DNA of 39,053 nt, from assembly GCA_044359815.1 (NCBI GenBank), contig JBIKLL010000018.1, positions 1-39,053 on the forward strand, given 5' to 3'. Below the pieces are notes generated by a model. That model was not told the origin of the DNA. It made no database searches and was given only the letters and a program-made list of their open reading frames with translations. Position 1 is the stretch's first letter; every line of letters starts with the position of its first letter. The position numbers were made by a program, and so were the translations under genes. Below are positions 1 to 39,053 of the stretch, one piece after another. The DNA comes from Pseudobdellovibrionaceae bacterium. GTDB lineage: Bacteria; Bdellovibrionota; Bdellovibrionia; Bdellovibrionales; Bdellovibrionaceae.

Positions 1-2
1 AG

Positions 3-1673
3 GCTAAAGAAAACGTAGAAGTTAAAAACGAAAATCAAACACTGGCAACGATCACCTTTCAAAATTATTTTAGAATGTACAATAAAATGTGTGGGATGAC
101 AGGAACTGCTGACACAGAAGCGGTCGAGCTTAAGAAAATTTATAATCTTGAGGTCACAGTGATTCCCACTAATAAACCGATTTCCAGGTTAGATCAGGAA
201 GACGTCGTTTATAAATCAGAAAGAGCTAAATTTAATGCCATCATCAATGACGTGAAAGAAAAGCATGAAAAAGGCCAACCGATTTTAATTGGTACAGCCA
301 GCATTGAAAAATCTGAGCTGTTGAGTTCTGCACTGAAAAGTGCGGGGGTTAGACATGACGTTTTAAATGCAAAACATCACGAGCGTGAAGCAGAAATCAT
401 TGCACAAGCTGGTAGAAAAGGCGCCATCACTATTGCTACAAACATGGCAGGCCGTGGAACGGATATCGTTTTAGGTGGTAATCCTGAAATTATGGCCAAA
501 AAATCCACCAAGGCCGAAGAAGGACCTGAATTTGAAGAAGCTTTACAAAAATTCAAAGCGCAATGTGAAAGCGAAAGACCCCAAGTAGTCAGTGCCGGTG
601 GTCTTTGCATTATAGGTACTGAACGGCACGAGTCCCGCAGGATCGACAACCAGTTAAGAGGACGTTCGGGCCGTCAGGGTGATCCAGGTGAATCAAAATT
701 TTACCTGTCATTGGAAGACAATCTAATGCGGATTTTTAATGGTGAAATGATTCAGAAAATCATGGATCGATTAAATGTTCCCGAGGATGAACCAATCACC
801 GCCAGAATGGTCACAAGGTCGATTGAAAATGCTCAGAAAAAAGTTGAAGGACACAATTTCGATATCCGAAAACATTTGCTGGATTTTGATAATGTCATGA
901 ATCAGCAAAGAACTATTGTTTATGGGATGAGAAAAAACATTCTGAACAATAAAGATTTGGATCGAACAATTTTGGATATGTTAAGCGATGTGACCTCAGT
1001 GTTGTTAGATAGCTTTGTGCCTCAGGGATCCAAGAAAGAAACTTGGAATTTAGAAGGTTTAAATACAGCGCTTTCACAACAATTTGGTCTTAAAATTGAT
1101 TTTACATCCTTACCTACAGTTGATGAGGAAAAAGTAACTAATTTGGTTTCAGCAGCTGTCAAAGATGTTTTTGAACGCCAAAAAAACACTTTGGGTTCAT
1201 TGTTGGGACAGATTGAAAAAATGGTTTTATTACAGTCCATTGACCAAAGATGGAAAGAACATCTTAACGTCATCGATAAGGTCAAAGAGGGAATTAATTT
1301 AAGAGGGTATGCTCAAAAAGATCCTATCGTAGAATATAAAAAAGAGGCGTTTAGAGCTTTTGAAAATCTGATGCAAATGATTAAAGGCGATGCCATCGAA
1401 AAATTGCTAAAAATACAAATCGTCAGTCAGGATCAGGCTGATCAAATGAGAAACATGTTACAAGGACCTGATCTGGATGAATTGGAATTTCATGGAGCAG
1501 AAGAAGATGACGGTGGCAGTGCCTTCAAGAACTTGCAAGCTCCAGTTCAGGCACAGGCACCGACCAATGGTGGATCACAAAATGCCATGGCCAACAGAAT
1601 GCGACCGCAGCCACAGGCCGATCGTCAAATGAATCGTGCTGAAAGGCGAAGGCTTGAAAAAGGAAAGCGTTAA
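3..1673 (+). CDS. secA: Preprotein translocase ATPase SecA (5'-truncated by window edge)
   Basis: Frame open from position 3 (AKENVEVKNENQTLATITFQNYFRMY); SecA motifs GMTGTA, ATNMAGRGTDI, ERHESRRIDNQLRGRSGRQGDPG, LRGYAQKDP. Confidence 0.98.
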   Translation, partial: AKENVEVKNENQTLATITFQNYFRMYNKMCGMTGTADTEAVELKKIYNLEVTVIPTNKPISRLDQEDVVYKSERAKFNAIINDVKEKHEKGQPILIGTASIEKSELLSSALKSAGVRHDVLNAKHHEREAEIIAQAGRKGAITIATNMAGRGTDIVLGGNPEIMAKKSTKAEEGPEFEEALQKFKAQCESERPQVVSAGGLCIIGTERHESRRIDNQLRGRSGRQGDPGESKFYLSLEDNLMRIFNGEMIQKIMDRLNVPEDEPITARMVTRSIENAQKKVEGHNFDIRKHLLDFDNVMNQQRTIVYGMRKNILNNKDLDRTILDMLSDVTSVLLDSFVPQGSKKETWNLEGLNTALSQQFGLKIDFTSLPTVDEEKVTNLVSAAVKDVFERQKNTLGSLLGQIEKMVLLQSIDQRWKEHLNVIDKVKEGINLRGYAQKDPIVEYKKEAFRAFENLMQMIKGDAIEKLLKIQIVSQDQADQMRNMLQGPDLDELEFHGAEEDDGGSAFKNLQAPVQAQAPTNGGSQNAMANRMRPQPQADRQMNRAERRRLEKGKR

Positions 1674-1676
1674 GCA

Positions 1677-2480
1677 GTGAACTGCCCCAAGTGTCAGGCG
1701 GCAATTACCAGTGATTTTGGAATGGTTATTTGTCCCAGCTGTGCTGCGGCCTTATACATCGATATGGATGGCAACATCCAATTATCAGAACCACAATCAG
1801 CAACATCCCGGCCTCTGGAGCAAGTTTTAAATGATACGTTCCAACAACCGGTATTAGATTCAATCGAAACTTCCGATTTGCCAGAACCGTCTGTTACGGC
1901 GACCTTCACTCAGACTGAAATAAGTATTAAAAAAACGCCTGAGCAAAACGTCAGCAACAATGAATATTCAGAAGAAGTTTCCAGAATTATCCAAGCTGAA
2001 ATTAATGAAAATTCCTCATTGCAGGAACATTTGATCGATCCGCCCAGCAATCCAGCCATTGCGATCACCACAGAAGAAAAGCCGATGTTTCCTTTAATTG
2101 ATTTTGCGAAAGCTCCCGAATCACCAGTCGATACCGCAGTTACCAAACCTAAAAAATCACAACCCAAAATTGAAAGAAACCCATTGGATTTAAGTCTAGG
2201 TGAAGAGCTAACCCGGTTTGCCAATGAAGAAAATTCCGGAGGGCCACTGACCTATTCGGTTAGGGTGTCAGGACTGGATATGGACGATAACCTGAATCAT
2301 TTAATGCAGGTATTGATCGATCCAAAATTAAATCTGGATTTTGTTGAATGCCAAAAGCGAATCAGCCAGGGTGTTTTGATTATTGATAAATTGAACCCAG
2401 CCCAGGCTGTAGTTTTAGTTAACAAACTGAAGTCTGCTCCGGTAAAATTAGAGTGGGAGCAGTTTTTATATGATGCTTAG
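1677..2480 (+). CDS. Hypothetical protein with N-terminal zinc ribbon and acidic low-complexity linker
   Basis: CPKC...CPSC at the N-terminus; GTG start 3 nt after the secA stop. Confidence 0.75.
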   Translation: MNCPKCQAAITSDFGMVICPSCAAALYIDMDGNIQLSEPQSATSRPLEQVLNDTFQQPVLDSIETSDLPEPSVTATFTQTEISIKKTPEQNVSNNEYSEEVSRIIQAEINENSSLQEHLIDPPSNPAIAITTEEKPMFPLIDFAKAPESPVDTAVTKPKKSQPKIERNPLDLSLGEELTRFANEENSGGPLTYSVRVSGLDMDDNLNHLMQVLIDPKLNLDFVECQKRISQGVLIIDKLNPAQAVVLVNKLKSAPVKLEWEQFLYDA

Positions 2481-3144
2481 ATTGATTTTATTTTTTGTTC
2501 TGGTGCCAATGCATTTTTCTGTAGCAAAAGAAGATGCACCACCAGCTGACAGTGGGGAGGCTAAAAAAGCTCAAACCAGTGCTGGCGGTAAAGGTGGGGA
2601 CAAGGGTTTACCACCTTGGTTTCAAACTGAGGCCAGAATTGGTGAATTGGTTGCGAAAATTAAAGCCAAAGAAGAGTCTCTGGAAAAATTAATTGAAACA
2701 AAAAAGGGATTAAAAGAAGGCTCACCTTTGACCAAGCCAACGGTTGAACAAATCGTTAAAGAACATAAAGAGCTTGAAGAGTTAGTTGCTGATTACAACA
2801 AAAACCTGAATCTGTTGAAATACCGATTTCCTGAAAGAGGTATGAAAATGGAAAGAAGCTACAAGAAAAAAGAAGTTCAAAGTGTCGACAATATTGAACA
2901 AGCAATCGGTATTGATACAAAATTGGCCAGATCATTGAATAAAGCCAGATCTCAGTTTGGTGCCAATGCTACGGCTGTAAAAGATAAATCAAAAAAGAAA
3001 TCTCTAGTGACAAATATAGATTCAAAGTCTGAAGCTGAAAAGGCTCATGGCAAAGCCGATGCTACAAACAAAGAAGAAAAAGTAGAAGTTGATCCCAGCA
3101 AACTGCCCATTGATGAGCAGCCTGCTTTGATTATGAGTAAATAA
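2470..3144 (+). CDS. Exported Lys/Glu-rich coiled-coil hypothetical protein
   Basis: Signal-peptide-like N-terminus; charged helical middle; overlaps the upstream stop. Confidence 0.75.
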   Translation: MMLRLILFFVLVPMHFSVAKEDAPPADSGEAKKAQTSAGGKGGDKGLPPWFQTEARIGELVAKIKAKEESLEKLIETKKGLKEGSPLTKPTVEQIVKEHKELEELVADYNKNLNLLKYRFPERGMKMERSYKKKEVQSVDNIEQAIGIDTKLARSLNKARSQFGANATAVKDKSKKKSLVTNIDSKSEAEKAHGKADATNKEEKVEVDPSKLPIDEQPALIMSK

Positions 3145-3146
3145 TT

Positions 3147-4133
3147 TTACTGGCAAGATTCCAGATTAAAATAAATCTTAGCTTTTCGAATATTCACAAA
3201 AGAACTGTCATTACTGTTTACCAACGCATTGGTGCGCAGTCTCAATAATGAATTTTCGCCGCATTCAGTAGTCATCAAATCGGTTCGACGGATCAATGTT
3301 CTGCCGATCAAGCTTGAACCTGCAGTTTTAAAATTCTTGCGACTGACTTTGCCACTGCTGCCTGGCAGAAAAACTTCGCTTTGAATCGATGCCGATGAAT
3401 CGGGAGCTAAATGAACTTTCGCACCAATGTCGACCTGAGAAATTACCAGTCTGTGTGATTTAGGGATTTGAATTGGAATCATAAAATTACAGGATTTGTA
3501 TTTTAATTCGCCGCTTTGTACCCGAAAGTTTCTGAATGTTAAATCCAGACTGTTATTTACAGGATCGATCTCGATACGAGTGCCTTCCAGATTTGATGGG
3601 CACCCTTTGCCTGCAATCATGATTTTGCTAAAATCAACAATGCCGTCCAGTCGTTCATCAGCCAGTAATTCTGTATCTGCCAAAATCCGACTGTCGATGG
3701 CAAAACCTTTAGGGAAGGGCGATAGGGCTTTTGAAATCACATAGTTGTCGTCATTGACGCCGACACTTCTGAGCATTTCGTGAAATACCAGATAATAAAT
3801 GTCACGATTCATTTCAAAATGTTCCAGCCACAGTTCGCCATTCAGCAAAACACTGTCCTTTACACCGATCGCATCCACAACGCTGCCAGAATTATCTATC
3901 AGTGTGTCCGTGGTTACTTTTATTTTATCAATAGTTAATGAAGACTTTAATGCTTCAATATCTAAACTTTTCTCTGAAACCAGCTTTCTGCCGGCTTCTG
4001 TATTTTCAAGCACCTCGATCACAGAGTTTCCCTGCGATATAAATGTTGCCCTTAGAAAATCACCGCCGTTGCCGACCATGTGTCCTGAAAATGCGGGCAC
4101 GCAAAAAAACAGTATTGTCAGTAGTTTTCTCAT
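3147..4133 (-). CDS. Secreted protein with N-terminal GNGGD/HE-motif domain and C-terminal DUF4360-like domain
   Basis: Signal peptide then GHMVGNGGD; LVFHEMLR; C-terminal AGKGCP...KSCNFMIPIQIP pattern typical of DUF4360. Confidence 0.65.
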   Translation of the reverse strand: MRKLLTILFFCVPAFSGHMVGNGGDFLRATFISQGNSVIEVLENTEAGRKLVSEKSLDIEALKSSLTIDKIKVTTDTLIDNSGSVVDAIGVKDSVLLNGELWLEHFEMNRDIYYLVFHEMLRSVGVNDDNYVISKALSPFPKGFAIDSRILADTELLADERLDGIVDFSKIMIAGKGCPSNLEGTRIEIDPVNNSLDLTFRNFRVQSGELKYKSCNFMIPIQIPKSHRLVISQVDIGAKVHLAPDSSASIQSEVFLPGSSGKVSRKNFKTAGSSLIGRTLIRRTDLMTTECGENSLLRLRTNALVNSNDSSFVNIRKAKIYFNLESCQ

Positions 4134-4963
4134 GAGTTTTCCTCCTGTTTATCCACACTGTTGTCGTTGTCCACGTCGCTGAGTGGAAACAAATGAACGC
4201 AGACTTTGTAAACTTCACTTTGTGGTGAAGTTTCTATCAGTGCAGACATTTTGTTTATAAAATCTCTGGTGAGCTTTTTAGCTTCGGAAATTTTATTGAT
4301 GTCTATTGCCATTGTCATTGCCACATAATCCCTTAAGCTGACGTCGACCTCATTAATCTTTTCTCGCGCAAGTTCCAAATCTTCCAGATGAGACTTGCGA
4401 ATGGCCAAACTGGCCACATCATCTGAAGATGCAAAATGCGGACTCAAGACCTGGAGACTTTTTGACTTTTTATTCCAAACAATCATTCCGATTCGATGCA
4501 TGCGCTCCAACGCTTCCTCGGCTTCTGAAGTTTTGATTTTCAGGCGGGAACTTATCCACTTAGCATCAGCAATGAAGTCCTTGGTTTCAGATAGGGACAA
4601 GATGGCGAAATGATGCCATTTACCAATAGCTTCAAACTGATCCCAATCAAGAATCTTTTTTTCTGATTCCAATGAATTTTGATCCAGGCCTTTGGTCTGG
4701 TCATTGGAACTCAAATCACCAGGAAACACTGACAGCAATCTTTTGCGTTCGTTGGTCGAAAGGTTCAGTTGCATCAGAATTTTTTTTGCTAATTTTAAAG
4801 AAACTTTTCTTTTGCCTTTTAGGATCTCGCTGACTGCAGATGGGCTTAAAGACAATTTTTTTGCAAAAGCTCGTAATGAAAATGCAGGATTCTTGCTTTG
4901 AATTTCAAGCAAGTTCTCCTGCATTTTCTTTTGTAATAGATATTGAAAATCTATCTCAGGCAT
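4130..4963 (-). CDS. TIGR02147-family protein (N-terminal HTH plus DUF4423)
   Basis: FSLRAFAKKLSLSPSAVSEILKGKR helix-turn-helix; WHHFAILSL; RDYVAMTMAI; EVYKVCVHLFPL C-terminal motif. Confidence 0.85.
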   Translation of the reverse strand: MPEIDFQYLLQKKMQENLLEIQSKNPAFSLRAFAKKLSLSPSAVSEILKGKRKVSLKLAKKILMQLNLSTNERKRLLSVFPGDLSSNDQTKGLDQNSLESEKKILDWDQFEAIGKWHHFAILSLSETKDFIADAKWISSRLKIKTSEAEEALERMHRIGMIVWNKKSKSLQVLSPHFASSDDVASLAIRKSHLEDLELAREKINEVDVSLRDYVAMTMAIDINKISEAKKLTRDFINKMSALIETSPQSEVYKVCVHLFPLSDVDNDNSVDKQEENS

Positions 4964-5523
4964 CGAACCAGTTTTAATTGTGTTTTGACTGATTGCAAAG
5001 TCATACTGGCGTTGCCCTTTGCGACTATAGCAGAATTTATTGCCAAGATCCCGGTTTGCAATTGGTCGTCACAACCAACCAACACTGTGGCATTTCTGTT
5101 TCCGACTGAATAGTTTTTTGAGCCAGATTCGAATCCTCGATTCAGTTCGCTCTGACCACCATTAACTGCTGAAACAACTGTAAACACTTGACCTGATCCT
5201 GAACCGATTCGTGCAACACCTCGGGCTGCAACCAAATCAGTGGCCAATGCATAGCCTCGGGGTAAAGCGTACTGAATTCTGACCATGCAGCTTTCGCGAT
5301 CAATGGCAGTGCCACCCTTTCTGCTGAGAGCTTTCATGTTTGGTGTGATCACCAGGGTTCCGTCTGCTGACATTTGCAAACGCAACTGACGGTCACTGCT
5401 GCAGCCTGTGCCGGCATGCACGGCTTCGCGAGTATTTAAAATTTGCCTAATGTCCTTTAGTCCTTCAAATGCCTGTGAGCTGAGTCCTGTTAGTCCGATC
5501 AAAATACTGATGATGGTTTTCAT
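4951..5523 (-). CDS. Secreted DUF4360-like protein
   Basis: Signal peptide; AGTGC...RESCMVRIQYALPRGY; terminal Cys (VRCLR); GGGGG SD-like tract upstream. Confidence 0.65.
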   Translation of the reverse strand: MKTIISILIGLTGLSSQAFEGLKDIRQILNTREAVHAGTGCSSDRQLRLQMSADGTLVITPNMKALSRKGGTAIDRESCMVRIQYALPRGYALATDLVAARGVARIGSGSGQVFTVVSAVNGGQSELNRGFESGSKNYSVGNRNATVLVGCDDQLQTGILAINSAIVAKGNASMTLQSVKTQLKLVRCLR

Positions 5524-5580
5524 AAAGCCCCCTTTTTCTTGCTTTCAGAATTACGGGAACCCTATCCACATGTAAAGATA

Positions 5581-5603
5581 TTTTGGAACAAAGTGTTCCA
5601 AAA
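5581..5603. promoter_or_regulatory. Perfect dyad TTTTGGAACA-aag-TGTTCCAAAA, candidate operator
   Basis: 10-bp arms with a 3-bp spacer, 58 bp upstream of the 5523 start. Confidence 0.45.
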
Positions 5604-5649
5604 CCAAGGAACACCCCTGCGAGCTTATTCAGTAGATTCCAAAAGGAAT

Positions 5650-6015
5650 CTACTGAATGGGCTCAAAGCTCGATTGACGGTCTTTGTTGGTAGCCTTTGA
5701 GTTGTTCTTGATCGAATTATTCAATTCCTCGATTTTGGCATTTTCGTTGTTGCGGTATTCGTCACCAAAATAAACGACCTTGCCATCTTCAAACTGAACT
5801 TCTTTGACGACTCTTTGACTGTTATCGAACATCACGTAAAGCCAACGGTCTTTGCCCTTCCATCGTTCAGAATTTTGAGGGCTTCCCAAAATGTCCAAAA
5901 CTTGTCCCTTGTCCATTCCGGCTGAAACTTTTGAAAATTCTTTGACCTGATTGGTCTGGCAAGCGGTCAATCCAAACAACAAAACACTCAGTGAAAAAGC
6001 AGTTAAAAATCTCAT
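5650..6015 (-). CDS. bamE: BamE/SmpA-family outer membrane lipoprotein
   Basis: Lipobox LTAC; GMDKGQVLDILGSP and W-x-Y motif of the SmpA/OmlA domain. Confidence 0.7.
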   Translation of the reverse strand: MRFLTAFSLSVLLFGLTACQTNQVKEFSKVSAGMDKGQVLDILGSPQNSERWKGKDRWLYVMFDNSQRVVKEVQFEDGKVVYFGDEYRNNENAKIEELNNSIKNNSKATNKDRQSSFEPIQ

Positions 6016-6078
6016 TTTTTCCTCTCAAGGGATGTATCTATTATTCTATTTCAACACCCCATAATAAGCTAGCAGACC

Positions 6079-7578
6079 TTAGATTAAATTTTGCTCAGAA
6101 AGCTTTCTTTTGAGGATTTTGCCGCTATCAGATTTGGGTAGCTCTGAAATCAAAATAAACTCTTTTGGGACCTTATATTTAGCTAGATGTTTGACACAAA
6201 ATTGCTGTAGATCTTCTAAACAGAAGTCCTGATTGTTTTCAGTTGCTATAAATGCGCGTCCAACCTCTCCCCATTTTTCATCTTTTCGACCTACAACGGC
6301 GGCTTCTCGGACCTGGGGAAATTGACGCAAAATCCGCTCTATTTCAGCTGGATAGATGTTTTCACCACCACTTTTTATCATTTCTTTTTTGCGGCCAATT
6401 ACAAAATAAAAACCTTCTTCATCATGCTTGACCAAATCACCAGTTTTTAACCAACCATCAACAATTGTTTCTGTGGTTGCTGCAGAATTATTCCAATAAC
6501 CCTGCATGCACATAGGGCCTTTTAATTGTAATTCGCCAATCTGATTGGGGCCCAATATTTTTCCAGAATCGTCAATGACTCGGGCCTGGCAATAAAAATT
6601 GGCAAATCCAATGCTGCCAATTTTTCTTTCGGCGTCTTGCTCATTCAGCGAAAATACATTGGGACCAAATTCAGTCAGTCCATATCCCTGTCTGATGGGG
6701 ATATTTTTTTGATGCCACTTTTTAATCAATTCAACGGGCATTGGTTCCCCACCAACAATAGCATATCTGACTGATTTTAAATCCACCGTTTTAAATTGTG
6801 AACTGCGAGCCATCATATCCATCATGGTAGGGACACCAAACAAGATCGTGCATCTCAGTTTTGCCGATTCCGTTAAAATTCTGTCCGCTTCAAATTTTTT
6901 AATCAAACAAACAGTGGCGCCACGATGTAACAGCGGGGTCGTTAAAACATTCCACCCACCAGTGTGAAAAAACGGAGCAAATGTTATAGTTTTATCCTGA
7001 TCAGTGATATTCAATCGCATCGTCGTATTAATTGAATTCCAAAAAAGCATTTGCTGAGTCAGCACTGCGCCCTTGGGAAAACCAGTGGTCCCTGAAGTGT
7101 AAATAATCATAACGGCTGAATCTGCCGTGGATAAAAAATCTGTAAACTGATCAGCGTGAGTCTGGGCTTGCAGAGTCAGATCTAAATAATCAATTAAAGT
7201 GATGTCATCAGTATTTTCAACAGCAGATTGAGCAACAACTGAAAACTCAGTTTCAAAAATCAAAAGCTTTGGTTGGCAATCCTGCAAAATAAAATTTATT
7301 TCTGTGGGCGTCAGTCTGTAATTGATCGGTACCAAAATCGCTGACAGTCTTTGAAGTGCAAAAAACAAAATCAAAGTCTCTGTTCTGTTGGTGGCTAACA
7401 GTGCAACTCTGTCCCCAGCATTTACAGAATATTTGTGTCGCAGCAGATGGGACCATTTTAAAACTTGTTGATAAAATTCAGTGTAAGTCAGCGAAACATC
7501 AGTGTCTAAATCATGCAGGGCGATTTTGCCGCCTGAAAATTGACTCCATTTTTTAAGCCAATCCAGCTCAAACATCAT
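6079..7578 (-). CDS. Acyl-CoA synthetase (AMP-binding, FadD/MenE-like)
   Basis: YTSGTTGFPKG, GYGLTE, TGDL, GRKKEMIKSGGENIYP, LPKSDSGK adenylation motifs. Confidence 0.92.
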   Translation of the reverse strand: MMFELDWLKKWSQFSGGKIALHDLDTDVSLTYTEFYQQVLKWSHLLRHKYSVNAGDRVALLATNRTETLILFFALQRLSAILVPINYRLTPTEINFILQDCQPKLLIFETEFSVVAQSAVENTDDITLIDYLDLTLQAQTHADQFTDFLSTADSAVMIIYTSGTTGFPKGAVLTQQMLFWNSINTTMRLNITDQDKTITFAPFFHTGGWNVLTTPLLHRGATVCLIKKFEADRILTESAKLRCTILFGVPTMMDMMARSSQFKTVDLKSVRYAIVGGEPMPVELIKKWHQKNIPIRQGYGLTEFGPNVFSLNEQDAERKIGSIGFANFYCQARVIDDSGKILGPNQIGELQLKGPMCMQGYWNNSAATTETIVDGWLKTGDLVKHDEEGFYFVIGRKKEMIKSGGENIYPAEIERILRQFPQVREAAVVGRKDEKWGEVGRAFIATENNQDFCLEDLQQFCVKHLAKYKVPKEFILISELPKSDSGKILKRKLSEQNLI

Positions 7579-8582
7579 GAATCATAGCTCCAAGTCATTG
7601 TCAGTGCTGCCATTGATAGCCCGCCGCCAGATCCTAACAACACAATCAAATCACCTTTTTTCAGTAAATGCTGATTGCAGGCATCAGCTAGACACATTCC
7701 CACAGCTGCTGATCCGGTGTAACCGTAACGGTCCATAATGTTGTGTGATGTGGATCTGGGTAATTTTAATTTATCCATTGTTTCGTTGATGCTGCCAATA
7801 TTGATCTGAGTCATGAAAAACATTTTCACCTGTTCGGGAGTTTTATGAATCCGATCCAACAGTGAATGAGTCAACCTGGGCCAATGAGTTCCGTTAGTTT
7901 CAATTGGGATTTTTTTTGCAAAATCCAACAAATGTTTTTTATTTTCGATCACTGAATGGCTGACTGGCATAAAGGTCCCGCCCGCATAGACACCCATATA
8001 GTCGTGATACTGGCCATCGGTGTATAATTCAGAAGCCATTACACCTGTATCATCGGCTGATGGTTGCATGACAACTGCGCTGGCGCCATCAGCAAACAGT
8101 GAAGCAATTTTGTAATCATCCATATTCAGATATTTTGACATTCCATAGGCGCCAACCACTAAAATATTTTTATACTTTGAATCAGCAATAACATATTTAT
8201 TTGCCAAGTCCACGGCTGTCACAAAACCTGCACAGGCCGAATTAATATCAAATGTTCCTGCGTTTTTTGCTTTCAGTTTATACTGAACGACCGAAGCTGT
8301 TGATGGCGACAAATAGTCGGGTGTATCGGTGGCGACCACAATCAAATCTAAATCGTTCGCAGTGATCCCAGCATTTTTCATAGCTTGTTCGGCTGCAGGA
8401 ATAATTAAATCACTGGTGCATTGATCGGGCTCCATCCAATGGCGTTCCAAAATGTTTCGTTGTTCTTTTAAAAAAGTCCCAATGTCTTTTTTGTAAAGGT
8501 CATTAAAAAACTGATTAGTAATTATTTTTTTTGGTGCGTAAAATCCAGTTCCTTTGATCGTTGCTTTTGTGATCGCAGTCAT
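7575..8582 (-). CDS. 3-oxoacyl-ACP synthase III (FabH-fold) family protein with atypical active site
   Basis: DINSACAGF catalytic Cys, LFADGASA, GSGGGL; ATG at 8582 follows an AAGGGG SD (the ORF track starts at GTG 8600). Confidence 0.88.
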   Translation of the reverse strand: MTAITKATIKGTGFYAPKKIITNQFFNDLYKKDIGTFLKEQRNILERHWMEPDQCTSDLIIPAAEQAMKNAGITANDLDLIVVATDTPDYLSPSTASVVQYKLKAKNAGTFDINSACAGFVTAVDLANKYVIADSKYKNILVVGAYGMSKYLNMDDYKIASLFADGASAVVMQPSADDTGVMASELYTDGQYHDYMGVYAGGTFMPVSHSVIENKKHLLDFAKKIPIETNGTHWPRLTHSLLDRIHKTPEQVKMFFMTQINIGSINETMDKLKLPRSTSHNIMDRYGYTGSAAVGMCLADACNQHLLKKGDLIVLLGSGGGLSMAALTMTWSYDS

Positions 8583-8612
8583 GTGTATCCCCTTTGTCAC
8601 AATCGGTGAGCG

Positions 8613-8636
8613 GCTGAATCAGTTCACTGATTCAGC
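8613..8636. promoter_or_regulatory. Perfect 11-bp inverted repeat GCTGAATCAGT-tc-ACTGATTCAGC in divergent promoter region
   Basis: Seen directly between the KAS III-like gene and the SDR gene. Confidence 0.45.
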
Positions 8637-8790
8637 ATGCAGAACACTCTGTTATGAACTTCAATGCTAAAAATCAAGATCCTTTTATTGGTGCAAGTGC
8701 TCTAAAATACCGCTGTGAATTAAGGATAAAAATTTGACTCTAAAATCAAATCGATGGAAAAGCGTTTAACATTTTATTGAGGGAGGGGAA

Positions 8791-9540
8791 ATGGCAAACA
8801 TTCGCTATGATTTTGCAGGTAAGACCGCAGTCGTAACAGGCGGCGCTCAGGGGATTGGTTTTGAAATCACTCAAAAGTTTTTATCAGCAGGCGCTCAGGT
8901 TGTTGTCTGGGATTATTCTGAAAAAGCTTTACTGGCCGCAAAGGACTCATTGAAGTCTTTTGGGACAAAACTGCAAACTCAGCAAATTGATATCACCAAC
9001 CGTGATAGCTGCGCTAAGGCTGTCGCTGCGCTGGGGGCCCCGATTGATTTTCTGGTTAACAATGCAGGTATCACCAGGGATAAATCCTTTGTAAAAATGG
9101 GTGCCGAGGACTGGGATGCTGTGATCAACACAAATCTGACAGGGTTATTTAACGTCACCAAATCATTGTTTGATAAATTTAATCCTAATAGCCAACACAG
9201 GCGGGTCGTGAATATTTCCAGCGTTGTTGGGTTGTATGGAAACTTTGGCCAGCTCAATTATGCCGCAGCTAAATCAGGAGTTATTGGAATGACAAAAACA
9301 TGGGGGAAGGAATTAGGGCGAAAGGGTTTTACAATCAATGCGGTTGCTCCTGGATTTATTTTGACTGCAATGACTCAAGCCATGCCCAAAGAAGTTTTGG
9401 ATCAAATGGTCGCTAAAATTCCGGTTTCCAGAATGGGAAAACCTGATGATATTGCAAATTCAGTTTTGTTTCTTTGCACCGAGGAAGCCAGCTACATAAA
9501 TGGGACGGTCTTGAGTGTTGATGGCGGAATTGTGTTATGA
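8791..9540 (+). CDS. FabG/PhaB-like short-chain dehydrogenase (3-oxoacyl or acetoacetyl-CoA reductase)
   Basis: TGGAQGIG, NNAGITRD, YAAAK catalytic motif, GNFGQLNY; strong SD GAGGGAGGGG. Confidence 0.9.
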   Translation: MANIRYDFAGKTAVVTGGAQGIGFEITQKFLSAGAQVVVWDYSEKALLAAKDSLKSFGTKLQTQQIDITNRDSCAKAVAALGAPIDFLVNNAGITRDKSFVKMGAEDWDAVINTNLTGLFNVTKSLFDKFNPNSQHRRVVNISSVVGLYGNFGQLNYAAAKSGVIGMTKTWGKELGRKGFTINAVAPGFILTAMTQAMPKEVLDQMVAKIPVSRMGKPDDIANSVLFLCTEEASYINGTVLSVDGGIVL

Positions 9541-10592
9541 AATTTTTTGGGGGGATTATTTTAGCGGGGGGAATTTTACTGGCTCAAGCATCCTATGCTG
9601 ACAGTGTAAAATGCGAATCAGTATTTAATAAAAAAGGCGCTCTGTCGTCTGAACAGGGACTCAGATCAAAAGGTTATCTGAAAATTTCAAATGGCAGACA
9701 GTTTTGGGTGGATTACACGGCACCCGTCAACGGGAAGCCCACAGTTGTATTAGTGAATGGTTTAACTTATTCAACCAAACAATGGGAGCTATTCGCTAAA
9801 CAATTAACTGCAAAGGGCATCGGTGTCGTTCGCTACGACATGTTTGGAATGGGCAAAACACTGCTTAAAAATATTCCTATTTGGAAGATGATTCCCTATG
9901 AAAGACAAGCTCAGGATTTAAAAGACATTCTGGAGCATTTAGAGATTCCTGAGCCCTACAATTTGGTTGGATTGTCCTATGGCGGAGCCATTGCTACCGA
10001 ATTTGCGGCACGATTTCCTAAGCTCAGTAATAAGGTGATTTTAATGGCGCCGTTCACAAGGCCCATCAAAGAACAGGATGAATGGATAAAGCAACAGGTG
10101 AAAATAAACCGTGTATTGAATCCGCTTAATCCAGCTACTGATGTTCAGCTGTATGATTTTTATCTGAAGCAAATTATTTATTCGACCTATCCAGCTGCTG
10201 AGCCTATTTCATTGGAAAACTATCCTTATAAATTAGAAGCTATCTTTAGAATGGTTCAAAGTGTAAGGCATTGGCCGTATGAAAAAGCCGTGAATATGTT
10301 GCCACAAAAAACTTTGCATTTGATGATCGCAGGTAATGATCAGTATATAAAACGAGAAGTGATGGAAGACGCTTGGAAATCAGTGGATTCCAAAACAAGA
10401 GCTTCGCGAATCATAGTGGGTGGAGCTGAACACAAAATCCCCGAGGACGTACCCAATTTTTCAGCAGCTTGGGTTGAAATGATAATTAATGATCATCCTT
10501 TACTGAAGGATGGGGCTTGGTTTTGGGGGGATTCCAAAACAGGCAGGGTTGAACACAGTGATGGCGAATTTAGATTGCCCAAAGACGATTGA
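9537..10592 (+). CDS. Secreted alpha/beta hydrolase
   Basis: Signal peptide; GLSYGG nucleophile elbow; GNDQ Asp and AEHK His. Confidence 0.85.
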   Translation: MKFFGGIILAGGILLAQASYADSVKCESVFNKKGALSSEQGLRSKGYLKISNGRQFWVDYTAPVNGKPTVVLVNGLTYSTKQWELFAKQLTAKGIGVVRYDMFGMGKTLLKNIPIWKMIPYERQAQDLKDILEHLEIPEPYNLVGLSYGGAIATEFAARFPKLSNKVILMAPFTRPIKEQDEWIKQQVKINRVLNPLNPATDVQLYDFYLKQIIYSTYPAAEPISLENYPYKLEAIFRMVQSVRHWPYEKAVNMLPQKTLHLMIAGNDQYIKREVMEDAWKSVDSKTRASRIIVGGAEHKIPEDVPNFSAAWVEMIINDHPLLKDGAWFWGDSKTGRVEHSDGEFRLPKDD

Positions 10593-10612
10593 AAACACAG
10601 AAGGGATAAATA

Positions 10613-11422
10613 ATGGCTGAGCTGATAATCAATGATGGAACTGGTTTTCGTATGAATTATGAAATCACAGAAAATGTTTTGGATCAGGACACATTGTTTA
10701 TTCATGGAAATCTGGCGTCGGCTAGATGGTGGTACCCTTTGGAAGAAGTTTTGAAAAAAAACAAATCAGGTAAATCTGGAAAAATGATTTTAGCTGATTT
10801 CAGAGGCTGTGGTAAAAGTGCTGATCCCAAGGATTTATCTGAAATCACAATCGACCGTTTAGCGGATGATTTTATTTATTTGATAGAGCATTTGAATTTG
10901 CAGAAAATTAATCTGGTAGGCCATTCAACCGGCGGGACTATTGTTGCCATGATGGCGGCCAAAAAACCAAAGTTGTTCAACAAATTAGTGCTGCTGGATC
11001 CCGTTGGATCAAAAGGTGTTAAGTTTGAGCCTGCTATGCATCAAGCTTTTGAAGCAATGAAGGCTGATAAAAGTTTAACTGCCGCGGTGATTGGAAGCAC
11101 GATTCATAATAATGACATGGAAAGCGATTTTTTTAGGCAGATTGCAACTGAAGATGCCTTCAGAGCTGTGAATTCAATTGGATCTGCTGTTTTGAAGGCC
11201 TTAGATGGCGTCGATTTTACTCAGCAATTTGTTAAAATAGAAAATGACACCCTAGTGTTACATGGGGAATTTGATAATTTGTTGCCAAAAACAGACAGCA
11301 GTGCACTTGCTCAAAATTTAATCAATGGAAGTTTCGAAATGGTACCAGGGCAAGGTCATTGTACCAACGTTGAAAACCCAAAATTGATGATGCAAATATT
11401 GAATCGCTTTTTGTATTCATAA
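10613..11422 (+). CDS. Cytoplasmic alpha/beta hydrolase
   Basis: FIHGN, DFRGCGKS, GHSTGG, HGEFD, GHC motifs. Confidence 0.9.
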   Translation: MAELIINDGTGFRMNYEITENVLDQDTLFIHGNLASARWWYPLEEVLKKNKSGKSGKMILADFRGCGKSADPKDLSEITIDRLADDFIYLIEHLNLQKINLVGHSTGGTIVAMMAAKKPKLFNKLVLLDPVGSKGVKFEPAMHQAFEAMKADKSLTAAVIGSTIHNNDMESDFFRQIATEDAFRAVNSIGSAVLKALDGVDFTQQFVKIENDTLVLHGEFDNLLPKTDSSALAQNLINGSFEMVPGQGHCTNVENPKLMMQILNRFLYS

Positions 11423-11522
11423 ATTTTTTTGATTGAACACTTGAGTCCCCCGTCGTTTTCAGATAACTGTTTAATATCACAAAAAGAAATCTAAGTAATT
11501 CAACGTTGGGAGCCGCACTCTT

Positions 11523-12077
11523 ATGTCTGACAAATCATCTGCAGATAATGCCAATAAAGATCCATATTCACACAGTGGAATGCTTGCGTTTTTGTTTTCG
11601 ATGGCTTTTGTATTTTGTTTTTTCGGTTATATTTCATTCATTCACCCCGGTGTGGATTTGCAAGAAAACATTAAAATCCCCGAAGTCGCAGTCACTCAAA
11701 CTCTAGCTGAAGTCGATGTATCAAAAGTAACAGAACCCTGGGTTGCCAACCCAGATATGATCACACACGGTAAGAAAGTTTACGCGCAGAACTGTGCTAT
11801 GTGCCACGGCAATGAGGGTAAAGGGGATGGTCCTGCAGGTGGAGCGCTGAATCCTAAGCCAAGAAATTTAGTTGAAGGTCCGTGGAAACTGGGCGGTGGA
11901 AGCATTGGTTTGATGACAGTGCTTAACGATGGGATTCCGGGCGGATCCATGGTTGCGTTCAAACATTTACCATTGGTTGATCGATGGGCAATGGTGCAAT
12001 TTATTAACTCAATCACCAAGGCTAAGGTTGACGAAGATCCTGCAAAAGTAGCGGAATTCGCCAAAAAGCAAAAATAG
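11523..12077 (+). CDS. Membrane-anchored c-type cytochrome
   Basis: One TM helix; CAMCH heme motif; distal Met (GSMVAF). Confidence 0.9.
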   Translation: MSDKSSADNANKDPYSHSGMLAFLFSMAFVFCFFGYISFIHPGVDLQENIKIPEVAVTQTLAEVDVSKVTEPWVANPDMITHGKKVYAQNCAMCHGNEGKGDGPAGGALNPKPRNLVEGPWKLGGGSIGLMTVLNDGIPGGSMVAFKHLPLVDRWAMVQFINSITKAKVDEDPAKVAEFAKKQK

Positions 12078-12085
12078 GAAATTTG

Positions 12086-12904
12086 ATGATTCGTTTGGCG
12101 GCTAAGGTATTTTTAATGTTCACGGTTCTGAGCTTCAGCTCAGTGAACGCTTACGATGGAAAGCCTCAGCCCCTGTCAGGTGAAGAAAAGCCTAAGGAAT
12201 TTATCGGAATAGGCATCACAGAAAATTTGGGATCAAAAGTTGATTCAGGATTGCAATTAACAAATGAAGCTGGTGAATCAGTGACTCTCGCTCAAGTTGC
12301 CGGTGGAAAACCCTTTGTGCTGAGTTTGATTTATTATTCTTGTCCCAGGCTGTGCAACCTGCATTTAAATGGCATTTTTGATGTTCTTAAAAACGTACAG
12401 ATGAAATTGGGGACAGATTATAATTTGATAGCTGTCAGTTTTGACGAAAAAGAGAATGCTGCCTTAGCATCTGTAAAAAAAGAAAATTATCTCAAAGAAT
12501 ACGGGATGAAATCAGATGGTATTCATTTTTTAACGGCGACTGCGGGAACAATTAAGAGCTTGTCTGATTCTACGGGGTTTAAATTTAAATGGAATGATGA
12601 ATCTAAAGAATGGGCTCATGCCTCGGCTGGAATTTTGATTTCTAAAGATTTTAAGATTACCAGATACATGCATGGTGTTCAGTTTGAACCTGCGCAATTT
12701 AAATTAGCAATTTTGGAAGCCGGTCAGGGCAAGGTCGGAAGTTTTGTAGATAAAGTGATTTGGTATTGTTTTAGGTATGACCCCCATCAAAGCAAATACA
12801 GCCTGTACGTTTTCAGAATCGTACAAGTTGGTGGTGCAATGATGGTGTTGTTGCTTGCTGTTTGGCTGATTCCAGGTTGGATCAGAAGCCGAAAAGCAAT
12901 TTAA
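12086..12904 (+). CDS. SCO1/SenC copper chaperone
   Basis: CPRLC CxxxC motif, WAH His, C-terminal TM helix; lies within the cox operon. Confidence 0.9.
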   Translation: MIRLAAKVFLMFTVLSFSSVNAYDGKPQPLSGEEKPKEFIGIGITENLGSKVDSGLQLTNEAGESVTLAQVAGGKPFVLSLIYYSCPRLCNLHLNGIFDVLKNVQMKLGTDYNLIAVSFDEKENAALASVKKENYLKEYGMKSDGIHFLTATAGTIKSLSDSTGFKFKWNDESKEWAHASAGILISKDFKITRYMHGVQFEPAQFKLAILEAGQGKVGSFVDKVIWYCFRYDPHQSKYSLYVFRIVQVGGAMMVLLLAVWLIPGWIRSRKAI

Positions 12905-12926
12905 TAGGAATGCGAGGAATGACAAC

Positions 12927-13877
12927 ATGTTCATAATCAACAAAGCTTTCGCTGGCAGTACTTTTATGCCCCCGCAGGGGACAGAGATTGCATCAAGGTA
13001 TGACCAGCTCTATGGTTTCATCGTTATAGCCAGTGTGATTTCATGTATTATTTTAATCGGCGGGATGATTTATTTCGCGGTTAAATACAAAAGGAAATCC
13101 GACAACGATAAAACAGCATACATCAGTCACAACACATTTTTGGAATTCCTGTGGAGTTTTATTCCACTAGTGATTTTTATGGTTGTATTTGCGTGGGGCT
13201 GGGTTCTTTATCACGACATGAGATCCATGCCTAATGATGCATTAGAAGTTCATGTGTTTGGAGAGCAATGGGCTTGGAAATTTGGATATAAGAGCGGTAA
13301 AAGCTCAACCAATGATTTTGTAGTGCCTGTTAACACTCCAGTTAAATTAATCATGACATCAAAAGACGTTTTGCACAGTTTTTACATCCCTTCGATGAGG
13401 ATCAAACAAGACGTGATCCCTGGCCGATACACGGCGCAGTGGTTTAACGCCACCAAGACAGGTGATTACCATGTTTTTTGTACAGAATTTTGTGGGGCTG
13501 CCCATTCAAACATGCTGGCAAAAATGAGAGTCGTATCAAAAGAAGAGTTTGAAAACTGGATTCAAGTTGATGAAAGCAGCCTAACGATGGAACAAAAAGG
13601 AACAAAATATTATAACGATTATGGCTGTGCCGCATGCCACTCTATAGACGGCACAGTGAAAGTCGGTCCGTCATTTAAAGGTTTGTGGGGAAAAGCTTCT
13701 GAGATGTCTGATGGACAAAAAATCACAGCTAACGAAGAGTACATTAAAGAATCTATTCTGGTGCCTTCTGCAAAAACTGTAAAAGGTTTTGGCCAGGGAT
13801 TGATGCCTTCATTTCAGGGGCAATTGTCTGAAGAAAAAATTGCGGCAATCATCGAATTTATTAAAGGTGTTAAATAG
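12927..13877 (+). CDS. coxB: Cytochrome c oxidase subunit II with fused C-terminal cytochrome c (caa3 type)
   Basis: DVLHSF; CuA motif [13 protein letters not shown]-terminal CAACH. Confidence 0.96.
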
Positions 13878-13885
13878 GAGTATCT

Positions 13886-15475
13886 ATGGCAGCGCACTCA
13901 GCAACTGGAAAAAACTATCTGAATGAATCTTCTGGGCTGTGGTCATGGCTTACGACCTTGGATCACAAGCGCATCGGAATAATGTATCTGATTTTCGTTA
14001 TGTTTTTCTTTTTGGTCGGTGGAATTTTTGCCCTACTGATCAGACTGGAATTGTTTGCACCCGGCGGGCAAATCTTCACCGGGGACACTTACAATCAAGC
14101 CATGACCTATCACGGGGCTATGATGGTCTTTATGGTGATCATTCCAGGAATCCCAGCAATTCTGGGAAACTTCTTTTTACCCTTACATATTGGGGCTGCT
14201 GATGTGGCTTTTCCCAGGCTGAATCTGCTGAGCTGGTACGTGTTTATGGCGGGTGCAGCGATGGCTGTATCGACAATGTTCTTAAATAAAATCGATACTG
14301 GTTGGACCTTTTACACTCCTTACTCAATCAAAACTGGTACATCAGTTGTCATGATGGTCTGTGCGGCTTTTGTCATGGGTATGTCATCTATATTAACAGG
14401 TCTTAATATGATTGCGACGACTCACAAATTGCGAGCACCAGGCATGACAATGGGGCGAATTCCGTTGTTTGTTTGGGCCATTTATTCAACTTCGATTCTG
14501 CAAGTTTTGGCTACACCAGTGTTGGCAATCACGCTTTTGCTAATCGCTGCGGAAAGAATACTGGGAATTGGAATTTTTGATCCAGCAAAAGGCGGAGATC
14601 CCGTTTTGTTTCAGCACTTTTTCTGGTTTTATTCTCATCCAGCAGTTTATATTATGATTTTACCAGCGATGGGAATTATCTCTGAACTGATAGCCGCGTT
14701 TTCCAGAAAAGTTATTTTCGGATACACAGCGATTGCGTATAGTTCTATCGGCATTGCAGCTGTAAGCTTTTTCGTATGGGGCCATCACATGTTTGTATCG
14801 GGCCAATCAGAAATTGCTGGTGTTGTGTTTTCGTTTATCACTATGCTGGTCGGTGTGCCAACCGCCATTAAGATGTTTAATTGGCTGGCTACACTTTACA
14901 AAGGATCCATTCAGTTCAAATCACCTTTGCTTTATGCCCTGGGATTTTTATTTTTGTTCGCAATTGGTGGTGTGACTGGAATCATGTTGGCTGTCGTCAG
15001 CTTAGATGTTCATTTCCATGATACTTATTTTGTCGTAGCACATTTTCACTATGTAATGGTGGGTGGAACCTTAATGGCATTGATGGGTGGTTTTTATTAC
15101 TGGTTTCCAAAAATGTTCGGAAAAATGTACAACGAAGGCTTGGCTCAGTTAACATTTGTTCTGATCTTTGTTGGATTTAACGTAACATTTTTCCCTCAAT
15201 TTATTTTAGGTTCAATGGGTATGCCCAGAAGGTATTTTGATTATCTGCCGGCCTATGAATCTTTGAATAAAATTTCTACTGTGGGATCTTGGCTGATCGG
15301 TGTGGGATTTTTGTTGTCTCTTTATGTTTTTATTATGGGAATGTTGAAAGGCGAAAAAGCTCCAGCAAATCCTTGGGGAGCTAAAACACTTGAGTGGACG
15401 ATAGCATCGCCTCCACCTCATCATAACTTTGACAAAGAACCAGTCATCACAGCGGGGCCATATGAGTACAGGTAA
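13886..15475 (+). CDS. coxA: Cytochrome c oxidase subunit I, A2 type
   Basis: [15 protein letters not shown] (YS motif of A2 oxidases), [18 protein letters not shown]. Confidence 0.98.
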
Positions 15476-16100
15476 GCATCATCACGCACATCATTTTCGA
15501 AGCGAACTTCATGAGTTTGTAACATCCAAAGAAGGCATTTGGCTTTTTATGGTGACAGAAATTTTGATGTTTGGTGGGTTATTCGTTGGGTATTTTATAA
15601 TGCATGCATTGTATCCCGAAACTTTCCGAGAAGGTTCAACCCACTTGGATTGGAAGATGGGTACATTTAATACTATCGTGCTGATTGCCAGTTCATGGAC
15701 AATGGCCGCGGGGATTCATTATATCCAAACCAACAGAAGGCAAGCCGCTACTAAAGCTTTATTAGCCACAATTGTCTGTGGCGCCATATTTATGGTTGTT
15801 AAGTATTTTGAATACACTCACAAAATTCATGATGGATTGCTGCCTGGAAATTTCTTTCATTACAAAGAGGCTGTGTCACAAAACCTCAGCATGTATTTTG
15901 GATTTTATTTTTGCATGACTGGTCTGCATGGATTGCATGTTTTGATTGGTATGGGATTGATTGGCTGGATTTTGTTCAGGAACATAAGGGGAGATTTTGA
16001 CGAACACTTTTACACACCTGTGGAAGGCGTTGGAATTTTTTGGCACATAGTGGACTTGGTTTGGATCTTTTTGTTTCCATTACTATATTTGGTTGGATAG
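15462..16100 (+). CDS. coxC: Cytochrome c oxidase subunit III
   Basis: [40 protein letters not shown]; likely ATG at 15462. Confidence 0.95.
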
Positions 16101-16109
16101 GAGTTTAAA

Positions 16110-16442
16110 ATGGCAAATGCTACTTCTCAGACGGAACAGTATGAAGGCGGACATGTTATTGTCCCATTTAAAGTTTTACTAAATGTGTGCTTTGCTCTGG
16201 TAGCACTGACGGTTTTGACAGTTGCGACTTCCAGAATGCATTTAGGTGTTTTTGCTGGCTTAGTGGCGTTTGCAATTGCCTTTGTTAAAGCCATGTTGGT
16301 GATGATGTATTTTATGGGACTAAAATATGATACCAAGGGAAACAGAATCATTTTTGGTTTGGGGTTTTTCTTCTTAGCAGTCTTGATATTTTTTAGTGCC
16401 CTTGATATTTGGACGCGAGTCGCCCAAAACAGCACGTTATAA
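16110..16442 (+). CDS. coxD: Cytochrome c oxidase subunit IV
   Basis: Three TM helices; AFVKAMLVMMYFMGLKYD motif; operon position. Confidence 0.88.
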   Translation: MANATSQTEQYEGGHVIVPFKVLLNVCFALVALTVLTVATSRMHLGVFAGLVAFAIAFVKAMLVMMYFMGLKYDTKGNRIIFGLGFFFLAVLIFFSALDIWTRVAQNSTL

Positions 16443-16443
16443 A

Positions 16444-17307
16444 GTGGTAAAAAACTTTTTCTATCTTACCAAAATCGGAATAGTCATTTTTGTTCTGCTA
16501 TCAGCCATAGCGGGTTATCTGGCCAGTCTGCAGCCAGAAAGTGGATTTCATATTCAGCATTTTATCAATTTGTTGGTCGGGACTTATTTTCTAAGTTCCG
16601 GAAGCTTGGCCCTGAATCAGGTGCAAGAATATAAAATGGACCAAAAGATGAATCGCACACAAAACCGACCGGTAGCAAAAGGTATCATAAAACCTGCAGC
16701 TGCAGGAATTTTGGCCGTTGCTATGATTATTGTGGGTTCTGATTTTTTGTACAAGGCTTCTGAGCTTTCCTGCGCCCTGGGTTGGATGACAATTATTTTG
16801 TACAATGGATTTTACACTTTGTGGTGGAAAACTCGTTGGGTTTTTGCGGCTGTGCCCGGAGCCATTCCAGGCGCATTGCCAGTCACAATGGGATACGCAG
16901 CAAATACCCAAGAAATTTTTAGTCCTGATTCAATTTTTTTGTTTACGATTTTATTTTTATGGCAGATGCCCCACTTTTGGGCCTTGGCTTTAAAATTCAA
17001 GGACGATTATCAGAAAGCGGGTGTTCCGACCCTGCCTAATGCGATTGGTGTTCAGAGAACGATTTATCAAATGGGGCTTTATACGTTTTCGTATTGTGGG
17101 GTGGCTCTTATGGCCCCGATGTTTGTAACTGTTAGGTGGTTTTATTTAATCGCTGTGTTTCCTGTGGTCGTGCAAATTTTTATCGAATTTTTTAGATTTC
17201 TGAAAAGTAATGGTGAAAAACGTTGGCTGGCTTTTTTTATGTGGATCAACGTCAGTGTGCTGGTTTTTTTGTTTATTCCCGCAATCGATCGATGGTTGTT
17301 TTTTTAG
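16444..17307 (+). CDS. ctaB: Protoheme IX farnesyltransferase (heme O synthase)
   Basis: DQKMNRTQNRP, GAIPGALP, WQMPHFWALA, DDYQKAGVP; likely GTG start at 16444. Confidence 0.95.
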   Translation: MVKNFFYLTKIGIVIFVLLSAIAGYLASLQPESGFHIQHFINLLVGTYFLSSGSLALNQVQEYKMDQKMNRTQNRPVAKGIIKPAAAGILAVAMIIVGSDFLYKASELSCALGWMTIILYNGFYTLWWKTRWVFAAVPGAIPGALPVTMGYAANTQEIFSPDSIFLFTILFLWQMPHFWALALKFKDDYQKAGVPTLPNAIGVQRTIYQMGLYTFSYCGVALMAPMFVTVRWFYLIAVFPVVVQIFIEFFRFLKSNGEKRWLAFFMWINVSVLVFLFIPAIDRWLFF

Positions 17308-17957
17308 CTTTTAGGAGTGTCGGGTTGTTTCAGAGGATGGGCTTTGTCGAAAAAATCTAAATCGATGCAGCTTTTTTCAATGGACAATAAATTTTGATAG
17401 GAATCGATGTTAACGTTAAATCTTCTGGCCGAAAATAAATGAGGAATGATAAACATATCTGCAGCTGAAACTTGATCCCCAAAAGCAAATTTTCCCTTGG
17501 TCGAAGCGACAATCGAATCCAAAGCAGTTAAGCCCACCTTCATCCAATGTTGAATCCATTGGTCTTTCTGGCCATCACTTAAATTAAATTGCCCAGTCAG
17601 AAATTGAGTGACCTTCAGATTGGACATTGGATGCAAGCCGCAGTTTACGGCCTCGCAAATCTGAATGACCTTTGCCCTAGCTAAGGCATCCTTTGGAAAC
17701 AGAGAAGGACTGGGCTTTACTGATTCCAGATAATCAAAAATAGCCATGGTCTGCCCAATACTGTGACCTTTATGAACCAATGTGGGAACCTCGCCTGAGG
17801 GATTCAATTTACGGTACTGCGGGCTATGTTGTTCGCCGCCATTATTAACCAGGTGAACGGGTTCATATTTGTACTGAATAGCTTTAAAGTTTAGGGCAAT
17901 CCTGACTCGGTATGATGTCGATGATCGAAAATAATTATAAAGCACAAAGTCAGACAT
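17304..17957 (-). CDS. maiA: Maleylacetoacetate isomerase (GST zeta class)
   Basis: YFRSSTSYRVRIALNFK, NPSGEVPTL, HPMSNL, AHPLKQPD. Confidence 0.93.
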   Translation of the reverse strand: MSDFVLYNYFRSSTSYRVRIALNFKAIQYKYEPVHLVNNGGEQHSPQYRKLNPSGEVPTLVHKGHSIGQTMAIFDYLESVKPSPSLFPKDALARAKVIQICEAVNCGLHPMSNLKVTQFLTGQFNLSDGQKDQWIQHWMKVGLTALDSIVASTKGKFAFGDQVSAADMFIIPHLFSARRFNVNIDSYQNLLSIEKSCIDLDFFDKAHPLKQPDTPKS

Positions 17958-18025
17958 ACTGAATCCTTAAATAAACCATTAAGCTACATCATTGTGAATA
18001 CAAGTCATGCCTAAAGGAGGCAATT

Positions 18026-18607
18026 ATGAAATTGAAACTATTAGCGGTTTTAAGCGCAGTATTATTTGTGAACCAAGTTCAAGCGCAAGAATTTGCGTTA
18101 TCAGCGGGATTTAGAAACACCAGTGCTTCGGCTGATGGTGCTCCGGCAGGAACGACTTATTCTATTTCTGGCAAAAACGGATTTCAATTAGGTGGTATTG
18201 GATTTTTTCCGATGAATGAACAAATTTATTTGCGATCAGGTTTGTTATACACGCAAAGATTTTTGGAACTGACAGCGACCACGGGAGCAATAGCCACTAA
18301 GACAGATGTTGAATTGTCCTACATCGATATCCCTGCTACCGTGATGTATAAATTTTCAGACTACGGTGGAGTTTTTGGTGGAGTCATCGTTGGATTAAAT
18401 CAATCAAAGGATTGCAAGACTTCAACGACCTCAACAAACTGCACAGGTACAAATTCTTCGATCACTCCGATCACATTAGGATTGTCGTTTAAGTTTGCTC
18501 CTAATATGGGTGGTGAGTTTTCTTATGAATCAACATCTGGCAGTTTAGCCAACAGTGTGACTGAGGCAAAATCGATTGGATTAAATTTCTTAGTATTCTT
18601 TGAATGA
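18026..18607 (+). CDS. Outer membrane beta-barrel (porin-family) protein
   Basis: Signal peptide; alternating beta strands; LSYIDIP; aromatic C-terminus; SD AAGGAGG. Confidence 0.75.
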   Translation: MKLKLLAVLSAVLFVNQVQAQEFALSAGFRNTSASADGAPAGTTYSISGKNGFQLGGIGFFPMNEQIYLRSGLLYTQRFLELTATTGAIATKTDVELSYIDIPATVMYKFSDYGGVFGGVIVGLNQSKDCKTSTTSTNCTGTNSSITPITLGLSFKFAPNMGGEFSYESTSGSLANSVTEAKSIGLNFLVFFE

Positions 18608-19581
18608 AGCTAGCCAGTAAAAAATCAGCTTCCAAAGATGGAGAGCTTTGCGTAGTCAGTAAGGATTTAAAATTTTCAGTCAGTGCAAAGACTGTGTGTC
18701 CATCACTGCGCGAAGCTGTTGAAAGCTGGGATGCCGTCAGACCAGAGCTTGAGAAAATATATCAAAATTTAAATCAATCTAAAATCTCTGGGGCTTTTGC
18801 TTTTGATCAAAGTCAGTTTATGTCTTGCATGCCCAGAACTTGGTTGTTTGCGGATGGGTCAGCTTTTTTACACCATATCAGATTGGTCAGAAAAGCGCGC
18901 AATGCTGAAATCCCACCGACACTAACGACAGTTCCATTGATGTATCAGGCTGAAAGCGGAGCCTTTCTGTCACCCAATGATTCGATATCTCAGATTGATT
19001 TTGCACATGGGACCGATTTTGAGGCCGAGGTAGGGGTGTTTGTTCAGGATTGCCCTTTCGGGATTTCGGCCGATCAAGCACTTAAAAAAATCGCATTGGT
19101 AACATTGATCAATGATGTGTCACTGCGTGGATTGATACCTGCTGAACTTGAGATGGGTTTTGGATTTTTTCAAAGCAAACCCAACAAAGCTTTAGCGCCG
19201 ATTGCCGTAACCGTTGATGAATTAGGCGAGCATTGGAAAAACGGCCGACTGCACTTACCGTTGATGGTGGATTTAAATGGCAGCAGCTTTGGCAGAGCCA
19301 ATGCTGGGGAAATGCATTTTCATTTTGGTGATTTGATAGCACACGCAGCTAAAACACGCAGCTTAGCTGCTGGAAGTTTGATTGGCAGCGGGACTGTATC
19401 AAACGAAAGCGGTACCAATGGATACAGTTGTTTGGTGGAAATTCGAATGATCGAAAAAATTCAAGATGGTGTTATGAAAACTCCATTTATGAAAGTCGGC
19501 GACCGAGTATCTATTTGCATGAATGATCCTTCCGGAAATTCCATTTTCGGAAAAATCGACCAACAAATCGTCAAATCCTAA
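18604..19581 (+). CDS. Fumarylacetoacetate hydrolase family protein
   Basis: ADGSAFLHH, PLMYQ, DFEAEV, NDVSLR, GFGFFQSKP, GSGTVSN. Confidence 0.92.
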   Translation: MKLASKKSASKDGELCVVSKDLKFSVSAKTVCPSLREAVESWDAVRPELEKIYQNLNQSKISGAFAFDQSQFMSCMPRTWLFADGSAFLHHIRLVRKARNAEIPPTLTTVPLMYQAESGAFLSPNDSISQIDFAHGTDFEAEVGVFVQDCPFGISADQALKKIALVTLINDVSLRGLIPAELEMGFGFFQSKPNKALAPIAVTVDELGEHWKNGRLHLPLMVDLNGSSFGRANAGEMHFHFGDLIAHAAKTRSLAAGSLIGSGTVSNESGTNGYSCLVEIRMIEKIQDGVMKTPFMKVGDRVSICMNDPSGNSIFGKIDQQIVKS

Positions 19582-19864
19582 AAGAGACCATTTTTTTCTG
19601 TCTACACCGCAGGATAAAAAGCTAAAACCCAGAAAAGCCATAATTCCCCTTTAGATAAATTATCTAGATTTGCACTCTTAAAAACTCAAACAGCGGGCGT
19701 CAAGCTGCTCGCATTGCTTGTAAACAAAAAATGTAAATCATCCGCGCAGCTTAACGTCCGAACTCGTTTTTAAAACTGCAAATCTAGATAATTTATCTAA
19801 AAGGGAATTATGGCTTCTCTGTTTTTTATCCTGCGGTGTAGACAGAAAAAAATGGTCTCTTTTA
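19579..19864. mobile_element. MITE-like, almost fully palindromic 282-bp element (19581-19862) flanked by TA on both sides
   Basis: 42-bp perfect terminal inverted repeat (19579-19620 / 19823-19864), followed by imperfect pairing to the centre; no convincing coding capacity. Confidence 0.7.
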
Positions 19865-20701
19865 ACGGATAAAATCTAAGAACTGTTTTTTGATTTCGGC
19901 TTTTTGTGGGCCAGCAAAAGACTGGATGTGCATACCATCTTGGATTTTGATTAATTTCTTGGGCTCCGAAGCTAAATTGTAAACCTCCTCGCCCAAATCA
20001 TAATCCACAATGCTGTCAGCGGTTCCATGGATCACTAACAATGGAGTCGGTGAAATCTGACTGACGCTTTCACCGGGTGCCCATTTATCAGATATCAAAA
20101 CCCAAGCTAAGGGTTGAAATAGCCAGGTTAACCAATGTCTGGATAAAAACCTGCGGGCTGTTTTTTGATAGGACAAAAATGTGGAATCAGCCACTACAGC
20201 CTTAATATTTTTTCGATCTTTCAGTTGCAAAACAGACTTAATAGCTACGGCACCGCCCAAGCTTTCACCATAAATAATCAAAGGCATGTTGGGATGATCG
20301 TCACGAAAATACTCAATGATTTTTTGTCCTACCAAAACTGTATTTCGTGGCGACGGTTCCCCAGTGCTGAGACCATACCCAGGGTAATCAAAAATAAACA
20401 AATCAAAGCCTTCGTTCAATACCCAATATAAACTGGCAAAATGAGACGTCAGATTCTGACCGTTTCCATGAAAATGAATTAGGGTGGCCTTTGCAGGATC
20501 AGCTTTCGGACTGCGAAAATGCCAAGCCACAATATCATAAGACTGAGAATTCACATCATTAACCAGGTAACGGCGCTGGTCAGGTTTAACAGGTAATAGT
20601 GAGGGATCCACAAAAGTATGAGGGCTTGGATAATACAGCAAGCTGCTGCAGCCAATCAGTAAAAAACAAGCAATGGCAGATAATATGGAAACTCTTGTCA
20701 T
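19862..20701 (-). CDS. Alpha/beta hydrolase lipoprotein
   Basis: Lipobox LIGC; HFHGNGQN, DYPGYGLS, GESLGG, HGTAD. Confidence 0.9.
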   Translation of the reverse strand: MTRVSILSAIACFLLIGCSSLLYYPSPHTFVDPSLLPVKPDQRRYLVNDVNSQSYDIVAWHFRSPKADPAKATLIHFHGNGQNLTSHFASLYWVLNEGFDLFIFDYPGYGLSTGEPSPRNTVLVGQKIIEYFRDDHPNMPLIIYGESLGGAVAIKSVLQLKDRKNIKAVVADSTFLSYQKTARRFLSRHWLTWLFQPLAWVLISDKWAPGESVSQISPTPLLVIHGTADSIVDYDLGEEVYNLASEPKKLIKIQDGMHIQSFAGPQKAEIKKQFLDFIR

Positions 20702-20791
20702 AGAATCAATTTAGCCTGCCTTAAATGAAAAATCACTTTTAAAACAATTGGCTGATGTTATAGTTGGCGAAATATTTCTGGGGGATATCTT

Positions 20792-21160
20792 ATGAAAACC
20801 TTAAAGAGCCTACTGATTCTTTGTTTGCTGACACTATCAGCCTGTTCAACAATCCGAATGAAATACGAATCAACTGTTGTTTTTGACAACAACGACAGAC
20901 AGAAATTTGTTTATGTAAATTCCTATCCTGTTGGCGGAGCTCACGCTGTGCTGTGTGGGGCAACGGCGATATTCTTAGGTGGGTACTGTTGGTTTTATTT
21001 AGTTATGCCAACAACTATTCAAACCGTCGAATTGAAAGAAGAAGCCGCAAAAGCCTTGACGCAAAAAGCGGCTGGCAAACAATTTGAAGAGCGCAGAATT
21101 TTTACGGAGCGAGTGGGGTTTAGCGAAGGACAGCCTGAAGTTTATCTGGGTGGAAAGTAG
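20792..21160 (+). CDS. Hypothetical lipoprotein
   Basis: Lipobox LSAC; internal hydrophobic segment between two Cys; GGGGGA SD. Confidence 0.75.
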   Translation: MKTLKSLLILCLLTLSACSTIRMKYESTVVFDNNDRQKFVYVNSYPVGGAHAVLCGATAIFLGGYCWFYLVMPTTIQTVELKEEAAKALTQKAAGKQFEERRIFTERVGFSEGQPEVYLGGK

Positions 21161-21169
21161 TTCAGTTTA

Positions 21170-23089
21170 ATGATTGAGCTATTAAGACTTGGGGTTATCG
21201 CAGGACTGATTTGTTCTTTATTGCCCGCTCCTGCGTTTGGCGTTGATGCTGTTTTTTTTGATCAAAATAAAAATAGAATTTTAAAGTTATCGCAAACCAA
21301 ACAGTGGCACAGATTATTGCACTACAATACAGATTGGCTGGGTCGTTACAAAAGTGATCGTGATGGTGGAGACTTTTTTTTGTCACCAGTTGGCCTAACG
21401 GATCCCCATGCAGAATTAATTTCAACACTGGAAAACATTAATTCTGATAAACAAATTGGCGATCTAAAGCAAAGACCTTTTTGTGCATTCCCAGCAAGGT
21501 ACAGGTTTTTAAAAGACAATTTGGGCATCAAACTGCCTAATTACGAATGTGCCAGATGGAAAGATTTTTTGCAGATGATGCATAATCCGGTTGCAGTCAG
21601 CGTGGTTTTTTCGTCAGCTTATTCCGGCAATCCGGCATCGATGTTTGGACATTTATTTTTTAAATTTCATTCAGGCCGTGACAGTGATTTGTTGGACGCT
21701 GGTATGAATATGGCTGCCAGAGTCGCAGATGACGAAAACGGATTTGCTTTTTTGTATTTTGGTGTTTTTGGAGGCTACGAGGGGCATTGGTATTATCAAC
21801 CTTATTTTGAAAAGGTAAACGAATACATTAAATCTGAAAGCCGCGATTTGGTTGAATACAAATTGAATTTCACCAAAGAGCAAACTCGATTTTTGCTGGA
21901 ACACATTTGGGAGCTCGAAACCACCAGTAAAATGCAGTATTATTTTTTTGATGAAAATTGCGCCTATGAAATCATGAGGGCCGTTGAAGTCATTAAACCT
22001 GAGTGGACACTGACTGATCATACGATTTACGTTATTCCAGGTGAGGTTTTAAAAAATTTAACTGAAACTCCAGATGCGATTGCAGAAGTAAAATTTAAAC
22101 CAGCTCTCAGAAAGCGCCTGTTGAAGCGATATGAATTACTGAACGCTGATCAAAAACAATTGGCTAAAAGAATTATTGGCCAAGAATCTAATTTGATAAA
22201 TGGTCAGAGCAAAGAGGTTTTAGATTTATTAAATATTTACTACGATTTTAGAAGACAAAAAAAGAAAGGTAAAATCACCGAAGCTGAAAGTCAGTCTTGG
22301 CAACAGGTTCGATTGGCCAGATCTCAACTGCATCAGCCTAGCGCCAGTGATGAAACACTAGGATTTAAAGACGACACCAGGCCAGAGCTCGGTCATGATG
22401 CTTATTCTTGGATGTCGGGATTTGGAATGGAATCTGTCGGCAGTTCTGATTTTAAACCTGTTTATATTTTTAAGGCAAAATCTGCCTATCATGATTTGCT
22501 AAATCGGGATTTGGGATACAAAAAATTTTCTGAGATTTTGTTTCCTTGGGCAGAACTCAGATACAGACCTGACATCAATCAGCTGACTGTTGAGGAAATT
22601 GGCGGAGTGAAAGCCGTTTCAGTAATGGCTGTGCATCCCTTGGATTGGGCTTTGTCATGGAAAACTTTGATAGCCATCGAATCGGTAAAAGATTTTGGAT
22701 GTTTGAATTGTAGGCATTTGGTTATAGAACCAGGGCTTGGTCAGGGTTGGGATTTTTTAAATGAGATGGGACTTTTTTATTCTTTCTTGGGATTGAGGAT
22801 TGAAGCTTCCGAGGACCTAGTTAACAAACACAGACTACTGCCTTATGCAGAAGCTGGAATGTTGGCACAAATATCAGACAATCATAAATTATTATTACAA
22901 GCAGATTATTTTAAGGACGTCGGCAGCAACAGAATACAAGACGAGTTTTATCGCCTACAAATTCAGCATAGCTTTGCCAGTCAACGCAACTGGGATTTGC
23001 GCAGTGGTGGTAGAGTTTTTTATCATGGTCTTGCGTCACAATCTGTCTATGCTGAAGCACGTCTGGACTTTTCTTACTATTTTCGTTGA
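21170..23089 (+). CDS. DUF4105 (Lnb-like) domain protein with C-terminal beta-barrel
   Basis: WHRLLHY, CAFPARY, PASMFGH, YYFFDENCAY; C-terminal beta strands ending YYFR. Confidence 0.85.
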   Translation: MIELLRLGVIAGLICSLLPAPAFGVDAVFFDQNKNRILKLSQTKQWHRLLHYNTDWLGRYKSDRDGGDFFLSPVGLTDPHAELISTLENINSDKQIGDLKQRPFCAFPARYRFLKDNLGIKLPNYECARWKDFLQMMHNPVAVSVVFSSAYSGNPASMFGHLFFKFHSGRDSDLLDAGMNMAARVADDENGFAFLYFGVFGGYEGHWYYQPYFEKVNEYIKSESRDLVEYKLNFTKEQTRFLLEHIWELETTSKMQYYFFDENCAYEIMRAVEVIKPEWTLTDHTIYVIPGEVLKNLTETPDAIAEVKFKPALRKRLLKRYELLNADQKQLAKRIIGQESNLINGQSKEVLDLLNIYYDFRRQKKKGKITEAESQSWQQVRLARSQLHQPSASDETLGFKDDTRPELGHDAYSWMSGFGMESVGSSDFKPVYIFKAKSAYHDLLNRDLGYKKFSEILFPWAELRYRPDINQLTVEEIGGVKAVSVMAVHPLDWALSWKTLIAIESVKDFGCLNCRHLVIEPGLGQGWDFLNEMGLFYSFLGLRIEASEDLVNKHRLLPYAEAGMLAQISDNHKLLLQADYFKDVGSNRIQDEFYRLQIQHSFASQRNWDLRSGGRVFYHGLASQSVYAEARLDFSYYFR

Positions 23090-23144
23090 TTCTTGATCAG
23101 AGTTTTTTAGAATTTGAAATCAAACCATAATTGAAAGGACTTTT

Positions 23145-23606
23145 ATGAAAGCATTATTTGTATCATTGGCTTTAATTGCAACTGCAACTGTAGCATCAGC
23201 ACAAAAAGGTGTCGGTCGCGACACTTTAGACGGCTGTGGATTGGGCTGGCAAGTTACTGAATCAAGAACAATGATCGGTACAACAACTCGTGGATCAACT
23301 AACTATTTCGTTCCACCATCTTTCGGGATGACTTCTGGAACAATCGGTTGTGATCAAATCCCTTTCGCTCAAAACCAAAAGGAAGCAGCAACTTTTGTAG
23401 CTTCTAACTTTGAAACTTTGAAAACTGAATTGGCTGAAGGTAACGGCGAATACGTAACTGCAATGATTCAATCATTCGGTTGCTCAAATGCTCAAGTTCC
23501 TGCGATTGCAGCTAAGCTTCAAAAAAATTACGGCACAGTAGTAGCGCCTACTCGTAATGCAACTGAGCTGTTCACAAACTTGCAATCTGAAGTTGCTTGT
23601 AACTAA
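23145..23606 (+). CDS. DUF3015 family exported protein
   Basis: Signal peptide; GCGLG, FGMTSGTIGC, ELAEGNGEY. Confidence 0.85.
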   Translation: MKALFVSLALIATATVASAQKGVGRDTLDGCGLGWQVTESRTMIGTTTRGSTNYFVPPSFGMTSGTIGCDQIPFAQNQKEAATFVASNFETLKTELAEGNGEYVTAMIQSFGCSNAQVPAIAAKLQKNYGTVVAPTRNATELFTNLQSEVACN

Positions 23607-23641
23607 ATTGTAACTCTGTCAAATAGACGGAATGTTATTCG

Positions 23642-23670
23642 AAGGGGAAGGTGAAAACCTTCCCCTTTTT
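23642..23670 (+). terminator. Rho-independent terminator
   Basis: AAGGGGAAGGT-GAAA-ACCTTCCCCTT followed by a T run, downstream of the DUF3015 gene. Confidence 0.85.
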
Positions 23671-23746
23671 CATTTTGGGGTTTATACAATTGTTCAATTG
23701 GGTTTCGGAAATTTGGGTCTACAATCAAATTTAAAGAGGTCGTCAG

Positions 23747-24442
23747 ATGGAATTATTTGAAGCAATTGAAAAGCGCAGAAGTGTGCGCAGATTTAAACCA
23801 GAAAAATTTCCTGATGAGTCCATCCACAAGGCGCTACAAGCGGCTGTGTTAGCGCCTAATTCATCAAACACCCAGACCTGGGATTTTTACTGGGTGCAAA
23901 CAGCTGATAAAAAAAAATTGTTGGTCGAATACTGTTTGTCTCAATCAGCAGCCAGAACAGCATCTGATTTAATTGTGGTAGTGTCTGATTCAAAATTATG
24001 GAGGCGTTCCAACAGCAGACTGATTGATTGGGTTAAAACCAGCAAAGTTCATCCATCAGTAGAAACTTATTATAAAAAATTAATCCCTATCATGTATCGA
24101 TACGGAGTTTTCAGTGTCTTGGCTCCGATCAAGTGGCTGTTGGTTTCGGTGGTGGGATTGTTTCGCCCAATAGTCAGAGGCCCAACGGGTAAGCAAAGCA
24201 TAGACATGGTCAGTGTAAAATCAGCGGCACTGGCTTGCGAAAATTTTGTGTTGGCGATAACGGCTTTGGGCGGCGCAACCTGCATGATGGAGGGTTTTGA
24301 CGAATGCCGTGTGCGTAGATTACTTAAGCTTTCATGTTCTGCTAGAGTCGTTATGGTTATTGGCGTTGGGTACGAAGCCCAAGATGGAGTGTGGGGTAAG
24401 AGATTTCGAATCCCATTGGAAGAAGTTGTTCACAGAGTCTAA
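23747..24442 (+). CDS. Nitroreductase family protein
   Basis: RRSVRRF, APNSSNTQTW, CMMEGFD. Confidence 0.9.
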   Translation: MELFEAIEKRRSVRRFKPEKFPDESIHKALQAAVLAPNSSNTQTWDFYWVQTADKKKLLVEYCLSQSAARTASDLIVVVSDSKLWRRSNSRLIDWVKTSKVHPSVETYYKKLIPIMYRYGVFSVLAPIKWLLVSVVGLFRPIVRGPTGKQSIDMVSVKSAALACENFVLAITALGGATCMMEGFDECRVRRLLKLSCSARVVMVIGVGYEAQDGVWGKRFRIPLEEVVHRV

Positions 24443-24460
24443 GAAAGCACATTTAAGTTA

Positions 24461-25015
24461 ATGGAATCCGCAGTCAGTTCTTTTTTATTAGTGTTTGTCA
24501 GCGAGATGGGGGACAAAACCCAATTGCTATCTTTGGTTTTGGCTGCACGGTTTAAAAAACCATTACCTATAATGGCAGGCATTTTTGTAGCGACAATATT
24601 AAATCATGCATTAGCCAGTTATGTTGGTACATTTGTTACTCAGTTTATCAGCGCTGAAATTTTAAAATGGATTTTGGCATCTACCTTTGTGGGCTTTGGA
24701 TTGTGGATGTTGATTCCTGATCGTGATGAGGGGCTTAAAGAAACCTACAGATGGGGGCCTTTTTTAACAACGATGGTGGCGTTCTTTTTTGCAGAAATGG
24801 GCGACAAGACCCAGTTGGCCACGGTGGCTCTAGGTGCAAAATATGCGGCACCAGTAATGGTTACAGTGGGAACCACTGCGGGTATGTTAGCGGCTGATGG
24901 ACTGGCTGTGTTTTTTGGTCACAAATTCACTCAAAAAATCCCAATGAAAACGGTGAACAGAATTGCAGCTGTAATATTTATTTTATTTGGTGTCGGAATT
25001 ATTTTAGGACTTTAG
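24461..25015 (+). CDS. TMEM165/GDT1 (UPF0016) Mn2+/Ca2+ transporter
   Basis: Two EMGDKTQL motifs; multi-pass membrane protein. Confidence 0.95.
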   Translation: MESAVSSFLLVFVSEMGDKTQLLSLVLAARFKKPLPIMAGIFVATILNHALASYVGTFVTQFISAEILKWILASTFVGFGLWMLIPDRDEGLKETYRWGPFLTTMVAFFFAEMGDKTQLATVALGAKYAAPVMVTVGTTAGMLAADGLAVFFGHKFTQKIPMKTVNRIAAVIFILFGVGIILGL

Positions 25016-25026
25016 AATCACAAACA

Positions 25027-25048
25027 GGGCTGACAGTCTAGTCAGCCC
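25027..25048. terminator. Stem-loop between convergent genes, possible terminator
   Basis: GGGCTGAC-agtcta-GTCAGCCC; no clear U tract. Confidence 0.4.
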
Positions 25049-25102
25049 CGGATTTACATTTCAACAATCAAAAAATTTCTTCAATCAATCGGTTTTATTA
25101 AA

Positions 25103-26491
25103 CTATTGATCAACGCAGCTGCAGTTATGTGTCCAACCTTTAAAACATTTAGCACTGCTTGGTTGATCGGTGACAGGATCAATATTATAAAAATCACTTA
25201 ATGGATTCAGCAATCCAGATGGTGAACTACACACCCGATTTTGTCCAAGTGGGCAAACGGGCAGAGGCTTTGATTGAGTACAAGCTGCCGCTTGGTAAAT
25301 GATGGCTCCGTATGTTGCACCAGCCGCTGCGAAAAATGCCTGTCCATTTTGATCTAAGCGAGCGGTGTTCGTTCCACCATATGAACTGATCATACTGCAT
25401 TTTTGATCTAGGACAAATCTGAAGAACGATAGTTCATTGGGTGCAAAACCACCTGAATAACAAGCGTAAGTTCCGCTGCCAAAGCCACCGTAGTAACGCA
25501 GAAGAAGGTACTTGGATGTGTAACCGTTGGCAGAATCTCCGGCAGCAAATGCCAGTGGTGCTCCCAGATCCTGAGGTCTTAGTGAAAATAATTGGTTGTA
25601 GCAATCAGTCGCATTTGTTGTTGTGTTTTCGAAATCAAAAGTTCTTTCAATCATTGGTGAATAATCAGCAGCTGGAGCCAAATCAAATTGGTAAACCTGT
25701 CTGATCACGCATTTATTAGGAGTCAATGTCACAGGAGGAATTGGGTCTTCGCCACCTGTAGTTCCGCCAGTCGTACCACCAGTTGTACCACCTGTAGATC
25801 CGCCGCCGATATCACCACCGCCAACAGTTCCGCCAGTCGTACCACCAGTTGTGCCACCAGTTGTACCACCTGTAGTTCCGCCAGTCGTGCCACCAGTTGT
25901 GCCACCAGTTGTGCCGCCAGTAGATCCGCCGCCGATATCACCACCGCCAACAGTTCCGCCAGTCGTACCACCAGTTGTGCCACCAGTTATACCGCCTGTA
26001 GATCCGCCAGTCGTGCCACCAGTTGTGCCACCTGTTGTGCCACCTGTAGTTCCGCCAGTCGTGCCACCAGTTGTGCCACCTGTCGTACCACCAGTCGTAC
26101 CGCCTGTCGATCCGCCGCCGATGTCACCACCGCCAACAGTTCCGCCAGTCGTACCACCAGTCGTGCCACCAGTAGATCCGCCGCCAGTAACCGTGTCCAG
26201 ATATCCATTTATACAAACAATAAAATCAGCAGAATCAGAATCTACTCTGACTCCATTAATGTAACAGGCAATAATGTTTCCATTTCCATCCAGATCTGCA
26301 GTGTAAACTGCAGTTCCTGTGGAAGAGCTAGTCAGCGCAGAAGAGTTGCTTTGATTCATAAAGCTGGGTGAATTGTTGTCTGAACTAGGAAACAGTTCTC
26401 CACCCAAATCAGGAAGACATCCCATAAGGAATTGGCTTACCACCAATATTAAGGTCACTTTCACTGTCATTGTATCAAATTTAGATCTCAT
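25103..26491 (-). CDS. Lipoprotein with long GGTT repeat linker and Cys-rich C-terminal domain
   Basis: Lipobox LMGC; (GGTT)n tract; several Cys in the C-terminal domain; GGGGGAC SD. Confidence 0.8.
   Translation of the reverse strand: MRSKFDTMTVKVTLILVVSQFLMGCLPDLGGELFPSSDNNSPSFMNQSNSSALTSSSTGTAVYTADLDGNGNIIACYINGVRVDSDSADFIVCINGYLDTVTGGGSTGGTTGGTTGGTVGGGDIGGGSTGGTTGGTTGGTTGGTTGGTTGGTTGGTTGGTTGGSTGGITGGTTGGTTGGTVGGGDIGGGSTGGTTGGTTGGTTGGTTGGTTGGTTGGTTGGTVGGGDIGGGSTGGTTGGTTGGTTGGEDPIPPVTLTPNKCVIRQVYQFDLAPAADYSPMIERTFDFENTTTNATDCYNQLFSLRPQDLGAPLAFAAGDSANGYTSKYLLLRYYGGFGSGTYACYSGGFAPNELSFFRFVLDQKCSMISSYGGTNTARLDQNGQAFFAAAGATYGAIIYQAAACTQSKPLPVCPLGQNRVCSSPSGLLNPLSDFYNIDPVTDQPSSAKCFKGWTHNCSCVDQ
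25751..26188. repeat. Coding tandem repeat of 12-bp units (GGTT) with three interspersed VGGGDIGGGST units
   Basis: Repeated ccaccagttgtg / ccgccagtcgta variants on the + strand. Confidence 0.92.
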
Positions 26492-26516
26492 ACTGTCCCC
26501 CGATACAGGTTATCTT

Positions 26517-26532
26517 TGCAATCCAAATGCCC
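26517..26532 (-). promoter_or_regulatory. Candidate sigma-54 (-24/-12) promoter
   Basis: Minus strand reads GGGCATTTGGATTGCA (GG-N10-GC), 25 nt upstream of the 26491 start. Confidence 0.45.
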
Positions 26533-26686
26533 CGGCGAAAACCTATATACACATGTCTAAAGAGTGAAACCTTGTCTAACTTTTATAAACTGTATTTTTA
26601 CATCGTCATTCTGATTTGAGGCACTTATGCAGACTGAGACAAAATACTGTTTCAATTTGATGCTGCCTTTTGATATATCCCCAAGA

Positions 26687-27346
26687 ATGGAAAACGAAAA
26701 TATTCATACGAAAAAGCGCATTCTGTGTTTTGGTGATTCAAACACTTGGGGGCAGGTGCCTCTGAAGGTTCATGTTAAAAAACGATATCCTGAGAATGTC
26801 AGATGGACTGGGATTTTGCAGAATATATTAGGAAATCAATATCAGGTTATTGAAGAAGGATTGAATGGTCGCACCACAGGTCTTGATGATGGATTTCGAG
26901 AAGGGCGTAATGCCAGAGCTTATTTGCCACCATGTTTAGATTCCCATGTTCCTTTTGATTTTCTGATCATTATGCTGGGGACTAATGATTTGAAGCCAAA
27001 ATTTAAACCTGACTCTAAAGCCATTGCCGATCGCATGCGTGAACTGATTAGGATTTCAAAATCTTTGGCTTTGAACGAAAACAATCAGACCTGTCAAATT
27101 TTACTGATTGCACCTTTGATCCCTAAGCTGCAGTACACTTACGAAGACTTCAAGGATTCGAATATTGAATCCAACGCCAAGACTGTAAATCAATTGTACA
27201 GAGATATTGCAAAGACTGAAGGCACTCTATTTTTAGATGCTTCAGAAATCATTGAAGCCAGTCAAGAAGACGGAGCGCACATAGACCCAGTGGGACATCA
27301 ACAATTAGCAAAAGCAATCAGTTCGATGGTATTATTAAATCGATAA
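26687..27346 (+). CDS. SGNH/GDSL hydrolase
   Basis: FGDSNTWG, EEGLNGRTT, MLGTND, DGAH; start uncertain (26627 or 26687). Confidence 0.92.
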   Translation: MENENIHTKKRILCFGDSNTWGQVPLKVHVKKRYPENVRWTGILQNILGNQYQVIEEGLNGRTTGLDDGFREGRNARAYLPPCLDSHVPFDFLIIMLGTNDLKPKFKPDSKAIADRMRELIRISKSLALNENNQTCQILLIAPLIPKLQYTYEDFKDSNIESNAKTVNQLYRDIAKTEGTLFLDASEIIEASQEDGAHIDPVGHQQLAKAISSMVLLNR

Positions 27347-27358
27347 AGCCTTATTAAA

Positions 27359-27937
27359 TCAGAAATTAAAAAAGATACCGATGGTGGGTGCTACCAGTGA
27401 TTGTACAAAAGTTTCGGTGGTGGTGACAGTGGCTGCAGTGGATTTGCTGCCATAAGCGGCTCCATAAAACACAAATGAAAAATCCAAAGTTATCCCTTCT
27501 GATATATAAGGTCTGTACGACATTTTCAGATTGTACGAGTTTCCGTACCAAATTTCATTGGCAGTACCGGTTTCTGAATAAGTTCCTTGAGTGTAAGGCG
27601 AAAAGTTTGCTGAAAATAGCATCAAGTCTGGAACAACAAAAACACTTATTCCAAAATACGGATTATTTGAACTAAACAATGATGAAGATGTAGAGGTAAT
27701 TGGAACTTTACTAACCAGGTAAATATATCCAAATGAAAAATACCAATCAGAGTCTCTTTTGCTTTGGATGGATAAATTAACGTCATAAAAACCGATGGAT
27801 CCAACTGGCATATCTGTGATGTTTTTATTTTCAATGGTCACCAAGTTCACAGTTCCGCCCGCGCGGATAATTGCATCGGCGTTGTTTGCAAATGTCAAAA
27901 GAAGGCAAATGAAAGATATCTTCAAAAGATTCCTCAT
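27359..27937 (-). CDS. Putative small outer membrane beta-barrel protein
   Basis: Signal peptide; aromatic-rich strands; C-terminal Phe (IGIFFNF). Confidence 0.65.
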   Translation of the reverse strand: MRNLLKISFICLLLTFANNADAIIRAGGTVNLVTIENKNITDMPVGSIGFYDVNLSIQSKRDSDWYFSFGYIYLVSKVPITSTSSSLFSSNNPYFGISVFVVPDLMLFSANFSPYTQGTYSETGTANEIWYGNSYNLKMSYRPYISEGITLDFSFVFYGAAYGSKSTAATVTTTETFVQSLVAPTIGIFFNF

Positions 27938-29874
27938 TGAGGCTCCTTTGAAAAATACCTGATCCAGTTTTCAAAGCTTCTGTAAAATAACATAGGCATC
28001 TGAGAAGAATTTAAAACCAAAGCTCCATGTTGCCCGGTGAAAGTCGAGCTAACGCCTGAAGGTGTTGCTGAAACAGTTTCCGGTGTAACGTCCCAGCTGC
28101 CAGAAGTTCCTGCAGTTTTTGAGGCAATCAAGATTCCAGAATCACTTGGCGAATGAAACGATATCCAAATTTTTCCATTTGTATCGACTCTGATTCCAGG
28201 TTTGCTGGCGATGGAAGTGATCGTACCAACAACATAGTTAGGTCTTTCGCCCGAAAATTCAGTGCTTCCAACAGCAGCGCAGGTCAAAACTCCTGAGCCG
28301 CTTGGGCAGGTAACAACTCTGATTGCAGAAGCAGTGGAATCGTAGTGGGCAATATAGGGGATGTCATTGCTGTCTAGATAGAAATCAATTCCTTCACCAC
28401 GAATATTTGATCCTTGTCCGCTGGTATCAATCGCCATGCAAGTCCAAGTATATGTAGATGAAGTTTCTGCCTCATTTGCATAGGCCAGTTTCAGTGATTT
28501 AATTCCTGAAACCGCTCCCTGATAAACAATCACAGGCCTGCCTGTGCTGGTCCAATGCAGATTTGCATACACACCGATTGCTGCGCTGGTGTTGGTGTCA
28601 CAGCCCGTACCGCTGGAACCTGGTCCATCAACTATATATCTGCGCCATCCACCATTTTTGGTTTTTTTAGCAAACTTTAATCTTTGGCCAGTAACACCAG
28701 TTGAAAAATCATAATAAGCCACACCCACCGTGTAATCTGATGACACATCTATTGAAGTGTACTGACCTACGTTTCTGGTAGAGGCAGTTGAGCCATCGAC
28801 GCGTTCCACAGCAAATGTGGCTCCACCATTACTTGAACTGGCTACAGTCAGATAACCACTACTCGCAGCAACGCCTTGATCTAAAAATGCAATCCAAGGA
28901 TTGCTTGAGGGATCAAAGGTCAATGAAGGATGCAGACCATTCATAAATGTCGTTGCACCAGCAATAGAATTTGCGACCATTCTTTCGCCAAAAACCGGAG
29001 CCATCACTCCGCCACCGCGGACTCCTTAATATAGATGGGAATTCGGACCGACGGTTCCAGCCTCTTGATAGAAAAACGCATAGCCAACATTGCCATTCGG
29101 GGCTACGGCAGCATCCAGCATAGGTACAGCTGTTGATGAAGCTACGAAATTTGTTTGATCAATCCATCTATGAGTTACAAAACCTGTCGTTGCATTGATG
29201 TCAGCTTCAAAAGCATCGAACACTTTTATGTCTTGTCCGATCGCACCTGCACCTGCGGCTGTCAGAGCTCCATAGGATCCCCACAATGTGCTGGTAGAGC
29301 TGTCAAATGCAAATCCTCCAATGGCTCCATTGGTGATTGATTCAACTGTCACTTGATCGGGTGAAATATTCCAGTTTGCTGAAAGTGCAGATGAGATTTT
29401 ATTCAAAACCAGACTGGTTCCTGCAGCAGCGGTCAGTGATGCTAAATAAAAATTTGTTCCATCAGCAGCAACCCTCAGGCCCAAGGTGCCTTGGGCAGCG
29501 GTCGCATGGGCGCGAACCGTGGACCATGCGTCAGTTGTCAGGCCACTGGTGCAAGCATTAGCAGACTGTGTACTTAAAATTCCAGTGGCAATTCCAGCAG
29601 GTGATGTCAATGGTGTTGGCGCTATAGAAAAATAACTTAAAAATATTCTCCCAGTGATAGGATCAATAGCAATGCTGCTGCGGTTTCCTTGGTTAGCTGC
29701 TGCAGATGACGAGGCGGGTGTGGTCGACACACATGTTCCTGAACAACCCGCAGTAAAATCTAATCCCTGCCATGACGAACATGAGCCGTTAGAATTTGCT
29801 GTAGCACATTTTAATAAAAACAATTGAGTGCTGGCACTGGGGGTATTGTCCAGAGTCGCAGTGCTAACAACCAT
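27934..29874 (-). pseudogene. Split beta-propeller-like surface protein gene: two in-frame ORFs separated by a single TAA, probably also 5'-truncated
   Basis: Minus strand reads CAT CTA TAT TAA GGA GTC CGC GGT GGC GGA GTG ATG in one frame; both halves share the S/T/G-rich repeat style (IAFLD, VAYYD, IAHYD, LSYF); no signal peptide at 29874. Confidence 0.7.
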
Positions 29875-29887
29875 TCCTACTTAAGTC

Positions 29888-31120
29888 TTATCTTTCTGAT
29901 CGAAAGTTTTTTCTGAATTTAAATTTTTTCTTACCAAATCGTTGGTGTTGCCCTGGACGATTTCTGTCCTGACCTCTGGCAGTTTGCTGCTCTGAATTTC
30001 TGGACCCACGTCCAGAGTATCCAGGTTGTCCACCACCTTCTTGGCGATCGATAAAGCGAGTGATTGCGTGCCACTTAACCTTATCTTCAGGGGTCATCAG
30101 ACAAAGGGCTGTGCCTTCTTTGCCATTTCGGCCGGTTCGTCCAATTCTATGTATGTAGTCTTCTGGTGCTTCTGGCAAATCGTAATTGATTACGGTTTCA
30201 ATGTGATCAACATCAATCCCTCTGGCAGCAATATCAGTTGCCACTAAAATTCTGAATTCGCCGTCACGAAATCCCTTAAGGGCAGATTGCCTTTGGGCTT
30301 GGCTTCTTCCGCCATGAATTCTGGAAACTGTAAATCCATATTCTGTCAGAAACTTTGCCACTTTGTCGGTGCGGTGTTTTGTGCGAGCAAAAACTAAAAC
30401 AGAACCAGTGCGGGCATTTAATTGATCCATCAAAGTATCGTTTTTATTTTTCGCAATTGTGTCGACTAAAATTTGAGTGATTTTCTGAACAGGTTTTTTG
30501 ACTTCACCGACTTCGATTTTTACGGGATTTTTTAAATAAGCACTGGTCAGATCCAAAATTTGTTTTGGGAAAGTCGCGGAAAATAACAGTGTCTGTCGGC
30601 TTTCAGGAATGTATTTTCTGATAACCTTTAATTGAGGCGCAAAACCCATGTCCAGCATGCGATCGGCCTCGTCCAGCACAAACATTCCAGTCTTGGATAA
30701 ATCAACTGACTTATGCTGAAGGTGATCGACCAATCGGCCTGGTGTCGCAACAAAAATTCGGGGATTGCGTCTAAGCGCGTTCAATTGCAAATGCATTGAA
30801 GCTCCACCAATCAATATCACTGGTTCACAATTGGGAATTCCGCGAACAAATTGCTTAATCACATCATTAATTTGGATAGCCAATTCGCGAGTTGGAGCCA
30901 GGATCACGGCAGTTTTTTGAGGATTTTTAATTAAGAAATCAATTAGAGGTAAACTGAACGCAGCGGTCTTTCCCGTGCCAGTCTGTGCACTCCCGATGAC
31001 GTCCTTTCCCTTTAGTACTACGGGAATGGCCTTGGCCTGTATAGGCGTAGGCACTAAAAACTGCATTTTGTCCAAGTTAAGCTTCAATTGATTGGGTAAA
31101 CCGAATTCTGCAAATGTCAT
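29888..31120 (-). CDS. DEAD-box RNA helicase (RhlE-like)
   Basis: PTPIQ, AQTGTGKT, PTRELA, TPGRL, DEAD, SAT, ARGID, HRIGRTGR; ATG at 31120 likely. Confidence 0.96.
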   Translation of the reverse strand: MTFAEFGLPNQLKLNLDKMQFLVPTPIQAKAIPVVLKGKDVIGSAQTGTGKTAAFSLPLIDFLIKNPQKTAVILAPTRELAIQINDVIKQFVRGIPNCEPVILIGGASMHLQLNALRRNPRIFVATPGRLVDHLQHKSVDLSKTGMFVLDEADRMLDMGFAPQLKVIRKYIPESRQTLLFSATFPKQILDLTSAYLKNPVKIEVGEVKKPVQKITQILVDTIAKNKNDTLMDQLNARTGSVLVFARTKHRTDKVAKFLTEYGFTVSRIHGGRSQAQRQSALKGFRDGEFRILVATDIAARGIDVDHIETVINYDLPEAPEDYIHRIGRTGRNGKEGTALCLMTPEDKVKWHAITRFIDRQEGGGQPGYSGRGSRNSEQQTARGQDRNRPGQHQRFGKKKFKFRKNFRSER

Positions 31121-31218
31121 GAGCGCAACCTGACACACGAAAGCATTTATAGCTATACATTATTGATTCTTAGAAATAATTTTTGTACCAAGATGTCTTT
31201 GGTTCAAAGGAGATTTTT

Positions 31219-31518
31219 ATGATGAAAGAATTTGTTGGGTTCTTAAAGCAATATGGAGTGATTGGATTAGCCATAGCGGTGATAATTGGCGGTAAACTCA
31301 ATGACTTGGTATCAAGTGTGGTGAGCGATTTGTTGATGCCCTTGGTATTTCAGCCAGCATTGCGGGCGGCACAAGTCGATGACATCAGAAAGCTTAGCTA
31401 CAATGGGATTCTGTACGGTAAGGTTTTGGGCAGCGCTGTGGATTTTTTAATAGTGGCATTTGTAGTGTTTTTACTGGCAAAGATGGTTTTGCGGGAAAAA
31501 GAAGTCAGTAAAAAATAA
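31219..31518 (+). CDS. mscL: Large-conductance mechanosensitive channel MscL (short form)
   Basis: MKEFVGFL, IGLAIAVIIG, LVSSVVSDLLMP, YGKVL...DFLIVAFVVF; AAGGAG SD. Confidence 0.88.
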   Translation: MMKEFVGFLKQYGVIGLAIAVIIGGKLNDLVSSVVSDLLMPLVFQPALRAAQVDDIRKLSYNGILYGKVLGSAVDFLIVAFVVFLLAKMVLREKEVSKK

Positions 31519-31529
31519 ATTCTTAAGTA

Positions 31530-31979
31530 TTAATCACTAGCTACTGAGTTCTTAAGCTCTTTCCTGATAAACGGCGAAACTTCCACCAGAAGTTTCATAA
31601 TAGGATGTGAGGAGCTTTCACCGAATTCCTCAACGGCCAACAATGCAATATTCATCCAAAAGTCTGGCTTTTTGTAGAACTCGCCGTTTTTGGATTTTCT
31701 TTCACTGGCCCAGGTCGCTATGAACTTTGAAATCAATTCCATCATCATCGTTCGCATTCTGTTGATTTGTTGTTCCAGCTTATACAAGCCCCAGGCGGGT
31801 AGTATCACTCCGACGGTTAAGACGCCCAGGCCTATGAAAAACAGCTCCAGGTTTGCCATCTCATGGGTTTGCAGAAACCGAATCCCTGCATTGAGTCCCC
31901 AGCAGATAAACAGCACATTCAACGCCAAGGTTACCTGTAAAACACGTTTATAAAAGTAATATTTTTTTAACAAAAACAT
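31530..31979 (-). CDS. Hypothetical two-TM membrane protein
   Basis: Two hydrophobic helices followed by a soluble tail; 6 nt downstream of the preceding gene. Confidence 0.65.
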   Translation of the reverse strand: MFLLKKYYFYKRVLQVTLALNVLFICWGLNAGIRFLQTHEMANLELFFIGLGVLTVGVILPAWGLYKLEQQINRMRTMMMELISKFIATWASERKSKNGEFYKKPDFWMNIALLAVEEFGESSSHPIMKLLVEVSPFIRKELKNSVASD

Positions 31980-31985
31980 GGTGGC

Positions 31986-33647
31986 TCACTTTGGCTGGAG
32001 GGTTTTTGTAATCACATCGAGCAGTTCAAAACGTTTCTTTTGATTTTTTTCAAACATGTCATCAGATTCTTTTTGCTTTGATTCAGAATCTTCCAGCAGA
32101 GTTTTAATTTCTTTCTGTGCTTGATTGATTTCTGATACTTTTTCCAGTTTTTCTTTTAAGTATTTCTTAAGAGTCTCGGCAATTTTTTTACGTCTTTCCA
32201 ACAGATCGACCAGACTTTTTTGTAACGCAGGCTTTTTAGAGTCTTCGGGCTCCTCGATCAGTTTGATCTTGGTATCGCGAAAGTCCTTAGCGACCTTATG
32301 CCGCTCATCCAGAGTGGATTTGATGTCAAATTTTTCAGTCATGATTCTGTATTTCATTTGTCTAAAGCTATCAACGGATCGAAAGTACAGATCCCAGGAT
32401 TTCAAAAAATCTTCCCTTTGTATTTTCAGTTTGGCTTGATTGGATTTGATCGCAGAATGCAGTTTTGAAATCTTGTTTTTGCTGGATCCAGACCAGTTTT
32501 TAATATCAGTGCCTTGGCCTTTGTGGTCTTTGGAATCCTGGCTGTCTTGATCCTCAGAATCGCTTTTTGAATCATCATCTGAATCTTCGCTGTCTTGGTC
32601 CAATTTTATTCTGGACAGCACTTCCATCATTTTCGTGTAAGCTTTTGGCAGTAGGTTGTTGGATTCAAAGACAGCGCCTTTATCCAACAACATTATAACT
32701 GTTTGAAAGTCAGTGATTATGGAATCAGAAATTTTAGCACCATCAAAATGTGAGCCTGTCAGCAAGGCTTTGTCGAAATTAATTCGACTCAAGACTGTGT
32801 CCCTGAAGTCTGAGTATCTCAAATCAGTCCCATAAAAATTAATATTGTGCAGATGAGATTCTTTGAAGCTGATTCCAATCAGGTTTTGGTTGCTCAAATC
32901 CAGATTGCTGACGGGTTTTCCACCTTGATGTCCACAAGATGTAATCTGAAACTCGTTGTAGCCGATTTCAAAATCGTCATTCAAACACAGTTTTGCATCT
33001 TTGTTCCATTCGTAAATGCTGGAATCAGATTGAGGAATGGGGACCTGGTCGCTTTCACTGATCACAGGCAGATTAGGATCGGATCCTTGGCCGTGCTGAT
33101 TGGATGGTTGGGTCGTGGTTGTAGATAATGTAGTGGTAGTGATTAGTTGAGTCGTCGATGTCGTTGTGCTGGTAGTTGTGGTAGCCGGAGTAGTTGTTGT
33201 TGTGACAACTGCAGGAACAGTTGTGGTTGTTGAGCTGATAGTAGTTGTAGTGGGCTGCGCCGTTGTTGTCGTGGATGGAACTGTAGTTGTCGTTGTGATG
33301 GTGCTGGTCGTTGTGGTTGATAAAATGGTCGTTGTAGTTGTCGTGCTGGTTGTACCGCCCGAAGCTATAACTGACAGAACAGTGGTAGTAGTTTTAGGTG
33401 CATTGGTAGTCGTAGTTGCTAAGGTTGTTGTGGTATCGCTAATGGTTTCACCGCCACCAGTGGGTGGGATTTCAGGTTGAGGGTTTGGCGTTGTGGGAAT
33501 AGGCTCAGTTCCCGGACTGGTCACGGCACTAGGTGGTGCTGCGTTTTCTGACAAACAACCCGTGGTTACCAAACCAAATATGCTAATAATAAAAATCAGT
33601 AGTCTGATTTTCAGATGGGACTCCTTTGCGAATTCAGGTGAATCCAC
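31986..33647 (-). CDS. Putative lipoprotein with Thr-rich linker, pentapeptide repeats, acidic patch and coiled coil
   Basis: Hydrophobic N-terminus ending TTGC; poly-Thr tract; pentapeptide-like FYGTDLRYSDFRDTVLSRINFDKALLTGSHFDGAKI; K/E heptads. Confidence 0.78.
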   Translation of the reverse strand: MDSPEFAKESHLKIRLLIFIISIFGLVTTGCLSENAAPPSAVTSPGTEPIPTTPNPQPEIPPTGGGETISDTTTTLATTTTNAPKTTTTVLSVIASGGTTSTTTTTTILSTTTTSTITTTTTVPSTTTTAQPTTTTISSTTTTVPAVVTTTTTPATTTTSTTTSTTQLITTTTLSTTTTQPSNQHGQGSDPNLPVISESDQVPIPQSDSSIYEWNKDAKLCLNDDFEIGYNEFQITSCGHQGGKPVSNLDLSNQNLIGISFKESHLHNINFYGTDLRYSDFRDTVLSRINFDKALLTGSHFDGAKISDSIITDFQTVIMLLDKGAVFESNNLLPKAYTKMMEVLSRIKLDQDSEDSDDDSKSDSEDQDSQDSKDHKGQGTDIKNWSGSSKNKISKLHSAIKSNQAKLKIQREDFLKSWDLYFRSVDSFRQMKYRIMTEKFDIKSTLDERHKVAKDFRDTKIKLIEEPEDSKKPALQKSLVDLLERRKKIAETLKKYLKEKLEKVSEINQAQKEIKTLLEDSESKQKESDDMFEKNQKKRFELLDVITKTLQPK

Positions 33648-33810
33648 AATAGGACCTTTCGGGATATTTTGGATTAATCTAAAAACCTACCAACCTAGGT
33701 CCAGGTGAATCAGTCAGATGTCCTGTTCCTATTTAATTTTTATATTTAATAAATGCTATTTCAAAGTGGTAGCAGTGGTTTCCATATAGCCGCAGGCCAG
33801 TTGTATGGAA

Positions 33811-34419
33811 TCACCACCAATAGGTTTGGTTTTCTAAAGGGATTCCCTTCAAAAAACGATGATAAAATTTCAAGTACCTGGTTTTTGAAGATTTCATTTT
33901 TATATGTTTTTTTTCCAGATAATAATTTTCGGTGGCCCACAGATTTTTGTTTGAAAATCTCCAGTTGGTTTTAGTCTCGTCTAAATTAATTAACTGATAG
34001 GCTGTGATTTTTCCGGCACCATCAATATAAGGATCAAAATAACTCCATGCCAAATCGCGAATGGATCTAAAAACTGGTTTTCGCCCATGCAGTCCTTCGT
34101 CACGCGATTGTCCAATGGATCCCCATTTGCCATTTTGCTTGAAAACATAAATCACGTGGTCCAATCCATCTTGGCTTTCAAAACTTACGGTTAGGGGTGG
34201 GAATCCACGCAGTTCTAATATGGCTGCGGCAACCATGGCGCCTTCCATGCAGTGAGCTTTGTTTTGCAATACCGAATCCAATGCAGACAGCATGGTTTTA
34301 TTTTTATTGTATTTTAATTTTCTGATAAAGCCTTGTACCCGAAGCGGTGTCGGGTACCGGAGTGATAATTTTTTAAATATTTTTTCGAAACTTTTTTGTC
34401 TGGATAAATTATTAGCCAT
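33811..34419 (-). CDS. Conserved hypothetical protein, possibly transglutaminase-like Cys/His fold
   Basis: AHCMEGA...DHVIYVFKQNGKWGSIG...GRKPVFRSIRDLAWSYFDPY. Confidence 0.7.
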   Translation of the reverse strand: MANNLSRQKSFEKIFKKLSLRYPTPLRVQGFIRKLKYNKNKTMLSALDSVLQNKAHCMEGAMVAAAILELRGFPPLTVSFESQDGLDHVIYVFKQNGKWGSIGQSRDEGLHGRKPVFRSIRDLAWSYFDPYIDGAGKITAYQLINLDETKTNWRFSNKNLWATENYYLEKKHIKMKSSKTRYLKFYHRFLKGIPLENQTYWW

Positions 34420-34421
34420 TT

Positions 34422-35609
34422 TTAATCAAAAATAACATCAGCGAAAATCATCCAGTGATCTGAAGGATTTGTTTCCCTTTCATTAAAATTTCTAGGAAGT
34501 GGTTTTTGTTTACCGTCAGGAAACAAATAGGGAACGATTCCGGATTCGACAACTTTAATAAATTGGCTTCCTAAAACCAAAATTCCATCGACCTGTTTGT
34601 AGTCTTTTTCTCCACCGCGGCTAAAATAGGCGTGAGTGACTCGATCTTGGTGTTTAATAACGTTTGGACTGATATCAAAAACATCTTTGTAGCCAGCTCT
34701 GGGATAACCCATCATTTCATTTTGACCATTTAAATTATTGTTAAAATCTCCAGCGATAAAAACTGGGACCTTCTGGCCAAAATAATTATAAACTTGCTCT
34801 AAGATTTTAATTGAAGTGTGAACTTGGTGGGTTCGCAGACGGTTGCCTTCGCCGTCGGCTTCTATGCCCTTACTGTGTTCGGGGCGAACATTCATTTTAG
34901 ATTTAAAATGAGTTCCAGCTAAAACAAATAACGGTTTTTCGCGATTGCCTTTGGCATATACAATTGCCATGGGCAGGTCTCTTGAAAAAATCAATTCTTG
35001 AATGCCTTTGTTCGGTGGAGCTCGGGCTTGTCGGTTGCTGACGTATTCAATTTCGATCGGAAGATTCTTTTTAACTAAATAGACAATGTCCATTCCGCGA
35101 ACGTCGTTACCCTTGATGTACAAGACATCGTATTTGTCCTCCAGAAACCTTCTGGAAAATTCTTTGGCAGCTGCTGCGCCTTGAACTTCGGGGCAGACTA
35201 TAATGTCAGCATTTGCCCGCAGCATGGTTCGTCCCTGTTCGGCAATTCTGGCAATTGATTTTGGTTTATATCTGAGGTTCTGCGGTAGGTTTTTATTGTT
35301 CCTACGAAATTCGTTGGCTTCGCTGAGTGCGTATTCGCCAATATTGTACATATTGTATTCGGCAATTCTGAGCTTTCTGCCAGGCGACCATTGCTCGGTC
35401 GTAGATCCTTTGTAAGATAATATTTCCCCCAGCGAACCTGGGCGCCAACTTCCTATCGCTGGAGCTTCAGCGGTGAACACATCGTCGCATCGACCCTGTG
35501 CAAAAGACGATTGAGTACCTAAAACTGACAGACCTATAGCTACGCCTATCAATAGCTTTTTGAATAAAGCTAAACTAATAGACGGCGTGCTTGCGTGATA
35601 TCCCCTCAC
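34422..35609 (-). CDS. Secreted endonuclease/exonuclease/phosphatase-family protein
   Basis: Signal peptide; YNMYN, ADIIVCPEV, THFKSK, AGDFN, VDGIL, PSDHWMI. Confidence 0.88.
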   Translation of the reverse strand: MRGYHASTPSISLALFKKLLIGVAIGLSVLGTQSSFAQGRCDDVFTAEAPAIGSWRPGSLGEILSYKGSTTEQWSPGRKLRIAEYNMYNIGEYALSEANEFRRNNKNLPQNLRYKPKSIARIAEQGRTMLRANADIIVCPEVQGAAAAKEFSRRFLEDKYDVLYIKGNDVRGMDIVYLVKKNLPIEIEYVSNRQARAPPNKGIQELIFSRDLPMAIVYAKGNREKPLFVLAGTHFKSKMNVRPEHSKGIEADGEGNRLRTHQVHTSIKILEQVYNYFGQKVPVFIAGDFNNNLNGQNEMMGYPRAGYKDVFDISPNVIKHQDRVTHAYFSRGGEKDYKQVDGILVLGSQFIKVVESGIVPYLFPDGKQKPLPRNFNERETNPSDHWMIFADVIFD

Positions 35610-35748
35610 TGCGAACCCCCTCAGATTGTTTGCAAGAATCTATCAACAGAAGTTTTCTGAATTGAACAAAACATTTTCTGAAAATCACTAATTTGAAATT
35701 TTTTTAGATCAATCTTGTATTTGCCTAAAATTTAATTAGGCTAGCTGT

Positions 35749-36219
35749 ATGGATCATAAGCAATTTATGCTGAGAGCTATAAAATTATCTGTGGAAAACG
35801 TGAAATTACGGAGCGGTGGTCCATTTGGAGCAGTGGTTGTTTTAGACAATAAAATAATCGGCGAGGGCTTCAATCAGGTGACTGAAACCAACGATCCAAC
35901 GGCACATGCCGAGGTTCAGGCGATCAGAGATGCCTGCAAAAAAATCGGAAATTTTGATTTATCAAAGGCTGTTATTTACACCAGCTGTGAACCCTGTCCC
36001 ATGTGTTTGTCTGCAATTTATTGGGCTCGAATCAGCAAGATTTATTTTGGAAATACAAAACAGGATGCCGCCAGCATTAATTTTGATGATCAATTTATTT
36101 ATGAGCAGATTCCATTGGATCCAAAGCTCAGAAAGATCAGCAGCGAGCAGTTATTGTCAGATCAAGCTATCGTCGCATTTAATGAATGGCAGAAAAAAGA
36201 AAACAAAACCCCATACTGA
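35749..36219 (+). CDS. Nucleoside/guanine deaminase (cytidine deaminase fold, GuaD-like)
   Basis: GGPFGAVVV, DPTAHAEV, SCEPCPMCLSAIYWA, FDDQFIY. Confidence 0.92.
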   Translation: MDHKQFMLRAIKLSVENVKLRSGGPFGAVVVLDNKIIGEGFNQVTETNDPTAHAEVQAIRDACKKIGNFDLSKAVIYTSCEPCPMCLSAIYWARISKIYFGNTKQDAASINFDDQFIYEQIPLDPKLRKISSEQLLSDQAIVAFNEWQKKENKTPY

Positions 36220-36296
36220 TTAAATGTTAGCGATTGATCAGAAATATTTTGCCGGAAAAAGGCGATTACTAAATTAATTGTTTGTTCAGATCAGAT

Positions 36297-36536
36297 CTAA
36301 AAATCGTAATCAGAAGAGGTCATTCGTTTTGCTTTTTTGTGCTTCTTGGCTACTTTTTTAGCCTTCTTTTTGTCCTTTTTGCTGACCTTGTGCTTTTGCT
36401 TCAGTTTTTGTTTTTTCATTTTTTTGTGTTTGTTGCTGATACTGGCAGCTTTTCGGGATTGTTTACCTTCTTTGCAGGCATAAGTAGGTGTCGTAAACAT
36501 TAAAGTTGTAGCAATCAAAGCGCTGAGTAATTTCAT
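36297..36536 (-). CDS. Small exported, very Lys-rich protein (79 aa)
   Basis: ATG at 36536 after an AGGGGAG SD; signal peptide MKLLSALIATTLMFTTPTYA, then a K/H-rich tail. Confidence 0.7.
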   Translation of the reverse strand: MKLLSALIATTLMFTTPTYACKEGKQSRKAASISNKHKKMKKQKLKQKHKVSKKDKKKAKKVAKKHKKAKRMTSSDYDF

Positions 36537-36678
36537 TGCAAGGCTCCCCTGTTGTTTTCTGTACTGGATACTCATCGGACGTTTGTCTGAAAAACAAAAC
36601 GAAGGTCTGGCAATAAAACAGCGCAGAATTGTTTTATTTTTGGACAGGCTGTGATTAAAACGGCTAAAATTGATCCAC

Positions 36679-37083
36679 ATGGATGTAAACAGACTTAAGT
36701 CCGAGATATTTTTTAAAGCCCACAGGAGCTCAGGACCCGGGGGGCAGAATGTTAATAAAGTGTCTTCTGCTATAGAGCTTAATTGGGATTATAAAAACTC
36801 ATTGGTGGTTAACGATCATCAAAAATATTTGATCGAATCCAAGCTGTCCGCGTGGATTAATGCTGATGGAATATTTAAAATAAAATCTGATGTGTTCAGG
36901 GATCAACCCAGAAATAAAGTTGAATGTCTGGAAAAACTGGAAGATCTTTTAAAAAAGTGTTTTGAAAAGCCCAAAAGAAGAATACCTACCAAGCCCACCA
37001 GGTCATCTCGCGAAAGAAAATTGCAGAGTAAGCATCAAAGGGCCGAAATCAAAACTCACAGAAGAAAAGTCGATTACGACTAA
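36679..37083 (+). CDS. arfB: Alternative ribosome rescue factor ArfB (peptidyl-tRNA hydrolase)
   Basis: RSSGPGGQNVNKVSS; basic tail KPKRRIPTKPTRSSRERKL. Confidence 0.93.
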   Translation: MDVNRLKSEIFFKAHRSSGPGGQNVNKVSSAIELNWDYKNSLVVNDHQKYLIESKLSAWINADGIFKIKSDVFRDQPRNKVECLEKLEDLLKKCFEKPKRRIPTKPTRSSRERKLQSKHQRAEIKTHRRKVDYD

Positions 37084-37164
37084 GCCTGTGATAATCTAGT
37101 ATACGGATTTCAAAACCTAGTGTCTCATTTTGATAACAACGTCCTAGTTTCAACCACTTACCGT

Positions 37165-37180
37165 GGGCAGCTAGATTGCA
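37165..37180 (+). promoter_or_regulatory. Candidate sigma-54 (-24/-12) promoter
   Basis: GGGCAGCTAGATTGCA (GG-N10-GC), 27 nt upstream of the 37208 start. Confidence 0.45.
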
Positions 37181-37207
37181 GTTTTTTAGGTTAAAGGGGC
37201 GTTATCA

Positions 37208-37780
37208 GTGAGAAAAATCTTAGTCTGTTTATACCTGATTGTTAATTTAGGTTGTGGGGGAGGCATTCCGACAGTCACGGAAATGTCATCCATTTCTGAT
37301 CTGGTAAAAGTCACATGCTATGATGGCTCCACAGCTATGTGCAGGCCCGCTGAAACAGTTACTTGTAACAACGGACAAACTATTACTTGTCCCAGCTTCA
37401 GTGTTTCGGCTCAAGCTTATGCAGGATCTTGTTCATTCGCTAGCGCTTCAGCACAGTATATAGCAACTCAACATTCATGTTGGGAGTATTTTACGGATCA
37501 GGATTTTACTGTTGGCTGTGCAAATTTTGGTGGAACTTTTTCCAGTAACAACTGCAGCTACAGTGTCGGCGATGGACGTTGTGAATACCAGTATTATGAC
37601 AACCTGAAAGCAATGACTAAGCGCCAATACGTGTATTATAAAAGCAGTGATTTGCAGGTCGCTGGATCTATTGCCAACACTCAAGGAAAAGCGGCTTGTA
37701 AAACCAGTTTTGATCCAATCCCATCGACACAAACAATTTGGTCAGAATACAATGGGACCGATTGGGTAGTTTCAAATTAA
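37208..37780 (+). CDS. Cys-rich lipoprotein
   Basis: Lipobox-like NLGC; many paired Cys; AAGGGG SD. Confidence 0.75.
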   Translation: MRKILVCLYLIVNLGCGGGIPTVTEMSSISDLVKVTCYDGSTAMCRPAETVTCNNGQTITCPSFSVSAQAYAGSCSFASASAQYIATQHSCWEYFTDQDFTVGCANFGGTFSSNNCSYSVGDGRCEYQYYDNLKAMTKRQYVYYKSSDLQVAGSIANTQGKAACKTSFDPIPSTQTIWSEYNGTDWVVSN

Positions 37781-37826
37781 ATTTTAGCGATTATTGATAA
37801 GAGCGTGATCCCTAATCAAAGTGATT

Positions 37827-38252
37827 TCAGTAAGCACTGGGGTCAATGGAATCATCAGAAATTTTGCAAACAAAAGTATCAAGCGGAAGCATGGATCGTC
37901 TGGTGCCATAGGTGTATTTATCCATAGTGGCCCGTGATTCAGTGATATTTGAGATCACGTATTCAACTGAACTTAGGTCGTCGGCTTCTGGTAGTGACAG
38001 CAGCAATTCGTCATTACCGGTAGTGATGGCTGCTGAAGTGTTATTGTTGGCCCACCGGTCTTGATTTCGCAGTTTATAAGACCAATTGTTTCCAGCGGGT
38101 CCCTGAAATGTGCCGTTGTGGCTATAGATCTGGATTTCAATTTTGCGAAAGCCCATTCCAGTGCGTAAGGCGCCTTTGCCACAGACCAAAAACAAAGCAC
38201 CAAATGAGGTTTCAGCTAAAAGCATAATTAAAATCAACACGACGGTTTTCAT
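37827..38252 (-). CDS. Small secreted hypothetical protein
   Basis: Signal peptide; one Cys near each end (LVC...FVC); GGAG SD. Confidence 0.75.
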   Translation of the reverse strand: MKTVVLILIMLLAETSFGALFLVCGKGALRTGMGFRKIEIQIYSHNGTFQGPAGNNWSYKLRNQDRWANNNTSAAITTGNDELLLSLPEADDLSSVEYVISNITESRATMDKYTYGTRRSMLPLDTFVCKISDDSIDPSAY

Positions 38253-38349
38253 TTTATCTCCAAAGTTTTTTTGAAAATTTTCGCTTGGGTCGGAAGGGGA
38301 ATACCACAGGGAAATTGCTAATGAGAAGCCTTATTTGCGACAAGCTTGC

Positions 38350-38672
38350 AGATGATTTTGGGACTGGCGGAGAGGGCGGGATGGTTCGGGCAATCCTAGC
38401 CCTCACCCTTTGCGCTTATAGCGCTCAGGGCTTGCGCGCAAAAATCGCCACGCCAGCGCGACTTCGTCGCTTCTTCGGCAAATGCCTCGATGGCTTCCTG
38501 CGATTTTTGTTGAACCCGCGAACCATTGATAGATTCAGAATCACACTCCAAAACCGCCAGTCCCAAAATCATCTAGCACGAGGCGGACAAAAACTTGCGA
38601 CTGAGGCGTGGTACGGCCACGTCGCAAGGAAGCAAGTTTGTAGTTCAACAATGTGCTAGAAGATTTTCGGAC
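38350..38672 (-). repeat. tRNA-linked structured element with direct and inverted copies of the tRNA-Ser 3' end
   Basis: 38354-38382 matches 38662-38690 at 28/29 nt; inverted copy at 38554-38579; ttgaacccgcg copy at 38510-38520. Confidence 0.8.
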
Positions 38673-38765
<93 letters not shown>

Positions 38766-38857
38766 GGCGCTTAAGTATATTTTGGCTTTTCAGTGAAAAA
38801 ACTGCCACTTTTGGCAGATATGATCAAGAATTAGTTCTGCAGAAGGCCGCAAAATCA

Positions 38858-38886
38858 TTGATTTTAAGGTTTCAAATGCATAAAAA
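38858..38886 (+). promoter_or_regulatory. Candidate sigma-70 promoter for tRNA-Arg
   Basis: TTGATT-17 nt-TAAAAA, ending 11 nt before the tRNA. Confidence 0.45.
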
Positions 38887-38897
38887 AGGACTTTCGG

Positions 38898-38974
38898 GCG
38901 CCCGTAGCTCAGCTGGATAGAGTACTTGACTACGAATCAAGTGGTCGGAGGTTCAAATCCTTCCGGGCGCGCCA
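38898..38974 (+). tRNA. tRNA-Arg (ACG)
   Basis: GCGCCCG acceptor stem; anticodon arm CTTGA-CTACGAA-TCAAG; GGTTCAAATCC; encoded CCA. Confidence 0.97.
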
Positions 38975-39053
38975 TTTAAATCCGAAACAACAAACAAGCA
39001 CAAAATTGATTTTAGAAAAGATCCTGGGATTGAAGGATTTGAATAGCAGCATA

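What the first reader, a model, noticed from the sequence alone, without database searches (positions are those of the whole stretch)
38354..38690. 308-bp unit after tRNA-Ser regenerates the tRNA 3' end, with a 127-bp structured insert in the copied T-loop
Seen: the tRNA reads gggcgggat|ttgaacccgcg on the plus strand. The copy has the same halves (ending 38382 and 38510-38520) separated by 38383-38509, a GC-rich, hairpin-dense insert (caaaaatcgc/gcgatttttg, gcgac-ttc-gtcgc, gcgct-tat-agcgc). The copy retains CCA and trailer bases. Known: tyrosine integrases often cross over in tRNA T-loops and duplicate the 3' end, and E. coli tyrT is followed by repeats carrying the tRNA 3' end that yield a small RNA. 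No integrase is present. Inference: a miniature tRNA-targeting element, or a CCA-ended structured ncRNA processed from the tRNA precursor.
Basis: partly seen in the sequence, partly recalled or inferred. Interest (0 to 1): 0.75.

Follow-up and report, generated by a model that had tools for sequence, protein, structure and literature searches.

The report
Split tRNA-tail copy behind tRNA-Ser
Behind a serine tRNA gene lies a 308-base stretch that repeats the tRNA's tail twice more (once backwards) and carries an orphan GC-rich insert; it is laid out like the E. coli tyrT/RtT repeat, no relatives were found, and it is most likely a recombination scar, not a new mobile element or RNA gene.

Summary
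tRNA-Ser(GCT) lies at 38673-38765 (-). Its last 29 nt plus about 15 trailer nt recur 308 bp downstream, split exactly between T-loop positions 58 and 59 by a 127-nt, 58% GC segment (38383-38509). It pairs with the real tRNA end (24/26) and perfectly (21/21) with the distal copy. A hairpin with a U5 tract lies between the tRNA and that inverted copy.

The insert and the unit have no relative in Rfam, phage or plasmid records, 185,579 species genomes, or two billion-scale protein sets. The 39-kb contig carries no integrase or transposase. The insert's fold is only modestly better than shuffles (z -2.6).

The E. coli tyrT/RtT 178-bp unit has the same layout: an antisense tRNA piece, the T-arm 5' half, a GC-rich stretch at 58|59, then position 59 to CCA. 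There is no sequence homology, and the RtT model scores 13.5 bits against a cut-off of 45.

Best reading (0.45): a decayed, att-type recombination scar at a tRNA T-loop with a second orphan insertion, now acting at most as terminator/trailer. An RtT-like processed RNA or a live miniature element is not excluded.

The parts
38673..38765 (-). Intact tRNA-Ser(GCT) gene with encoded CCA
   Evidence: ARAGORN; Rfam tRNA 56.5 bits
38653..38701 (-). Copy A, the source: T-arm, acceptor 3' strand, CCA (positions 48-76) and a 20-nt trailer of the real tRNA
   Evidence: Reference member of repeats D1, D2 and I1; blastn
38589..38628 (-). Terminator-like hairpin (8-bp stem CTTGCGAC/GTCGCAAG with an inner stem) followed by U5, 45-84 nt after the tRNA end
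   Evidence: Fold of 38580-38652, -18.6 kcal/mol, z -1.82, 12 of 200 shuffles as good. The loop is too long for the consensus scanner, which did not list it. Coordinates are my count.
38554..38579 (+). Copy B: inverted copy of CCGCCA + 20-nt trailer. It pairs 24/26 with copy A and 21/21 with copy C, and is followed by TTTT on the tRNA-sense strand.
   Evidence: the repeat finder I1 and I2; blastn E 7.9e-8; A:B hairpin -61.4 kcal/mol, z -6.91, 0 of 200 shuffles
38521..38553 (-). 33-nt spacer between copy B and the copied T-arm half; unrelated to the tRNA body
   Evidence: Local alignment to the tRNA body is no better than shuffles (227 of 300 as good)
38510..38520 (-). Copy C, 5' half: tRNA positions 48-58 (T-stem 5' strand plus the first five T-loop bases)
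   Evidence: 11/11 identity to 38691-38701 (D2)
38383..38509 (.). 127-nt GC-rich orphan insert in the T-loop of copy C, with no TSD and no terminal inverted repeat
   Evidence: GC 58.3% vs 41.3%. Folds. No Rfam family. No relative.
38350..38382 (-). Copy C, 3' half: tRNA positions 59-76 (ending in CCA at 38365) plus 15 trailer nt. The two trailer differences from copy A are shared with copy B.
   Evidence: the repeat finder D1, 31/33; I2, 21/21 with copy B
37827..38252 (-). Downstream orphan gene (141 aa, no family) on the same strand. Its upstream region contains the unit.
   Evidence: ORF list. No Pfam, PHROG or NCBIfam hit. Only its own cluster, on 5 contigs.

Best explanation
This is a DNA-level scar of recombination at the tRNA-Ser T-arm. 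It is not an autonomous element and not a recognisable RNA gene.

Step 1 (inferred): a site-specific, tyrosine-recombinase-type event used an identity block running from the T-stem to about 15 nt past CCA. It left a displaced tRNA 3' fragment (copy C) 181 bp downstream of a regenerated tRNA end (copy A). Only 137 bp of intervening DNA remains. In this it resembles a CIME, an att-flanked remnant that has lost its integration genes.

Step 2 (inferred): the displaced fragment still offers a complete T-arm. It was hit in its T-loop, between positions 58 and 59, by a second piece of foreign GC-rich DNA, of which 127 nt remain.

Step 3 (inferred): an inverted copy of the tRNA tail plus trailer (copy B) arose locally. 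B and C are identical at the two positions where A differs, so they share a more recent history.

What the unit can do today (inferred from folds): the internal hairpin with U5, and the 26-bp A:B hairpin followed by U4, would end tRNA-Ser transcription. Any read-through RNA would fold B onto C around the insert.

The layout is the same kind of thing as the E. coli tyrT/RtT 178-bp unit.
For: The repeats are real and sharply bounded. DNA beyond the repeat ends is unrelated: 239 of 300 and 227 of 300 shuffles score as well. That is the pattern of att-type identity blocks and not of a long tandem duplication.

The repeat spans the T-arm to CCA. This is the part of tRNA genes usually duplicated by integrating islands: direct repeats of 15-221 bp, with recombination sites covering the T-loop, T-stem, acceptor 3' half and CCA (passages of bioRxiv 10.1101/2020.11.02.365908). 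[quoted passage not shown]

Decay to att-flanked remnants without integrase, followed by a second integration into the remnant's att site, is described for CIMEs (passage of PMC5704250).

The insert is compositionally foreign: 58.3% vs 41.3% GC, in the top 1.07% of windows. It is an orphan in every search made.

There is no recombinase or transposase among the 44 ORFs scanned.

There is an indirect hint of strain polymorphism. The neighbouring 141-aa gene's cluster is seen on 5 contigs and ArfB's on 5. The ORF whose start lies at the copy/insert junction (my inference from its 92-aa length) is seen on 1 contig only.
Against: No integrase, no island and no second distal repeat lie within the roughly 38 kb on the 3' side of the tRNA. 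Both postulated elements must therefore have decayed almost completely while leaving clean junctions.

A second integration would normally bring its own copy of the identity block. The insert has none, and the split is exact, with no duplication.

The copy includes trailer bases. That points to a local origin of the duplicated DNA and not to a foreign attP.

The inverted copy B, and its perfect 21/21 match to copy C, are not predicted by a simple att model.

The same six-point layout occurs in E. coli RtT, which is annotated as a small RNA. Such units can therefore be expressed.

The contig-count hint is weak, because the other contigs may simply end at the repeats.
Confidence: 0.45

Rival explanations
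1. It is an RtT-like trailer RNA. Transcription from tRNA-Ser, or from a promoter in the unit, reads into the module. Copy B pairs with copy C and the insert forms a compact GC-rich domain. tRNA-processing nucleases then release a stable RNA whose 3' region mimics the tRNA acceptor/T-arm and CCA, as for E. coli RtT.
For: The layout matches the E. coli tyrT unit point by point. Both have trailer bases copied, an antisense piece of the tRNA 3' region, the sense T-arm 5' half, a GC-rich stretch at 58|59 (68 nt at 69% GC in E. coli, 127 nt at 58% here), and then positions 59-76 ending in CCA.

The E. coli unit is annotated as small RNA RttR and is an Rfam family.

The module fold is strong: -112.4 kcal/mol, z -6.75, 0 of 200 shuffles. 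The GC content resembles that of structured RNAs in an AT-rich genome.

A minihelix-like hairpin ending in a free GCCA can be drawn at 38365-38407.
Against: The RtT model scores 13.5 bits against a cut-off of 45, E 4.2. The inserts share no significant similarity: 16 of 500 shuffles do as well for the inserts and 69 of 500 for the whole units.

The strong z-scores come from the perfect inverted repeats. The insert alone gives z -2.55 and the minihelix z -1.52, with 18 of 200 shuffles as good.

A hairpin with U5 and a 26-bp hairpin with U4 lie between the tRNA and the copy. No sigma-70-like promoter was found in 38100-39053.

The copied CCA is buried in a 21-bp helix. There is one unit, not a tandem array, and there are no homologues for covariation.
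Confidence: 0.2
2. It is a live or recently live non-autonomous mobile element. One version is the 127-nt insert as a hairpin-ended element that makes no TSD (IS200/IS605-type or similar) and landed in a T-loop. The other is the 225-bp segment 38350-38574, bounded by perfect 21-bp inverted repeats. Either would be moved in trans by an enzyme encoded elsewhere.
For: The insertion is clean, with no TSD and no terminal inverted repeat, and there are hairpins near both ends of the insert. A perfect 21-bp inverted repeat bounds 38350-38574 (I2). The composition is foreign. The unit-specific ORF is seen on 1 contig against 5 for its neighbours.
Against: The window holds a single copy. There is no hit in phage or plasmid records at E<=1. 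There is no relative in 185,579 species genomes: 6 peptide patterns gave 599 pattern matches and 0 were confirmed. The only hits in the two protein sets are to itself or to repeat proteins. There is no transposase in the contig and no TSD beside the 225-bp segment. Its 'inverted repeats' are simply the tRNA tail.
Confidence: 0.12
3. It is a purely local replication or repair accident. Template switching or slipped recombination around the tRNA's hairpins made the direct and inverted copies, and filler DNA was captured at a break in the T-loop. No recombinase or mobile element was ever involved.
For: All three copies carry trailer sequence specific to this locus. The inverted copy lies only 73 nt from its template. 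Copies B and C are identical, as expected from a single recent event. There are no recombinase traces.
Against: The direct copy starts exactly at the base of the T-arm and the insert sits exactly at 58|59, the same place as in the E. coli unit. That points to a site-directed process. The source of 127 nt of 58% GC filler is unexplained: there is no match in the window.
Confidence: 0.15
4. It is an assembly artefact. The window is a whole metagenomic contig, and the unit lies 350-700 bp from its end among short repeats.
For: The contig length equals the window length, 39,053. Exact repeats of 21-22 nt lie close to the contig end.
Against: The junctions fall inside unique sequence, with only 11 nt of shared sequence on one side. 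There is no long fold-back, and every segment is flanked by unique DNA.
Confidence: 0.04

Closest known systems
E. coli tyrT/tyrV 178-bp repeats and RtT (RttR) RNA, Rfam RF00391
   Same: The unit lies directly 3' of a tRNA gene on the same strand and ends with tRNA positions 59-76 including CCA. Further upstream it carries the T-stem 5' strand plus the first five T-loop bases, so the T-arm is split at 58|59. A GC-rich, hairpin-rich stretch lies between the two halves. An antisense piece of the tRNA 3' region lies upstream in the unit, and trailer bases are copied. A short, very basic ORF runs across the T-arm half into the GC-rich stretch (tpr in E. coli).
   Different: There is no sequence homology, and the RtT covariance model fails at 13.5 vs 45 bits. 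There is one unit here against 3-4 tandem units in E. coli. The antisense piece here covers CCA plus trailer, so the CCA is paired, whereas in RtT it covers the T-stem and acceptor and leaves the CCA tail free. Terminator-like hairpins lie inside this unit. The insert is 127 nt against 68 nt.
att direct repeats of tRNA-integrated islands and their decayed, integrase-less remnants (CIMEs), including accretion at the distal att site
   Same: Direct repeats made of the tRNA's T-arm-to-CCA segment flank a short stretch next to an intact tRNA. There is no integration gene. A second insertion sits in the distal repeat (passages).
   Different: The remnant is only 137 bp, plus the 127-nt insert. The repeats include locus-specific trailer. 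There is an extra inverted copy. The second insert brought no att copy of its own. No parent element is known.
Hairpin-ended elements that make no TSD (IS200/IS605 derivatives) and MITEs
   Same: The insert has no TSD, no terminal inverted repeat and hairpins near its ends. The 225-bp segment has perfect 21-bp terminal inverted repeats.
   Different: It is single copy with no relatives and no transposase. No family-specific end motifs were recognised, and the inverted repeats are tRNA-derived.

Membership tests
tRNA-integrated island / CIME (tyrosine-recombinase att scar) | Direct repeats containing the 3' part of the target tRNA flank the element next to an intact tRNA | tested here: met
   33 nt (31/33) plus 11 nt (11/11), spacing 308
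tRNA-integrated island / CIME (tyrosine-recombinase att scar) | Integrase gene in the element (island), or documented loss of it with att sites kept (CIME) | tested here: not met
   No integrase among 44 ORFs (Pfam), nor in the PHROGs and NCBIfam scans. This is compatible with a CIME-like state only. Derivation from a real element is not shown.
tRNA-integrated island / CIME (tyrosine-recombinase att scar) | Variable presence between strains (empty site) | tested here: inconclusive
   The unit ORF is on 1 contig, while the neighbour gene and ArfB clusters are on 5 contigs each.
RtT RNA (RF00391) | Match to the family covariance model at or above 45 bits | tested here: not met
   13.5 bits, E 4.2, with only the model ends aligned. 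The E. coli units score 133-138 bits.
RtT RNA (RF00391) | Unit 3' of a tRNA gene that regenerates the tRNA 3' end with CCA, with the T-arm split by a GC-rich stretch | tested here: met
RtT RNA (RF00391) | Tandem repetition of the unit | tested here: not met
   One distal copy only here. E. coli has three 178-bp-spaced repeat copies and four RtT model matches.
RtT RNA (RF00391) | Released from the tRNA primary transcript | not testable with these tools
   No expression data. Terminator-like hairpins lie between the tRNA and the copy.
MITE | Terminal inverted repeats plus target-site duplication plus many copies | tested here: not met
   A 21-bp perfect inverted repeat is present, but there is no TSD, a single copy in the window and none in the collections searched. 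The rest of the genome is unavailable.
IS200/IS605-derived small element | No TSD, no terminal inverted repeat, subterminal hairpins, related copies or tnpA/tnpB nearby | tested here: inconclusive
   The first three features fit the insert. There are no related copies, no transposase and no Rfam match.
tRNA intron (group I or other) | Interrupts a functional tRNA and matches an intron model | tested here: not met
   The insert sits in a 3' fragment, not in the gene. There is no Rfam intron match at E<=10.

The most novel reading that the evidence does not exclude
T-loop-split tRNA-tail modules may be a recurrent, unrecognised class, with E. coli RtT and this unit as two sequence-unrelated members in distant bacteria. 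In this class a tRNA gene is followed by an antisense piece of its own 3' end, its T-arm 5' half, a GC-rich structured domain inserted at exactly 58|59, and positions 59-76 with CCA. The recurrence of that break point would mark either a dedicated T-loop-targeting insertion mechanism (possibly using a folded hairpin made of the inverted tail copies as its recombination site) or selection for a CCA-ended tRNA-mimic RNA made from tRNA operons.
Probability: 0.12. Interest if true: 0.7.

Novelty: new variant of a known kind. Interest (0 to 1): 0.4.

Why it matters
If this is only a scar, it is a small, tidy example of how tRNA T-arms collect recombination debris, and it is of local interest. The useful by-product is the comparison with E. 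coli. The long-known tyrT/RtT repeat turns out, on direct reading, to have the same split-T-arm anatomy with the same 58|59 break. If more such units exist, that would give a concrete, searchable signature for asking where RtT-type RNAs come from and whether a T-loop-specific insertion process exists.

Tried and rejected
Searches and tests that found nothing:
- Rfam at gathering score on the whole window, and at E<=10 on 651 nt and 241 nt around the unit: only the two tRNAs, antisense tRNA look-alikes and a sub-threshold RtT hit.
- blastn ('distant' mode, E<=1) of 38340-38672 against phage and plasmid records: no match.
- Exact 27-mer of the tRNA T-arm plus variable arm in genome contigs: 0 matches, so no close relative's tRNA-Ser locus could be fetched.
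- The search for related loci with the 58-aa ORF over the insert: 599 pattern matches, 0 confirmed.
- The insert as a gene fragment. The 58-aa ORF against 1.84 billion representatives gave itself plus 4 weak hits. I inspected 2 of the 4; both are repeat proteins matched by repeated 24-50% identical short stretches, not homology. The 124-aa plus-strand ORF found only itself. There were no Pfam, PHROG or NCBIfam hits.
- A second distal att copy in the window: none at <=3 mismatches.
- Homology of flanks beyond the repeats, of the spacer with the tRNA body, and of the insert with local sequence: all at shuffle level.
- A tRNA-minihelix hairpin ending in GCCA: it can be drawn but is not better than chance (z -1.52).
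- Sigma-70 promoter scan: 0 sites.

Ideas rejected by reading the sequence, with motifs recalled from memory:
- Integron attC-like and Xer/dif-like readings: the core motifs are in the wrong order.
- A retro-copy of mature tRNA: the copies carry trailer bases.

Could not be done:
- Literature searches for the origin of the tyrT repeats found only a passing mention. The original tyrT papers are recalled, not seen.

Full report
WHAT IS THERE. The window is a whole 39,053-bp contig: the protein database lists its longest contig as 39,053. It comes from an unnamed bacterium with 41% GC. Its genes are ordinary chromosomal ones, including SecA, a cytochrome c oxidase operon, a DEAD-box helicase, MscL, a deaminase and ArfB, together with many orphan secreted proteins. 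tRNA-Ser(GCT) lies at 38673-38765 on the minus strand, and tRNA-Arg(ACG) lies divergently at 38898-38974.

- A 33-nt direct repeat (38350-38382 vs 38658-38690, 31/33, spacing 308) and an exact 11-mer (38510-38520 = 38691-38701) together reproduce tRNA positions 48-76 plus about 15 trailer nt.
- The copy is cut cleanly between T-loop positions 58 and 59 by 127 nt (38383-38509), with no duplicated or lost base (my numbering).
- The repeats are far beyond chance. In the pairwise blastn the 33-mer has E 7e-12 and the 11-mer E 0.013. The tail+trailer 17-mer occurs 3 times against 0.15 expected, and 0 of 100 shuffles reach 3.
- The insert has 58.3% GC. Only 1.07% of 127-nt windows (417 of 38,927) reach that value.
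- The insert's predicted fold is only modestly better than shuffles: z -2.55 on the tRNA-sense strand and z -2.25 on the other.

- There is a third, inverted copy of CCGCCA plus 20 trailer nt at 38554-38579. It pairs 24/26 with the real tRNA end (73 nt between the arms) and 21/21 with the distal copy (183 nt between the arms).
- Copies B and C share the two trailer variants that distinguish them from the real trailer. B also extends five bases further along the real trailer than C does.
- Between the tRNA and copy B lies an 8-bp-stem hairpin followed by U5 (38589-38628). The whole A:B hairpin (-61.4 kcal/mol, z -6.91) is followed by U4.
- DNA beyond each repeat boundary is unrelated, so the copies are short blocks with sharp edges.

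SEARCH FOR RELATIVES: ALL NEGATIVE.
- Rfam gives nothing for the unit except a sub-threshold RtT hit of 13.5 bits against a cut-off of 45.
- There is no blastn match in 50,697 phage or 72,556 plasmid records at E<=1.
- There is no second copy of the insert in the window.
- The tRNA's own 27-mer is absent from 185,579 species-representative genomes, so no close relative is in that collection.
- Six peptide patterns from the insert ORF gave 599 pattern matches, none confirmed.
- ORFs spanning the unit find only themselves among 5.8 billion clustered proteins.
- Among 1.84 billion representatives they find themselves plus 4 weak hits. The 2 that I inspected are repeat proteins matched by repeated short low-identity stretches, not homology.
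- No integrase or transposase is found among 44 ORFs, and there is no further distal repeat in the window.
- An indirect hint of polymorphism exists. The adjacent 141-aa gene and ArfB belong to clusters seen on 5 contigs. The 92-aa ORF that I infer starts at the copy/insert junction is seen on 1 contig.

COMPARISON WITH E. COLI tyrT. I fetched the K-12 locus. Each 178-bp unit is an RtT match of 133-138 bits. Read in tRNA sense, each unit contains, in order:
- trailer bases;
- an antisense-like copy of the T-arm and acceptor 3' strand;
- the sense T-stem 5' strand plus TTCGA (9/9 nt; present in 3 of the 4 RtT units, with a variant in the fourth);
- a 68-nt stretch at 69% GC, largely covered by the annotated tpr ORF;
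- tRNA positions 58/59-76 ending in CCA.

The break is at 58|59, with a one-base ambiguity. This is the same layout as here. The two units share no significant sequence: 16 of 500 shuffles do as well for the inserts and 69 of 500 for the whole units. In RtT the antisense piece pairs with the T-stem and acceptor and leaves the CCA tail free. Here it pairs with CCA plus trailer.

INTERPRETATION. I favour a DNA-level recombination scar (0.45).
- An att-type event over the T-arm-to-trailer block left a displaced tRNA 3' fragment.
- Its still-complete T-arm then received a second, now orphan, GC-rich insertion.
- A local inverted copy arose as well.

The weak points of this reading are the near-total decay of two elements with clean junctions, the locus-specific trailer in the copies, the absence of an att copy brought by the insert, and the unexplained inverted copy.

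Rivals:
- An RtT-like processed RNA (0.2). The architectural parallel favours it. The terminators, the buried CCA, the lack of a promoter hit and the weak structure statistics for the insert count against it.
- A non-autonomous mobile element (0.12).
- A purely local replication or repair accident with filler DNA (0.15).
- Misassembly (0.04).

NOVELTY AND SCORE. The kind is known: tRNA-tail-regenerating units, whether att scars or RtT. The particulars are new: a clean 58|59 split with an orphan insert, an inverted tail copy, and no sequence relation to RtT. I call it a new variant of a known kind, with interest 0.4. The bolder reading is that T-loop-split tail modules form a recurrent class. 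I give that a probability of 0.12; the survey in next step 6 would test it directly.

NOT SEEN OR NOT CHECKED. The rest of this organism's genome, any expression data and the original tyrT papers (recalled only) were not available. No supplements were consulted.

Noticed in passing
38952-38963 and 39032-39043: tRNA-Arg(ACG) (38898-38974, +) is followed 57 nt later by a perfect 12-nt antisense copy of its own T-loop plus T-stem 3' strand (I3). The contig ends 10 nt further on. A downstream antisense piece of the tRNA 3' region is thus seen at both tRNAs here, and in the E. coli tyrT unit.
   Followed up: partly
L001 (E. coli NC_000913 1285800-1287800), units at 911-1042, 1089-1220, 1267-1398, 1564-1695: The classic tyrT 178-bp/RtT unit contains the tRNA-Tyr T-arm split at position 58|59 by a 68-nt, 69% GC stretch, plus an antisense T-arm copy. 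I did not find this stated in the papers I could search.
   Followed up: yes
38425-38544 (-): A 39-aa ORF crosses the copied T-arm half and runs into the insert. It is very basic: 13 of 39 residues are K or R by my count. This echoes the 'protamine-like' tpr ORF annotated across the same part of the E. coli unit. In both cases it is probably a by-product of GC/AG-rich sequence.
   Followed up: no
25103-26491 (-), GC peak 25713-26227: This is the most GC-rich stretch of the window, up to 64.6% in 127-nt windows. It encodes a long run of TGGTTGG-type Gly/Thr repeats in a 462-aa orphan protein with a possible lipoprotein signal (my reading of its N-terminus). It has no Pfam, PHROG or NCBIfam hit.
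   Followed up: partly
31986-33647 (-): A 553-aa protein with a very long Thr-rich low-complexity linker, pentapeptide repeats and an acidic/Lys-rich tail.
   Followed up: no
38802-38817 and 38835-38854 (-): Two terminator-like hairpins lie on the minus strand in the 132-bp spacer between the divergent tRNA-Ser and tRNA-Arg genes, upstream of tRNA-Ser. What they would terminate is unclear.
   Followed up: no
3147-5523 (-): A TIGR02147/DUF4423 family regulator is flanked by two DUF4360 paralogues.
   Followed up: no
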